Numbered from the stretch's first letter, positions 1 to 64,000 are shown. The stretch is DNA of 64,000 nucleotides from Candidatus Bilamarchaeaceae archaeon (GCA_038870635.1 JAVZJR010000001.1:74797-138796), one strand, 5' to 3'. Numbers and translations are program-made. The notes: generated by a model not told the origin, from the sequence alone.

Positions 1-1
1 A

Positions 2-1012
2 CCTGCTTTAGAAGGGATGGATGTCACAAAACAGGAAGAAATTGATCTCAAGATGAGGGAGTTGGACGGTACAAAAGATAAAAGTAGATTGGGGGCTAAT
101 GCAATAGTTGCGACTTCAATGGCTGTTTTGAGAGCGGCAGCAGCAGTAAATAATCAACCTCTATACAAGTACATTGGTGGAAGTAAATTACCTATAGCAA
201 TGTTTAATGTTATCAATGGAGGAAAACACGCTGGTGGAAAACTAGCAATTCAGGAATTTTTAATAATACCAAAAGGAAAAACTTTTTCAGAAAGATTACA
301 AGCTGCAAGTGAAATATATCATACTTTAGGAAAATATTTAGAAAAGAAATATGGGCCATCGGCACGAAATGTTGGTGATGAAGGAGGATACGCACCTCAA
401 ATGAACAAAACTGACGATGCCCTTGATGCCCTTTCTTATGCTGTTGAAGAAGCAGGATATGAAAAAGAATGTAGCCTGGCGATAGATGCAGCCGCCTCTT
501 CTTTTTATGATAGCGAAAAAGACAAATATATTTTAGATGAGGTAGCGATGGATAGTAAAGAATTATTGGAATTTTATAAAGAACTTGTAAGAGTATACAA
601 AGTAGAATCAATAGAAGACCCATTCCACGAAGAAGCATACGAAGATTTTGCAGCTTTAACCAAAGCAGTAGGAAAAAATGTTCAGATAGTAGGTGATGAT
701 TTATTAGTTACAAATATAGAAAGAATAAAAGAAGCTATCGCTCAAAAAGCAGTAACTGCTCTACTTCTAAAAATAAACCAAATAGGAACTGTGAGTGAAG
801 CATTAGAAGCAGCAAATCTTTGCAAAGAGAATGGGTTAAATATTATTGTAAGCCACCGCTCAGGTGAAACTGAAGATAATTTTATTGCAGATTTTGCTGT
901 TGGGATAAATGCAGGCCAGATAAAAACAGGTGCGCCTGCGAGAGGGGAAAGAACAGCAAAGTATAATCAACTACTGAGAATAGAAGAAAGCATAAGAGTG
1001 GAAGCTGAATAA
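2..1012 (+). CDS. eno: Enolase (5' end outside window)
   Basis: LGANAI, NVINGGKHA, VGDEGG, IEDPF, VGDDLLVTN, SHRSGETED and IKTGAPARGER enolase motifs; the frame is open to the window edge. Confidence 0.97.
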   Translation, partial: PALEGMDVTKQEEIDLKMRELDGTKDKSRLGANAIVATSMAVLRAAAAVNNQPLYKYIGGSKLPIAMFNVINGGKHAGGKLAIQEFLIIPKGKTFSERLQAASEIYHTLGKYLEKKYGPSARNVGDEGGYAPQMNKTDDALDALSYAVEEAGYEKECSLAIDAAASSFYDSEKDKYILDEVAMDSKELLEFYKELVRVYKVESIEDPFHEEAYEDFAALTKAVGKNVQIVGDDLLVTNIERIKEAIAQKAVTALLLKINQIGTVSEALEAANLCKENGLNIIVSHRSGETEDNFIADFAVGINAGQIKTGAPARGERTAKYNQLLRIEESIRVEAE

Positions 1013-1014
1013 AA

Positions 1015-1650
1015 ATGAGCAACATAGAAATGATAAATTATTTGAAAAGCATAGGTGCGATAAAGAGCAAGAAAGTTGAGGAAGCATTTCGAGCAGTTGA
1101 TCGTGCGTTATTTACTCAAAGAAATTACAATGGCTCGGCGTATATGGATTACCCTATTCCAATAACAGATGGACAAACAATATCTGCTCCCAGCATTGTT
1201 GCCATAATGCTTGAATTACTCGAACTAGACGAAGGGCACAAAGTTCTTGAAATTGGAAGTGGTTCAGGATATAACACTGTTCTTCTTTCTTATCTTGTAG
1301 GTGAAAAAGGTTTAGTTGTATCAATAGAATATCTTAATTCTTTATATGAAATAGCAAAGGAAAATATAAGCAAATTTTCTTTTTGTAAAAATGTAAAACT
1401 AATAAATGGTGATGGAAGCGAAGGCTATCCCCCTAATGCACCATACGATAGAATAATCGTTACAGCGGCCATGCCTTATCTAAAAAATCATCCTTTAGTA
1501 AAACAATTAAAGAAAAATGGCATATTGGTTGCACCAGTAGGCAATAGATATTGGCAAGATTTAGTAGTATACAAGAATAACGAAGAAATTCATGTACTAC
1601 CAGTTGCATTTGTGCCCTTAAGAGGGAAATATGGATGGCAAGATTTTTAA
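1015..1650 (+). CDS. pcm: Protein-L-isoaspartate O-methyltransferase
   Basis: GQTISAP, VLEIGSGSGY, GDGSEG, APYDRIIVTAA and FVPL motifs. Confidence 0.95.
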   Translation: MSNIEMINYLKSIGAIKSKKVEEAFRAVDRALFTQRNYNGSAYMDYPIPITDGQTISAPSIVAIMLELLELDEGHKVLEIGSGSGYNTVLLSYLVGEKGLVVSIEYLNSLYEIAKENISKFSFCKNVKLINGDGSEGYPPNAPYDRIIVTAAMPYLKNHPLVKQLKKNGILVAPVGNRYWQDLVVYKNNEEIHVLPVAFVPLRGKYGWQDF

Positions 1651-1671
1651 GTTGAGCAAATAAGTGATGAT

Positions 1672-2019
1672 ATGAAAATGATTTTAATGATAGTTATTCC
1701 GTTCATCCTGTTAGGAGGATGTTGTGGAATAACAGATGTAAACCCAAATTGTCCGTACAGTACGTATGGTAGCGCATGTAGTGACATTTGTGCAAAAATT
1801 GGCGGACAAAAACCAAACTGCTTTTCAGAATGTATCTCACTCGTAAAAGCAGAAGGCTTAGGAGATGCTACAACATGCTGCAAAAAAACATTTAGCGACT
1901 GGTGTAGCGAAACGTGCAAAGAAACAACATATTTTCCTTTTGATGAATGTATGAAAGAATGCAATGAGCAATATGCTGCATTAGGGATATCGCCAACCTC
2001 TTGTTACGTTCCAATATGA
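1672..2019 (+). CDS. Cys-rich secreted protein or lipoprotein, unknown function
   Basis: Hydrophobic signal ending LLGG-CC; 14 Cys in 115 aa. Confidence 0.7.
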   Translation: MKMILMIVIPFILLGGCCGITDVNPNCPYSTYGSACSDICAKIGGQKPNCFSECISLVKAEGLGDATTCCKKTFSDWCSETCKETTYFPFDECMKECNEQYAALGISPTSCYVPI

Positions 2020-2043
2020 TAAGAAAGTGTAGAAAAAATGCAT

Positions 2044-2310
2044 GTTTTGCCCAGAAAACAGAAGCAATGTAAGAATATGTTCTAGTTGTAGGATATTTAG
2101 CCGCTGATGAAGCGAGCATAAGAAGACTGCCTTCCGCTTCATCTATCATAAAACCGCACGTTTTGCCCAGAAAACAGAAGCAATGTAAGAATATGTTCTA
2201 GTTGTAGGATATTTAGCCGCTGATGAAGCGAGCATAAGAAGACTGCCTTCCGCTTCATCTATCATAAAACCGCACGTTTTGCCCAGAAAACAGAAGCAAT
2301 GTAAGAATAT
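2044..2310. repeat. 116-bp perfect tandem repeat, about 2.3 copies
   Basis: Units start at 2044, 2160 and 2276 (GTTTTGCCCAGAAAAC...); each full unit has the inverted repeat GATGAAGCG...CGCTTCATC. Confidence 0.95.
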
Positions 2311-2325
2311 AGTAAGAAACAGAAA

Positions 2326-2416
2326 CGCCCCGGGGAGGACTTGAACCTCCGGCCTGCTGATGTCTATGATTAAAAACCATAACAGTCAGCCGCTCTACCA
2401 ACTGAGCTACCGAGGC
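2326..2416 (-). tRNA. tRNA-Asn(GTT) with an 18-nt intron at 37/38
   Basis: GCCTCGG-TA-GCTC-AGTTGGTA-GAGC-G-GCTGA-CTGTTA[TGGTTTTTAATCATAGAC]A-TCAGC...GGAGGTTCAAGTCCTCC-CCGGGGC-G; BHB central helix CTGT/ATAG. Confidence 0.95.
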
Positions 2417-2552
2417 AACGAGGTAGCGAAGTGATGAGACAGCAAATGCATGTCTCACGAACTGAGCTACCGAGGCAACGAGGTAGCGAAGTGCATTGAA
2501 CGAATCGTCGTTCAATCCAAACTGAGCTACCGAGGCAACGAGGTAGCGAAGT
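2400..2552 (-). repeat. CRISPR-like mini-array: three identical 33-bp repeats (each includes tRNA-Asn nt 1-17) and two unique 27-nt hairpin spacers
   Basis: AACTGAGCTACCGAGGCAACGAGGTAGCGAAGT at 2400, 2460 and 2520; spacers 2433-2459 and 2493-2519. Confidence 0.93.
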
Positions 2553-2576
2553 ATTTCTCATTTTTTATTCTAAATC

Positions 2577-2584
2577 ATTAAAAA
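2577..2584 (-). promoter_or_regulatory. Putative TATA box for the array plus tRNA-Asn transcript
   Basis: TTTTTAAT on the minus strand about 25 nt upstream of the outermost repeat. Confidence 0.45.
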
Positions 2585-2586
2585 CC

Positions 2587-4527
2587 TTATGTACACTTCC
2601 AAAGTGAAATTACTATGACTAACCAAAGCATAATGAAAAACAACATAACGAAGATTGCATAGAGCAATGGTTTTTTGTTGAGGTCAATCCAATTCCGTAT
2701 TCTTTCTTCTATTTTATCACCTTCTAGTGGCTTTTTGTAGGTAGTTTCTTCTTTTCGCTTCCATCTGAAAACAATAACAGAAAGCACAAAACCAATGAGC
2801 AATATTAACATAGTCCAAGTAAGATCAGGATATTTACATACTTCTGGAATAGGTGGGATTTCTTTTTTCATAATCTCTATTTTTATCATTCCTTGGCCTA
2901 CTACTCTACCGTGTTCGTAAAATGTAATTGGGATATTATAAATGCCTGGCTCCATATCTTTTGGTGCTTTTATAATAAATCGCAACCACCCTTCCTGCCC
3001 AGCAGAAAATGCACGACTTATTTCTTTATCAATAAAAAGGAATTGATATTTACCTATCTCAAAAGTAAGATTTTTGATCTCTGTTTCATTCTTATGATTT
3101 ACTATTTTAAGTGTGTAGTTCAACTCCTCCCCTTGATAAACTGAAATAGTAACATTATCCAACAGTTCAAGCTCAGGTTTGTTTATTATAAGATAGACGT
3201 TAGCAAGAGTGGAAGCGAGTAATGTTGTTGTAGCATTGCCGACACATTGAAGTACTCCTTCCTTCATCCTATTATAATCCAAAATATCAGTTGGAGGCAT
3301 TGAAACTACTACGGAACCTTTAACACTATCATTAGCTCCAAAGTTTGATCTTTCCAAAGAAACATAAGTATAATTTTCAAAATCACCGCGAACGTAGCAA
3401 TATGCATCTTTCAATGGAATTGTTGAATGTAAAACAAAATCTGCTTTACCATCCTTATCATAATTAATTTTTATGTAAATATCCTTCGGTATTATGGTGA
3501 GCTCCATAAAAGGAGGTTTTGGGGGAACAATAGGTTGATAATAAGGTATCCCTAAACCGCCACCTCCACCTGGTTTAGAGGGAGTAGTTGTTGTTACTCT
3601 AAATGAAACAGTATCATATGCCACATTACCAGTAGTATCATTTGCGTAAAGTGAAATGGTGTGAAGACCATCACGCAAACCCGTAAGTATGTATGCCGGT
3701 CCGCAGTTCGGCATATCGGTTTTAACTCCATCTAAAACATACCAACACTTTGTAATACCATCGTCATCAACCATAATGTAAGTAAATGGAATGCTTGATG
3801 TTGAGTACTCTTTACCGTTTTCAGGAGTGATTATTTTAACATAGGGGGGCACATCAGGCCCTATCCCATTTATAAAAATTGAGTAGTTTGCAGTTGGAGA
3901 ATCAGCAAAAAGAGTGACATTCTCGTATAGCGATGAAATTGCAGTATCCATGGTTGTAAAATCACTTCGCACAAGTCCGATCACAAGATAATTCACATCA
4001 ATAGTAATTTCAGTTCCAAGATCATCTGTTGCGTTTAAAACAGTAACATTAATTTCATTTAAAGATTGTGTTCTGTTCACAGAATAATTCCCTGCAAACC
4101 AACCGGTAAGACGAGAAAGTTTCCATCTCGAAGCAGAGGACATATCGACACTATTACTTATAAAAACATAGGGAATAGAGGGGTACCACGCACGAAAAGT
4201 AGAAATATCCAACGGAATATAGGCGCAACCAGACGGTTCAACACGTGTTATCTGAATGGGAAAATTAGTAAGCTGGATATAATCTCCGTCGTATCCATCT
4301 GCATAACAAAGAGAAATATATTTTCCCAATAGTTCAGATGGACTAGAAGCACATATACGAATATTGGCGTCAGGATTCTCTATGCTGTTATCAGCATAAG
4401 AAGTTGAATTATCATCATAGACAAGCGCCTGTAGTACAGTGCCATCATTGGCGCGCACAATAGCAATATCGTAGTATTGAGCAAAAGCAAATGAAAATAA
4501 AAATAAAAACAGGATGATTTTTCTCAT
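2587..4527 (-). CDS. Secreted, membrane-anchored surface glycoprotein with Ig-like domains
   Basis: Signal peptide (FSFAFA); Ig-like block PPYVKIITP...GLHTISLYANDTTGN; Gly/Pro/Thr linker; many NxS/T sequons; two C-terminal TM helices. Confidence 0.75.
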   Translation of the reverse strand: MRKIILFLFLFSFAFAQYYDIAIVRANDGTVLQALVYDDNSTSYADNSIENPDANIRICASSPSELLGKYISLCYADGYDGDYIQLTNFPIQITRVEPSGCAYIPLDISTFRAWYPSIPYVFISNSVDMSSASRWKLSRLTGWFAGNYSVNRTQSLNEINVTVLNATDDLGTEITIDVNYLVIGLVRSDFTTMDTAISSLYENVTLFADSPTANYSIFINGIGPDVPPYVKIITPENGKEYSTSSIPFTYIMVDDDGITKCWYVLDGVKTDMPNCGPAYILTGLRDGLHTISLYANDTTGNVAYDTVSFRVTTTTPSKPGGGGGLGIPYYQPIVPPKPPFMELTIIPKDIYIKINYDKDGKADFVLHSTIPLKDAYCYVRGDFENYTYVSLERSNFGANDSVKGSVVVSMPPTDILDYNRMKEGVLQCVGNATTTLLASTLANVYLIINKPELELLDNVTISVYQGEELNYTLKIVNHKNETEIKNLTFEIGKYQFLFIDKEISRAFSAGQEGWLRFIIKAPKDMEPGIYNIPITFYEHGRVVGQGMIKIEIMKKEIPPIPEVCKYPDLTWTMLILLIGFVLSVIVFRWKRKEETTYKKPLEGDKIEERIRNWIDLNKKPLLYAIFVMLFFIMLWLVIVISLWKCT

Positions 4528-4542
4528 AGGCGCACCTGCACA

Positions 4543-6231
4543 CTATGGCACTAAAAGTTTTTTGAGTATGGTAAACACCTCATACAACCAATCATAAATA
4601 CCTTCTACATAGTCTTTGTTGACTATCTGTTTATTATTTACCCATCCTGGATCAGCACAACTTCTATCTGTAACGTTAAGTGTCTTTGTTATATCAAAAC
4701 CTGTTCCATAAGCACGTACTTCAATAGAATAATTACCGATGTTTTTTTCCAGTATTGGTCCTTTAACAGGATCATTATAAAATTTGTTGCAAGTAGGTAT
4801 CACTGCAAGAATCACTTGACCACTACTATTACTATGCACTACACCTATAGAATAGCTTTTAACACTATGATTGTAAGAACCATCATTATAAACTTGGGCA
4901 GGCGTGAAAGGATTAAGACCATTTATTTCCTTAAGTTCAAATGTAGCATCATTTATAATATTCCCATCAGAATCATTCACATACATAGTAACATTATAAG
5001 CTCTTCCAGCATACTCAAAAGTATCGTTCTCTATCCCATCAATAAAAACGTGAATTTGATAGGTTTTTATTACTGTTAGTGTATTTGTAGCGGTTCTGTT
5101 CTCATTGCATTCTACTATTTGGTCAAGAGGATCAACTATTGCTGTAAAAGTATAAGTGCCGCTTCTGCTGGTATTGGAAAAGTTTATACTTCTTTGAATA
5201 GAAGCACCTGGCCCAAAATCCTCTGTTATCGTCCAGTTTGTCTGATTAATAAAACCAGTTGGACCACTTATATTTAATGTGAGTCTAAAATTAGTTGTTA
5301 TATTAACATTTCCAGTATTAGTTAAAGTAATCGTTACATTAGTGCTATTATTTGGATAGATTGAACTCGGATTAACACTCACAGTTGGTGTTATGTCAGC
5401 TCCAATGCAAATCGGACCGTAACCAAGGCCATTAACAACTACATAACGCCTATAGACGACCTGATCACTTGTGGGCATATTCAGAGAAAGTTGAACAGGC
5501 AATTGAGCAGAGCTATTCACTAAAACAGCGTCTGAACAACTCGCTCCGTAATCATCACTGCACAAAGCTATTAGAATGCTCCTGCCCACACTGCTGTTTA
5601 AACCAGATTTAGAATCAGAAGGCGAAATGGAAACACTTTCACCTGTAGAACGAATCATATTTATACTAGTAACCGTTGCGGTTACATTTCCAGTTAATTG
5701 ATTAAACGAACTTGTGTTGAGTGGCACTGTATAACTGCCGCCCAACCAGCCGTCAGAATAATTTAGAAAAACAAAAGATGGCGAGCTTCCATCGCCGTTA
5801 TCAGAATATAAAACATGAATTCTACCTGGAAAAGCAGAAACAAAGACAGGTGGAGTTTTTGCAAAATCTTTGAATTGTGGAAATGCAAAGGCATCAAGAG
5901 GTGTATAATAACAACCACCGCCATCATTTAACGAAGTGTAGACAAGGCTAAGAGCAGCGCCATTAGTAAGATTCCAACTTACAAGATAATAACGATAGGT
6001 GCCGCCAACGTTTGCTGCGTAGGTTACGCCGATGTATTTTTGTCCAACTCCGCACAATTTTATGCTAAAATCAGGATTTCCAACATTATCTATATACATG
6101 TAAGTACCGTCGTTATAAACATCTGCGAGGGATACATTTTGGACGGCTAGAGAGCTGTTTATTATTTGAGCAGTTTGGCTAAACGCAAAAGAAACAAATA
6201 ATAAAAACAAAAATAACCTCTTCATAATCAC
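4543..6231 (-). CDS. Secreted surface protein with a CARDB-like domain
   Basis: Signal peptide; TITLTNTGN...GTYTFTAIVDPLDQIVECNENR CARDB-like motif; many sequons. Confidence 0.75.
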   Translation of the reverse strand: MIMKRLFLFLLFVSFAFSQTAQIINSSLAVQNVSLADVYNDGTYMYIDNVGNPDFSIKLCGVGQKYIGVTYAANVGGTYRYYLVSWNLTNGAALSLVYTSLNDGGGCYYTPLDAFAFPQFKDFAKTPPVFVSAFPGRIHVLYSDNGDGSSPSFVFLNYSDGWLGGSYTVPLNTSSFNQLTGNVTATVTSINMIRSTGESVSISPSDSKSGLNSSVGRSILIALCSDDYGASCSDAVLVNSSAQLPVQLSLNMPTSDQVVYRRYVVVNGLGYGPICIGADITPTVSVNPSSIYPNNSTNVTITLTNTGNVNITTNFRLTLNISGPTGFINQTNWTITEDFGPGASIQRSINFSNTSRSGTYTFTAIVDPLDQIVECNENRTATNTLTVIKTYQIHVFIDGIENDTFEYAGRAYNVTMYVNDSDGNIINDATFELKEINGLNPFTPAQVYNDGSYNHSVKSYSIGVVHSNSSGQVILAVIPTCNKFYNDPVKGPILEKNIGNYSIEVRAYGTGFDITKTLNVTDRSCADPGWVNNKQIVNKDYVEGIYDWLYEVFTILKKLLVP

Positions 6232-7847
6232 ACCATCGATAATGACTTACCAACATTTACTAAAACCGCATTAATATTTTGTAAAGATGACGCAAGAGCA
6301 ACATACAGACTATCACTCATATCCTTCTCATCACTGCCAGGTTCTTTTAGTAAAGGATCAACATCAAGTTCATAACTACCTATAGTTCCTCCACTATAAG
6401 ATATTAAAACTTTTATGTTTGCATTGTTGTTGTATTTAGTAGGAATTATAACAATAGATTCGTTACTATAAAACACTTTTTTACTAACATATAAATCCTT
6501 TTCTGGTTGGAGAGGTGAAAATATTATTAAACCATCATTTTCGCTGAAATCAAGAGTTGCGTTCACTACCTCGCCTGTGTTGCTATCGTTAACTGTTATA
6601 TTAAGAACATTTATCGCAGCGGATTTAAGACGAATAGATGAATTATGTGCGATACTCCCATTGGTATAAACAGTTATATTTTTCTCCCGCACTTTCTTTT
6701 GAGTTACCCATTTACTAGCGATTAATGCAAGCGCATTCATATTTTGAGTTGCTGCTTTTACTTGACTGGCATAATTGCTATTCACTAGAGAAGAACGATA
6801 AGTCGGAGTAAGTGAAGCATAACTAGCTATTGAAAGATTTTGCCTACAATAAAAACCATTAGAAACCTCTAAATAAATGCTATAGTTATACTCATCGGGT
6901 ATGTTATAGCGAGAGGGCGTTAACACGAAGGTCGCCATACCACTCTCGTTTGTTTTTGCTACTCCATAACCTAAAAATTTTCTTGCAGCATCAATTATGG
7001 GATAAAAGATACTTCGTCCGTTCTCTTCAACTGCACGAATACTTGCATTTTCAACTATGTTTTGATTTTCATCTCGCACTTGGGCAACAACTTTATAAGG
7101 TACTCCAGTTTTTGGAAAAGTTGTTGTTTGGACATCATCTATCCACACAGTTATATTACACTCTTTTTGACCATAAATGTAAAAGTAGTAGTTCTCCAAA
7201 TACGGAACCATAAACTCAAAATCAAAATAGGTGCCATTGTAACCTTCTAAACTTTCTATTGTACTTATGAAAAGCGGTTCTACGACACTACCGTTGTCAA
7301 ACTTTAAAACACCCATTTTTGTATTGTTTTTGAGAACAATGTAAGGACAAACAAATGGTAATTGATAGATATAGCAGGTAGTAGTGAGGAATGGTGAAAA
7401 AGTCATTAATGGACTTTCTATATATTTACTATAATTAGCCATACCTGAGAATGCAACAAAGGTGCTAAACATTCCGCTCTCGTTAAAATCAGATTGCACA
7501 GGAGAGTAAATATAAGCTGGATCAGGTTTAACAGATAAACGCGTAAGCAACAAAGTGGTATTATAAAAAGAAGCATAAGAACCATTTGGCTCATTATAAT
7601 AAATAATATTATTAGTTACGTTTTGCTCAGAAACTGGAAGGTTCAAATCAGCTATTGTACTTCCATTAAGCCTGCCCACCACACCAGCCCAATATGAAGA
7701 AAGTTGAGTAGCGTTTATTAAAACCATAGTTATGTTCCCGCCGGAAGATATGACCGCGGCTTGCGAGAAGACACAAGGTGAGAATAGAAGTAGCAAAATG
7801 AAAATTAAAAGTAGTGAGGATAGCAACTGAGACTGCCCTAAATGCAT
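6228..7847 (-). CDS. Secreted surface protein, first gene of the surface operon
   Basis: Signal peptide; GGNIT...YWAGVVG N-terminal motif; shares a domain with the downstream gene. Confidence 0.7.
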   Translation of the reverse strand: MHLGQSQLLSSLLLIFILLLLFSPCVFSQAAVISSGGNITMVLINATQLSSYWAGVVGRLNGSTIADLNLPVSEQNVTNNIIYYNEPNGSYASFYNTTLLLTRLSVKPDPAYIYSPVQSDFNESGMFSTFVAFSGMANYSKYIESPLMTFSPFLTTTCYIYQLPFVCPYIVLKNNTKMGVLKFDNGSVVEPLFISTIESLEGYNGTYFDFEFMVPYLENYYFYIYGQKECNITVWIDDVQTTTFPKTGVPYKVVAQVRDENQNIVENASIRAVEENGRSIFYPIIDAARKFLGYGVAKTNESGMATFVLTPSRYNIPDEYNYSIYLEVSNGFYCRQNLSIASYASLTPTYRSSLVNSNYASQVKAATQNMNALALIASKWVTQKKVREKNITVYTNGSIAHNSSIRLKSAAINVLNITVNDSNTGEVVNATLDFSENDGLIIFSPLQPEKDLYVSKKVFYSNESIVIIPTKYNNNANIKVLISYSGGTIGSYELDVDPLLKEPGSDEKDMSDSLYVALASSLQNINAVLVNVGKSLSMV

Positions 7848-7905
7848 GCCTAATAGAAAGAATTTAAATATATAAATTTATCGTTTTTCTTCATCGTTCT
7901 ACGTT

Positions 7906-8946
7906 TTAATCTTTAAGCTTTCTGCGATACTTTATATAGGTTGAGTAGTCGATGTATATTTTATTATTTATATAATCTTGAGTTTTAGTAGCAAGCTCCT
8001 TTACTTCTTCTATTTTATCAGTAACTGATATGACAAAAGAATCGCTTCCAGCACCGCTGCCAAAAGAAGTAGCTAGTATTTTGTCTCCTGGTTTAGCAAC
8101 ATCAAGAATGGCACTTAAACCAAGCGGCACTGCTCCAGAGTAAGTATTTCCTATATAAGGAGTGAGCAAACCTGTTCTCAGTTTTTCTTTTGGTATGCCA
8201 AGCTTCTCAGCAAGTTGTACAGGAAATTTAGCATTTGGTTGATGGAAAACAACATAATCGAAATCTTCTAATTTTAAACCTGTTTTTTCAAGAATTCCTT
8301 TTGTTGCTCCAGTGACGTGTTTAAAATAGGCTGGCGCACCGGTAAATCTTCCGCCATGGCTTGGGTAATCTGCCTTTTGTCTTCTCCAAAAATCAGGAGT
8401 ATCTGTTGTAAAAGAAAATGTGCTCTCAATTATAGCAACAGATTCGCTATTTTTACCAAATATAAAAGCTGCCCCTCCTGAACCTGCACTGTATTCAAGT
8501 GCATCGCCAGGTCTTCCCTGTGCGGTATCTGCACCTATAGACATCCCGTACTTTATTAGACCACTATCAACTAAACCAATGCACATCTGAAAGCCAGCAG
8601 TCCCTGCTTTACATGCAAACTCTAAATCAGCTGCTGTACTATTTGGAACCGCGCCTATTGCCTCGGCTACTATAGAAGCAGTTGGTTTAACAGCATAAGG
8701 GTGGCTTTCACTTCCAACGTAAATCGCACCTAAATCCGCTGGCTTTATTCTCGCACGCTTCATTGCATTTCTTGCGGCTTCAACTGCGATAGTTGCCGCG
8801 TCCTCATCGACTTTCCCAACTGCCTTTTCTTTTATTCCGAGACCATTTTCTATTCTCTCTGGTTCTTCTCCCCAAACTTTCGCGATTTCGCTTGTTTTTA
8901 TTCTGTAAATTGGAATGTATGCACCATAACCAACAATTCCTGCCAT
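7906..8946 (-). CDS. Hydroxymethylglutaryl-CoA synthase (archaeal type)
   Basis: [34 protein letters not shown] and SFGSGAGSD motifs. Confidence 0.95.
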
Positions 8947-8950
8947 TATT

Positions 8951-9682
8951 TCACCTTTTCTTTACTCTTGTTTTTTTCATCGTTGGAGTTTCTGTTTCTT
9001 TTGGTGTTTCTCTTTTTTTGCTAAAGAAAAACAAGGCAAGGACCGCCAACAACAAAAGCATAAATACACCAATCATTAAACTTGTATTTGGCTGTATACT
9101 CTTTATTATGATTGGTTCCCCCTTAGCATAGGCTTCGGATAATGTAAAGGAAACAGAATTACCATTTTTGCTTCCTATTGTTGTGGATACGACATCACCA
9201 GGCATAACAACAACGTATAATATATCTCCGCTGTTTCTCAAAAAATTAGACAGTGCAGTGTCCTTTTTATTGAGTATAGTGGGCTCTGTCTCTATAGAGT
9301 ACACAGATTCACCGGCCTCTTTTAGCAATTCTTGATTTTTCTTTGTGAAAATCTCGGTAGGAATTGCCTTTAATTCAAGAGTAGAAGTTGTATACGGAAA
9401 ACCATAATCACTACTAAAAGAATAATAAATACTGCCTTTTTCGAGTGGTATGCTTATACTAAAGTTTTCCTTATCGATTGAACAAGAATAATCTGTTTTT
9501 TTACTGCATATTTCAGCTATTTTTTCATAATCGACAGCACCAAGAACAGCAGTTTTTGTTTTAAAAGTTATAATTGCACTTCCATCCCCCATCTGAGTGT
9601 GAATATATTGCTTGCTTATGGCCCCGCTAAAAAAGAGGCTGAAAAGCATAAATAAAACAAATAATGAAATCTTTCTCATCAA
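8951..9682 (-). CDS. Hypothetical exported protein with a C-terminal TM anchor
   Basis: N-terminal signal; C-terminal hydrophobic helix followed by a basic tail. Confidence 0.65.
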
Positions 9683-9730
9683 ATCACCGATTACATATTG
9701 AAAATCGCAAATTAAAAAACTTTGTTTCTT

Positions 9731-11116
9731 TTAGCACAAGTTGGTCGGGAGGGAGTGAGAATGTAGTGTCTCTTTATTATCAGCTTTATTATCGGTTTTT
9801 TTAGTACCATATACATAAAGAAATATACTAATTATATAAGCAGAATTCTGAATCGCCCGCGGTATTAATTCTTCCCCTTGCTTATAACATTCTTCATCAG
9901 TCAACTTCCCTTTAAACATTTGGTCTGCCCGAGTCCCAGGTCGGTCAACACTACGGAATAGTTGAGTGTAAGAGACAATTATATCTATCAGCGCCGGTAG
10001 TTTTTCCTTTATATTGTACTTATTCCAATTTTTTGGTGGTTCTAAAGGAGCAAGAGGTCCGCTATCCCATATTCTTATATTTGGTTTTTTTGAATGCCTA
10101 CGGATATCAGGATAATCACATCTTTTACACCACTGCTCAAAAGAATCAAGCTTCCCTAAAAACCATGTTGGTCCATGAGGGTCGTTATGTACGTGTGCAG
10201 GAACATGAAGATCGCATACGAGATGAAGAATGTGACCAAGTTGATAAAAAGCTCTTGGTTTATCTTTTTTTTCATATAGTTCAGAAGCACTGTCCCAATA
10301 CTGTAAAATCCTATCTAATGCGCTTTGGAAACATATTTCATTACCAAGTAAACAAAGACCGGTATTATATTTTTTTGTCGGGTCATGGAAGTGCGCCATA
10401 TACGGTCTATTAAGTTCATCATACTCTTCTTTTTTTATTAATTTACGAAATATTTTTGCCACAACCTTAACAACCCCTTCAAAAAAACCAGGAAGTGGTT
10501 TTTCATCAGGAGGTAAAAGTTCTTCTAAAGGTACTAAAAGTTCCTTTCTCGAAGTTCTTTCAATAAAACTCTTATAACCTCTATAAAAGATATCAGCAAA
10601 TTCTTCGCCTTGCCTAAAAACGTAATCCTCTGCTAATGCACCAACTAAAAGATGAAGCATATATCTTTGTGCTTCTTCCACACCGCAAAGTTTTACTGCT
10701 TCATAAACCAAGTACTGATGAGAGGAAGCAGGATGACTTAGTAAACGTTCTACTTCTTCTTGTGCTTGTTGGATTGTTATATAAGGTTTACCACCCTTCT
10801 TTATTTCTGGCGTAATCTCGTGCGGATAATAAATCTCCACACTCTCCCCTCTCAAAATGCTATCAGAAACCGAAGATTTTGGAGGAAGTGGGCCGGTGTC
10901 AAAATATGATATTTGAGGCCTATTAAAATCCTCTCGGGTAGGCATTGGTAAAGAAAAAGAAGAGGAAACGCTCGCGTAGGCGGGCTGTAATCCAAGGAAA
11001 GGAGAACTAATGGGATAGAGCACGGCGTTGATTTTATCCTTGAATTTCTCCCACCTCTCACGAATCCTCCGATAGAAGGATTCCCCCCTTCTAACAGATT
11101 TATCCGCGAGCGCCAT
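9731..11116 (-). CDS. Zinc-dependent phospholipase C / S1-P1 nuclease-fold protein
   Basis: SHQYL, GALAED, HFHDP, LGHILHLVCDLHVPAHVHND and FEQW Zn-ligand pattern. Confidence 0.75.
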   Translation of the reverse strand: MALADKSVRRGESFYRRIRERWEKFKDKINAVLYPISSPFLGLQPAYASVSSSFSLPMPTREDFNRPQISYFDTGPLPPKSSVSDSILRGESVEIYYPHEITPEIKKGGKPYITIQQAQEEVERLLSHPASSHQYLVYEAVKLCGVEEAQRYMLHLLVGALAEDYVFRQGEEFADIFYRGYKSFIERTSRKELLVPLEELLPPDEKPLPGFFEGVVKVVAKIFRKLIKKEEYDELNRPYMAHFHDPTKKYNTGLCLLGNEICFQSALDRILQYWDSASELYEKKDKPRAFYQLGHILHLVCDLHVPAHVHNDPHGPTWFLGKLDSFEQWCKRCDYPDIRRHSKKPNIRIWDSGPLAPLEPPKNWNKYNIKEKLPALIDIIVSYTQLFRSVDRPGTRADQMFKGKLTDEECYKQGEELIPRAIQNSAYIISIFLYVYGTKKTDNKADNKETLHSHSLPTNLC

Positions 11117-11158
11117 ATAAAATATATGGGTATTAGTGTTTTTAAATGGTGTTGTTTT

Positions 11159-11713
11159 TTATAGTTTTAAACGGTATAGTGACAAAATTAAAAAGGAAAG
11201 AATAGCACCTAATATCGCGGTTAGTAATTGCACGACACCCATTGCGCTTAGAAGAATTACTGGAACAATACCAAAGGTGCTAAAAATATAAGCACCTGAA
11301 AATATCAAAACTGATTTTAAAATGGCTGCAGCGCTGGCAGTAATCCAATAATTAATCTTTCTTATAAAATACAACTCTTTGAAAACATAAATCAAAATGA
11401 AATTTCCAATCCAGATAAAAGGCATGAGATAAATTAGATAAAAAGTGAAAGGGCCAAAAAGAATGCTATTCAGAAAAGCTGCTATCGAAGGAAGAAAAAC
11501 TAATGGCATTACTTTCAAGCCTCGCAAACGAAAAGCAGCTAAAATCAGAAAAGCATTTACTATAGTACCAGTTAATATTTGTGGATGAGAAAAAATAAAT
11601 GGTATTGCGAATGCGATAACAGAGTAAACAAAGAGTTCTAAATTTTCATATTCTTCTTTAAAATCACAATGAACTTGTTCTAATACTGCAAAGAGATTAG
11701 TATACTTTTTCAT
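11159..11713 (-). CDS. Membrane protein, ECF S-component-like
   Basis: About 6 TM helices; PQILTGTIVNA, PFIWIGN and QLLTAILG motifs. Confidence 0.6.
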   Translation of the reverse strand: MKKYTNLFAVLEQVHCDFKEEYENLELFVYSVIAFAIPFIFSHPQILTGTIVNAFLILAAFRLRGLKVMPLVFLPSIAAFLNSILFGPFTFYLIYLMPFIWIGNFILIYVFKELYFIRKINYWITASAAAILKSVLIFSGAYIFSTFGIVPVILLSAMGVVQLLTAILGAILSFLILSLYRLKL

Positions 11714-11746
11714 AGGTAGTATAGTGGAAAGGTAAGTTAAAATATT

Positions 11747-12481
11747 TTACGAAAAAAACAAAGACAACGCAAAAACTAAGGCAAGCCCAATGAAAAAAGA
11801 AATAACAGCCCAAGTACGGTATTTTTGTTCAGAAAAAGCATCAGGAAGCACTTCCAATAATACTACGTTTGTCATTGCACCTGCGGAAAAAGCAAGCGCG
11901 ATGTTATTTATAGAAGAAAAAGACGAAAGTAAATAGTAACTAAAAATTACAGAAATCGCCTCCAAAAAACCTGAAAGAGAACCTAAGTATATCGCAACTT
12001 TTTTTCGTATCCCATAAACATAAGCCGGCGCGGAAACCATAAAACCTTCTGGTATATCTTGCAAAGCAATGGCAAAAGTTATAAGCCAACCAAGGGAGGC
12101 CGAATGAAGAAAAGCAGAGGCAATCGCAAAACCTTCAGGAAAATTGTGTATCGCTATAGCACCTATTACAAGTGCGGTTTTCTTTTTTGAAGGAGTTATA
12201 CTTTTTTTTCTTATAAAATAATGAACATGAGGTATAAGGTGCTCACCTAATGCAACCGCAGTTACGCCAGCAAAAAAATAAATTAAGAGAGTAACATCTA
12301 TTGTTTTATCTATTGCATTTATAAAAAGCTCAAAAACAGAGAAAAACATAACACCCGCAGCAAAAGCCAAATAAAAAACATTTTTTCTTTTATCATCTGA
12401 CTTTACCAAAAAAAGAAATATTGACCCGATGGTAGTTGCAATAAAAACTAAAAGCGCGGCCAACAAAACATCAAAAGTCAT
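11747..12481 (-). CDS. ZIP (ZupT/GufA) family metal transporter
   Basis: FAAGVM, HNFPEGFA, QDIPEG and AFSAGAM motifs. Confidence 0.92.
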   Translation of the reverse strand: MTFDVLLAALLVFIATTIGSIFLFLVKSDDKRKNVFYLAFAAGVMFFSVFELFINAIDKTIDVTLLIYFFAGVTAVALGEHLIPHVHYFIRKKSITPSKKKTALVIGAIAIHNFPEGFAIASAFLHSASLGWLITFAIALQDIPEGFMVSAPAYVYGIRKKVAIYLGSLSGFLEAISVIFSYYLLSSFSSINNIALAFSAGAMTNVVLLEVLPDAFSEQKYRTWAVISFFIGLALVFALSLFFS

Positions 12482-12850
12482 TTATTCCCTCTTTTTATAA
12501 TCTTCTATTGCTTTCTTAAGTGCCTGTATGCTCATCACAGAGCAATGGAATTTTACAGGTGGTAACCCTCCAAGCTCTTTAACAATATCTTCATACTTCA
12601 TTTGCAACACCTCGTCTATGTGTTTTCCTTTAGCCATTTCACAAAGTGCATCAGAAGCTGCAATTGCCGCAACGCAACCATATGTCTGAAAACGAACGTC
12701 ACGTAAAACACCTTTTTTATCCACTTTTATATAAACCTTTATTACGTCGCCACATGCAAGATTACCCACTTCGCCTACGCCGCTTGGTTTCTTTATTTCA
12801 CCAGCAAACTTAGGATTTTTAAAATGCTTAAGCACCTTTTCTGAATACAT
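12482..12850 (-). CDS. iscU: Fe-S cluster scaffold IscU/NifU
   Basis: YSEKVLKHFKNP, GNLACGD, TYGCVAAIA and LPPVKFHCS motifs. Confidence 0.95.
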   Translation of the reverse strand: MYSEKVLKHFKNPKFAGEIKKPSGVGEVGNLACGDVIKVYIKVDKKGVLRDVRFQTYGCVAAIAASDALCEMAKGKHIDEVLQMKYEDIVKELGGLPPVKFHCSVMSIQALKKAIEDYKKRE

Positions 12851-14012
12851 AGTCAAGCACCTTTTTTATAGGAGATATCTTTCTCAGTTTTTTTACACTC
12901 TGCTGTGTTTTTTCTATTACATAATCAATTTCATCTTCAGTTGTAAAACGGCTAATTGACATCCTTATACTGCTATTTATAAGAGCATCATCTAAACCCA
13001 ATGCTCTCAAAACATGGCTTTTCTCTAAAGAACGTGAAGAGCAAGCTGAGCCAGTAGATGTTTTTATACCATATTGCTCCAACATCATTCCTAATCCTTC
13101 GCCTTCAACACCAAAAAAAGAGAAGTTAGCGTTATTACATAAACGTTTTTCACCTCGCGGACCATTCAACACCGTATCTTCTATTTCAAGAATTCCTTTT
13201 ATCAAACGGTCCCGCAAAGCGTACATTTTGTCTATATGCCTCCGATTAGATGCTATCTCAACAGCCTTCGCAAATCCAACTATGCCGGCTGTGTTTTCTG
13301 TTCCTCCGCGCCTATTTCTTTCTTGCCCCCCGCCATGTTGCCATGGAACAAAATTAACATCTTCTTGAATATAAATCGCACCGACACCTTTAGGACCATG
13401 AATCTTATGTGCGTTTAAAGTTGCAAGCGCTATGTTTTGTTTTTTGACGTCGAGCTCTGTTTTTGTATAGCTTTGACAAGCATCAGTATGCAATGGTACA
13501 TCGTATTCCTTACAAATTTTACCTACCTCAGTCAGGTTTTGTATAGTGCCAATTTCGTTGTGGCCATGGATTATTGAAACAAGAATAGTATCTTTTTTGA
13601 TGCTTTGGGAAAGTTGCTCAACATTTACAAAACCTTCTTTATCAACATCTAAATAAGTTACTCTAAACCCTTCACTCTCAAGCCATGCACAACTGTTGAG
13701 GATACATTTGTGTTCTATCTTTGTGGTTATTATATGCTTGCCTTTATTTCGATTTGCAAACGCAACTCCTTTTAATGCAAGATTATTTCCCTCTGTTCCG
13801 CCCGAAGTGAATATTATTTCATCTGCTCTGCTTTTTATAGAAGCTGCAATTTTATCACGTGATTGTTCTATTGCTTCTTTTGCTTCTAAGCCCAATGAAT
13901 GAATAGATGATGGATTTCCATAACGCTCTTTTAAGTAAGGAAGCATTTCTTCTAATACTGCCGGGTCTATCATTGTGGTTGCAGCATTATCCATATAAAC
14001 AACTTTTGGCAT
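12828..14012 (-). CDS. iscS: Cysteine desulfurase IscS/NifS
   Basis: YMDNAATT, FTSGGTE, AHKIHGPKG and STGSACSS motifs. Confidence 0.96.
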   Translation of the reverse strand: MPKVVYMDNAATTMIDPAVLEEMLPYLKERYGNPSSIHSLGLEAKEAIEQSRDKIAASIKSRADEIIFTSGGTEGNNLALKGVAFANRNKGKHIITTKIEHKCILNSCAWLESEGFRVTYLDVDKEGFVNVEQLSQSIKKDTILVSIIHGHNEIGTIQNLTEVGKICKEYDVPLHTDACQSYTKTELDVKKQNIALATLNAHKIHGPKGVGAIYIQEDVNFVPWQHGGGQERNRRGGTENTAGIVGFAKAVEIASNRRHIDKMYALRDRLIKGILEIEDTVLNGPRGEKRLCNNANFSFFGVEGEGLGMMLEQYGIKTSTGSACSSRSLEKSHVLRALGLDDALINSSIRMSISRFTTEDEIDYVIEKTQQSVKKLRKISPIKKVLDYVFRKGA

Positions 14013-14298
14013 ATTTGCATTCACCTCTGCACTTTTCTACACATCTTGTAGCTGCTAATAAAAACGGTAAGATGCGCTCATCTAGGTAGTAGATTACTCT
14101 TTTTCCTTTTCTTTCACTTTTCACTATTTTACATCTTCTTAAAATAGAAAGATGATGAGAAATTTTGCTCTGTTCCTCATCTAATGCTAAAACTAAATCG
14201 CTAACGCTTTGCGGTTTTGCCTTAAGCGAAAGTATAATTCTTAACCTGAGACTATTGGCAAAATTCTTGAAGAAATAATAATATGGAAAAAATTTCAT
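13987..14298 (-). CDS. ArsR/SmtB family transcriptional regulator
   Basis: RLRIILSL...QSKISHHLSILRRCKIV...GKRVIY wHTH; Cys-rich C-terminus. Confidence 0.9.
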   Translation of the reverse strand: MKFFPYYYFFKNFANSLRLRIILSLKAKPQSVSDLVLALDEEQSKISHHLSILRRCKIVKSERKGKRVIYYLDERILPFLLAATRCVEKCRGECKYAKSCLYG

Positions 14299-14316
14299 AT
14301 GAAAAATATTTCATAT
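14281..14316. promoter_or_regulatory. Putative ArsR operator (two overlapping inverted repeats over the start codon)
   Basis: ATATGAAA-N4-TTTCATAT at 14297-14316 and ATATGGAA-N4-TTTCATAT at 14281-14300; TTTAAA box at 14322-14327. Confidence 0.65.
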
Positions 14317-14384
14317 AAAGATTTAAAAAAGTGAGCATAAATTAATCCAAAGAAGATACAGAAAAATAAGAAAAAAAGAGATAA

Positions 14385-15299
14385 TTAGAGGTTAATTTTT
14401 AGATCGAGTTCCTTTTTAAGTTCTCGGTACCTATTTCTAATTGTTACTTCAGTAACGCCAGCCACATCAGCCACTTCTTTCTGTGTTTTCTTTACACCAT
14501 GCATCGCAGAAGCAATGTAAAGAGCAGCTGCGGCTACACCAGTCGGTCCTCTACCAGATATCAGGCCTTTTTTGAGAGCCTTTTTAATAAGCTTTACTGC
14601 ATCGCTCTGGACTTCGCCACTCAGCTTTAACGCAGTCGCAAATTTAGGCACGTATTGGCTTGGGTCAGTAAGCGGGACATCGATATCCAACTCTACTTTA
14701 AGGAATCGATATGCTCTTCCTATTTCTTTTTTCTCTATACCAGAAGCACGAGCGATTTCATCCAGCGTCCTTGGTATACCACGCATTCTACAAATCGCAT
14801 AGATTACGGCAGCCACGACGCTTTCTATAAGTCTCCCTCTAATCAACTCATCTTTTACTGCTTTTCGGTAAAGAAGCGCTGCGCTCTCTTTTATGTTCTC
14901 TGGCAATCCTAATGCAGAAGCAACACGATCAAGTTCAGTTAGTGCGATTATAAGATTTCTTTCCATTGATGATGAAACAGAAGCTCGTTTGTGCCATTTT
15001 CGCATTCTGTACAATTGCGCTTGCTTTTTAGCGGATATCTTACCGCCACGAATGTCACGGTTGTACTGGTCTATTTCAGTAACAAGTCCTTTGTTGGGGC
15101 GCATAAACTTGACTGGCGCTCCGCCTCTTGCTTTTTTCTCTTTTTGCTCAGCATCAAAAGCCCTCCATTCTGGACCTTGATCCTGTATGTTGTCGGCTAT
15201 AATAAGGCCGCAATCAGCGCAGATTATTTCTCCGCGCTCATAGTCCCTAATGAGCCTTTTGCTCTTACATTCCGGACATTTTTTTACTGTTGTAGACAT
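14385..15299 (-). CDS. tfb: Transcription initiation factor TFB
   Basis: CPEC...CADCG Zn ribbon, GPEWRAF, two cyclin repeats, VTEVTIRNRY; GAGGTG RBS before MSTT. Confidence 0.97.
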   Translation of the reverse strand: MSTTVKKCPECKSKRLIRDYERGEIICADCGLIIADNIQDQGPEWRAFDAEQKEKKARGGAPVKFMRPNKGLVTEIDQYNRDIRGGKISAKKQAQLYRMRKWHKRASVSSSMERNLIIALTELDRVASALGLPENIKESAALLYRKAVKDELIRGRLIESVVAAVIYAICRMRGIPRTLDEIARASGIEKKEIGRAYRFLKVELDIDVPLTDPSQYVPKFATALKLSGEVQSDAVKLIKKALKKGLISGRGPTGVAAAALYIASAMHGVKKTQKEVADVAGVTEVTIRNRYRELKKELDLKINL

Positions 15300-15493
15300 T
15301 CTAACACCTCTAAAAATAAACTCCGTCGAAAACAAGCGGAAATTTTAAAAATATTGCTCTAATATTTGCTTTAGATAAATTTATAAATGTTTCTTTAAAC
15401 CGTAATTTTTTTATATCCGCTTTTGCGTGAAGATAATATTATAAATTATATCGTCGATATATCGGCGTCGCGTTGCGACTTGAAGGTGGAAAT

Positions 15494-15715
15494 ATGGCAA
15501 AAAGAGAAAAAGTAACAAATGAAAAAATTGAAAGAGAGGAGGGGTACCTTTATTATATAGGAAAAGATGGCTATGTTTGGGCTGCACCAATGAAGCACAA
15601 TAAAGGTGGAAGAAAGAAAAAAGTAGGAAATGAAAAGATAACAAAAGAAGCAGGTTATATGTACTTCGTTGGTACAGACGGATATGTTTATAAGGTAAAG
15701 ATGAAGAATGCGTAA
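15494..15715 (+). CDS. Small basic protein resembling chromatin protein Cc1
   Basis: Two-fold repeat KI.(R/K)E.GY.Y(Y/F).G.DGYV; GGTGG RBS; 73 aa. Confidence 0.7.
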   Translation: MAKREKVTNEKIEREEGYLYYIGKDGYVWAAPMKHNKGGRKKKVGNEKITKEAGYMYFVGTDGYVYKVKMKNA

Positions 15716-15720
15716 CTCCT

Positions 15721-15750
15721 CTCTTTTTTTCTTTTTTTATTTTTTGTTTA
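15721..15750 (+). terminator. Oligo-T terminator after the Cc1-like gene
   Basis: Several T7-like tracts immediately after the stop codon. Confidence 0.55.
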
Positions 15751-15815
15751 AAATTTTAGATTGAATTCCCTTTTTTAATATTTCTAATATATAATAAACA
15801 AAACTAGGTGGTTTA

Positions 15816-16211
15816 ATGCAATTGATAATCTCGGACCCAAAAACAGGTAAAAGCTATAAAGTAGATATCCCAAAGGATAAAGAAATAGAAATTATAGGAA
15901 AAAAGATAGGTGATGAAGTAGAATTAGGATTTTTAGGTGCGCCAGGTTACAAAATAGAGCTTACGGGCGGAAGCGATGGAAGCGGCTTTCCAATGAGAAA
16001 GGACATACGAGGAACAGGAAGAAAAAGTACTCTTCTTACAAAAGGTGTTGGTTTCCGAGCAAAAGAGAAGGGGAAAAGAGTAAGAAAAACAGTAAGAGGG
16101 AACACTTTCTCTTCCGAGATTGTGCAAGTTAATAGTAAAGTAAAAGAATATGGCGCCACGCCGCTTGAAGAAATATTTAAGATGCCTGAAAAGAAAGAAG
16201 AGAAAAAGTAG
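15816..16211 (+). CDS. rps6e: 30S ribosomal protein S6e
   Basis: ISDPKTGKSY, LTGGSDGSGFPMRKD and RKTVRGN motifs. Confidence 0.97.
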   Translation: MQLIISDPKTGKSYKVDIPKDKEIEIIGKKIGDEVELGFLGAPGYKIELTGGSDGSGFPMRKDIRGTGRKSTLLTKGVGFRAKEKGKRVRKTVRGNTFSSEIVQVNSKVKEYGATPLEEIFKMPEKKEEKK

Positions 16212-16220
16212 GTGAATTAA

Positions 16221-17411
16221 TTGCAGGCGGAAGTTAACATCGGTCTTTTAGGTCATGTCGATCATGGAAAAACAACACTTACAAAAGCATTAACTGGTAA
16301 ATGGACAGATACACACAGTGAAGAGATAAAACGGGGGATATCGATACGACTTGGCTATGCCGATGCAGTAGTCCGCCACTGTAAAAAATGTAATAGAATA
16401 ACACTAAAAGAAGAATGCCCAGTATGTAAAGAAAAGACCGATATTAAAAGAAAGATATCATTTGTTGATGCGCCCGGGCACGAAACATTGATGGCCACTG
16501 TTATTGCCGCTGCTAGCATCTTAGATGGAGCGTTATTCTTAATCGCAGCAAATGAACCTTGTCCACAACCGCAAACAGTTGAACATATGATAGTGCTCAA
16601 CGCTCTTGGGATAAAAAATATAATAATAGTACAAACAAAAATAGATTTAGTAAGCAAAGAAAAAGCCTTAGAGAATTATAGACAGATAAAAGAATTTCTT
16701 AAAGGAACGATAGCAGAGAACGCACCTGTAATACCAGTGGCTGCTAATGTCGGCTTAAACATAGATGAATTAGTAGCTGAAATAGAAAAAAATATACCTA
16801 CACCAAAAAGAGATGAAAACGCACCACTACGTGCTTACATCTCGCGTTCATTTGATGTAAATCTACCAGGCACAGAGATAACAAAATTAAAAGGAGGAGT
16901 AGTCGGTGGGTCAATAGTAAGCGGTGTTCTTAAGGAAGGAGAAAAAATAGACATAAGCCCAGGCATTCAAAGAAAAGAGAATTTGCCATTTGAAAAGATA
17001 ACTACCACTGCGAGAAGTATAAGAGAAGAAAATGAAAAGTTAGAGATTGCAAAACCAGGAGGATTGATAGCAGTAGCAACAGATATCGATCCCGCGTTTA
17101 CTAAATCTGACGGGCTAGTTGGCAATATAATAACCAAAGCAGGCGAGGCAATTCCTGCGAAAAACGAGATTGAGGTAAGCTATACCTTACTCAATAGACC
17201 AGATATGGAGGTACAACCGCTCAAAGAAAACGAACCTGTTGTTGTTAACGTACATACATATACAGGTATAGGAATAATAAAAAACTTAAAAAAAGGAATA
17301 GCGCTTATTCAATTAAAAAGACCTGTTGTGATATACCCTGATATGTATATCGCATTGAGTAGGAAAGTTGGCCAAAGATGGCGTCTTTGCGCTCTTGGAA
17401 AAATGAAATGA
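16221..17411 (+). CDS. eif2g: Translation initiation factor aIF-2 gamma
   Basis: QAEVNIGLLGHVDHGKTT, DAPGHE, CPQPQT and RSFDVN motifs; TTG start after GGTGA. Confidence 0.97.
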   Translation: MQAEVNIGLLGHVDHGKTTLTKALTGKWTDTHSEEIKRGISIRLGYADAVVRHCKKCNRITLKEECPVCKEKTDIKRKISFVDAPGHETLMATVIAAASILDGALFLIAANEPCPQPQTVEHMIVLNALGIKNIIIVQTKIDLVSKEKALENYRQIKEFLKGTIAENAPVIPVAANVGLNIDELVAEIEKNIPTPKRDENAPLRAYISRSFDVNLPGTEITKLKGGVVGGSIVSGVLKEGEKIDISPGIQRKENLPFEKITTTARSIREENEKLEIAKPGGLIAVATDIDPAFTKSDGLVGNIITKAGEAIPAKNEIEVSYTLLNRPDMEVQPLKENEPVVVNVHTYTGIGIIKNLKKGIALIQLKRPVVIYPDMYIALSRKVGQRWRLCALGKMK

Positions 17412-17419
17412 TATTAAGT

Positions 17420-17503
17420 GCTGGGGTCGCCTAGTCCGGTAGGGCGGCAGGTTGCTAACCTGTTGCGCGTAAGCGTTCGGGAGTTCAAATCTCCCCCCTA
17501 GCG
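17420..17503 (+). tRNA. tRNA-Ser(GCT)
   Basis: GCTGGGG/CCCTAGC acceptor stem; GCAGG-TTGCTAA-CCTGT anticodon arm; long variable arm; GTTCAAATC T-loop. Confidence 0.95.
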
Positions 17504-17569
17504 CTTTTTTAACTTCTGCATCTAAACAACTTAAAAGCTTTATTGATTAGAGAATAAAAGGGGAATAAA

Positions 17570-18163
17570 ATGAAAAATAAAATAATTGGAATTCTGGTGA
17601 TAATTGCAGGTTTGTTAAATGCAGCACTTGTCGTTTCAGGTGATGCAGGGATATCTTTTGCTAAAAACAAATCAACAGAGATGTGCAATGATCCGCGCGT
17701 GTCTGAAGTATTCATCTGCTCAGGCAATGTAGTAAAAGTCGTCTGGGCGGATATTGGAAAGGGCTCAACTTTCTTTGTGCCAGATGGCAGAGTAGTTGAT
17801 TGTATCACGCTTGAACCAGGAAAAACTAGTGCTGCATGTGTTCAATTCTCTATACCGAATTATTGTACGCAAAAAGTAGAATGCTCCAAGGAAGAGAAAA
17901 AGGCAACCGAAGAAAAGGAAAAGGTAACAATAATAGAAGAAACAAAAAATGAAAGTAAAAAAATAGAAGAAAGTATAGAAAATAAAACAACACCGCCAAA
18001 AAAAGAGAACCAAACCATAGTAATACCTTTTGATAGAACAGCTGAAAAAAATAAAGAAGAGAGTAGTAATTTCCTTACACCAATCACGATTGCAGTAGTA
18101 GCGATGATTGCGGTTCTTCTAGCGCTTTATTATATATTCAAAAAAACAGTGATAAAAAATTAG
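17570..18163 (+). CDS. Hypothetical exported protein (Cys-containing domain, charged linker, C-terminal TM)
   Basis: Signal peptide, six Cys, E/K-rich linker, TM helix. Confidence 0.7.
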   Translation: MKNKIIGILVIIAGLLNAALVVSGDAGISFAKNKSTEMCNDPRVSEVFICSGNVVKVVWADIGKGSTFFVPDGRVVDCITLEPGKTSAACVQFSIPNYCTQKVECSKEEKKATEEKEKVTIIEETKNESKKIEESIENKTTPPKKENQTIVIPFDRTAEKNKEESSNFLTPITIAVVAMIAVLLALYYIFKKTVIKN

Positions 18164-18598
18164 TCACAATTTTCCAACTGCGTGACCACGTATTAAGAGA
18201 TGTTTTATTTTTTCCTTCTCATCTTCATTTTTAATCATCAAATCTATTTGTTTTAAACGATTAGCGTAATGATGGTATGCTTTAATAGCAGCAGCATAAG
18301 CATCCCTTACATGAGAGTCAGCGATACCCTTACTAACTCTCTTTTTATCTTTAACTAAAAGAGATTTTTTTGGTTCAAAAAGAGGTGCTGCGAAACGAGC
18401 GGCTATTTTTTTAACAAAAAAAGGCGCGGGCGATACATCGGTAGCGATAACTGAAGGCGTCCCAAAAGACGATATTATACGCACAAGGTCGTCATAGCCC
18501 ACTTCTTTGACAACACCAAAAGCAATTAGCTCTCCTCTTAAATTAAGTATTGCATAACCTGTTTTTATACCTGCATCAACTCCGACTATTAGGTACAA
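18164..18598 (-). CDS. DUF460-like RNase H-fold protein
   Basis: YLIVGVDAGIKTGYAIL, VIATDVSP and HVRDAYAAA motifs. Confidence 0.8.
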   Translation of the reverse strand: MYLIVGVDAGIKTGYAILNLRGELIAFGVVKEVGYDDLVRIISSFGTPSVIATDVSPAPFFVKKIAARFAAPLFEPKKSLLVKDKKRVSKGIADSHVRDAYAAAIKAYHHYANRLKQIDLMIKNEDEKEKIKHLLIRGHAVGKL

Positions 18599-19861
18599 TT
18601 AATCACTTTGCTTTTTTCCTAATTCGCTTATCTTTCTAAAACCTAACTGCTGCTGCACAAAAACATATAATCCACTTGGCACATTTCTGTTGACGACAAC
18701 ACCAGAGTGTATCCAGCAATTAGGTCCGATAAGTTTTCCTGGCATAACAGAAGCTAACACGCCAAACTTAACATTATCGCCAACTATAGCACCGAGTTTT
18801 CTTCTGCCACTATTAACCCAACCACGCTCAGTGGAAACATTGACATTTCCCTCATCAAAACGAAAATTGGCAAGTTGAGTTCCTGCTCCAAAATTAACAT
18901 TTCTACCAATGACACTATCACCTATATATGCAAGATGCTTCGCGTCTACTTCATCAAAAATAACACTTTCTTTTACTGTAACAGATTCACCAATGCAACA
19001 GTTATCCCCTATTGAAGTAGGGCCACGAATATATGCATTTGGGCCTATAATGGTATTTTTTCCGATATAAACATCTCCCTCAACATAACTGTTTATTATT
19101 CTCGCACCTTCTTCCATAATTACTTTACCAATTATAGTAGAGTTTTGTATGTCGCCTGCTTTTGGTTCCAACCTGGCCAGCATCTCCTTGTTAGCCTCAA
19201 GAAGATCCCAAGGATAACCAACATCCCACCAATAACCTTCAACTTCAATTGCTTTTGCACCTACAAGTATATCAGTAATTTCGTACTCACCTCGGGATGA
19301 GGGCTTGATATCATTTAACCTCTCAAAAACAGATGGCTCCATGCAATATATGGAAAGATTCGCAAGATTGCTTCGTGGATTTTTTGGTTTCTCTTCTATA
19401 TAACTTATTCTTCCATCCACAACATCTACAATGCCATATTTCTCAGGTTTATCTACTTTTTTTAGAGCCACTGTTATGTTGTTGCCCCCTGCCTTATGCG
19501 TTTCTAAAAGTTTTTTTATTATAGAGGAATCAAAAAGAAGATCGCCTGCGACAACTATAAAAGTATCATCTACTTTACCTTCGGCCGAAAGCAACGCTGC
19601 GGCAGTCCCATTTTCTTTTCCCTGTTCTACAACAAACAAACGAAAACCAAACTGTTGCTGAAGAGAAGAAACATAAGCAATTATTTGTTCTTTTTTCTCG
19701 CGAACAACAAAAACAAATTCATTGACCCCTGCTGCCATAAGCTCTTTTATCTGATGATAGGTTATTGGCTTTCCTGCTACTGGAAGTAAACATTTAGGGC
19801 GTGTTTCTGTAAGCGGCCACATTCTTACGCCATTACCCGCCGCCATTATTATAGCTTTCAT
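18599..19861 (-). CDS. glmU: Bifunctional sugar-1-phosphate nucleotidylyltransferase/acetyltransferase (archaeal GlmU-like)
   Basis: MAAGNGVRMWPLTETRPK, RGEYEITD, hexapeptide repeats, KLGAIVGD. Confidence 0.9.
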   Translation of the reverse strand: MKAIIMAAGNGVRMWPLTETRPKCLLPVAGKPITYHQIKELMAAGVNEFVFVVREKKEQIIAYVSSLQQQFGFRLFVVEQGKENGTAAALLSAEGKVDDTFIVVAGDLLFDSSIIKKLLETHKAGGNNITVALKKVDKPEKYGIVDVVDGRISYIEEKPKNPRSNLANLSIYCMEPSVFERLNDIKPSSRGEYEITDILVGAKAIEVEGYWWDVGYPWDLLEANKEMLARLEPKAGDIQNSTIIGKVIMEEGARIINSYVEGDVYIGKNTIIGPNAYIRGPTSIGDNCCIGESVTVKESVIFDEVDAKHLAYIGDSVIGRNVNFGAGTQLANFRFDEGNVNVSTERGWVNSGRRKLGAIVGDNVKFGVLASVMPGKLIGPNCWIHSGVVVNRNVPSGLYVFVQQQLGFRKISELGKKQSD

Positions 19862-19913
19862 TCTCCCACCAAAAAAACTATTTGCAAGAAGTGATTTATA
19901 ATAATTTGCAACA

Positions 19914-20999
19914 CTACCTGTTAAAATATATAAGCTCGTAAAGCTTTTCTCTATCAAGCTTATCTAAAAATTCTTTTTTTATTTTAATAAACGTTTCATT
20001 ATCTAATGGTGTTTTTTCTTTTTTAGAATCTGCAGATTGGCGAAGAGATTTTGCTCTTATTTGTATATTTTCCTTTGAGGCAGGAGGTTGTCCTGGTCCG
20101 CCCACGCAACCAAAAGGACACATCATAATTTCAACTAGATGGTAGGTTTGGCCAGCTTTAATTTCCTCGTATAGCTTTTCAAAATTAGGCAGACCGTGTA
20201 CTATCGCTATATTTAGAATATGTTTTCCTATCTTCACTGTTTTTTTTCTTATTTCACCATTATCCCTAAAATCAGTTATCTCGATTTTCTCCCCATACAT
20301 TTGGGCGAGGGTAGTAATTATTGCTTCTGTAACGCCTCCGGTAGCTCCAAAAACCACTCCATCTTTTGAGCTATTCGGCATAAAAGAGGAAAATTTATCT
20401 TCTGGCAAGCTGTTAAAATCTATTCCTTTTTTCTTTGCCCATTGCGCAAGTTCTACAGTAGTAACAACATAATCAACATATCGATTACCATTCCTCATAA
20501 CTTCTAGTGTTTCATATTTTTTAAGAGCACATGGCATTACACCAACTATTATTATGTCTTCTGGTTTTCTATTCAATTTCTCCGCAAAATAATACTTTGC
20601 CACTGCCCCTATTGTCATTTGTGGTGATGCAACAATAGTTATATTACCTAAAAGTTCTGGATGCATCTTTCCCGCATACATTCGCCAGCCGATGCAACAG
20701 GAATTAAAAATCGGAAATTTTCCTCCTCCATTGTCTAATCTTTCCTTTAAATCTTCGGCTTCATAATAAGTACTTATATCTGCACCAAGTGGGGTATCCA
20801 CCACTTCTTGAAAACCGAGTTTTTTTAGCAGTGTTATCGCCTTTCCTTCCACGTTTGTGCCCACTGGAAAGCCAAACAACTCCCCTAATGCAACTCTAAC
20901 AGCAGGAGCAAGTTCTGCTATCACAATCTTTCCGCTCTTCATTTCATTTTCTATTTTTTCAAAAAGTGCATCACCATAAATAATTCTGTCATTGGCCAT
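19914..20999 (-). CDS. Minimal [FeFe]-hydrogenase (H-cluster domain only)
   Basis: APAVRVALGE, NSCCIGW (L1), MPCALKKYE (L2), FGATGGVTEA and EIMMCPFGCVGGPGQP (L3). Confidence 0.93.
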   Translation of the reverse strand: MANDRIIYGDALFEKIENEMKSGKIVIAELAPAVRVALGELFGFPVGTNVEGKAITLLKKLGFQEVVDTPLGADISTYYEAEDLKERLDNGGGKFPIFNSCCIGWRMYAGKMHPELLGNITIVASPQMTIGAVAKYYFAEKLNRKPEDIIIVGVMPCALKKYETLEVMRNGNRYVDYVVTTVELAQWAKKKGIDFNSLPEDKFSSFMPNSSKDGVVFGATGGVTEAIITTLAQMYGEKIEITDFRDNGEIRKKTVKIGKHILNIAIVHGLPNFEKLYEEIKAGQTYHLVEIMMCPFGCVGGPGQPPASKENIQIRAKSLRQSADSKKEKTPLDNETFIKIKKEFLDKLDREKLYELIYFNR

Positions 21000-21877
21000 T
21001 ACATCTTCCTCAATCTTGTGATTCTTTCATCTATTGGTGGGTGAGTAGAAAATAATCCCGCCGCTTTTTTGAATGGATCAGCGATAAAAAGAGACGCAGT
21101 AGTCTCGTTTGCAGCTTGCATTTTATATGGATAAGCTTTTATTTTTTCAAGTGCTCGCGCAAGCCCTTCTGGATAACGAGTAAGCTTTGCTGCATTTGCG
21201 TCTGCTAAGTACTCTCTTTCACGCGATATCGCCATCCTAATAAAAAAAGCAATGAGTGGCGCGATTATCATGAAAATAAGGCCCAAAATCAGTAGAAAAC
21301 CGCTGCCTTTTTTATTATCTCTCCCCCTGCCCCAAAAGAAAGTTCTTAAGAAAATTTCAGAGATAAGACCGATTGCGCCAACAAGAGCAACTGTGAGCAT
21401 CATAAAACGAATATCATAGTTTGCTATATGCGAGATTTCATGCGCGAGGACACCTGCAAGTTCTTCTTTTTTCATGCTATCCAACAAACCAGTTGTTACT
21501 GCGATTGCAGAATGTTGCGGATCTCTTCCAGTTGCAAAAGCATTTGGAAAAGGGTCGTTTATTATATATATCTTTGGAGTCGGTATTCCTGCGGCCATTG
21601 CAAGACCTTCCACAACATTATAGATATATGGATTATCTTGGTGTTTTAGCTCTTTAGCACCACTTAGTGCAAGAATAACTTTATCACCTGCGTAATATGC
21701 TCCAAGGATATAAATTATAAGAATTATAAAACCAAAAACATAACCACAAATCCCATAATCTAACACTTCGGATATTATATATATTAGGATTAAAAAAATA
21801 AGAACAACAGCAAAAATAAGAAGAAGGGAATTTCTTTTGTTTTGCTCGATTGCATCAAAAAAACTTACTTTTTCCAT
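20999..21877 (-). CDS. htpX: Zinc metalloprotease HtpX (M48)
   Basis: PNAFATG, LAHEISH, SREREYLADA and FSTHPP motifs. Confidence 0.95.
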   Translation of the reverse strand: MEKVSFFDAIEQNKRNSLLLIFAVVLIFLILIYIISEVLDYGICGYVFGFIILIIYILGAYYAGDKVILALSGAKELKHQDNPYIYNVVEGLAMAAGIPTPKIYIINDPFPNAFATGRDPQHSAIAVTTGLLDSMKKEELAGVLAHEISHIANYDIRFMMLTVALVGAIGLISEIFLRTFFWGRGRDNKKGSGFLLILGLIFMIIAPLIAFFIRMAISREREYLADANAAKLTRYPEGLARALEKIKAYPYKMQAANETTASLFIADPFKKAAGLFSTHPPIDERITRLRKM

Positions 21878-21894
21878 TTTAGAAAATCACCGTT

Positions 21895-22479
21895 TTAATC
21901 AAATTTTACCTTTACTGCTTCTTTTTCTGTTGCAGCTGCTTCAAACAATGGTTCATGCTTAAAACCAAAGATACTAGCAATTATGTTGCTTGGGAAAACA
22001 TCACATGCTGTATTAAATTCATATACTGCGTCATTGTACGCTGTCCTTATATAAGATATTTTATCTTCTGTACCTGTAATTTCATCTTGCAATTTTTGGA
22101 AATTTTCGCTTGCGCGAAGTTGGGGATAATTCTCTGCAACCGCAAAAATAGATTTTAATGTAGCAGAGAGTACATTGTTAGCCTTTGCTCTTTCTTCAAC
22201 ATTCCCACTTATGAGTTGTGCGCGTAATTTCGTGATTTCCGTTAGAGTTGCTCTTTCGTGTTTCATATAACCCTTTACGGTTTCTACAAGATTCGGTATG
22301 AGGTCGTATCTTCTTTTAAGTTGGACGTCAATTTGCGCCCAAGCGTTTTTTACTCTATTTCTTAGGGTTATCAAACGATTATAAACCATTACAACATATG
22401 CAAGAATTACAACTAACAAAGCACCAATACATAAAACAGCTGTACTAGCCAGACCCAATCCAAATAATTCAAAAGCCAT
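21895..22479 (-). CDS. lemA: LemA family protein
   Basis: N-terminal TM; YNRL, QIDVQLKRRYDLIPNLV, ENYPQLRA and FPSNIIA motifs. Confidence 0.95.
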   Translation of the reverse strand: MAFELFGLGLASTAVLCIGALLVVILAYVVMVYNRLITLRNRVKNAWAQIDVQLKRRYDLIPNLVETVKGYMKHERATLTEITKLRAQLISGNVEERAKANNVLSATLKSIFAVAENYPQLRASENFQKLQDEITGTEDKISYIRTAYNDAVYEFNTACDVFPSNIIASIFGFKHEPLFEAAATEKEAVKVKFD

Positions 22480-22530
22480 ATCCACCACCAGCAATATAAT
22501 AACAAATAGTTTAATTAATACATAATATAA

Positions 22531-22851
22531 TTATTCTATTGAAGAACTACAAAATTTGCAGATTGATACGTATTTTTCGTATTCATTAGCGCACACAGGG
22601 CAAACATAAATAAAGCGTACAGATTTTTCAGAAGCAAGATTGTAACCGCACTTTGTGCATCTCCCATTATCAAGTTCGTTTAAAGAACCACATTTAGGGC
22701 ATTTTCGTGCTATGATGTTATGTAGATTAAACCCACATTTAGCGCACCTTTCTGATGAGCTTTCACATTCCGCTCCGCACTTGGGACAGGAAAAGTAATA
22801 TATCGCTTTCTTTGGACCAAAGATACTACTCAAAAAATCAAAAAAACCCAT
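22531..22851 (-). CDS. Multi zinc-ribbon protein
   Basis: Six CxxC motifs in 106 aa. Confidence 0.8.
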   Translation of the reverse strand: MGFFDFLSSIFGPKKAIYYFSCPKCGAECESSSERCAKCGFNLHNIIARKCPKCGSLNELDNGRCTKCGYNLASEKSVRFIYVCPVCANEYEKYVSICKFCSSSIE

Positions 22852-22918
22852 AAAGACATTTTGTACTTAAAATTTAAATTCTTTCCTATGATAATGTTAG
22901 CAAAAAAAGGTGCTAATT

Positions 22919-23893
22919 ATGGCTGATGACAAAGAAGAGGATTATTTGCCTTGGACAGAAAAATACAGACCAAAAAAACTTTCAGAAGTTGTTGGTCAGA
23001 AAGAAACTGTAGAAACATTAAAGGCTTATGTAAAAGCAGGAAATATGCCTAACATGCTTTTTTCAGGACCGCCAGGTGTTGGCAAAACAACATGTGCACT
23101 TGCGTTGGCGCATGAGATATATGGAAAAGACATAAGCGGGAATTTTTTAGAGCTCAACGCAAGCGATGAGAGGGGGATAGATGTTGTACGTGGTAGAATA
23201 AAAGATTTTGCACGCAGCGTTTCACTCGGTGGCGTGCCATTTAAGATAATATTTTTAGATGAAGGTGATGCGCTTACCGCTGATGCGCAACAAGCACTCA
23301 GAAGAACAATGGAAAGCTATTCAAAAGTAACTCGTTTCATCATATCTGCTAATTATTCATCAAAGATAATTGAGCCCTTGCAAAGCCGTTGTGCGATATT
23401 TAGATTTTTGCCTATTGAGGAAAAAGATGTTAAAAAAGCACTTGAGCATATCGCAAAAGAAGAAAAACTTAAAGTGGATGAAGAAGCGCTTTCAGCTATA
23501 TATTATGTTTCAGAAGGAGATATGAGAAAAGCAATAAACATATTGCAAGGCGCAGCGATGCATTCCAACCATATAACAGCAGAACTTGTCCATAAGATAA
23601 GCAGCAGGGCAAAACCAAAAGAGATAAGGGAAATGGTAGACCTTGCGCTTAAGGGAGACTTTAAAGGAGCGCGGGAAAGATTAGATAAACTTATAATAGA
23701 ATACGGTTTAAGTGGAGAAGACGTGATATTCCAAATATACAGAGAAATACCATCACTTGAAGTATCAGAAGAGAAAAAAGTGCTTCTCATTGACAGAATT
23801 GGAGAATACAATTTCAGGTTGGTGCAAGGCGCAAACGAAAGAATACAAATAGAAGCTTTGTTAGCGCACTTTACTGCTATAGGTAAAAGGTAA
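22919..23893 (+). CDS. rfcS: Replication factor C small subunit
   Basis: PWTEKYRP, GPPGVGKT, ELNASDERG and LQSRC motifs. Confidence 0.97.
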   Translation: MADDKEEDYLPWTEKYRPKKLSEVVGQKETVETLKAYVKAGNMPNMLFSGPPGVGKTTCALALAHEIYGKDISGNFLELNASDERGIDVVRGRIKDFARSVSLGGVPFKIIFLDEGDALTADAQQALRRTMESYSKVTRFIISANYSSKIIEPLQSRCAIFRFLPIEEKDVKKALEHIAKEEKLKVDEEALSAIYYVSEGDMRKAINILQGAAMHSNHITAELVHKISSRAKPKEIREMVDLALKGDFKGARERLDKLIIEYGLSGEDVIFQIYREIPSLEVSEEKKVLLIDRIGEYNFRLVQGANERIQIEALLAHFTAIGKR

Positions 23894-23899
23894 TATAAA

Positions 23900-24577
23900 A
23901 TGAGTAGAATAATTTTATTTTTGATTATTTTTTTAGGTATTTTAAATGCTATTCAAATACCAATATACGAAGAAAAAGAAACCGGTGCGACAGGTACGGC
24001 GCACTTTAGTATTAAAGTATATTATGATTGCGAAAAAATGATAACAATTGAGGTAGCCGACGAAGCAACAAACCAGCCAATACAAAATGCTCAAATTTTT
24101 GTTTTTTATGAAGAAAGATATACGTCTTTGCTTGGAAGTGGAAAAACAAACAACGAAGGGATATATAACTACTCTCTTATAGGAAACCCGCAAAACATGA
24201 AAAATTTATTCCTCATAACTTTTGAAAAAAGTGGCTATAGAACAAAAGAAGTGCACTTTTTCATTCCTCAATACTGCGTGGAAATAAAGAAAGAAGAAAA
24301 TGGCGCCAACGATTCGGTAACAAATAAAAAGAACGATACAATAGATGACAAAACTACGCCTTCTGTCAATGAGCAAAAAAGTAAAAACGAGGAGAACGCT
24401 TCGATAAGAAATAACAATCAGACAAGCCAAAACATTGAAGAAACGAAAAAAGAAAAAAATGATGAAAACCAAATTGAAGAAAGTAAAAAACAATTTTGTT
24501 GTATAAGCGGGATAGTGTCGCTACTGACTTTTGCTTTTTTGCTCATCCAAAATCGCAAGCGCTCCAACCACATTTAG
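23900..24577 (+). CDS. Hypothetical exported protein with a C-terminal CC-hydrophobic-basic tail
   Basis: Signal peptide; beta-sandwich-like domain; N/E/K linker; FCCISGIVSLLTFAFLLIQNRKR. Confidence 0.7.
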   Translation: MSRIILFLIIFLGILNAIQIPIYEEKETGATGTAHFSIKVYYDCEKMITIEVADEATNQPIQNAQIFVFYEERYTSLLGSGKTNNEGIYNYSLIGNPQNMKNLFLITFEKSGYRTKEVHFFIPQYCVEIKKEENGANDSVTNKKNDTIDDKTTPSVNEQKSKNEENASIRNNNQTSQNIEETKKEKNDENQIEESKKQFCCISGIVSLLTFAFLLIQNRKRSNHI

Positions 24578-24662
24578 GGCATTCGATACATCCCTCTCGA
24601 TGAATTAGTAACGCGCCACAAACAGGACATTTTTCAAGTTTATGATTTTCGTTTTCTTCCAT
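24543..24662 (-). CDS. 39-aa zinc-ribbon protein resembling the class II RNR C-terminal module (not in ORF track)
   Basis: Manual translation MEENENHKLEKCPVCGALLIHREGCIECPKCGWSACDFG*. Confidence 0.7.
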   Translation of the reverse strand: MEENENHKLEKCPVCGALLIHREGCIECPKCGWSACDFG

Positions 24663-24666
24663 ATAA

Positions 24667-25002
24667 TCATTTAAGAAGGCCGCCAAGCGACTTTATGCTT
24701 TTTATTATACCTTCTGATTTTGCCTTCCACCCTGCAAGGAAGCCTTTTAATTTTTCGGAGCCACGAAGTAATGATAAGATTTCACCAGCTGCATTTAGCA
24801 TCTTTTTCTCTGAAGTAAAACTGCCGCCTTCATGGAGCACTCGAAGAAGTTCAGTAACTCCTGCTTTGGTATACATGTGTTCTCCTGTTTTGGGATCTAT
24901 TTTATTTGTCCACTCTTTTACAAAAGCCTGTGCCTCCGGACTTTTTATAAATTCTTTAAAGGAGGAACCTCTTTCCTCTTTTTTTTCCTCAGGTTTAACC
25001 AT
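24667..25002 (-). CDS. Hypothetical protein
   Basis: Open frame with a typical K/E-rich composition; start placed at MVKPEE (uncertain). Confidence 0.55.
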   Translation of the reverse strand: MVKPEEKKEERGSSFKEFIKSPEAQAFVKEWTNKIDPKTGEHMYTKAGVTELLRVLHEGGSFTSEKKMLNAAGEILSLLRGSEKLKGFLAGWKAKSEGIIKSIKSLGGLLK

Positions 25003-25102
25003 TTCTTCTTTATAGATACCAAACCATTCAAGCATTATGGTCACCTTATGCTTTGAGATAGGTATATTAAAATTTATAAATATTAACAGGTTTTGTTTAA
25101 AC

Positions 25103-26017
25103 ATGAAAAGTAGAATATACTTCCTAATGAGTATGCTAATCGTCTTTTTACTCTTAAGTGGTTGCATAAATATACCTACAAATGAAAAAGGAGTAGAAAA
25201 ATACGAAAAACAAAATAATGAATTAAAAAATGAGGACACTAAAGCGGTAAATACTCAAGAACAAAAAATTATAGATAACAAAACACAACAAACTGAGACA
25301 GATGAAAATAAATCAGTTTCAATTGAAGAAGAAATAAAGAAAACTAAAAAAAAGGAGATAAATTTCAAAACGAAAGATTCGTGGTTGATATATGGAGATA
25401 TATATTATTCAAAAACAAAAGAGCCGCAAAAAGCAATAGTTTTGCTTCATCAATTGGGGTCAGATAGAAATGATTACGCTTCACTCATACCGCCACTACA
25501 AGAAGCATTTCCAGAATACGATATAATAGCACTTGATTTAAGAGGTCATGGCAAAAGTACAAACTTAGGCAGTTACAGCAACTTTGGGAGCGGTGATTAT
25601 AAAGCGATGAAAAATGATGTTGAAGGGTTGAAAACTTATCTTGATGTAGAGAGACCAACAATAAAAGAATTTTACTTAGTAGGCTCAAGTATTGGAAGCT
25701 CAGTTGCGCTTGACTACGCAGCAAATAGCGGTTTTGTTAAAAAAGTGATAATGATATCGCCTGGTATTGCATACAAAAATTACAATATAAAAGAAGCTGC
25801 AAAAGATTATATGTACGGCTTGTACTTAGTAGCTGCAGAAGAAGATGATTACTCTGCTCAATCAGCAGAAGAGATATATCATTTATCTCCATCAGACTCA
25901 AAAGTCTTAAAGATATATTACAATATGGGAGCGCATGGTATGGAGTTAAGTGAAAAAACAAAAAACGAAAGCGAGCCACTTAATAGTCTAATTATAAAAT
26001 GGATTGGAAAAAACTAG
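25103..26017 (+). CDS. Alpha/beta hydrolase lipoprotein
   Basis: LLSGC lipobox; [13 protein letters not shown] nucleophile elbow; C-terminal AHG. Confidence 0.88.
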
Positions 26018-27123
26018 AAGATGCCTAAAAACTTTTTACCACTTTCTTTTTCAAATTCTTCAAGAAGTTCTCTTTGCCTTTTAGATAATTTCTTTGGTAT
26101 TTCTACTTTTATATGAATTTTGAGGTCTCCCCTGCCGCTTCTCTGAAGACGAGGCATTCCTAAACCTTTTAGAGAAATAGTATCTCCCGGTTGCGTGCCT
26201 GCGGGGATAGTTATTTTTTTCTTTCCATCTACAAGAGTTTGTATCTCAATTTCTTTTCCTAAAGCGGCTGCTGTAAAAGGAATCGTATACTCAGTAATAA
26301 GGTCATCACCTTGCCGAGAGAATAAAGGATGTTTTTTTATCCTAACATCGATATAAAGGTCACCATAGCCTCCTTTATCATATTCTCCGCCATTATCTAT
26401 TCTTATTCGCATCCCATCGAATGCGCCCGCTGGTATACCAATAACCATTTTTTCTTTTTGTTTTTTTATACCACTGCCTTCGCAAGCGCGGCATATTTTT
26501 TCATGAATCTTTCCACTTCCACCACATTTACGACAAGTAGTAATGGCTTGAAAAGTCATTGGACCCATTCTTTTAGTAGAGCGTACCTGCCCCCTGCCGC
26601 CGCAATCAGGGCAAAGGCGTAAAGAAGAACCAGGTTCTGCACCACTTCCGTTGCATACGTCACAACGTTTGTTCCTTACAAATTCAACTGTATGACTTAC
26701 TCCTCTGGCAGCATCTTCTAATGTTATTTGAACAGTAGCTTGAAGGTCTGCACCTTTTCTTGCTCGTGAACTTCTACTAAAGCCGAAAATATCAAATGGA
26801 TTTTTGCCAAATCTTCCAAAAGGCCCAAAACCAAACTCAGCGAAAAGATCTTCGAAATCAGAAAAGTCTGCACCTCTGAATATATCTTCCTGCGTATAGT
26901 ATTGGCCAAAACCTTCATGACCATAGGTATCGTACTGCCTTCTCTTCTCATCATCGCTAAGTACAGCATAAGCTTCATTTATCTCTTTGAACTTTTCCTC
27001 TGCTTCTTTTGATTTGTTGCGATCAGGATGATATTGTAGCGCTAGCTTTCGATAGGCGTTCTTTATCTCTTCTTTAGTTGCGTTCCTTGAAACACCGAGA
27101 ATTTCGTAATAATCTCTCTTCAT
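26014..27123 (-). CDS. dnaJ: Chaperone DnaJ
   Basis: J domain with HPD, G/F region, four CxxCxGxG repeats. Confidence 0.97.
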
Positions 27124-27137
27124 TAATTCACTTCCTA

Positions 27138-29021
27138 TTAATTACTGTCTTCTGGCCTTTTTTGACCTCCAGTGCCATATCCCTCATAAGAGTTCCCCCC
27201 TGTATCGCCACTTGAGTAGCTACCACCTGCGCCAGGCCCAGGTCCTTCAGTACTGCCAAAACTTCCGCCGCCAGTGCTTTGCTGATAGAAAGAACCACCG
27301 ATCTTTTCTAAAACTTTTTTAAGTTGGTCAGTTAAATCATGAATCTTAGCTATGTCATCGCCTTTCATAGCCTCTAACAATTGCTCTTTTGCTTTTTTCA
27401 CTTCATTCTTTTGCTCCTCTCCTATTTTATCCTTAAACTCTTCTAGCATTTTATCTCCAGCGTATATGACAGATTCCGCATTATTTTTTGCCTGTGCAAG
27501 CTCATATTGTTTCTTATCTTGCTCTGCGTATTGCTCTGCCTCGCGCATTCTTTTTTGTATTTCCTCTTCGCTCATTTTGTGAGGCGCAACAATTTGTATT
27601 CTCTGTTCTTTACCAGTAGCCTTGTCTTTTGCTGAAACATTTAGTATGCCATTGGCATCAATATCAAAAGTTACTTCTATCTGTGGAACGCCACGAGGAG
27701 CGGGGGGGATACCGGTAAGTGTGAAACGACCAAGTGAAATGTTATCTTTTGCCATTGGCCTCTCTCCCTGAAGCACGTGTATATCAACCGAAGTTTGAAA
27801 ATCTGCAGCAGTAGTGAAGATTTGTGATTTTCTTGTAGGAATAGTGGTGTTTCTTTCGATAATCTTTGTCATTACGCCGCCAAGAGTTTCTATACCAAGA
27901 GTAAGCGGTGTTACATCAAGCAAAACAATATCTTTTATTTCTCCTGAAAGGACTCCGCCTTGGATGGCCGCACCCATAGCAACACATTCCATTGGATCGA
28001 TGCCGCGCTCCACTTTTTTGCCAACTATATCCTCAACGAATTTTTGGATAATAGGCATTCGTGTAGGACCACCAACAAGTATAACTTTATCTATTTGACT
28101 CGGCATAAGTTTAGCGTCAGCTAGTGCACGCTCTACAGGACCGCTGCAACGCTCTACGATTGGCCTAACAAGATCTTCGAGCTTGGCCCTTGTGAGTTTG
28201 TAAGTAAAGTGTTTAGGAGTATTGTTTACAGATGTTAGGAAAGGTAAATTTATTTCAGTCTCAAGCATTGTTGATAGCTCTATCTTTGCTTTTTCTGCAG
28301 CTTCCCATATCCTATTTACTGCTTGTTTATCATTTCTTATATCTACACCACTTTGTTTTCTGAATTCATCTATCAAGAACTCTGCGATTACTCTATCCAT
28401 ATCAGTTCCACCGAGTTGGGTATCTCCAGCAGTTGCTTTTACCTCAAAAACACCACCACCAAATTCCATTATAGTAACATCTAAAGTACCGCCACCTAAA
28501 TCAAAAACCATTATCTTCATGTCTTTTCCAACTTTATCAAGCCCGTAAGCAAGACAGGCAGCAGTAGGCTCATTAACTAAACGCACTACTTCTAAGCCAG
28601 CGATTCTTCCTGCATCTTTTGTTGCCTGCCTTTGATTATCATTGAAGTAAGCGGGCACTGTTATAACTGCTTTTGTAACTGGTTCACCTAAATGAGCTTC
28701 TGCATCTTTTTTTATTTTCTGCAATATAAAAGCAGAGAGTTCTTGCGGCGTGTACTCTTTTCCTCTAATGTTGTAACGAAAAGTTGTTCCCATCTTACGT
28801 TTAAAACCAGTTACTGTTCCTTCTGGATTAGCGACAAGTTGTCTTTTTGCTGGCTCTCCAACAAGACGTTGACCATCTGCTGTAAAAGCTACATAACTGG
28901 GAAACGACTTTCCATAGAGTGATGTCCCTTCACTACTTGGAATTATACGTGGTTTTCCACCATCTAAATAAGCTGCTGCACTATTTGAAGTTCCTAAATC
29001 TATCCCTATAATTCTACTCAT
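27138..29021 (-). CDS. dnaK: Chaperone DnaK
   Basis: [25 protein letters not shown] and [12 protein letters not shown] motifs. Confidence 0.98.
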
Positions 29022-29033
29022 AATATCACCTCT

Positions 29034-29552
29034 TTAATTTTTTTCATTTTTATTATCATTACTTTTTCTACCTATTATCACTTTTGCATGGCGCAATACT
29101 TTTCCATTGAGAAGATAACCTTTTTGCACTACTGCCAAAATCTTTCCATCTTCTCCTTCTTCTGTTTTTACCGCTTCATGAAGATAAGGATCAAATCTAC
29201 CGCTACTTAAATCCATTTCCTCTAAACCTTCTTTTTTTAATGTAGAAAAGAGATTTTTGTATACTAAATCCATACCGTGGCGAAATTCTTCTGCATTATT
29301 TTTCTGTTGTAAACCAAGTTCAAATTGATCCAAGATAGGCAATATATTAAGAATTAAAGATGCTTTACTACTCTTTGCAAAGTCAACCTTTTCTTTTTCA
29401 GCTTTTTTTATGTAGTTATCAAAATCAGCATGAAGGCGCAAAAGCTTGTCCTCTAACTCTTTAAGGCGTTCCTCCAGCTTCTGCGCCCCTTCGTTGTCTT
29501 TTTCTTCATTCTGTTTTTTCTCTATTTTTTTCTCGTCGTTTTTTTCGCTGAT
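29034..29552 (-). CDS. grpE: Nucleotide exchange factor GrpE (start non-canonical; see findings)
   Basis: RLHADFDNY, FDPYLHEAV and QKGYLLNGKVLRHAKV motifs; the frame stays open 37 codons upstream of the track's TTG to an ATC after GGTGAT. Confidence 0.9.
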   Translation of the reverse strand: MSEKNDEKKIEKKQNEEKDNEGAQKLEERLKELEDKLLRLHADFDNYIKKAEKEKVDFAKSSKASLILNILPILDQFELGLQQKNNAEEFRHGMDLVYKNLFSTLKKEGLEEMDLSSGRFDPYLHEAVKTEEGEDGKILAVVQKGYLLNGKVLRHAKVIIGRKSNDNKNEKN

Positions 29553-29556
29553 AACA

Positions 29557-29994
29557 TCACCTTACTTTTATTTCTTTCTTTGGTGCGCTTGCGGCTACTT
29601 TAGGCAAACTAATAGTCAACACGCCGTTTTTGAATTCGGCATCAACTTTATTTGGATCTATTTCTTCAGGTAAACCAAACACACGTTTGTATCCTGTATA
29701 ACTTCGCTCGCAATAATAATAGTTCTTTTTCTTCTCCTCATCAACAATTTTTCGCTCTGCACTAACAGAAACTGAATTCTTGTCCGCAGTTATTTTTATG
29801 TCTTCTTTTTCAACTCCAGGCAATTCAACACGAAGCTCAAAAGAATTTCCCTTATCTACAAGATCACTTAATGGGCTTCTGATAGACCACTCTTTTCGCC
29901 CCACCGTCATAAAGTTTTCAAACAAGTCATCCATCTCTTCTTGCAGCTTTCTAATCCTTTCAAAAGGGTCATACAACCTTATTTCTCTTCTCAT
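29557..29994 (-). CDS. Small heat-shock protein Hsp20
   Basis: VELPGVEKEDI, ERSY and AEFKNGVLTISLPK alpha-crystallin motifs. Confidence 0.95.
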   Translation of the reverse strand: MRREIRLYDPFERIRKLQEEMDDLFENFMTVGRKEWSIRSPLSDLVDKGNSFELRVELPGVEKEDIKITADKNSVSVSAERKIVDEEKKKNYYYCERSYTGYKRVFGLPEEIDPNKVDAEFKNGVLTISLPKVAASAPKKEIKVR

Positions 29995-30005
29995 ACAATC
30001 ACCTC

Positions 30006-30482
30006 TTAATCCATACGCATTATTTCATTTTCTATCAAGCGTGCGATGCGTTTTATTTTTTCAAAACGGCGAAGTATTTCTTCTTCCAATTCTTCAATAG
30101 TATCATCTAATCGTTGTCTCTTAAGATAGTAATATCGTCCATGCTTTACAACAAGGCCGGATTTCATCAAAGTGTTTAAATGATAAACAACCGCGCCTTG
30201 CGTAACTTTACATCTTTCACTTATTTCAGCAGAACGGACACCACCATCACTTCTTTTTACGAGTTCTTTAAAAACTTCTTTTGCAACGCGATCATCTTCC
30301 TCACCAAAACCAAGACATTGAAATATCCATTCTATGTATTCCTCAGCATTTCTTCCACGTGGTTCTTGAACATCCTTTAGTATAATGGCCGCACATGGTT
30401 TTTTCCTGTATGCTGCTGCAGGGTTATCGTTTAGTTTTATAACTTTTAGTTTTTTTGGTCTTATCTTTTGGGAAGCGACCAT
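30006..30482 (-). CDS. Winged-helix transcriptional regulator heading the chaperone operon
   Basis: SAEISERCKVTQGAVVYHLNTLMKSGLV HTH plus C-terminal coiled coil. Confidence 0.8.
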   Translation of the reverse strand: MVASQKIRPKKLKVIKLNDNPAAAYRKKPCAAIILKDVQEPRGRNAEEYIEWIFQCLGFGEEDDRVAKEVFKELVKRSDGGVRSAEISERCKVTQGAVVYHLNTLMKSGLVVKHGRYYYLKRQRLDDTIEELEEEILRRFEKIKRIARLIENEIMRMD

Positions 30483-30595
30483 GAAAGAATTATAAAATGA
30501 AAAAATTTAAAAATGTTTTGAAAATTTTAACATTTTATTAAAATTTTTATAAAAATAATGCGAAAAATTATAAAAGTAGAACGAAAAAAAACAGC

Positions 30596-31159
30596 ATGAA
30601 AGAAAGAGTAGCAGGCTCCCTGTTGATTTTTGCATCTTTGCAGCTTTTCTTTAGCATAATCGTCTCCGAAGGTATGTATGAGGGATATCATACAAACAAC
30701 AATATGATAAGCGATTTAGGTGTTGGTAAAACAGCAATAATATTTAATACAGCAATGGTATTGCAAGGGTTGTGCGCAGCAATTGCCGCTTATTACATAT
30801 TACAAATTTTCAAACAAAAAATAATTTTTTATACAATGCTACTCTCTTCAATCGGTGCGATAATTGTCGGCATTTTTCCTGAAACAATCATAGCACCACA
30901 TGCTGCTGGCGCCTTTTTAGTGTTCTTTTTTGGCGGAATTGCTGCCATACTTTCACAAAAATTTTTTCCTTCGACAACTCCTGTCTTCACTACACTTGGT
31001 GCCATTTCCATCTTATTTTTTCTACTCTTCTCACTTGCATGGTTTAATGGTTTAAAGTCAGGTGTTTTAGAGAGAATGATAGCGTACCCACTTATTTTTT
31101 GGGAATTTGGCGCGGGTATTATACTTCTCTATAATAGAGAAAATGCAAAAAACAAATAG
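30596..31159 (+). CDS. DUF998-like membrane protein
   Basis: GY...NMISDLG, VGIFPE, H and GVLERM motifs; multiple TM helices. Confidence 0.8.
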   Translation: MKERVAGSLLIFASLQLFFSIIVSEGMYEGYHTNNNMISDLGVGKTAIIFNTAMVLQGLCAAIAAYYILQIFKQKIIFYTMLLSSIGAIIVGIFPETIIAPHAAGAFLVFFFGGIAAILSQKFFPSTTPVFTTLGAISILFFLLFSLAWFNGLKSGVLERMIAYPLIFWEFGAGIILLYNRENAKNK

Positions 31160-31188
31160 CTTTTATTTTTAATTATCGATAGCAGAGT

Positions 31189-32121
31189 ATGCAACAAAAA
31201 ATAAAAGACGAAATAAAAGACATAAAATCTCTAAAAATACAAGGAGCGAGAAATGTTGCAAAAGCAGCGTTAGATGCTCTAATTTTGCAGGCAAGACTAT
31301 CAAAAGCAAAAAACATCCATTATTATGTAAAAGAACTAACAGCAGTAAAGGAAATTTTAGCTTACTCGAGACCAACGGAACCTATGATGAGAAACCTCTT
31401 AGATGACGCAATAGATTTCTTAGTCGTAGAATCAAAAAAAGTAAAAAGTATGGATGAATTGCGAGAGATCTTTGTAAGAAGAGAAAAAGAAGTTATAGAA
31501 AGATTAGACCAAGATGCTAAAAAAATATATGAATATGGTGCAAGATTAATACCCAAAGGTTACACAGTAATGACGTATTGCCACAGTTCTACTGTGACTG
31601 GTATACTAAAAAAAGCAAGAGAAAAAGATAGAACACTTAAAGTAATAGTGTGTGAAACAAGGCCGCGATACCAAGGAAGAATAACAGCAAAAGAGCTAGC
31701 AGAAGCTGGCATAGATACCACTCTTATAGTAGATGGTGCAGTAAATATGTTTATGAAAAAAACCGATCTTGTACTTGTTGGGGCAGATTCTGTTACAAGC
31801 AGGGGCGACCTCATAAATAAAGTCGGCACCTCCACATTAGCCCATATAGCTAGAATGCATGATGTTTCTTTTTATTCTGCAGCAGAACTCTTTAAGTACA
31901 GTAGAAAAACATTTGAAGGAGAACTTGAAAAAATAGAAGAAAGAGATAAAAAAGAAGTATGGGAAGACGCCCCTAAAAAAGTAAAGATAAGGAATCCTGC
32001 TTTTGATGTCACTTCTGCAAAATACATCAATGGTTATATAACAGAAGTTGGTGTAATCCCACCTCAATCTTTTTTTGCGCTAGCAACTGAAAAGTTAGGA
32101 TTGAAAATATTTGGAAGGTGA
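31189..32121 (+). CDS. Ribose-1,5-bisphosphate isomerase (eIF-2B alpha-like)
   Basis: RPTEP, TYCHSST, ETRPRYQG, GADSV, NKVGT and NPAFDVT motifs; adjacent to AMP phosphorylase. Confidence 0.9.
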   Translation: MQQKIKDEIKDIKSLKIQGARNVAKAALDALILQARLSKAKNIHYYVKELTAVKEILAYSRPTEPMMRNLLDDAIDFLVVESKKVKSMDELREIFVRREKEVIERLDQDAKKIYEYGARLIPKGYTVMTYCHSSTVTGILKKAREKDRTLKVIVCETRPRYQGRITAKELAEAGIDTTLIVDGAVNMFMKKTDLVLVGADSVTSRGDLINKVGTSTLAHIARMHDVSFYSAAELFKYSRKTFEGELEKIEERDKKEVWEDAPKKVKIRNPAFDVTSAKYINGYITEVGVIPPQSFFALATEKLGLKIFGR

Positions 32122-32126
32122 GAAAG

Positions 32127-33743
32127 ATGGTAAATAAAAATAATGAAAATATAAATAACGATAAAAAGAAAAACGACAATAACAAAATTTTTGTAGAAAA
32201 AGAAACAACGAAAGTAGATGTTTGGAGAATAAAGAAATATGTGTGTAAAGTAAAACCAATAGGAATTTATACAGGTAAAAACATAATAGTGCTAAACAAA
32301 ACGCAAGCAATGGGACACGATATATACGAAGGCTATCGAACAATATTGAAAAAAAATAGCACAGAAATAGTAGCAATAGTAGACGTTAGCGATGAGATAG
32401 TAAAACACGGAGAGGTTGGTGTTTATTCCGATATCGCAAAGGAATTTGGACTTAAAGAAGGTGACACAGTAGAAATAGTGCACATGGACCAACCTGATTC
32501 AATAGCATACATAAAAAAGAAATTAAATAAGGGAACGCTTAGTGAGCATGAAATAAAAACAATAGTAAACGAAATAATGCGAAACGAATTAAGCGAAATA
32601 GAAGTGTCGGCTTGGATAACGGCTGCTTACATCAATGGTTTTTCAGATGATGAGATAGTAGCACTAACTAATGCAACAGTGGAATCTGGAGAACGTTTGG
32701 AACTCGGAAAAAAACCAGTTGTAGATAAACATTGTATAGGAGGAGTTGCTGGAAACAGAACTACCATGATAGTAACTCCAATAATAGCTGCCGCTGGTCT
32801 TTATATACCTAAAACATCTTCACGAGCGATAACATCCGCGGCTGGGACTGCAGACACAATGGAAGTTCTTTGCAATGTAACATTCAATATCCATGAGTTG
32901 AAAGAAATCGTACTAAAAACACATGGTGCGATGGTATGGGGCGGCGGAATGAAACTTGCCCCTGTGGATGATAAACTCATAAGAATCAGACACCCATTAA
33001 GCTTGGATCCAGAGGGAATGTTATTGGCGAGCATACTCGCGAAGAAGAAAGCAGTGGGCGCAGAATATGTTATAGTTGATATTCCAGTCGGACGCGGTGT
33101 TAAAGTACCATACTACGAAAAAGGACAAGAATTAGCTAAACATTTCCTTAGAATAGGAAATCAACTTAACATGAAATTAGAGGTTCTGATAACGGATGGT
33201 GCTGAACCTATAGGACAAGGTATCGGACCTGCATTAGAATGTATAGATGTTCTAAAAGTTTTATCTGGCGAAGGCCCAGAAGATCTTAAACACAAATCCC
33301 TTTTAATGGCTGGAAAATTGCTTGAGTTAACTGGTAAAGTAGGAAAAGATGAAGGTTACAAAGCAGCTGAAGAAATTCTACTTTCTGGGAAAGCGCTTAG
33401 GAAATTCTTAGAAATAGTAGAAGCGCAAGGCGGAAACCCAAACGTAAAGATAACAGATATCCCTGTTGGTCAGTATACTTATACTGTAAAGGCTCAAACA
33501 AAAGGGACTATTTACCATATTGATAACCACACAATAGCAAAAATAGCAAGAATAGCAGGCGCACCCCGTTCGAAAGGTGCTGGCGTTTTACTTCATAAAG
33601 CACGAGGTGATAGAATAGTCCCTGGCGATCCATTATTCACGATATATGCTGAAAGCGAGCAATCTTTAGATTATGCAATAAAGGCACTTGAAAAAATAGA
33701 ACCAATAGAACTCAGAAAGATGCTTCTTGGCACAATGATGTAA
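32127..33743 (+). CDS. AMP phosphorylase (thymidine phosphorylase family)
   Basis: DKHCIGGVAGNRTT, PKTSSRAITSAAGTAD and PLSLDP motifs; N-terminal extra domain. Confidence 0.93.
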   Translation: MVNKNNENINNDKKKNDNNKIFVEKETTKVDVWRIKKYVCKVKPIGIYTGKNIIVLNKTQAMGHDIYEGYRTILKKNSTEIVAIVDVSDEIVKHGEVGVYSDIAKEFGLKEGDTVEIVHMDQPDSIAYIKKKLNKGTLSEHEIKTIVNEIMRNELSEIEVSAWITAAYINGFSDDEIVALTNATVESGERLELGKKPVVDKHCIGGVAGNRTTMIVTPIIAAAGLYIPKTSSRAITSAAGTADTMEVLCNVTFNIHELKEIVLKTHGAMVWGGGMKLAPVDDKLIRIRHPLSLDPEGMLLASILAKKKAVGAEYVIVDIPVGRGVKVPYYEKGQELAKHFLRIGNQLNMKLEVLITDGAEPIGQGIGPALECIDVLKVLSGEGPEDLKHKSLLMAGKLLELTGKVGKDEGYKAAEEILLSGKALRKFLEIVEAQGGNPNVKITDIPVGQYTYTVKAQTKGTIYHIDNHTIAKIARIAGAPRSKGAGVLLHKARGDRIVPGDPLFTIYAESEQSLDYAIKALEKIEPIELRKMLLGTMM

Positions 33744-33780
33744 AGTTTAAAAAGAGTTGTAATAGTAATTTTCATACTAA

Positions 33781-33909
33781 CCCGACGTAGCTCAAAGTGG
33801 CGTATGCCCGAGCAATGGTAGAGCGATCGGCTGTAGTTTGTTTTCTCCATATGGAGAGATAGGTCGCTCAGAAACCGATAGGTTCCTGGTTCAAGTCCGG
33901 GCGTCGGGA
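33781..33909 (+). tRNA. tRNA-Tyr(GTA) with two introns (D-loop about 15/16, and 37/38)
   Basis: CCCGACG/CGTCGGG acceptor stem; removing 33796-33815 and 33837-33873 gives a 72-nt cloverleaf with ATCGG-CTGTAGA-CCGAT. Confidence 0.9.
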
Positions 33910-33935
33910 TTTTTTTACTTTTAAGAAGTGGTATT

Positions 33936-34958
33936 TTGAAAATAAAGAAAATATTAGCAACACTTATTTTTCTATTCCTTTTAGTACTCACTCTCTTATA
34001 TCTAGAACAAAAACAAGAAAATGAAAAACCACAAGAAAATTGCGGCAATCTAAGTATTTACATAATAAATGTAAGCCAAGCAGATTCTATTTTAATAATC
34101 ACACCGCAAAACAAAACAATACTAATAGATTCGGGCTCTTCTATAACTAAAAACTCAAGCAAAGCAGTAGTGGAATTTTTAAAAGCGCGAGGTGTAAAAA
34201 CAGTGGATATTTTTATAGCAACACATTATCACGAAGACCACATAGGAGGGGTACCGCTGATTTTCAAAAATTTTGAAGTTAAACAAGTATATGACAATGG
34301 AAATTGCGGCAATTATAGTAGCGAAAGTCAGAGAAAGTATGTGGAATACACAAAGCTAATCAATCGAAAAATTGTCTCAAAAAACGAACAATTGAATATT
34401 GATAATTGTATTAACAGCAGTATAATCGTGCCCTACGCAACTATGGGTTGCCAACCTAGCCATAAGGATACTAAACTAGAAAATGAAAATTCAATAGTGG
34501 TTTATATAAAATACAAAAATACCTCTTTCTTACTTGCTGGCGACTGTGAACAAAAATGCGAAACGGAATTAGTAAAGAGGTACAACATATCAGCAAATTT
34601 ATTGAAAATAAATCATCATGGAAGCGATACTTCTTCTACTAAAGAGTTTTTGAGTATGGCAAATGCGACTTATTTTGTTATTTCCACTAATAAAGACAGG
34701 AGTGCAGAGTTAAATTACTACCATCCTCGTGCAGCGATGCTTAGCAGAATCTACATTCACGGAGCACGCCTTGGTACTTTCTTCCGCACTGATCTGAACG
34801 GAAATATAGCTATAACATCAGATGGAACAAAGATAAATGTAGAAGCAGACTATCTTGTAGATGAATGCGAACTTTTTAGTGGTTATTACTCAAATAACTT
34901 CTACTCTTACAAGCCAATAGAAGAGTTGAAACAAAAATGCGCAAACAATTTAAACTGA
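33936..34958 (+). CDS. ComEC/Rec2-like metallo-beta-lactamase-fold hydrolase, membrane anchored
   Basis: QADSILI, THYHEDHIGG, NENSIV, LAGD, HHGS and RTDLNG motifs. Confidence 0.88.
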   Translation: MKIKKILATLIFLFLLVLTLLYLEQKQENEKPQENCGNLSIYIINVSQADSILIITPQNKTILIDSGSSITKNSSKAVVEFLKARGVKTVDIFIATHYHEDHIGGVPLIFKNFEVKQVYDNGNCGNYSSESQRKYVEYTKLINRKIVSKNEQLNIDNCINSSIIVPYATMGCQPSHKDTKLENENSIVVYIKYKNTSFLLAGDCEQKCETELVKRYNISANLLKINHHGSDTSSTKEFLSMANATYFVISTNKDRSAELNYYHPRAAMLSRIYIHGARLGTFFRTDLNGNIAITSDGTKINVEADYLVDECELFSGYYSNNFYSYKPIEELKQKCANNLN

Positions 34959-34967
34959 ATAAGAGAA

Positions 34968-36698
34968 ATGAGGAATATGCTTTTTGAGGATGTTGTAAAA
35001 GTATTTGACAAAGTTGAAGAAAAAAGCGGCCGCATCGAGATGACTAACATTCTTGCAGAACTATTTAACAAAGCAACTTCTGCGGAAATAGAGAAAATAG
35101 TCTATTTTGTGCAAGGCATTGTTGCACCACCTTACGAGGGAGTAGAGTTAGGGATGGGGGAGAGGTTTGCTATTGCTGCAATAGCAAGTGCCACAGGCTA
35201 CTCTGCCCAGGAAGTTGATGAGAATTATAAAAAAACAGGCGACCTTGGCATAACAGCAGAAAATTTTCTCAAAAAAAAGAAACAGCGTTCTCTTTTTGCA
35301 AATCCGATTGATGTAATCCACCTTCATGAATCATTGGTAAGAATAGCAAAAGCAAGTGGACCAGGAAGCACAGAACTTAAGAAAAAATATTTAGTCGAAC
35401 TGCTAAACAACGCAACTCCTCTCGAAGCGAGATACATCGTGCGTTTTGTTCTTGGAAGATTACGTCTTGGTGTTGGTGACCCAACCATCCTAGATGCACT
35501 TTCAGTTGCAAAATTTGGTGACAAATCCTGGCGAGAAAAATTAGAAAGAGCATACAATGTCTGCGCAGATATGGGTTATGTAGCAAAACTTTTTTATGAA
35601 AATGAAAAAAATATAGATAAGTTTAAAGTGCAACCATTCAAACCTCTTATGCCTGCACTTGCAGAAAGGCTAAGCACCGCCGAAGAAATAATAGAGAAGA
35701 TAGGTGTATGTGCGGTAGAAGGAAAATACGACGGTTTTCGTTTGCAAGTTCACAAAAAAGGGAATGAAGTTGAGCTTTACTCACGTAGGTTAGACAAGAT
35801 GACAAAAATGTTTCCTGAAATTGTAGATGCGGTGAAAAGATTACCAGTAGATAGTATAATATTTGAAGGTGAAGCGCTTGCTTATAATGCCAAAGAGCGT
35901 AAATATTATTCCTTCCAGCAAACAATGCAAAGAAAAAGAAAACATAGAATAAGTGAAAAAGCAGAAGAACTGCCGCTGAATTTATTTTGTTTTGATATCC
36001 TTTATGTTAATGAAAAAGATTACACACAAGAACCATATAAAGTAAGAAGAAAAAAATTAGAAGAGGTGTTTAGAGAAAATGAAGTTCTTAAAGCAAGTGA
36101 GCAGCACATCGTCAAAACAGCAAAAGAATTACAAAAGTTATTTAAGGAAGCAATCGAGCGCGGTCTTGAAGGAGTGATGGCAAAAGACCTTGAAGCACCA
36201 TATACAGCAGGAAAAAGAAAATTTGCATGGATAAAACTGAAAAAATCATATGGTCAAGCAGTAGATACAATAGATGGTATTATTGTTGGTTATTATTTAG
36301 GAAAAGGCTCAAGGGCACAATTTGAATTCGGTGGTCTTTTGGTCGCAGTGTATAACTCAGATAATGGAAGATTAGAAACGGTTGCTAAAATTGGTTCTGG
36401 TTTTAGCGAAGAAGAAATGGTTATGCTAAAGGAAATGTTAGACAAGATAAAAAGAACTGCGCCCCCTGCAAATGTTAGTTACAAAATAGAACCTGATTTT
36501 TGGGTAGAGCCAAAATATGTAATAGAAGTTGCATTTGACGACATTACACTTTCACCAGTCCATACTTGTGGATTACGTGGTGATAAGGGATATGCTCTTC
36601 GTTTTCCACGAATGATTCGCTTAAGAGAAGACAAAGGAATAAATGAAGCGACAACAACAGACGAAGTAAAGGAAATGTATGAAAAACAAAAAAAATAA
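34968..36698 (+). CDS. lig: ATP-dependent DNA ligase
   Basis: EGKYDGFR, EGVMAK, WIKLK and ALRFPR motifs. Confidence 0.97.
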   Translation: MRNMLFEDVVKVFDKVEEKSGRIEMTNILAELFNKATSAEIEKIVYFVQGIVAPPYEGVELGMGERFAIAAIASATGYSAQEVDENYKKTGDLGITAENFLKKKKQRSLFANPIDVIHLHESLVRIAKASGPGSTELKKKYLVELLNNATPLEARYIVRFVLGRLRLGVGDPTILDALSVAKFGDKSWREKLERAYNVCADMGYVAKLFYENEKNIDKFKVQPFKPLMPALAERLSTAEEIIEKIGVCAVEGKYDGFRLQVHKKGNEVELYSRRLDKMTKMFPEIVDAVKRLPVDSIIFEGEALAYNAKERKYYSFQQTMQRKRKHRISEKAEELPLNLFCFDILYVNEKDYTQEPYKVRRKKLEEVFRENEVLKASEQHIVKTAKELQKLFKEAIERGLEGVMAKDLEAPYTAGKRKFAWIKLKKSYGQAVDTIDGIIVGYYLGKGSRAQFEFGGLLVAVYNSDNGRLETVAKIGSGFSEEEMVMLKEMLDKIKRTAPPANVSYKIEPDFWVEPKYVIEVAFDDITLSPVHTCGLRGDKGYALRFPRMIRLREDKGINEATTTDEVKEMYEKQKK

Positions 36699-39383
36699 TT
36701 ACTTCCTCTCACCATATTTCTCTAAGAATAATTCATAGGTGCGCAGCATTGATGGCGTAATTGAGGGCCTACGAACAGATATTATAGCCAAAAGATCATC
36801 TGTTGTTATTTTTGGCTTTGCAACACCTTCTAATTTCTTTCTAAGAGCCTGCATCTTTGCGCTTTGGCATATCGAAGCAATGTCTGCACCGCTATAACCA
36901 TCTGTTGCTTTTGCCACTGCATCAAGATTTACCCCCTCTCCATATTCTCCAAGGTGAATCTTGAACATTTCCTTTCTCGTATTTTCGTCGGGCGGCGGAA
37001 TGTAGAATATCTTATCGAATCTGCCTGGCCTTAACAACGCTTTATCTATTAAATCTGGCATGTTTGTCGCAGCGATTACTACCACTCCTTTAAGTTCTTT
37101 TATCCCATCCATCTCTGTCAAGAATTGACCAACGACATCAGAAGTAGCGCCTATTCCTCTTGCAGGTGCAAAGGTCTCTATTTCATCAATGAAAAGTATC
37201 GATGGAGCGTTCTCACGAGCACGATTAAATGCTTCTTTTATAATAGAAGTTGCTTTATAAAAGCCCTCTTTGCTTAAATCCGCACCGCTTAATGTTTGGA
37301 AAGAAACATGCAATTCATTTGCTGCAGCCTTTACTAGAAGGGTTTTACCAGTACCTGGCGGCCCGAAAAGAAGAATACCCTTACTCGGCTTTATCTTAAA
37401 TTCTTTCATTAAATCTTCCCTAAGAAGTGGAAGCTCTATTGCTTCTAAAAGTGCCCTTTTAACCTCTTCCATACCGGCAACATCTTTCCAACTAACCTCT
37501 TTTTCCTCAACTTCTTCAACTTTTGTTATTGCACTTCTTTCGAAATCCATTCTAAACTTTTCGTATTCATCTAATTGCTCAAAAGTAGTGCTCGGCTTTA
37601 TCTTCTTAAGAAGCAAGAGGAAGTGTTCCATTGTAATAGGTACCACTTTACCTGCCATTTCAGCTTCTTTTGCAGCCAATCTTTTAGCTTCAGTTACTAA
37701 ATTTTTGAGGTCAGCACCTGAGAATCTATCTGTTTTTTTTGCAAGAATATCAAAATCAATATCAGGAGATAAAGGAATTTTTCGTGTGAGTTTTTTCAGT
37801 ATATCTTTTCTTGCTGCTAAGTCTGGTAGGTGCATGTATATTATTTTGTCAAATCTACCAGGTCGCAGAAGAGCAGGGTCAAGTTGATTTGGAATATTTG
37901 TAGTTCCAACAACAATAAGATTTGCTTTTGTCTTTACTGCGCCGTCCATTTCTTGAAGCATAGTGCTGAGAATACGTGGGGTAACTTCATCAGTACCTCC
38001 TTTTTGTCTCTTTTTTCCGATGACATCTATCTCATCAAAGAAAAGTATCGCAGGGGCCATTTTCCTCGCTTTTTCAAAAACCTCAACAACATTCTTTTCA
38101 GATTCGCCATACCATTCACTCATAATGTTAGCGCATTTTACTTCAATAAAGTTGTATTTCAATTCTTTTGCAAGTGCCCTCATAAGCATTGTTTTACCTG
38201 TACCTGGAGGACCAAAAAGAAGAATTCCTGAAGGCGGTTTTATACCATAAGCAAGAGCAATTTCTTTTTTCTCAAGAGGAGTTATTATTGCCTCTTTAAG
38301 TTCTTGCTTAACATCTTCATAACCACCAACATCATCCAAAGTTTCCGTACTTGCAGCACCTACATCTTTAAAACCAAACTTATCATAGGCTTTCATTCTA
38401 TCGGCTTTTTCAAGCTCTGCTTCTTTGCTTATCTTAATGCCAAAATGTTCAGCTACTGCTAAGACAACTATTGAAAGTAAAATCAATAAAGTAAAATTAA
38501 TACTCAAACCGCTTGTTCCAGAAACCACTCCTGCAAAATAATAAAAAGGCAACAGCAATAAAAGCAAAAGAGCAGAAATGGTTTGGGAATTTTTTTTCAA
38601 ACGGCCGGAGACGTAGGACATGGCAAATAACACAACAGACCAGCCTGCTATTTGAATAAAACCAGAATCCTTGAAAAGCAATATTACACTTTGACCTAGT
38701 ATAACCAAAAGGCCCTCAAATAACTGAGAGATACTTTCAAAACTAATAAAATTTGAAAAAAGCGCTGGAATTAAATTTAACTCGCTTAACGCAACGGCCG
38801 ACCTACTTATCTTCAACGGATTGTCTGGAGAATAAAGGTTTAGATTTATCGAAAAATAAGCTGTATTTTGTACAAAAAATAAAGAAGACAACAGAAGGAT
38901 AAGAAAAACAGATGGCGCGGCAACTAACACACTCTTTTTTGAACCAAAATAATATGAAGCGCAAGCCATACCTAAAATAGAAAAGAAACCGCCAAAAGGA
39001 AGACCACCAAAGCTAAATGGTGCGAAAATAAGTATTTGCAGAATAGATATTAGTAGTTGGTGTTCGAAAACCTCAAAAGCCACTAAAATTAAAACTAATA
39101 AAAAAACCCAACCCAATGCAAAAGACTGGTAAATAAAAGCAGGTAGAGCCAATATAAAAGAAATAAGAGTTGCTATAGGTGGACTAAAGTAAGATATAAT
39201 AGCGCAAAAAATTGCTAAAAGAAACACAAGAAAAATAGGGTAGAATGGAATGGCGGACAGCATAAGAAGAGTTGCAAGAAACACAAAAATAAAAATAGGA
39301 AATTTCTCATTTTCTCGTACCATCTGTATATAAGCCTTTATTTTATTTGCTTCTAAACTTTGATCTATCTGTTTTAATGCCAT
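36699..39383 (-). CDS. CDC48/VCP-like double-AAA ATPase with a polytopic membrane N-terminus
   Basis: About 310 hydrophobic N-terminal residues; two GPPGTGKT, DEID/DEIE and ALLRPGRFD sets. Confidence 0.9.
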   Translation of the reverse strand: MALKQIDQSLEANKIKAYIQMVRENEKFPIFIFVFLATLLMLSAIPFYPIFLVFLLAIFCAIISYFSPPIATLISFILALPAFIYQSFALGWVFLLVLILVAFEVFEHQLLISILQILIFAPFSFGGLPFGGFFSILGMACASYYFGSKKSVLVAAPSVFLILLLSSLFFVQNTAYFSINLNLYSPDNPLKISRSAVALSELNLIPALFSNFISFESISQLFEGLLVILGQSVILLFKDSGFIQIAGWSVVLFAMSYVSGRLKKNSQTISALLLLLLLPFYYFAGVVSGTSGLSINFTLLILLSIVVLAVAEHFGIKISKEAELEKADRMKAYDKFGFKDVGAASTETLDDVGGYEDVKQELKEAIITPLEKKEIALAYGIKPPSGILLFGPPGTGKTMLMRALAKELKYNFIEVKCANIMSEWYGESEKNVVEVFEKARKMAPAILFFDEIDVIGKKRQKGGTDEVTPRILSTMLQEMDGAVKTKANLIVVGTTNIPNQLDPALLRPGRFDKIIYMHLPDLAARKDILKKLTRKIPLSPDIDFDILAKKTDRFSGADLKNLVTEAKRLAAKEAEMAGKVVPITMEHFLLLLKKIKPSTTFEQLDEYEKFRMDFERSAITKVEEVEEKEVSWKDVAGMEEVKRALLEAIELPLLREDLMKEFKIKPSKGILLFGPPGTGKTLLVKAAANELHVSFQTLSGADLSKEGFYKATSIIKEAFNRARENAPSILFIDEIETFAPARGIGATSDVVGQFLTEMDGIKELKGVVVIAATNMPDLIDKALLRPGRFDKIFYIPPPDENTRKEMFKIHLGEYGEGVNLDAVAKATDGYSGADIASICQSAKMQALRKKLEGVAKPKITTDDLLAIISVRRPSITPSMLRTYELFLEKYGERK

Positions 39384-39411
39384 GGATTAAATTCAAACAA
39401 AAAACTTTTAT

Positions 39412-40848
39412 TTAGTACTGCCGAGCAGCATAAACGTAAACAGTTGCTTCTTTTTCACACGCTATGCATTTTTTTCCTTCTGGCTTTTCGTTATTACCGA
39501 AAAGCGTCCCTCTTATATTAGCATGACAGTGCTCTTTTACAATATCAGCGCATTTTTCACCTTCTTTTTGATCAGTACAAAAAGGTACTTTAACAAAACC
39601 AAATTTTTCAAGTTTCTTTTCTAAATCCTCTAACGAATCTGCTGATGATATTTGAGATTTAAACCAATCATCTGCACGTTTAATAAGATTTTTTAAAAGC
39701 TCTTCTCTTATTTTCTCTATTTCAGTTTTGAGATTATCCTCTTTAACTTCAATTTTTTCCTTGGTGTCTCTTCTGAATACAGTAACCACTCCTTTTTCGA
39801 TATCACGTTTTCCAACTTCTAAGCGTACCGGAACCCCTTTCATCTCCCAATAGTTAAACTTTGCTCCTGGCGTTTCCTCACTGCGATCGATTTTAACCGA
39901 GTAATCCTCTTTTAAGCGTTTTTCTAATTCTTCACATTTTTTGAAAACCTCTTCTGCAGTAGCTGCTTTTATTATTGGTACAATTATTATCTGTAAAGGA
40001 GCCAGGTCAAAAGGCAAGACTAAACCTTTCTCATCACCATGTGTTGCAAACACAGCAGCATATATTCTTGAAATCGCCGGCCCATAACAAGTTTGCCAAA
40101 CGTATTGCTCTTTTTCATTTTCGTCCATATACTTTATACCAAAGGCTTTTGAGAAATTTTGGCCAAGCATATGCGTGCTTGGAAGTTGAAGCACTCTCCT
40201 ATCAGGTAAAAGAGTATCTGCTGCATACGTGTCTACTGCACCTGCAAACTTATCCCATTGTGGCCTTTTGAAAAATAAAAAAGGCACCCCAAATTTTTGG
40301 TGTATTATATTCTCTGCCATCTCCATATCTTCTCTTACTTGTGCTTCTGCTTCTTCTTTTGTTGCAAAGCAATCGTGCGCCTCTATCCAATAAAACTCTC
40401 TTGAACGAATAAAAGGTTTTGTTGCTTTTGTTTCATAACGCCATACTTGACAACGCTGGTATATTTTTAGAGGTAAATCTTTTTTCCCATGTATCCAAAG
40501 AGAATACATCGTATACATGGCGGTTTCACTGGTTGGCCTCATCGCAAGTCTTTCATCAAGTGGGTTGTTTCCGGCAGCAGTAACCCAAAAAACTTCTGGT
40601 ACAAACCCTTGAACATGCTCGCTTTCTTTTGTAAAATAACTTTCCGGTATAAGCGCTGGAAAAAGAGCAGGGACATGGCCCCTTTTTTGCAGCTCTTTCT
40701 CGTACATTTCATACATTTTATTCATTGTCATGACTGCCCAAGGAAGAAAAACTACAAAACCTTTTACACCATAACGAATATCGCAAAGTTCTGCTTCTTT
40801 TATTAACTGATTGTACCATTCTGAGAAGTTTGATTTGTCTAATTGCAC
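39412..40848 (-). CDS. proS: Proline--tRNA ligase (archaeal/eukaryal type)
   Basis: RPTSET, RYETKATKPFIRSREF, HMLGQNFSKAF motifs; C-terminal ARQY. Confidence 0.97.
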   Translation of the reverse strand: MQLDKSNFSEWYNQLIKEAELCDIRYGVKGFVVFLPWAVMTMNKMYEMYEKELQKRGHVPALFPALIPESYFTKESEHVQGFVPEVFWVTAAGNNPLDERLAMRPTSETAMYTMYSLWIHGKKDLPLKIYQRCQVWRYETKATKPFIRSREFYWIEAHDCFATKEEAEAQVREDMEMAENIIHQKFGVPFLFFKRPQWDKFAGAVDTYAADTLLPDRRVLQLPSTHMLGQNFSKAFGIKYMDENEKEQYVWQTCYGPAISRIYAAVFATHGDEKGLVLPFDLAPLQIIIVPIIKAATAEEVFKKCEELEKRLKEDYSVKIDRSEETPGAKFNYWEMKGVPVRLEVGKRDIEKGVVTVFRRDTKEKIEVKEDNLKTEIEKIREELLKNLIKRADDWFKSQISSADSLEDLEKKLEKFGFVKVPFCTDQKEGEKCADIVKEHCHANIRGTLFGNNEKPEGKKCIACEKEATVYVYAARQY

Positions 40849-40921
40849 AATAACACCAAATTGATGTTTATAGAAAGAATTTAAAAATAGTAAAATTTGA
40901 AAAACTTAAAAAAATAAAAAA

Positions 40922-41002
40922 TTATTTCTTCTTTTTTGATTTCTTTTTTGAAGTTTTCTTTTTTGTTGCTTTTGATTTACAACTCTTACAACCACATGCC
41001 AT
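40922..41002 (-). CDS. 26-aa Cys/Lys-rich peptide (not in ORF track)
   Basis: MACGCKSCKSKATKKKTSKKKSKKKK*; GGTGAT RBS 3 nt before ATG; TTTAAATATA box upstream. Confidence 0.7.
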   Translation of the reverse strand: MACGCKSCKSKATKKKTSKKKSKKKK

Positions 41003-41077
41003 TACATCACCAATTAAATACTCACCAACTTATATTTAAATTTTATTCTGTCAAATAAATACAGATAAAGTGAGCAA

Positions 41078-42367
41078 ATGGATTTTATAGAAGCGTGCGC
41101 TGAATCAAAGAAAATCGCTTTTTCATTCTCTAATCCGCTTATCGTCCATCACTATGACACAGATGGTATTACTTCCGGGGCAATAGTATGCGCTGCTTTT
41201 TTAGAGAACAATAAAAAATTTAGACGTCTATGTATAAAAAAACTTGACGATATCGCAATAGACAAGCTATCACATGAGAAAGAAATCATTTTTGTAGACC
41301 TAGGAGGAGGAAATAAAAGAGTTAACGAACTTAAAGATGTGGTTATATTGGATCATCATCAAACTACAGGTATAGAAAAATTTCAGATAAATCCCCATCT
41401 TTATGGCATTGACGGGAGTACAGAAATGTCAGCATCTGGTGTCGCATATTTTGTTTTTAAAACTAAAATAGAACTTGCTATAACTGGAGCAGTAGGTGAC
41501 ATGCAAGCCCCTTTTGTAGGAAAAAATAGGGAATTGCTCGACATAGGGGAAAAAGAAGGCAGGGTGCGAAGAGAGCAAGACCTTTGCTTTTATGGAAGAT
41601 ATTCTCGCCCATTAGTACAATTCCTTGAATACAATGATGAACCCTATATTCCAGGAATATCATATCGTGAAGACAAGTGTATCAACTTGCTTCAATCTCT
41701 TCGTATAGAAATAAAGAAAGGTGAAAAATACAGAACATATGCGGATTTAACAAAAGAGGAAAAAAAGGCACTTGTTTCTGCACTTGCAGACATTTTAATA
41801 GAGCGTGGCAAGATAAAATCTATTAGCGAACTTATAGGTGAAAGTTATGTTTTTACAAACCATCAACTAAATGAAAGTTATGAAGCTGGGGAATTCTCTA
41901 CTCTCCTAAATGCTTGTGGAAGACATAAAAGAGACGATATAGGTATCGGAGTTGCTTTGGGTAACGAGAAGTTTTTTGATGAGGCGCGAAAACTCTTACA
42001 CCATCACAGAGTTATGCTTAAAAATGGTGTGGAACACGCGAACACAAGTCTGCAAAATCTTGGGCCTTTTTATCTTATAGATGGACGAGAAATGATAGAT
42101 GAAAGTATAATAGGAATAGTTTGCGGGATGGTTAATCGAAGTGAGTGGGGGAAACCAGTTTTAGGAATAGCAAGAAGTGAAAAAGGTCAGTTAAAAGCAT
42201 CTGTCCGTGGAAAAGGAAAAAATCTTGGACTCGCTATAAAAAAAGCAGCAGAAAAATGCGGCGGTGTGGGAGGAGGTCACACGGTAGCAGCTGGTGCTTC
42301 CTTTCCAGAAAAAAATTTAGATGATTTCATTCTTTTCTTCGCAGAAGAACTAAACAAACAAAATTAG
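41078..42367 (+). CDS. RecJ/GAN-like DHH phosphoesterase
   Basis: HHYDTDG, FVDLG, LDHH, GAVGDMQ and GGGHTVAAGA motifs. Confidence 0.92.
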   Translation: MDFIEACAESKKIAFSFSNPLIVHHYDTDGITSGAIVCAAFLENNKKFRRLCIKKLDDIAIDKLSHEKEIIFVDLGGGNKRVNELKDVVILDHHQTTGIEKFQINPHLYGIDGSTEMSASGVAYFVFKTKIELAITGAVGDMQAPFVGKNRELLDIGEKEGRVRREQDLCFYGRYSRPLVQFLEYNDEPYIPGISYREDKCINLLQSLRIEIKKGEKYRTYADLTKEEKKALVSALADILIERGKIKSISELIGESYVFTNHQLNESYEAGEFSTLLNACGRHKRDDIGIGVALGNEKFFDEARKLLHHHRVMLKNGVEHANTSLQNLGPFYLIDGREMIDESIIGIVCGMVNRSEWGKPVLGIARSEKGQLKASVRGKGKNLGLAIKKAAEKCGGVGGGHTVAAGASFPEKNLDDFILFFAEELNKQN

Positions 42368-42445
42368 GCAAATGCCGAAAATTTAACAAAAAAATTTATA
42401 AATAAATTTGTTTTTTTGTGTTTTGCAAAAAAAAGATTAACACTA

Positions 42446-42769
42446 ATGCTGGGGGTATTAATGAGAGGTCGTTTTATTGTTAAAGACTTAGAGAAAAAAC
42501 TTGACTTAGAGAAAAAACTTCGACCAATAATTAATTGGCGTAATCCTGCATTAGGAAAATTTTATTATCCGAAAGGTTTGAGAAGGAAAAAATTTAAAAA
42601 ATCACCCGACACCTTTAGAAAAATAAAAAAACCATTAATAGAAGATAGCTCGATATTTAAACCATCGAAAGTGATAAGTGGTAAAGAACCAGAAAAAATT
42701 TTCTATCCTTCAAAAGTTATATCTAAAAAGATAAATACTGTCCCTATTAAAAACAGCAAAACATTTTAA
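42446..42769 (+). CDS. Hypothetical basic protein (uncertain)
   Basis: Fills an intergenic gap; internal repeats DLEKKL x2 and IF.PSKVIS x2. Confidence 0.4.
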   Translation: MLGVLMRGRFIVKDLEKKLDLEKKLRPIINWRNPALGKFYYPKGLRRKKFKKSPDTFRKIKKPLIEDSSIFKPSKVISGKEPEKIFYPSKVISKKINTVPIKNSKTF

Positions 42770-42801
42770 CCATAACGTATTATAAGAATGGAAGGGAGAA
42801 G

Positions 42802-44337
42802 ATGGCGTATGCATTATTGAGCGTTTATCAGAAAGAAGGCATTGTAGAATTTGCAAAAGAACTTTCAGAATTAGGTTATACTATAATTTCAAGTGGTGGA
42901 ACAAGCAAAACACTACAAGAAAGCGGCATAAAAACTATAGAAATATCAAAATTTACAGGTTCTCCGGAAATGATGGACGGAAGAGTAAAAACACTTCATC
43001 CAAAGATACATGCAGGAATATTAATGGATAGAAGTAACAAAAAACACATTGAAGAAGCAAAGAAAAATGGAATAGAACCAATAGATATAGTTGTGGTTAA
43101 CCTTTACCCTTTTGAGGAAACAGTACTAAAAAAACCATCACTCGAAGAAGCAATAGAAAACATCGATATAGGTGGACCAACTCTGTTAAGAGCTGCGGCA
43201 AAAAATTATAAAAACGTTATAGTAGTATGCAATCCAAAATATTATAGAAGAGTAATCGATGAATTAAAAAAAGGAGAATTATCTGAAAAATTGCGAGAGG
43301 AGTTAGCAGCAGCGGTGTGGGAGCACGTCGCCCACTACGATACAGTAATAGAAAATTACTTCAAAAAAAAATGGCAATTGACAGAAGCTTATCCTGATTA
43401 TCTCAATTTAACATTTAGAAAAAAATGTGAACTGAGATACGGCGAAAATCCGCACCAAACAGGGGCGCTTTATTACGACCCTCATGATGGAAATATATCA
43501 ATAGCTGATGCAAAACAATATGGCGGAAAAGAGCTTTCCTATAACAATATATTAGATATGAACTCTGCTTACAGATTGATAAACCAATTTGAAGAACCAA
43601 CGGCAGTGATAATAAAACATAATAATCCATGCGGTGTTGCGACAAATACTAGCGTAGTTGAAGCGTATAGGATAGCGCGAGCAGTTGACCCAGAAGCAGC
43701 TTTTGGCGGAATTGTTGCAGTAAATCGAAAAGTAACAAAAGAACTTGCAAATGAAATAATAACCCGTTTTGTCGAAATAGTTTTGGCGCCAGAATATGAT
43801 AAAGAAGCGATTGAGATTCTCAACAAAAAACCAAACTTGCGTGTAATGGAACTTCCTTTTGTACCAATAAAAAACAAATTTAAGACATATCGATCCGTCC
43901 TCGGCGGTCTTCTGGTGCAGGATGCAGATATTGAACTATACAATGAACTAAAAGTAGTCACTAAAAGAAAGCCAACGAAAGAAGAGATGGAAGCGATGCT
44001 CTACGCTTGGAAGATTGTAAAGTATGTACGCTCTAATGCGATAGTGTATGCACGAAAAAATAGGGCAGTAGGAATAGGTGCAGGCCAAATGAAAAGAATA
44101 GATGCTGCTAAAATCGGAGCCATGATAGCACAAGAATTTGGCGATAATACAAAAGGATGTGCGATGGCGTCGGATGCATTCTTTCCGTTTCGTGATGGAA
44201 TAGATTACGCGGCCAGTTTAGGTATAACTGCCATAATACAACCTGGCGGCTCAATCAAGGACAATGAAGTTATAGAAGCAGCAAACGAGCATAATATAGC
44301 TATGGTTTTCACTGGGATGAGGCACTTTAGACATTAG
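42802..44337 (+). CDS. purH: Bifunctional AICAR transformylase/IMP cyclohydrolase
   Basis: GRVKTLHP, IDIGGP, RYGENPHQ, KHNNPCG and ASDAFFPF motifs; C-terminal RHFRH. Confidence 0.97.
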   Translation: MAYALLSVYQKEGIVEFAKELSELGYTIISSGGTSKTLQESGIKTIEISKFTGSPEMMDGRVKTLHPKIHAGILMDRSNKKHIEEAKKNGIEPIDIVVVNLYPFEETVLKKPSLEEAIENIDIGGPTLLRAAAKNYKNVIVVCNPKYYRRVIDELKKGELSEKLREELAAAVWEHVAHYDTVIENYFKKKWQLTEAYPDYLNLTFRKKCELRYGENPHQTGALYYDPHDGNISIADAKQYGGKELSYNNILDMNSAYRLINQFEEPTAVIIKHNNPCGVATNTSVVEAYRIARAVDPEAAFGGIVAVNRKVTKELANEIITRFVEIVLAPEYDKEAIEILNKKPNLRVMELPFVPIKNKFKTYRSVLGGLLVQDADIELYNELKVVTKRKPTKEEMEAMLYAWKIVKYVRSNAIVYARKNRAVGIGAGQMKRIDAAKIGAMIAQEFGDNTKGCAMASDAFFPFRDGIDYAASLGITAIIQPGGSIKDNEVIEAANEHNIAMVFTGMRHFRH

Positions 44338-45330
44338 AGATATCTCTTAAATTTATCTACAATGGCCATACTGAGAACGCCATAACTTTTGTGTAGGCCG
44401 TGGGGGGCCGTTTCTTCTATTTTTTTTCTTGTTTCTTCATCAGATATTTGTATCTCAGCACTTATGTCGTTGAGATTAAAATTTATGTTAAAACCACGAT
44501 AACCACTTTGCTTTGGTTTTGAGTAGTAATCATCAACAGATGGTGATTTACCTTTGTTCTTTAGATTGGATATAATTTTTTTGGCAGTTTCTACGGCCTC
44601 CTTAACTTCATTAAACACCAATCGCGTACCAATAAGGTCGTTGATGTACCCTTTTTCTTCAAGCTTTAATGTTGCGCTTTCAGGTGACTTTATTCGCATT
44701 TCGACTTCGCAACTCTCCACACCCAAAAGCACTTTAAGATTTTCAATTGTCTTTTCTAAATCATTCTTTCGTACTTCAAGTTCTCTCTTAATTTTTTTAA
44801 GTGTAAGACCAAAAGATTTTTCAACTGCTTTTTCTCTCAATTTTTTTACCAGTAGGCGGGTCTATGACCTCCGCAATCGCAGCGTAAACATAAAGAGTTT
44901 TTTTGGGGTCATCTACAATATTAGCCTCTGCCAGCACAATTCGGGATATAAGTGTCGCCACGCTTATCTCGTTTTTAAGAATTTTATCTTCATATATTTT
45001 AAGTTCCTCTTTTCTTAATTCTTTTTCTTCAAGTACCTCTACAATCCTAACTTCACTCATTATTTTAGAAAGTTTTAAAACATCAATAGTAGTAAGGGAA
45101 GGTCCGTTTATGCATTTAATTAAAAGATTGAGTACTGCATTCTCTTTGCTTTTCGGTACTGCAGTTAGAAGTGTTGCCAAAAATGCAGCATCCTTGTCTT
45201 CTCCTTTTGCGAGAGAATAAGCACGTTCTGCTAAAGGGATTCTCTCATATAGTGTTTTTTTATCACAAACGACTGACAGAATGGAAATGTATGTTTCAAA
45301 CCCCCCAAGCACTTTGTTTTTGTGTACCAT
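44334..45330 (-). pseudogene. RelA/SpoT-like gene split by a frameshift at an A7 run (44841-44847); could also be a sequencing error or recoded
   Basis: The 3' ORF has RIKSPES, DLIGTRLV, DYYSKPKQSGYRG and EIQI synthetase motifs; the 5' ORF resembles a degenerate HD region; removing one A fuses them into 331 aa. Confidence 0.7.
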
Positions 45331-45427
45331 AATGTAATATTATGTTAATACATTTTATAAACCTGACTACCACTTAAAAAACCAAAAGAATTTTAATCTA
45401 AAATGGCATAAAGAGGCAGGTGGGTTG

Positions 45428-47020
45428 ATGGAAGAATTCAGTGAAAAAGAAAAAGAAATACTTCTAAAATTTGTAAGCAATACTGACAGAGATATATTTG
45501 TGCTAAAAAATCTGCCAGAAGTGGTAAAAGGAGCTCTTTTTTCTAGGTATAGTAGAAGCAGTAAAAGTTTGAGACGGCTTTTACTTGATGAATTTATAGA
45601 AAACAAAGATCTTGATATAAGACAACTTGCCAGTGATACAAAAGATGACATAGTACTCACAAAAAAGGCCGAGGAGTTTTACGACCGTGTCTTGCTTGGT
45701 TTTGGTGATGATTCTGTTGCAGAACTCGCAGGAGCACACATAGCACTTGAAAATATATCTATCATAGCAACTAAAGTAGTAGAGGACAACCGCATAGGAA
45801 TTTCTCCACTTGAAAAATCTACTCGCTATGTTTATTTTGACAAAAAAGTGGATGGAAAATGGTTATACTACCGCGAACCCACACTTATGGAGAATATGCC
45901 AGAAGAGTACACAGAAGTTTGCGAAAGATGTTTTGAAACTTATGCTAGATTAATCTCTAATATATCAAAATATGTAAGTGAGAGACTCGAACGAGGAGAA
46001 CTAAGTGAAAGAGCATATGAAGCAGTTGTAAGGGCAAAAACTTGTGATGTATTACGAGGACTTTTGCCTGCCAGTACACTAACAAACGTTGGGCTTTTTG
46101 GTAATGGCAGGGCTTTTGAATATCTTATAACAAAACTCTACGCGAGTAATTTAGTCGAAATAAGAAATCTGGCGGCGACGATGGAGAATGAACTTAAAAC
46201 AGTCATACCTTCATTTGTAAAAAGAGCAAGCGAAAAACATGGAAAAGAAATGCGCGATTACATAAAAGCAACTACAGAGAGAACCAAAGCACTTGCACCG
46301 CATGAGCGTTCAGATGCAGCAGATATTGTAAGGATAATTGATTACGAAAAAAATGCCTACCAAAAAGTTATTGCGGCGATTCTTTACCCGTATAGTGAAC
46401 TATCACTTGAAGAATTAGAGAAAAGAGCAGAAATGCTGAGCGAAGAAGAGATAAGGAAAATAATCACTACCCATCTTGGAGAGAGAAAAAATAGAAGACA
46501 CAAAGGAGGGAGAGGATTCGAAAGAATCTATTACACATTTGAAATATGCACTAATTTTGGTGCGTATAGAGATTTGCATAGACATAGAATGCTAACACAG
46601 CAAAGGCAACTTCTCACTACGAACTTGGGTTATGATATCCCTCACGAAATAGTAGATGCAGGATACGAAAAAGACTTTAAAGATGTAATGGAGGTTGCAA
46701 AAAACAACTATGAATTAATAGCAAATAAGTATAAAGAAGAAGCGCAATACGTAGTACCTTTAGCCTATCGCATCCGCTGGATGATAACAATGAATCTGCG
46801 AGAGGTATACCATCTTTGCGAAATAAGAAGTACACAACATGGACACAGAGATTACAGAAAGGTTGCACAAGAAATATACAAAAAAATAAAAGAGACTCAC
46901 CCATTACTGGCAGAGGGAATGATGGTTGACATGAATGAATATGAATTTGAAAGATTGGAAGCAGAGAAAAAAATTGACAAAAAAATAGAGAGCATAAAAC
47001 AAAAGTATAATAAGGTATAA
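45428..47020 (+). CDS. thyX: FAD-dependent thymidylate synthase, long duplicated form
   Basis: GDDSVAE, EKSTRYV, RGLLPA, RDLHRHRM and NLREVYH motifs. Confidence 0.92.
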   Translation: MEEFSEKEKEILLKFVSNTDRDIFVLKNLPEVVKGALFSRYSRSSKSLRRLLLDEFIENKDLDIRQLASDTKDDIVLTKKAEEFYDRVLLGFGDDSVAELAGAHIALENISIIATKVVEDNRIGISPLEKSTRYVYFDKKVDGKWLYYREPTLMENMPEEYTEVCERCFETYARLISNISKYVSERLERGELSERAYEAVVRAKTCDVLRGLLPASTLTNVGLFGNGRAFEYLITKLYASNLVEIRNLAATMENELKTVIPSFVKRASEKHGKEMRDYIKATTERTKALAPHERSDAADIVRIIDYEKNAYQKVIAAILYPYSELSLEELEKRAEMLSEEEIRKIITTHLGERKNRRHKGGRGFERIYYTFEICTNFGAYRDLHRHRMLTQQRQLLTTNLGYDIPHEIVDAGYEKDFKDVMEVAKNNYELIANKYKEEAQYVVPLAYRIRWMITMNLREVYHLCEIRSTQHGHRDYRKVAQEIYKKIKETHPLLAEGMMVDMNEYEFERLEAEKKIDKKIESIKQKYNKV

Positions 47021-47022
47021 AA

Positions 47023-47943
47023 ATGAAAAATAAAAAAATTTTCTTAATTGGCGCAAACGGAAGGTTAGGAAAAAAAATTTGCCAAAAATTATACGAAGAA
47101 GGTTTATCTTTTATTCCAATAGTTCGTAAACAAAGTGGACTAAAAAATGAGATAGTTTGCAACTTTAGCATAGAAGAACTTAGAGAAATACTCAAAAAAG
47201 CAGATGTAATAATAAACACGGCAGGCTCAACAAAAACATATGATAAAAGGGAAATGGAAAGAGGAAATGTTGAGCTTGTAAAAAATATTGTAGAAGCTGC
47301 ACCAAAAAATGCAAAGATAATACATGCTAGTTCAATATCTGTTTATGGAAAAATGTTAGCAAAAAAACCTGCTGATGAACAAACCCCGATAAGACCAGAT
47401 AGTGAATATGCAAAAACAAAATATGAAGCAGAAAAAATATTATCTCAAAATAAAAATGTAGTGGTATTAAGAATAGGCACAATATACGATGAAAGTGATG
47501 ATTACGTATACATAGTAAAAAAAATAAAAGAAGGAAAGATGTATATTATAGGAAATGGAAACAATCGTATACCATTTGTACACATCGATGACGTTGCTTC
47601 TGCTTTTTTGGCGGCCCTCAAAGCACCACCAGGGGTTTACAACATAGTCGGTGACCCAATAACACAAAAAGAAGCCTATCAAATAGTTTCAAATGTTTTG
47701 GGTGTAAAACCACCTCAAAAACACATACCATTTTGGCTCGCTAATTTATACGCCTTCATCGAAGAAAAAGTATCAAGTATATGGGGGAAAAAACCAAAAA
47801 TAACAAGAGAGCATGTAGCCATTCTTTTTTTTGATAGAGTATTTGACTGCAGCCTAGCAAAAGAAGTACTTGGTTTTAATCCACAAAAAAACGCAGATGG
47901 AATAAAAAAAGTTACTGAAACAATATTACAAAAAAATTTGTAG
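47023..47943 (+). CDS. NAD-dependent epimerase/dehydratase
   Basis: GANGRLG, SSISVYG, YAKTK and FVHIDDVA motifs. Confidence 0.9.
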   Translation: MKNKKIFLIGANGRLGKKICQKLYEEGLSFIPIVRKQSGLKNEIVCNFSIEELREILKKADVIINTAGSTKTYDKREMERGNVELVKNIVEAAPKNAKIIHASSISVYGKMLAKKPADEQTPIRPDSEYAKTKYEAEKILSQNKNVVVLRIGTIYDESDDYVYIVKKIKEGKMYIIGNGNNRIPFVHIDDVASAFLAALKAPPGVYNIVGDPITQKEAYQIVSNVLGVKPPQKHIPFWLANLYAFIEEKVSSIWGKKPKITREHVAILFFDRVFDCSLAKEVLGFNPQKNADGIKKVTETILQKNL

Positions 47944-47979
47944 ATACAAATAAATATGTATACGAATAACAATAGTTGT

Positions 47980-50156
<2,177 letters not shown>

Positions 50157-50180
<24 letters not shown>

Positions 50181-50546
50181 ACGAAATGCTTTTCTTGGTT
50201 TATCCACCCAAAGAGCAATAATACCTTTTTCACCATTACCCGCTATTAATCTCATATTTTTTATGAGAATCTTTTGCTCTGCTAAAACATTCTTTATATT
50301 CTCCATTTTACGAAGATAATCAGGAACTCTTAAAACCATCGTGTTTTTTTCAACAATTTCAAAACCATTTTTAGCAAGTGCTTCTTTTGCATTGTTAGCA
50401 TCACGAACAAGTATAGATATTGCTGTCTTTCCACCTGCTGCCTCAATACTCATATTCTCTACTCTTACACCTTCCTTCCCAAGGATATAAAATAGCTCTG
50501 TCAAAAGATTTGGTCTTTCATCTGCTAGTACAACTACTGATTGCAT
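50157..50546 (-). CDS. Tandem ACT-domain protein
   Basis: DERPNLL...LGKEGVRV ACT pattern, duplicated. Confidence 0.7.
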
Positions 50547-50556
50547 CTGAACCCCT

Positions 50557-50889
50557 TCATAAATACTTTCTTATATCTTCAGATATAGAATCAAGAATTT
50601 GGAATGTTCTATAACCTTCAGGGGTACCTAAAGCAGCTGATTTTATCTTAGCTTGATTTATTAAGCGGACTAAATCTATCTTTTCATTTGGCTCAAGCGC
50701 AACACCAGAAACAATGAAATCTCTTAATTTTATTATTGCTTCTACGACTGCCTCTTGCTTTTGACTGAACTCGTTATAATTAAGCAAACTAACGGTTTCA
50801 AGTTGATTTCGCGCCTTTACAAAATCATCCTTAATCATATTGATATTGAGTTTTTCTTTTGATGTAAACATACTCAACAAACAAACCAT
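50557..50889 (-). CDS. Hypothetical helical protein
   Basis: 110-aa ORF with GGTGG RBS, co-oriented with the ACT gene. Confidence 0.6.
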   Translation of the reverse strand: MVCLLSMFTSKEKLNINMIKDDFVKARNQLETVSLLNYNEFSQKQEAVVEAIIKLRDFIVSGVALEPNEKIDLVRLINQAKIKSAALGTPEGYRTFQILDSISEDIRKYL

Positions 50890-51161
50890 ACAACCACCCC
50901 ATTTTTATTTTATGTATTGTGAAGTATTTATATATTTTGTAAAAAAATATGTGAAAAAATTAAATAAAAAAGCCTATTTATTGTGTTTTTTATAAAAAAT
51001 TAAGCTAAAAAAACATAAAAAAATAATAATAACAACGCTTAAAACACCATTTCAGAAGAGAAATTAAAAATGTGAAAAAACACTAAGAGAACTAATTAAA
51101 AATGTTTTTGAAGAAATACAGTCGCTGATATATAAAAATTATTAAAACAAGGGTCAATTTT

Positions 51162-52256
51162 ATGAACTTCCCAAATATATATAATATAAAAGGTTATAGA
51201 ATTTTAGCAATCCCACCTTTGATTTTGCTTCTAGTTGCTATTCTATACATACCACATATAAAACTGGGTGTAGAATTCAATGGCGGCACTCTTCTCTCTC
51301 TTGATTTAGAGGAAAAAATGGTTGACACTTCTGTATTAAAGAACACGCTTATTGCTAATGGTCTACAAGGAAACGTAAAGATGTATGACACACCCGTCGG
51401 ACAAAGAGTAGAAATAGAATTGCCACAAAGTGATACTTTAATAAAAGCAGAAAAACTCCGAGCGGAATTTGATAAAAATTTAGCAAGCGCAAGCACTCTC
51501 GAAGTTGAAGCAGAACAAAATAGCACAAAAAAAGCAGAATATGAAAAAAAATACTCTGAATGCGAAGAAATAGTCAAAGATATGTATTCGCTTGCTGGTA
51601 TGGAGTACCAGCCTTCAGAAAAAAAGAGCGTCAATGAATTAGATAAAAAAATATCCTTAGCATATAAAGAAATATACTCTAATTATGAAAAGTCAATCGT
51701 AGGCCCAATAAATAAAGTAGTTAAGTACAAAAGCATGTCGATAAAAACAATTAGCCCAATTTTAAGCGCAAGTTTCATAGATACTGCGATAAAAGTAGCG
51801 CTAGTGGCCGCGGTACTTTCCTCAGTATTTATATTCGCTTATTTTAGGGCAGTAGTGCCCAGCATTGCGGTGTTAGTTGGCGCGACCTGTGATATAGTTA
51901 TAGCATTAGGTGCAATGGGGTTCTTTGGCATACCATTAACATTAGCATCATTTGCTGCATTATTAATGCTTGTAGGTTTCTCCCTTGACACAGATATTCT
52001 TTTGACTATGAGAATGTTAAAACAAAAAGGAAGTCCACGAGAACACGCCTATGATGCTATGAAAACAGGACTCACAATGAGTACAATGGCACTTGTTTCT
52101 TTTGGCATTCTTTTCATATTGGCTAATATAACACACATAAGCACTTATTATGAAATCGCAGGTGTTGCTTTGGCAGGTTTGGTAGGAGACATGTTTGCTA
52201 CGTGGGGCATAAATGCAGTAATGCTTCTTTATTACTTAGAACAAAGGAGGGGATAG
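51162..52256 (+). CDS. secF: Protein translocase subunit SecF
   Basis: LGVEFNGG and LMLVGFSLDTDILLT motifs; six-TM layout. Confidence 0.92.
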   Translation: MNFPNIYNIKGYRILAIPPLILLLVAILYIPHIKLGVEFNGGTLLSLDLEEKMVDTSVLKNTLIANGLQGNVKMYDTPVGQRVEIELPQSDTLIKAEKLRAEFDKNLASASTLEVEAEQNSTKKAEYEKKYSECEEIVKDMYSLAGMEYQPSEKKSVNELDKKISLAYKEIYSNYEKSIVGPINKVVKYKSMSIKTISPILSASFIDTAIKVALVAAVLSSVFIFAYFRAVVPSIAVLVGATCDIVIALGAMGFFGIPLTLASFAALLMLVGFSLDTDILLTMRMLKQKGSPREHAYDAMKTGLTMSTMALVSFGILFILANITHISTYYEIAGVALAGLVGDMFATWGINAVMLLYYLEQRRG

Positions 52257-52259
52257 ACT

Positions 52260-53987
52260 ATGGATAGTAAATTTTTGATCTTACTAGTACTTTTCCTTAT
52301 AGTTGGAGCCAGTATAATAAATTGGGGGACTTATGCTGGCATAATTCTAATATTTGCCATAATTGTTTTTGGCGGTCTGTCCCTATTCTGGAAGGAAAAA
52401 AACATAAAAATAGCAGGTTTGGTTTTTATACTTTTACTATCGCTTGTGAACATAGGTGTGAATGGGCTCAAATTTGGTATTGACTTTAAAGGTGGAACAA
52501 GGATTCCAGTAATTTTAGAAAGGTCAGTTGACGATCAAACGATGACAAAGATGGTATCTATAATAAAAGAGAGAGCCGGTGCTTTTGGGCTATCTGAAGT
52601 AAAAGTAAGGGCAGTAGGAAACAACCAAATAGATGTAGAAATACCCAGCAGCGACGAACAGAGAATAAAAACTATAGAAGATGTTCTATCTCACAAAGGC
52701 GTATACTGGGGCGTTATAGATGGAAGAATAGCGATAAGCGGTGACCACATATTCTCTAAATCCATCGGTGCCATGGATCAACAATCCTTATTAAGAAGCG
52801 GCGCGGATTGGGGAATAAGTTTTATGGTTGACCGCGAAGGCGCAGAGATGTTTGCAAGAGCAGCAAAAGGCAAAGGAGATTATCCTGTTTATATGTTTTT
52901 AGATAGACCAAATGACGCAGATATATTTTACACTAGAGCGGAAATACGCGCAGTGATGCTTGGCGACAGCGGAGAAAAAGAAACTATTACTTCTTTAAAG
53001 AATGCTCTAAAATTAAATGATGGTAGCACTATTGGAGTATATATACTTGACGATGTTCTAAATTCTACCAACATTACAATTGGGCCTCGAACTAACAATA
53101 CGATTGCCATTGTGAGTAAGAATGCATCGGTGGAATATAAACAAAAACTTGAAGAATTAGGTTATAAGGTGAAAGAAACAGAATGGGAAACAATGAAACC
53201 TGATTTCATAAGAACAACAACAGGGGTTCTTGTTGTAGAAAAACTCGAAGCAGTTGGGCTTTTATCTGCTCCAATATTAAATCCTGATCTTGGTGCAGGC
53301 ACACCTGCTTACAACTTTGCCATAACAGGAAGTCTCGGAAACGTAACAGGTGCTCAAAAAGCTCTTTTAGCAAGAGAAAAAATGCAGTACATGGAATCGA
53401 TATTAAAGGGTGGTTCCCTCCCAGTAGGAATATCATTAGGTTCACGCACTACTGTCCCACCAACGTTGGGTGAACAATTCTTAAACCTCAGTATGATAAG
53501 TATTGCTATATCGCTCATAGTAATATCTTTATTAATAGGTTTGCGTTATAGAAATATAAAAGCGACTCTCCCAATAGTAGCAATTAGCCTTACTGAATTT
53601 GCAATATTAATATCAGTGCTGGGTTCTTTCACAATAGATTTGGCTGCGATAGCAGGTATTCTCGCCGCAATCGGCGTAGGTGTAGATGCCCAAATAGTTA
53701 TAACAGACGAACTGCTCAAGAAAGATAAAAGAGAAACAGAAGAGAAAATAGGCTATGCCTTTGAAATAATAAAAACAAACGTCATCGTAGCATCATTGTC
53801 AATGCTACCACTTTTATTCTCAAAAATAATATCTGGCGTAATTGTTGTCGAGATTATTGGATTTGCAATATCGACAATACTCGGCGCACTACTTGGTTAT
53901 CTTCTTTCAAGACCTGCCTACGCTGTAATAGTGGAATACATAATAGAAAGGAATGAGAAGGAAGAAAATAAAAGTTCAGCTAAATAA
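52260..53987 (+). CDS. secD: Protein translocase subunit SecD
   Basis: FGIDFKGGTR, GGSLPV, PTLGEQF and IGVGVDAQIVITDE motifs. Confidence 0.92.
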   Translation: MDSKFLILLVLFLIVGASIINWGTYAGIILIFAIIVFGGLSLFWKEKNIKIAGLVFILLLSLVNIGVNGLKFGIDFKGGTRIPVILERSVDDQTMTKMVSIIKERAGAFGLSEVKVRAVGNNQIDVEIPSSDEQRIKTIEDVLSHKGVYWGVIDGRIAISGDHIFSKSIGAMDQQSLLRSGADWGISFMVDREGAEMFARAAKGKGDYPVYMFLDRPNDADIFYTRAEIRAVMLGDSGEKETITSLKNALKLNDGSTIGVYILDDVLNSTNITIGPRTNNTIAIVSKNASVEYKQKLEELGYKVKETEWETMKPDFIRTTTGVLVVEKLEAVGLLSAPILNPDLGAGTPAYNFAITGSLGNVTGAQKALLAREKMQYMESILKGGSLPVGISLGSRTTVPPTLGEQFLNLSMISIAISLIVISLLIGLRYRNIKATLPIVAISLTEFAILISVLGSFTIDLAAIAGILAAIGVGVDAQIVITDELLKKDKRETEEKIGYAFEIIKTNVIVASLSMLPLLFSKIISGVIVVEIIGFAISTILGALLGYLLSRPAYAVIVEYIIERNEKEENKSSAK

Positions 53988-53991
53988 AAAA

Positions 53992-54723
53992 TTAACCATA
54001 CATACTTCCACCAGCGCTCTCTTCTACAGTGGCACCGCGCTTTGATACTTTTGACTTTATAAGTGCTTCCTTTGTTCCTTTTGCTTCTTTATCTAAACGA
54101 GCGGTGCTTATTTCGACGTTTAAGATTTTTGCCAAAGCTTTTAGAACGCGCGATGCTGCATCAGCATCAAGATATTCGTCAGAGGATTCAGCAAGGAGAG
54201 TGATAATTGGAAATTTTTCAAGAGCGCCTTTAGTCAATAACAAACCAGTTACTCCTGTTGTTGCACCCTCTCTAATCGGTTTAGCAATGCGTTTCTCAGT
54301 TATATCTTTTGTCATCTCTTTATTGCTCGCGATAACATAAACTTCGGTTTTACCTTCTTTTAATGAAATGCCACCGATACTTATTATTTTATTGCATTTT
54401 AAAGATTTGGCAAAATCGAATATAGCATCAGCAAGGGGCGCAGCTAAAACAACAGGGACGGACATTTCAGAAAGAACAAGAATAAGATTATACTTCTCAG
54501 AATAGTGAATGCGGGCCGCAGGCATAGGTGTATAATCATGAATGGCTGCAAGTGGCGCAAATTCTTCGCTCTCTATATAACCGCCAAAATCAAGTTTGAG
54601 CACGTCTATTAAATGAGAAGCAGCGACACTTCCTACAAGGCCAGTGCCTGGAAAACCTACAATTACAGTAGGGTTCTTAAGATTACTAAAGTTTGCCATT
54701 TTCTTAATCTCTACGATTGCCAT
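53992..54723 (-). CDS. PAC2-family proteasome assembly chaperone (Pba-like)
   Basis: VGFPGTGLVG and ISIGG motifs; C-terminal MYG (HbYX). Confidence 0.88.
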   Translation of the reverse strand: MAIVEIKKMANFSNLKNPTVIVGFPGTGLVGSVAASHLIDVLKLDFGGYIESEEFAPLAAIHDYTPMPAARIHYSEKYNLILVLSEMSVPVVLAAPLADAIFDFAKSLKCNKIISIGGISLKEGKTEVYVIASNKEMTKDITEKRIAKPIREGATTGVTGLLLTKGALEKFPIITLLAESSDEYLDADAASRVLKALAKILNVEISTARLDKEAKGTKEALIKSKVSKRGATVEESAGGSMYG

Positions 54724-54815
54724 AAGATAATTCCTTCACTTGCATTTAAAACATTTTTGTTTTTTGTTAAAAGTAAATATTTAATATTTAACTTGGTAAA
54801 TTGAGAGGCGAGGAA

Positions 54816-55730
54816 ATGAAACTAATTGAAAAGAATAACAAATATAGAATTTATGAGGTAAAAAAGAAAGGCTTACCAAAAAACACCTATATTGTATGTT
54901 CAAATGATACACGTTCGATACTATATAATCCACAAATTGCAGGAAAAAAATTACACGACAGGATGGAGAGGGTAAGCAAAATATTTATTGACTTAATAAG
55001 AAAAAAAGCATTAGACAAAAACGATAAAGAAAATGTTGTTGAATTTGTGCTTTTGAGCGGTGGGTTATATTATAGGTTAGCTGACAGTTTTAGAAAGTTG
55101 TGTGGTTATGCACTACCTCAATGCTTTCTTGGAATAAAAAGACAGAGAGTAGAGGGAACTGAGGGCTCATTTCAGGCAGTTTCAACATATGAGAATTTTG
55201 AAGCATTGCCTAAAAAGGCGGTGGTCATTGTAGGGGATACGATAGCAACAGGAGCGACTATGATTAGGGCGCTACACGATCTTGAAAGAGCTGCAGAAGA
55301 AAACAAAGGAAAAATAAAAAAACTCATAGTGTGCTCGCTTGCCTGTTCAACAGATGGTGCAAGAAAACTAAAAGATGTTGAAGAAAAATTCAGGAAAAAA
55401 AATAAAGAGTTTAAGCTATACTTAATAGTTGCAGAGCAGTTATACCACCTTATGCCAGATGGCACTGATCTTCGATTTCTTTGGCCAGATAGTATAATGC
55501 CGGATGAAACAAAAGAGTATACACTAAAAAGATATGGCAAGAAACTTGGAAAAGAAATGAAATGTGCTGTTTTTGATTGGGGTACACGTTGCAAAAATCC
55601 AAAAAAGCATTATGAAGAATTTTTAGAATTTGCAGAGTTTGCATTAAAAAATTTAGATTTAGACAGCAAAGGCAAAAATGAAATAAAAAGAATGGTAGAT
55701 GAAGTAAAAAAAGAAATTAAAAACTATTAG
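54816..55730 (+). CDS. Phosphoribosyltransferase-fold protein (UPRTase-like)
   Basis: PRPP-loop VVIVGDTIATGAT; VLLSGGLYY; FDWGTR. Confidence 0.6.
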   Translation: MKLIEKNNKYRIYEVKKKGLPKNTYIVCSNDTRSILYNPQIAGKKLHDRMERVSKIFIDLIRKKALDKNDKENVVEFVLLSGGLYYRLADSFRKLCGYALPQCFLGIKRQRVEGTEGSFQAVSTYENFEALPKKAVVIVGDTIATGATMIRALHDLERAAEENKGKIKKLIVCSLACSTDGARKLKDVEEKFRKKNKEFKLYLIVAEQLYHLMPDGTDLRFLWPDSIMPDETKEYTLKRYGKKLGKEMKCAVFDWGTRCKNPKKHYEEFLEFAEFALKNLDLDSKGKNEIKRMVDEVKKEIKNY

Positions 55731-56827
55731 ACGGAAGAGTCATCAAAGACATAGTCAAATGAAGAAAGAGCAATTCTTCCGAATACTTCTTTAGTTATCA
55801 AAAGTATTTTTTCTTCTGCTTCCTTCGCAGCTTTTTTCTCCTTTTCAGTCGTAGGGAATGATTTTCCAGGAATAGCGCCTATAACAGCAGATATTAAACC
55901 TGTTTTTATGCTTATCCCTTCGAGAGTAAACTTTTTTGCTAAAAAGTCTATGACTAATTGTTCCATTTCGGTACTAATGACACCGTATTTCTTATTTAAT
56001 TCAACGAATTCTTTCTCGCCCATTTCAGCATAGAGAGAGTCTTTTGTAAAATTAGGCCCAATAGCAAAAGAAATGTTGCGCAATTTTACAACTTTTTTAA
56101 ACTCACCAACCAATTCGTCAGAACATTTTGTAATCAAGTATTTTTTATCTTTAGTTAAAATAATATCTGAACTTTCAAAGTCGCCAGAAAGATCTGCTGC
56201 TTTTAAAAGCTCTTTTTTTGCATTCACCGCGCTTCTCCCAACAAAGTCAAGTATCCCAAGATAAGATTGAATTATTGCGCCAACAGCGCCAATATTAAAG
56301 TTCGCTATTGCGACGTCACCTATACTAACAGAAGGTATAAAAGGGTCATCACTATTTACTCCAGCACACGTTCCTGCACGTACAACATAGATGCTTTCTT
56401 TTCCATTTATAATTTTATTATTATAAGAGTACTGTCCTTGTCTTGTGAAATAAAGAAGCTCATGCATGTTTATTTGAGTGGCAGGACAGCCCATTTGTGT
56501 TTCCACTACAGAAATTGGAAAATCAATGCCCCCGGATTCTGCAATTCCAACAAGTATGCTAACTCGTCCATAAGCAGAAGTGCCAAATTTCTTAAGCGCG
56601 TATTCATCTATAAAAACAGAATCGCGAAGTTTAAGTATTTCTTTTGCTTTCATAACACGAACACGACTGCCAACGCAGATCATAAAAGGAGGGAGCATGC
56701 AGTGGTTTTCTCTTAGATAAGGTACATCTTTCCATTTTCCTAAATCGTAAAGATGACCGACTGCTGTATGCGTCCCTAGCGGTTTGAGTTTTTTCCTATC
56801 ATAAAGAGTTTTTTTCTGCTTTAACAT
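55727..56827 (-). CDS. Nucleoside (uridine-type) phosphorylase, PNP/UDP family
   Basis: VGSRVRV, TQMGCPATQI, VRAGTCAG, KDSLYAE and STEME motifs. Confidence 0.75.
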   Translation of the reverse strand: MLKQKKTLYDRKKLKPLGTHTAVGHLYDLGKWKDVPYLRENHCMLPPFMICVGSRVRVMKAKEILKLRDSVFIDEYALKKFGTSAYGRVSILVGIAESGGIDFPISVVETQMGCPATQINMHELLYFTRQGQYSYNNKIINGKESIYVVRAGTCAGVNSDDPFIPSVSIGDVAIANFNIGAVGAIIQSYLGILDFVGRSAVNAKKELLKAADLSGDFESSDIILTKDKKYLITKCSDELVGEFKKVVKLRNISFAIGPNFTKDSLYAEMGEKEFVELNKKYGVISTEMEQLVIDFLAKKFTLEGISIKTGLISAVIGAIPGKSFPTTEKEKKAAKEAEEKILLITKEVFGRIALSSFDYVFDDSSV

Positions 56828-56881
56828 AAAAAACCCCCTAATACAACGAAGATAATTATAATTACGAGTATTTAAAAACCA

Positions 56882-57652
56882 TTACATTTGGGATAAAACC
56901 TTTGGAAGTTGAAACACGGAATTTATAACAAAGTCTGCATTTGCTTTTTTTGCCTCGGCTTTTTTTACGAGACCGCTCAAAACAAGAGCACATTTTGTTC
57001 TGGCTTTTTTAGCAAGCGCAACGTCAGTAATTATAGAATCCCCAACTAGTAAAATATCATCTTTTCTCAATCCATTATCTTTAGTAAGCCAATCGAGCAT
57101 AAGAGTAGATGGCTTACCTATAAGCAATGGTTTTTTACCAGCAGCCGCCTCAACAGAAGCTACTATCGCACCGGCACCAGGCATTGTTCCGCTCTCGACA
57201 GGATATTCTGCATCTTTATTTGTTGCGATAAACGTCGCACCTTTTTTTATGAGATGATACGCTTTAGCGATTTTATCGTAAGAAACACTTCGGTCTAAAC
57301 TTACTATTACTGCTTTTGCTCGCTCGCTGTCAAAAATTAAGCCAAAAGATTCTATCTCCTCTATTGCGCTTTTTTCAGCAATAGCATAAAACCTTGTTCC
57401 TTTTCCGTAGTTCTCTAAAATATAACGCCCTGCGCCATAACAGCTGCTGTATATTTCGTTTATATTTGCTCTTATACCAAAAGATTGCAATTTTTTTAAG
57501 ATATCTTCTCTTTTGTTAGTACCAGAATTTGATAGGAAAAAGACAAGATAACCCATCTTTCTTATTTTTTCCACTGTCTCTTTAGCACCCTTAATTTCTC
57601 TTTCGCCTTTGTAGAGTGTGCCATCCAAGTCAAAAACAACTGCACGCAACAT
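56882..57652 (-). CDS. HAD-IIA (NagD-like) phosphatase
   Basis: FDLDGTLY, LSNSG, IATNKD, IGKPS and VGDSIITD motifs. Confidence 0.92.
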   Translation of the reverse strand: MLRAVVFDLDGTLYKGEREIKGAKETVEKIRKMGYLVFFLSNSGTNKREDILKKLQSFGIRANINEIYSSCYGAGRYILENYGKGTRFYAIAEKSAIEEIESFGLIFDSERAKAVIVSLDRSVSYDKIAKAYHLIKKGATFIATNKDAEYPVESGTMPGAGAIVASVEAAAGKKPLLIGKPSTLMLDWLTKDNGLRKDDILLVGDSIITDVALAKKARTKCALVLSGLVKKAEAKKANADFVINSVFQLPKVLSQM

Positions 57653-57691
57653 ACTACTCCTTTTTAATATTTAGGAGGGAGAAATAAAAAC

Positions 57692-58327
57692 ATGCGTGTT
57701 GTGTGTTTATTTTCCGGTGGTAAAGATAGCACTTATGCTGCGCAATGGGCAATGAAAAATGGTTATGAGGTTATTCTACTCAACGTCAGACCAGAGCCAT
57801 ATTCTATGATGTTTCATCATCAAAATGTCAAATGGACAGAAATGCAAGCAGAAGCTTTAGGGTTATCATATTCTTTTATCGAGGTAGATGAAAATAATTG
57901 GGAAAGAAAAATAAAAGAAAAAATAGAAAAACTAAAAATTGATGGGATAGTTAGCGGCGCAGTTGCAAGCAATTACCAAAAAGATAGGATAGACAAAATT
58001 GCAGAAGAACTTTCTATAAAAAGTTATGCACCGCTTTGGCATGCTACCGCAGAAGTTTTTGAAGAAATGGTAAATACAATGGAAATATACATAACAGGAG
58101 TTGCCGCAGAAGGGATGGGAAAAGAACTTCTTGGAAAAAGATTAACAGGAGATTTCAAGCATCCAAAATACGTGCATACTTTTTTTGAGGGCGGAGAAGC
58201 GGAAACATTTGTTGCTAATGCGCCCCTATTCAAAAAAAGAATAGTCATAGATGAATGGGAAATTAAATGGGATGGTGTGAGAGGTTCGGCTGAAATAAAA
58301 AAAGCATATTTTGAAAATAAGCTTTAA
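57692..58327 (+). CDS. Diphthine--ammonia ligase (Dph6-like PP-loop ATPase)
   Basis: LFSGGKDS, SMMFH, GAVASNYQ, APLW and EGGEAETFV motifs. Confidence 0.88.
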   Translation: MRVVCLFSGGKDSTYAAQWAMKNGYEVILLNVRPEPYSMMFHHQNVKWTEMQAEALGLSYSFIEVDENNWERKIKEKIEKLKIDGIVSGAVASNYQKDRIDKIAEELSIKSYAPLWHATAEVFEEMVNTMEIYITGVAAEGMGKELLGKRLTGDFKHPKYVHTFFEGGEAETFVANAPLFKKRIVIDEWEIKWDGVRGSAEIKKAYFENKL

Positions 58328-59301
58328 GCGATTTTAGCTCGCTTCTCACCACAAGAGACAAAAACTCCTTTTTCATCTCTTACTTTGCCGACAACGCTTG
58401 CGTTTATATCATATTTTTTGGCAATGTTTATCACCGTATCTGCTCTATCCTCCGGCAGAATAATGCACATGCCAATACCCATATTAAATGTTTTAACCAT
58501 ATTCTCAAATTCAACGCTTTTTGATAATTCTTTAAATATACCTTCTGGCTTCGGCACTTCTATTTCATAACCAAACTCACTATTTAAGCGTGTTATCTTG
58601 GAGAACGCACCACCAGTTATGTGCGCTATTCCATGGATATCACAGACATCTATCATCTCTAAAACAGCGTTAACGTATATTCTCGTGGGTTTAAGCATTT
58701 CCTCTAGCCATTCTTTACCTTTTAACAGCTTTCGCGCAAGGGTATAGCCATTACTGTGTAGACCACTACTCTCTAAACCAACAATCACGTCACCACTAGA
58801 AATATCATTTCCATAAATCTGTTTTTTTATTCTTCCAACAACTGTAAAAGCAAGATCAAAAGGCCGGCTGCCACCTTTTATCACGTCTGGCATTATAGCA
58901 GTTTCACCACCAACTATCGCGCAATTGCTCTCTTCTGCACCAGCCACAAGACCTTTTGTTATTTCTTCTACTAGTTGTTCATCTTCTTTTGCAAGCGCAA
59001 GATAATCAACACCGACAAGAGGTTCCCCTCCAACGCAAAGTATATCGTTAACAGACATAGCAACTGCATCTATTCCCACAGTATCGTATTTTTCAAGTTC
59101 TTGCGCCACGAGTACTTTTGTGCCTACTCCATCTGTATGAATTACAAGTGTTTCTGATCCACACTTAAACAAACCGCCATAGTGACCAAAAAGTGGAAGA
59201 GGTTCGCCGAATCCCTTTCGGAATGGAAATGTTTTTTTTATACTCTCCCATATAGAACTCTGAATTTTCTTAACTTTTGGTATGTCGATTTGATATTCCA
59301 T
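58324..59301 (-). CDS. purM: Phosphoribosylformylglycinamidine cyclo-ligase
   Basis: TDGVGTK, VGGETA, SGLHSNGYTL, HITGG and TFNMGIG motifs; true start near MEYQID. Confidence 0.95.
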   Translation of the reverse strand: MEYQIDIPKVKKIQSSIWESIKKTFPFRKGFGEPLPLFGHYGGLFKCGSETLVIHTDGVGTKVLVAQELEKYDTVGIDAVAMSVNDILCVGGEPLVGVDYLALAKEDEQLVEEITKGLVAGAEESNCAIVGGETAIMPDVIKGGSRPFDLAFTVVGRIKKQIYGNDISSGDVIVGLESSGLHSNGYTLARKLLKGKEWLEEMLKPTRIYVNAVLEMIDVCDIHGIAHITGGAFSKITRLNSEFGYEIEVPKPEGIFKELSKSVEFENMVKTFNMGIGMCIILPEDRADTVINIAKKYDINASVVGKVRDEKGVFVSCGEKRAKIA

Positions 59302-59362
59302 GTCTTTTTTTGGAATACTAAAAATATTTAATAATGTTGTTTGTTTAATCATTTTGGTAATT

Positions 59363-59806
59363 ATGGTCTTTGGTTCGTTCGCAGAATTCGCAAAGAAAGT
59401 TATGGATGCTGCTAAAAAGGGCGGGCTGTCAGCAAGAGACTTAAAAAGATTGGAGAGACTTTTAGAAAAGGATGGAAAAAGAAATAAAATACTCGCAGCT
59501 GGACTAGTAGCCGCAATGAAAACGGGGGCTTCAGAAAAAGAGATAGAAAAACTTGGAAAACTTTTTGAAAAAGCAAGTGAGAGAATAGCGAATGGAAAAG
59601 CTCCATTTACAGATGCAGATGCACAAATACTCCGTTCAATGCTTGAAGGCGCGGGCATATCAAAAAAGACTAGTAAATGGGTATCAAAAAATATTGATGA
59701 GATGCTTGCTGCAGAAATAAAAGAGTTTATCACTGGAAAAAAAATAAGTAGAGTTGTTATACCAAAGAAAAGCGAAGAAGAAAAGAAAACGCTTGCAGTG
59801 AGGTGA
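59363..59806 (+). CDS. Hypothetical helical protein
   Basis: Open frame divergent from purM, co-oriented with the next gene. Confidence 0.6.
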   Translation: MVFGSFAEFAKKVMDAAKKGGLSARDLKRLERLLEKDGKRNKILAAGLVAAMKTGASEKEIEKLGKLFEKASERIANGKAPFTDADAQILRSMLEGAGISKKTSKWVSKNIDEMLAAEIKEFITGKKISRVVIPKKSEEEKKTLAVR

Positions 59807-59810
59807 AAGC

Positions 59811-60317
59811 TTGAAAATTAAGCTTACACCTGAACTTGCGTATCTCATAGGGCTTTGGAGAAAACGTCGTTCTTTTGAAGGGCTAGGAGTTCATGGTGAT
59901 CAAAAAATTCTAGAAACGTTCTCGAAAGAAGCACTAGAACAAAAACTCACAACGCCAGATAAACTTCTCACAAATGGAAAAAAAGTTTATTTTTACCATA
60001 CGGCGTATAAAAAATTTTTTAATCAAGTTGAAGAAGAACAACTCGAGAGGTTTAAATATCTAAATGAATACGCTGCCAATTATCTTGCTGGGCTTTTTGA
60101 TGCAGTAGGAGAAATAGATGAAAATGGCGTTGTTTCTCTATCAAAGCTAACTAATGAAGATGAGTTAATGCTATTAAGGTTAGGATTTAAAACAAAGAGA
60201 AAAAAAGAGAAATGTATAATAGAGAAACCACTCGTCTTTCTCTCATTTATAAAAAACTATGTCAAGATATCAAAAGAGAACAAAATATTTGAAATCGTGG
60301 AAAAAATAAAAAAATAG
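59811..60317 (+). CDS. Stand-alone degenerate LAGLIDADG-like protein
   Basis: LTPELAYLIGLW and ANYLAGLFDAVG helices. Confidence 0.65.
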   Translation: MKIKLTPELAYLIGLWRKRRSFEGLGVHGDQKILETFSKEALEQKLTTPDKLLTNGKKVYFYHTAYKKFFNQVEEEQLERFKYLNEYAANYLAGLFDAVGEIDENGVVSLSKLTNEDELMLLRLGFKTKRKKEKCIIEKPLVFLSFIKNYVKISKENKIFEIVEKIKK

Positions 60318-60319
60318 CG

Positions 60320-60433
60320 CTAAAGCTCTCCTACTCTTCTTTTCATTTTTCTCTTGAGTCTCTTTCTCTTCTTCTTTACCCACTTCCAGCGCATTCTGTT
60401 TTTTTTCTTCCACTTTCTTGGCTTTGCACCCAT
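60320..60433 (-). CDS. rpl41e: Ribosomal protein L41e (eL41/eS32) (not in ORF track)
   Basis: MGAKPRKWKKKNRMRWKWVKKKRKRLKRKMKRRVGEL*; contains the MRWKWxKKRxRxxKRK-like signature. Confidence 0.85.
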   Translation of the reverse strand: MGAKPRKWKKKNRMRWKWVKKKRKRLKRKMKRRVGEL

Positions 60434-60519
60434 CACTATCCCTCAAAGTAAATAAACTAAAGAACAACTATGATTAGTTAAGTAAGATTTTAAAATGCAT
60501 TGAAGGCAGGTAATAATTA

Positions 60520-60708
60520 CTAACAACCAACGAAGCCTTCCAGGTTATCTACCATTGGCTGTTTTTTTGCGATTTCGTTTTTTTTGCTCAGAGATTTGCT
60601 AATCTCTTCTAATCTGCCGTTTTCGCTGGAGCCAAGACTCCTAGCTATCTCGTCTTTTTTTAAAATTTTTTTTAAATCAACCAAAAACACCACCTTAGTA
60701 TTCTTCAA
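60520..60708 (-). CDS. Hypothetical small protein (uncertain)
   Basis: 62-aa ORF filling the gap upstream of rpl41e. Confidence 0.3.
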   Translation of the reverse strand: MKNTKVVFLVDLKKILKKDEIARSLGSSENGRLEEISKSLSKKNEIAKKQPMVDNLEGFVGC

Positions 60709-60787
60709 TGTATATTTTTATACATTATTGATTTATAATATACGTTATAGTAGAAATATTTAAAAAGCTTGTGGAAGAAGAAAAATC

Positions 60788-61291
60788 ATGTGGGAGAAGA
60801 TTAGTAAAAAGTTTAGTGATTACCCGGCAAGAGAAGCAGTAGCCAAAAAGATGATAGAATATGGATTAAGAATTGGAAACAAGGGAAAAATATTTTGTGG
60901 TGATATCGAAATAAAAGATAGCGCCCTTGCGAAAAGTGTTGGAGTTGATAGAAGAGCAGTTCGAACAACTATAGATGCAATAAGAAAAGATGATGAGCTA
61001 AAAATATTATTTGCAAACATATTGCCTGCAGGTGCATTGTTGAAAAATGTAGCAAAAGAATTAGGTTATGGTGCTGTTGAGATAGAAGCAGATGCTAAAA
61101 AACCTGGCATATTGGCGGCATGTGCAACTCTTTTAGCAAAAAGACAAATAAGTATAAAACAAGCACATGCTGATGACCCTGCACTTGTTGAAAAACCAAA
61201 ATTAACTATAATAACAGAGAAAAAAATACCTGGTGAAATAATAAATGAATTTTTAAAAATAGATGGAGTGAAAAAAGTTTCAATAATTTAA
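60788..61291 (+). CDS. ACT-domain amino-acid metabolism regulator (COG2150-like)
   Basis: MWEKI...F..YPA, GVDRRAV HTH, PGILA...ISIKQ ACT domain. Confidence 0.85.
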   Translation: MWEKISKKFSDYPAREAVAKKMIEYGLRIGNKGKIFCGDIEIKDSALAKSVGVDRRAVRTTIDAIRKDDELKILFANILPAGALLKNVAKELGYGAVEIEADAKKPGILAACATLLAKRQISIKQAHADDPALVEKPKLTIITEKKIPGEIINEFLKIDGVKKVSII

Positions 61292-61525
61292 TTACTTTTT
61301 TTTCTCCGTGATGAGGATTCCGTCTATTATGCCATAGGCGTAATTTGCCGCGCCAAAACTGCTAAAGTAATCCCCTTTTTGGTAAAAATGCATCGCATCG
61401 TGTAAATAATTTTTTGCCCAAGTGTAAGCATCAGCATATTTTTTATTAAGACCTAAATTCTCAAAGAGCAAAAGAATCTCTTTTAACTTTTCAACATCTT
61501 TCAGTGCGCGTTCCTTAAAATCCAT
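61292..61525 (-). CDS. DUF357 family protein
   Basis: AKNYLHDAMHF..KGD...SFGAANYAYG.ID motif. Confidence 0.85.
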   Translation of the reverse strand: MDFKERALKDVEKLKEILLLFENLGLNKKYADAYTWAKNYLHDAMHFYQKGDYFSSFGAANYAYGIIDGILITEKKK

Positions 61526-61527
61526 AA

Positions 61528-64000
61528 TTACACCTTCCAATATTTCTTTGTTTTAACAAATGTCTTTTGTGCTTCTATAAGATCAAGATAAAAAGAATTT
61601 TCATCCTTGTGAAGCCTTGCAAGTATTCTCTCTGCTGTAACAGGCCCTATCCCATAAACAGAAAGAGCGATAAGTGCTTTTTTTCCGTAAGTTTGTATTA
61701 ATGCTGCGCTCAATTCCATATCATCTGCCGAACGACTCTTTAAAGCGAGGGCTTTTTTTCCGCATTTTGCGCATTTAAGTTCTTCTTCTGCACTTGCAAG
61801 ATAAACAAAACGGGTTGCGCCACAGTTAAGACAAACCAACTCTTTTGTATAAGAAAGAATTTTTTCTTTAAGCGCAGCGATTATCCTATCTTTTGGCTCA
61901 AAAATTCCAATAGCTTCTCTTGCTGAAACGCGATTTAATCCAATCTGCGCAAAAAAGCTCGGGGTTTTTCTCTCGTCGAGCACTACTTTTATTTTTCGTG
62001 ATTTAATCCCTTTAAAAATCTCTTCTGCACCATCTAAATCAAAATAACGAAAAAATATTGAGCGTATTGTTTCTTCGTAAACTACGGAATAGCGAAGGGC
62101 ATCTATAAATTTTTGTCCTACTGTTGCGTCCTCTTCTATTAAACCAAACATTCTCGCAACATGGCTAAATTTAAAACGAAGAAGGTTTGAATTTCTAAGA
62201 CTTTCTTCTAATTTTTTTCTCGGGCTAATACCACAAGACATAAAAACATCATTTATTTTTTTTGGTTCGATAGGGTAAGGAAGTTTTATTATTATCCGAT
62301 AAGCATCAGCAACTGCACGAACGCTTTCGCCGATAATTTCAGAAATGAGATAAGCGAAAATTCTTCCTATGGTTTCATTTATCTTATTCCCAAAACAGGA
62401 ATGGACTACTATAACATCGCTTATAACTTCTATTACTATTGTTTTATCATCTGGTACAACTTGCTCCTTTATCTTTATTTTTCGCATCGCGCCAACCATC
62501 TCCGCGATTTCTTTTGCAACAGGAATATCTTCTCCAATCCAAGATGGAATTGTGATTTCCGTGCTTGTGCCTGGTGAAACTACCACTGCATCTTCTGTTA
62601 TGTCAAGTACTTCCCACACCTGTCCTTTTGAAAGAAAATTATCTCCAGTTGTGATATTACTAACAAACTCTTCATCCAAAGATGCTATCTGCCGATTAGA
62701 TGAGGAATCAAAAAGAACAAATTTTTTTGTTTTAGGTATAGTACTTAGATAGGTGTAGTAATAGTCTCTTGCTCTGTTTCTAACCTTTATCGTCCCATCT
62801 TGATTAAAAAATACAAGAGATTCTGCATGCAACTGTAAGAGCAACGATTTAAGCTTATCTATTGTTATTCCATAAGCGCCAGACTCTTTGAATATTGAAT
62901 GAATTTCATCAAAATGCATCTTATAGTTCTCAAGCAAAAGACCAATTATCTGATGAGCAATTACATCAAGCGCTCCTTTCTCGATTGTTTTTCTCTCCAC
63001 CCAACCATTCTGGGCGAGAGAAACAATAGCCTCTGCTTCAAGAAAATCATCAAAATCAAGAGGGAATACTATACCTTTTGGTACCTTTCTTATGGAATGG
63101 CCAGAACGCCCAACTCTTTGAATTAGACGAAAAACTTGATGGGGGGAACCATACTGAACTATTAAATCAACATCGCCCACATCTATACCAAGCTCTAGAG
63201 AAGAAGTACAAACAAGTGATTTTATTTTGCCTGTCTTAAAATCATCTTCAGCGCTTACCCTAACTTCTTTTGAAAGCGAACCGTGATGGACTTCAATTGG
63301 TGCTTTTTTTTCTTTTAACCACCCGCCTATTTCTTCAGCCGTGCTTCGCGTATTAACAAAAAGAAGGGATCGTTCCTTTTCAACTATTGATTTTATTTTT
63401 TCTAATCTTTTTTCTCGCTCTTCCTCGTAAAAAACAGAAAAATCAAAAGTTCTTTTAGAGCCTGCTTCAATCACTTTATAATCTCGTTGTCCAAAAAGAA
63501 GAGCTGCAGCCTCAGTAGGATTCGGAAGTGTTGCACTTATACCTATCCTACTAAAAGAAGCAATTCTTGCCAAACGCTCAAGAGAAAGTGAAAGTTGTGC
63601 TCCTCTTTTGTTATCTAAAACATCATGGATTTCATCGACTATTACATAACGGACGTTTTGCAGATGTTTACGCATTATAGGTGCAACTAAAAGTGCTTGA
63701 AGGGATTCAATAGTTGTTAATACGATTTGTGGCGGGTTTTTTCTTTGTTTTGCCCGCTCTGATATAGTCGTATCCCCATGTCGTATATCACTGGTTATGT
63801 TGTAAATAGTACACCATTCCTTAAACCTTCTCAAAAGATCACGGTTAAGACTTCTCAAAGGTGTTATGTAAAGCGCTGCTATACCTTGCTGGGATTTTAT
63901 ATTATCCAGGACAGGAAGTAGAGCTGCTTCTGTTTTACCATAACCAGTGGGCGCGATTATTAGCACATTTGCTCCGCTCGCCACGACACTAATGGCTTTT
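61528..64000 (-). CDS. Lhr-like SF2 DEAD/DEAH helicase (5' end outside window)
   Basis: APTGYGKT, YITPLRSLNRD, VDEIH, ISAT, HHGSLS, TSSLELGIDVG and QRVGRSGH motifs; C-terminal Zn finger and HhH. Confidence 0.92.
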   Translation of the reverse strand, partial: KAISVVASGANVLIIAPTGYGKTEAALLPVLDNIKSQQGIAALYITPLRSLNRDLLRRFKEWCTIYNITSDIRHGDTTISERAKQRKNPPQIVLTTIESLQALLVAPIMRKHLQNVRYVIVDEIHDVLDNKRGAQLSLSLERLARIASFSRIGISATLPNPTEAAALLFGQRDYKVIEAGSKRTFDFSVFYEEEREKRLEKIKSIVEKERSLLFVNTRSTAEEIGGWLKEKKAPIEVHHGSLSKEVRVSAEDDFKTGKIKSLVCTSSLELGIDVGDVDLIVQYGSPHQVFRLIQRVGRSGHSIRKVPKGIVFPLDFDDFLEAEAIVSLAQNGWVERKTIEKGALDVIAHQIIGLLLENYKMHFDEIHSIFKESGAYGITIDKLKSLLLQLHAESLVFFNQDGTIKVRNRARDYYYTYLSTIPKTKKFVLFDSSSNRQIASLDEEFVSNITTGDNFLSKGQVWEVLDITEDAVVVSPGTSTEITIPSWIGEDIPVAKEIAEMVGAMRKIKIKEQVVPDDKTIVIEVISDVIVVHSCFGNKINETIGRIFAYLISEIIGESVRAVADAYRIIIKLPYPIEPKKINDVFMSCGISPRKKLEESLRNSNLLRFKFSHVARMFGLIEEDATVGQKFIDALRYSVVYEETIRSIFFRYFDLDGAEEIFKGIKSRKIKVVLDERKTPSFFAQIGLNRVSAREAIGIFEPKDRIIAALKEKILSYTKELVCLNCGATRFVYLASAEEELKCAKCGKKALALKSRSADDMELSAALIQTYGKKALIALSVYGIGPVTAERILARLHKDENSFYLDLIEAQKTFVKTKKYWKV

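What the first reader, a model, noticed from the sequence alone, without database searches (positions are those of the whole stretch)
2400..2552. tRNA-anchored CRISPR-like mini-array with hairpin spacers
Seen: three identical 33-bp repeats at an exact 60-bp period separate two different 27-nt spacers. On the minus strand each repeat is a 16-nt leader (ACTTCGCTACCTCGTT) plus nt 1-17 of tRNA-Asn, and the last repeat is the real 5' end of the tRNA gene. Both spacers are hairpins of unrelated sequence (TGAGACA-N9-TGTCTCA and ATTGAACGA-N4-TCGTTCAAT). The leader is partly complementary to the tRNA segment (GCTACC/GGTAGC, ACT/AGT), so each unit can fold into one long hairpin. A TATA-like box lies about 25 nt upstream of the outermost repeat, and no cas or integrase gene is in the window. 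Inference: fixed-length but unrelated spacers are not explained by simple slippage. They suggest repeated insertion of hairpin cassettes at the tRNA D-loop with duplication of its 5' end, co-transcribed as a tRNA leader that could be cut into small RNAs. The break point (about nt 16-17) is close to the D-loop intron site in this genome's tRNA-Tyr, hinting at a link to tRNA intron gain.
Basis: partly seen in the sequence, partly recalled or inferred. Interest (0 to 1): 0.85.

Follow-up and report, generated by a model that had tools for sequence, protein, structure and literature searches.

The report
Hairpin cassette array before tRNA-Asn
Two copies of a small DNA hairpin element sit in front of an asparagine tRNA gene of a tiny hot-spring archaeon, each beside a duplicated copy of the gene's start; this is a mobile-repeat footprint, not a CRISPR-like memory array.

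Summary
Window 2400-2552 holds three identical 33-nt repeats (16-nt leader plus tRNA-Asn nt 1-17) at a 60-nt period, with two 27-nt hairpins between them.

The CRISPR-like reading fails:
- Both "spacers" belong to a hairpin family that recurs at other tRNA genes of this genome (Glu, Met, Leu).
- They also recur at tRNA ends, in tRNA introns and at two protein-gene starts in relatives.
- The core of hairpin 2 occurs in 37 of 61 genomes of the family.
- The genome's true CRISPR array has an unrelated repeat.

The shared architecture is: target stub, hairpin, inverted copy of the stub, target again.
- The duplicated length varies from 8 to 35 nt.
- One 3' array is the mirror image of the 5' arrays, and empty sites exist in sister genomes.
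- At tRNA-Asn, three close relatives carry 0, 1 and 2 hairpin units; more distant congeners have none.

My reading is a DNA-level palindromic mini-element. It is tolerated because the duplication rebuilds the tRNA start, and an RNase P RNA gene is present to trim the leader. How it inserts is only inferred, and no transposase was found.

No RNA data exist. The link to tRNA introns is suggestive only. This scan had already noted sister loci (tRNA-Glu and tRNA-Leu here, and other genomes).

The parts
2326..2416 (-). tRNA-Asn(GTT) gene with a canonical-position intron (about 2361-2379)
   Evidence: Rfam RF00005 62.4 bits, model 1-71 with a 19-nt insert; ARAGORN with introns calls Asn gtt
2400..2432 (-). 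Repeat 1: leader (2417-2432) plus tRNA nt 1-17 (2400-2416). This is the functional copy, continuous with the rest of the tRNA.
2433..2459 (-). Hairpin unit 1 (27 nt, 7-bp stem, loop TGCATTTGC). It is homologous to the hairpin before tRNA-Met in the same genome: the 9-nt loop is identical, and 6 of 27 positions differ, 4 of them as two compensatory pairs.
2460..2492 (-). Repeat 2: leader plus a dead stub of tRNA nt 1-17
2493..2519 (-). Hairpin unit 2 (27 nt, 9-bp stem, loop CGAT). Its core is the dispersed GAACGACGWTTCGTTC hairpin. It is 23 of 27 identical to the single spacer of genome G001.
2520..2552 (-). Repeat 3: outermost leader plus dead stub
2553..2586 (-). A/T-rich promoter-like region (AATAAAAAA at 2561-2569; GGTTTTTAATGATTTA at 2571-2585) between the stop codon of the upstream ORF (2587) and the array. 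It is partly conserved in L134 and G001.
   Evidence: read; no transcription-start data
2040..2310 (-). 116-nt x 2.3 tandem repeat directly behind the tRNA 3' end. It is a member of a T-rich-plus-hairpin trailer repeat family found behind many tRNA genes of this genome. It is a separate repeat class from the 5' cassettes.

Best explanation
The array is the footprint of a small (22-28 nt) palindromic DNA element family that I call H here. It has conserved flanks, mostly TGG...GC, a 7-9 bp stem and a 3-9 nt loop (the 3-nt loop is in the tRNA-Met intron copy).

In this lineage of Micrarchaeota, H lands at the ends of tRNA genes, inside tRNA introns and occasionally at protein-gene starts.

Every insertion has the same layout: target segment X, hairpin H, a more or less perfect inverted copy of X, then X again, continuous with the intact gene. 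At tRNA-Asn, X is the 16-nt leader plus tRNA nt 1-17. Two H units of two subfamilies are stacked there.

The duplication restores a complete tRNA downstream, so the gene still works. The inverted copy (here the leader) pairs across the hairpin with each dead stub and locks it into a ~60-nt hairpin. RNase P, whose RNA gene is present, can cut at the last repeat to give the mature 5' end.

Unit number rises by new insertion or unit duplication with hairpin exchange. It falls by recombination or slippage between the direct repeats.

Shown here: the architecture, the family membership of the hairpins, the presence/absence polymorphism, the mirror-image 3' array, and the empty and filled sites.

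Inferred: that the process acts on DNA, not RNA, and that the element is selfish or neutral. Also inferred is the generating step: palindrome-triggered fold-back synthesis followed by a template switch back to the start of X, a duplication-inversion-duplication event. I give that step about 0.3 on its own.
For: (1) Same layout at three more tRNA genes of this genome.
- tRNA-Glu: nt 1-10 three times, with hairpins.
- tRNA-Met(CAT): nt 1-17, hairpin, then ACTTCGCTATCTTTT.
- tRNA-Leu: nt 3-13, hairpin, TCGCTAC, then a 36-nt promoter-bearing spacer.
- A genome-wide scan for direct repeats across hairpins returned these loci plus one inside the tRNA-Met intron as the only cases with repeats of 10 nt or more at H-type hairpins, among 41 rows.

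(2) Same-genus genomes show the same layout.
- G001 tRNA-Asn has 2 repeats and 1 hairpin.
- G002 has it at two tRNAs.
- G005 has it at several tRNAs.
- G006 has an 8-unit array in which the two hairpin subfamilies alternate and form chimeras.

(3) The core of hairpin 2, with at most 1 mismatch, is in 37 of 61 genomes of the family, up to 32 copies per genome. The reversed control gives 0-1. Many copies lie at contig ends.

(4) G006 tRNA-Asn carries a 3' array: the last 11 nt of the tRNA are repeated, the hairpins are reverse-complemented and the inverted copy lies on the tRNA side. It is a mirror image of the 5' arrays.

(5) The same layout occurs at two protein-gene starts (G002 L108 and G019 L088). 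An H double hairpin also lies inside an IS200-like element of G019 that its G070 homologue lacks.

(6) Empty and filled sites.
- tRNA-Asn has no array and no ACTTCG leader in G003, G004, G015, G020, G024 and G036.
- The closest relative, L134, has the leader but 0 hairpins.
- The tRNA-Met 5' cassette is in G000 only, of 6 genus genomes.
- The tRNA-Met intron cassette is filled in G000, G004 and G005 and empty in G001 and G003.

(7) The duplicated length varies from 8 to 35 nt, so there is no ruler.

(8) An RNase P RNA gene is present (87.4 bits against a cut-off of 84).

(9) Each stub-hairpin-leader unit folds as one hairpin. The whole array plus tRNA folds at -87.2 kcal/mol, z -5.06.
Against: - No enzyme is known. 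No Y1 transposase was found in G000 or in 5 of 6 congeners searched, and no GIY-YIG nuclease in 5 of 5 genus genomes. These genomes are 81-92% complete.
- The 16-nt core is identical across many genera. The leader is identical in G000, G001 and L134 while neighbouring intergenic DNA has diverged. Both could mean functional constraint rather than selfish spread.
- At tRNA-Asn and tRNA-Met the inverted copy is imperfect (10 of 16 and about 10 of 15) and shares the same mismatches. That does not fit fresh fold-back copying at these loci. It needs transfer of an older cassette between tRNA genes with similar 5' ends, or later decay.
- The outermost leader has no stub or hairpin in front of it, so the first event at this locus is not reconstructed.
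- The mirror-image 3' array is a single case.
- There are no RNA data, so an RNA-level role is not excluded.
- The hairpin stems keep pairing through compensatory changes, which could reflect selection on structure.
Confidence: 0.6

Rival explanations
1. Functional pre-tRNA leader modules. The stub-hairpin-leader units are transcribed with the tRNA and act in RNA form, for example as processing or stability elements, RNase P decoys, or a source of small RNAs.
For: The leader is 100% identical in all 6 copies seen in G000, G001 and L134, while flanking intergenic DNA differs. Hairpin stems are kept by compensatory changes and the 9-nt loop is conserved between the Asn and Met copies. The units fold strongly. 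The units lie downstream of the only promoter-like A/T boxes.
Against: Presence is patchy among congeners at the same tRNA. At a 3' end the hairpin is reverse-complemented, so its loop sequence differs in RNA. The same layout occurs at protein-gene starts, inside an IS element and inside introns. Unit number varies 0/1/2 among close relatives. Compensatory changes in DNA palindromes can also arise by template-switch correction without selection (general knowledge, not tested here).
Confidence: 0.15
2. Spliced leader or proto-intron. Transcription starts at the outermost stub, and the splicing endonuclease removes the units (hairpin + leader + next stub) as introns at the D-loop. The array would then be an intron-like structure in transition.
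For: The break (17/18) is next to the D-loop intron site 15/16 used by tRNA-Asn of G005 and G006, by other tRNAs of the genus, and by this window's tRNA-Tyr. A 390-aa ORF with two tRNA_int_endo matches is present, plus a second gene. Because of the direct repeat, any matching pair of cuts would give a correct tRNA. The same cassette type has become part of the tRNA-Met intron at its 3' junction. In the minimum-energy fold the outermost stub pairs with the acceptor 3' strand.
Against: The folds show 2x2 internal loops and a 3-bp helix, not two 3-nt bulges separated by 4 bp. The innermost copy is a complete tRNA with a leader, so RNase P suffices. There are no RNA data.
Confidence: 0.1
3. CRISPR-like or Cas1-made ectopic mini-array that stores foreign sequences.
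For: Identical repeats and equal-length spacers. The genome has a genuine CRISPR array elsewhere, at C5:284-950.
Against: Both spacers are members of a dispersed family with copies at other tRNAs and in other genera. The true array has a 31-nt unrelated repeat and longer spacers; 33 and 37 nt are the two I counted. Duplication length differs between loci, 8-35 nt. No cas domain is found within 8 kb. The core of hairpin 2 has 0 exact hits in viral contigs.
Confidence: 0.02
4. Assembly artefact: a collapsed or chimeric repeat in a metagenome-assembled genome.
For: The 33-nt repeat exceeds k=31, so Logan contigs break there and cannot confirm unit order or number. Run X2 has no cover over 2497-2701.
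Against: The repeat-spacer1-repeat piece is found in 4 of 4 runs from 2 studies at single-copy depth (35.6 against 38.7; 87.5 against 71-81; 11.7 against 11-12; 6.8 against 6-7.5). An independent genome (G001, also seen as L155) has the same locus with one unit. The same architecture recurs at many loci.
Confidence: 0.02

Closest known systems
REP / BIME / REPIN elements of bacteria, with their RAYT transposases
   Same: Short (20-40 nt) imperfect palindromes, dispersed in several to tens of copies, mostly outside coding sequence, often clustered or doubled, and varying between strains.
   Different: This is an archaeal lineage. No cognate RAYT was found: no Y1 transposase in G000, and the G019 TnpA scores as IS200 (103 bits) and only 22.7 bits on the RAYT model, whose cut-off is 80. 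There the hairpin is an insertion inside the IS element, not its end. The elements prefer tRNA gene ends and introns. Each insertion comes with a direct duplication plus an inverted copy of the target; the two REP papers I consulted (PMC3733652 by term search, PMC2817692 by abstract) do not mention this.
Duplication-inversion-duplication junctions and quasipalindrome template-switch mutations
   Same: A segment appears direct, inverted, then direct again, with a palindrome at the turn. The inverted and duplicated lengths are variable.
   Different: Here the same conserved hairpin family sits at the turn in many independent loci and genomes, so it is not a one-off replication error. The origin of the hairpin sequence at each new site is unexplained.
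Mobile-element integration at archaeal tRNA genes that leaves tRNA fragments (Caldiarchaeum tRNA-Thr model; PMC3293823, abstract read)
   Same: A 5' fragment of a tRNA gene lies upstream of the intact gene, and population heterogeneity at the locus is linked to intron gain.
   Different: There the fragment is separated by a 1.8-kb element encoding a recombinase. Here only 22-28 nt lie between the copies, and no recombinase is nearby.
Transposing tRNA introns of Thermoproteales (listed; details recalled, paper not read)
   Same: Related short sequences occur at different positions and in different tRNA genes. Here H hairpins occur in D-loop and anticodon introns of relatives.
   Different: The Asn array lies outside the mature tRNA and needs no splicing. 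No bulge-helix-bulge motif was seen.
CRISPR arrays
   Same: Identical direct repeats alternate with equal-length intervening sequences.
   Different: The intervening sequences are a conserved repeat family. The repeat is a piece of a tRNA gene. There is no cas neighbourhood. See the membership test.

Membership tests
CRISPR array | Spacers are unique, heterogeneous sequences (acquired), not themselves a repeat family | tested here: not met
   Spacer 1 has a homologue before tRNA-Met. Spacer 2 has homologues before tRNA-Glu, in G001, G002, G005 and G006, and its core is in 37 of 61 family genomes.
CRISPR array | Repeat matches the genome's CRISPR repeat, or cas genes or a leader are adjacent | tested here: not met
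   The true array at C5:284-950 has an unrelated 31-nt repeat. No cas domain is found in 7 ORFs within 8 kb.
CRISPR array | Fixed, ruler-like repeat length wherever the system inserts | tested here: not met
   Duplicated target lengths are 8-35 nt at different loci.
REP/REPIN-RAYT | Short imperfect palindrome dispersed in multiple copies | tested here: met
   37 of 61 genomes, up to 32 copies per genome, controls 0-1. G000 itself has only 2 core copies plus variants.
REP/REPIN-RAYT | A single-copy RAYT gene flanked by the REPs | tested here: not met
   Y1_Tnp is found in 18 of 61 genomes, but not in G000 or 5 of 6 congeners. The G019 protein is IS200-type, and the hairpins there are an insertion within the IS.
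MITE / classical transposon | Target-site duplication of fixed length | tested here: not met
   The length varies from 8 to 35 nt, and an extra inverted copy of the target is present.
Archaeal bulge-helix-bulge tRNA intron | Interrupts the mature tRNA sequence, so it must be spliced | tested here: not met
   The innermost repeat is continuous with a complete tRNA.
Archaeal bulge-helix-bulge tRNA intron | Two 3-nt bulges separated by a 4-bp helix at the boundaries | tested here: not met
   Minimum-energy and centroid folds show 6 bp, a 2x2 loop, 3 bp, a 2-3 nt loop, then the hairpin. This is a fold prediction only.
Integrative element att duplication at a tRNA gene | Partial tRNA copies flank an element that encodes an integrase | tested here: not met
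   Only 27 nt lie between the copies, and no integrase domain is found within 8 kb.
Duplication-inversion-duplication (template switch) | The same segment appears direct, inverted, then direct | tested here: met
   The inverted copy matches 10 of 16 at Asn and is perfect or nearly so elsewhere: TGACCCC in G006, 10 of 11 in G002 L104, TCGCTAC at Leu, 9 of 9 at L108.
Duplication-inversion-duplication (template switch) | Microhomology at the switch junctions | tested here: inconclusive
   Breaks often follow a T before the TGG of the hairpin. No consistent microhomology could be read.

The most novel reading that the evidence does not exclude
These cassettes could be a birth route for archaeal tRNA introns. 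A hairpin lands inside a tRNA gene together with an inverted copy of the adjoining exon and a direct repeat. That automatically builds a helix-loop-helix around the new junctions and masks the decoy exon copy.

If the duplication reaches position +1, the result is a harmless leader array, as at tRNA-Asn here. If it does not, the insert must be removed by the broad-specificity splicing endonuclease, and it becomes a new intron or a longer one.

The tRNA-Met intron cassette is filled in 3 and empty in 2 genus genomes. The D-loop introns in tRNA-Asn of G005 and G006 lie 2 nt from the array's break point. These would be such outcomes.
Probability: 0.2. Interest if true: 0.85.

Novelty: new variant of a known kind. 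Interest (0 to 1): 0.6.

Why it matters
Small palindromic mobile repeats are well studied in bacteria, but I found no description of an archaeal family that targets tRNA gene ends and leaves a stub, a hairpin and an inverted copy.

The loci provide natural empty and filled sites within one genus. They are therefore a tractable system for asking how a non-coding palindrome spreads without a recognisable transposase.

They also bear on an open question. A 2026 preprint (10.64898/2026.10.13.758758, abstract read) states that how archaeal tRNA introns arrive remains open. Here one element type is seen in three settings: outside tRNAs, at an exon-intron junction and inside introns.

On the practical side, these arrays mislead CRISPR and tRNA finders. 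ARAGORN without introns called this gene tRNA-Lys. The arrays also break short-read assemblies.

Tried and rejected
- **RNA evidence.** No RNA holder was listed among the sequencing runs, so transcription, start site and processing are untested.
- **Read support.** Only k=31 Logan contigs were available. They stop at the 33-nt repeat, so they give no spanning support and no unit count. The spacer-2 piece was not among the listed pieces; the 2497-2537 bin has depth in 3 of 4 runs, and run X2 has no cover over 2497-2701.
- **Rfam, window 1-8000, E up to 1.** Only the tRNA was found.
- **Rfam at gathering threshold on 30 fetched loci.** It found 5 tRNAs and missed several multi-intron tRNAs that are visible by eye. 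I therefore did not count hairpin-to-tRNA adjacency with it.
- **Viral contigs.** 0 exact hits to the core of spacer 2.
- **GIY-YIG nuclease.** This lead came from earlier scan notes on bacterial tRNA stubs. It was found in 0 of 5 genus genomes.
- **Y1 transposase as the mobilising enzyme.**
  - All 4 genomes richest in the hairpin have one, against 14 of the other 57.
  - Two of those four are congeners.
  - Many transposase-positive genomes have 0-1 hairpins.
  - In G019 the hairpin is an insertion within the IS.
  - I rejected this as shown and kept it as a weak lead.
- **General hairpin enrichment near tRNAs in G000.** 12 of 138 hairpins against 1.6% of the genome. The count includes anticodon arms and excludes the two lower-GC H copies, so I did not use it.
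- **Flank-pairing score.** It has no matched control, so I did not use it.
- **MAFFT alignment of the G019 and G070 IS ends.** The gap was misplaced, so I read the insertion boundaries by eye.
- **D-loop introns of G005, G006 and G002.** I considered and dropped the idea that they have the cassette layout. I saw no clear inverted exon copy, only a 3-4 nt boundary repeat and an H-like inner hairpin in G006.

Full report
**The observation**

- Tandem Repeats Finder lists 2400-2552 with period 60.
- The 33-mer occurs exactly three times, all here, in the whole 859-kb genome; the reversed control gives none.
- The 16-nt leader occurs 3 times against 0.02 expected.
- Rfam finds one tRNA at 2326-2416 on the minus strand (62.4 bits), with a 19-nt insert after position 37.
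- ARAGORN with introns calls it tRNA-Asn(GTT). Its default run truncates the gene and calls it tRNA-Lys.
- Each repeat is therefore a 16-nt leader plus tRNA nt 1-17, and the innermost repeat is the true 5' end.
- Both 27-nt intervening pieces fold as hairpins (z -3.8 and -6.4).
- The leader pairs with nt 1-16 at 10 of 16 positions.
- Each stub-hairpin-leader unit folds as one long hairpin (z -3.95 and -4.82).
- The whole array plus tRNA folds at -87.2 kcal/mol (z -5.06).

Neighbouring genes encode enolase, a PCMT methyltransferase, an unknown protein and large secreted-type proteins. No cas or integrase domain appears in 7 ORFs within about 8 kb.

The closest named relative of the flanking PCMT gene (73% identity) is a Candidatus Micrarchaeota MAG with the same locus. 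The runs that hold the DNA are hot-spring metagenomes.

**Assembly**

Only Logan contigs (k=31) were available, and they break at the 33-nt repeat. The piece joining repeat 1, hairpin 1 and repeat 2 is present in 4 of 4 runs from 2 studies, at the depth of the flanks. An independent genome carries the same locus with one unit. Unit order and number in this genome are not proven by reads.

**The "spacers" are a repeat family**

The same genome has the same construction at three other tRNA genes.
- tRNA-Glu repeats its nt 1-10 three times. There are two identical hairpin-plus-leader units, and an outer hairpin whose core equals that of hairpin 2.
- tRNA-Met(CAT) has nt 1-17, then a 27-nt hairpin, then ACTTCGCTATCTTTT, then the gene. 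The hairpin's 9-nt loop is identical to that of hairpin 1, and its stem differs by two compensatory pairs.
- tRNA-Leu has nt 3-13, a hairpin, TCGCTAC (the inverted copy), a 36-nt spacer with its own TATA-like box, then the gene.

A genome-wide scan for direct repeats spanning a hairpin gave 41 rows. The only ones with repeats of 10 nt or more at hairpins of this family were these loci and one inside the tRNA-Met intron.

In the same genus:
- G001 has the orthologous tRNA-Asn with two repeats and one hairpin, 23 of 27 identical to hairpin 2.
- G002 has cassettes at two tRNAs.
- G005 has cassettes at several tRNAs.
- G006 has an eight-unit array in which the two hairpin subfamilies alternate, share flanks (TGGAGT...ACTGC or CAGATT...AATAC) and form chimeras.

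The 16-nt core of hairpin 2, allowing one mismatch, occurs in 37 of 61 genomes of the family, up to 32 times per genome, against 0-1 for the reversed control. It often lies at contig ends. In other genera it sits in larger double-hairpin repeats and inside D-loop and anticodon introns.

The genome's true CRISPR array (contig C5, 284-950) has an unrelated 31-nt repeat and longer spacers.

**Common architecture**

Across loci the layout is: target segment X, hairpin, inverted copy of the end of X, a short stretch of native flank, then X again, continuous with the intact gene.
- The duplicated length ranges from 8 to 35 nt.
- The inverted copy is perfect or nearly so at several loci: TGACCCC against GGGGTCA in G006; 10 of 11 in G002 L104; 7 of 7 at tRNA-Leu; 9 of 9 at a protein gene.
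- In all the 5' cassettes I read, the hairpin has the same orientation relative to the gene.
- G006 tRNA-Asn has a 3' array that is the mirror image. The last 11 nt of the tRNA are repeated twice, the hairpins are reverse-complemented, and the inverted copy is on the tRNA side.
- The same layout occurs at the starts of two protein genes (G002 L108, G019 L088).
- A double hairpin of the family lies inside an IS200-like element of G019, between that element's own GC-rich end hairpin and tnpA. The G070 homologue lacks it.

**Gain and loss**
- tRNA-Asn has neither array nor ACTTCG leader in G003, G004, G015, G020, G024 and G036.
- A metagenome contig (L134) has an upstream gene end closer to G000 than G001's is. 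It has the leader and the tRNA but no hairpin unit.
- With G001 at one unit and G000 at two, the simplest history is an older shared unit, loss in L134 by recombination between the 33-nt repeats, and gain of the tRNA-proximal unit in G000.
- The tRNA-Met 5' cassette is present only in G000 among six genus genomes.
- Inside the tRNA-Met intron, a cassette duplicates the first 12 nt of the 3' exon. It is filled in G000, G004 and G005 and empty in G001 and G003. Comparing the two states defines the insert as hairpin + inverted copy + 4 nt + direct repeat.
- The G004/G005 intron hairpin equals hairpin 2 minus five apical bases.

**How it most likely works**

I read this as a DNA-level phenomenon. 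A palindromic mini-element arrives with a duplication-inversion-duplication of its target.

At a tRNA 5' end this is tolerated for three reasons:
- The duplication restores the gene.
- The inverted copy locks the dead stub in a hairpin, so it cannot compete for the acceptor 3' strand.
- RNase P, whose RNA gene is present at 87.4 bits, can trim the long leader.

The mirror-image 3' array, the protein-gene and IS insertions and the patchy distribution all argue against a common RNA function.

The generating step is inferred, not shown. In outline, a nascent strand acquires the palindrome, folds back and copies X in reverse, then switches back to the start of X.

Several facts fit that step poorly:
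- The Asn and Met inverted copies are imperfect and share mismatches. Their first 10 nt are a perfect inverted copy of tRNA-Leu nt 7-16. This suggests that an older cassette moved between tRNA genes with similar 5' ends.
- No enzyme is identified. Y1 transposase is missing from G000 and 5 of 6 congeners, and GIY-YIG is missing from 5 of 5 genus genomes.
- The core's conservation across genera, and the leader's identity across G000, G001 and L134, could reflect constraint.

**Relation to introns**

The break at 17/18 lies 2 nt from the D-loop intron site 15/16.
- That site is used in tRNA-Asn of G005 and G006, in other tRNAs of the genus and in this window's tRNA-Tyr.
- Those D-loop introns form their own family. 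I could not show that they have the cassette layout.
- The folds of the array show no bulge-helix-bulge motif.
- A 390-aa ORF with two splicing-endonuclease domain matches is present. Ultrasmall archaea are reported to have a broad-specificity three-unit enzyme (PMC3239211, abstract only).
- The tRNA-Met case shows that a cassette can be absorbed into an intron at an exon boundary.

Intron birth by this route stays a minority reading, at about 0.2.

**Literature**

Five full-text searches returned no description of hairpin cassettes with duplicated tRNA ends in archaea. I read:
- the abstract of PMC3293823, on a tRNA fragment plus a 1.8-kb recombinase element in Caldiarchaeum;
- the abstract of the 2026 preprint 10.64898/2026.10.13.758758, which says intron arrival remains open;
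- the passages matching my search terms in PMC3733652, on REP tags, which had nothing on archaea or target duplication.

Other papers are cited from search listings or recalled. Supplements were not consulted.

**Earlier scan notes**

The notes had already flagged the tRNA-Glu and tRNA-Leu loci of this genome and similar cassettes in other Micrarchaeota. I re-derived the Glu, Met and Leu loci from the sequence. I took the duplication-inversion-duplication wording from one of those notes.

**Verdict**

The CRISPR analogy is rejected. Repeated hairpin-cassette insertion with 5'-end duplication is supported. The element is an apparently undescribed archaeal variant of small palindromic mobile repeats. 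Its mechanism and any function remain open.

Noticed in passing
window 2040-2310 (and G000 C1:180839, 206565, 218112; C2:43000; C3:49100; C4:11049): Directly behind tRNA-Asn lies a 116-nt x 2.3 tandem repeat. Many other tRNA genes of the genome are followed by 87-103-nt tandem units: T-rich TTCTTACTGT-type motifs plus a GC-rich hairpin whose stem covaries between copies, often followed by a second module of nested hairpins.
   Followed up: partly
G000 C5:284-950 (outside the window): A genuine CRISPR array of about 11 repeats of 31 nt, unrelated to the tRNA array. In G006 a degenerate relic of the Asn-type cassette lies next to a CRISPR array with a related repeat (L013).
   Followed up: partly
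L103 (G006:C39:7300-7850) and L006 (G005:C2): tRNA-Asn of two congeners has a 43-48-nt D-loop intron at 15/16 (AGCCTTGAA...GTGCAG/A). The same intron family is in tRNA-Thr and tRNA-Met of G002 (L104, L142), so it looks like one intron family shared between different tRNAs.
   Followed up: partly
window 2417-2432 and G000 C2:41283 onward: The first 10 nt of the Asn/Met leader (ACTTCGCTAC) are a perfect inverted copy of tRNA-Leu nt 7-16. The motif ACTTCGTT(C/T) also forms the leader of unrelated tRNAs in G002 and G006, and it equals the loop plus 3' arm of the short hairpin in the tRNA-Met intron. The leaders may be relics of older cassettes.
   Followed up: partly
G000 C1:157311-157481: tRNA-Met(CAT) has a ~97-nt intron with C- and D-box-like motifs (GATGA...CTGA) upstream of the hairpin cassette. 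It may hold an intron-encoded methylation guide.
   Followed up: no
L071, L074, L078, L080 (G046) and L105-L107 (G001): Other GC-rich hairpin modules (for example AAGGGGGCG..CCCCCTT) appear to interrupt T-loops of tRNAs, and they form mosaic repeats at contig ends.
   Followed up: no
window 2326-2407: ARAGORN without intron search truncates this gene and labels it tRNA-Lys(ttt). Rfam at gathering threshold missed several multi-intron tRNAs in relatives.
   Followed up: yes
G000 C1:66130-66621: A 390-aa ORF carries two splicing-endonuclease domain matches, and a separate 175-aa ORF has one. This is reminiscent of the three-unit enzyme reported for ultrasmall archaea.
   Followed up: no
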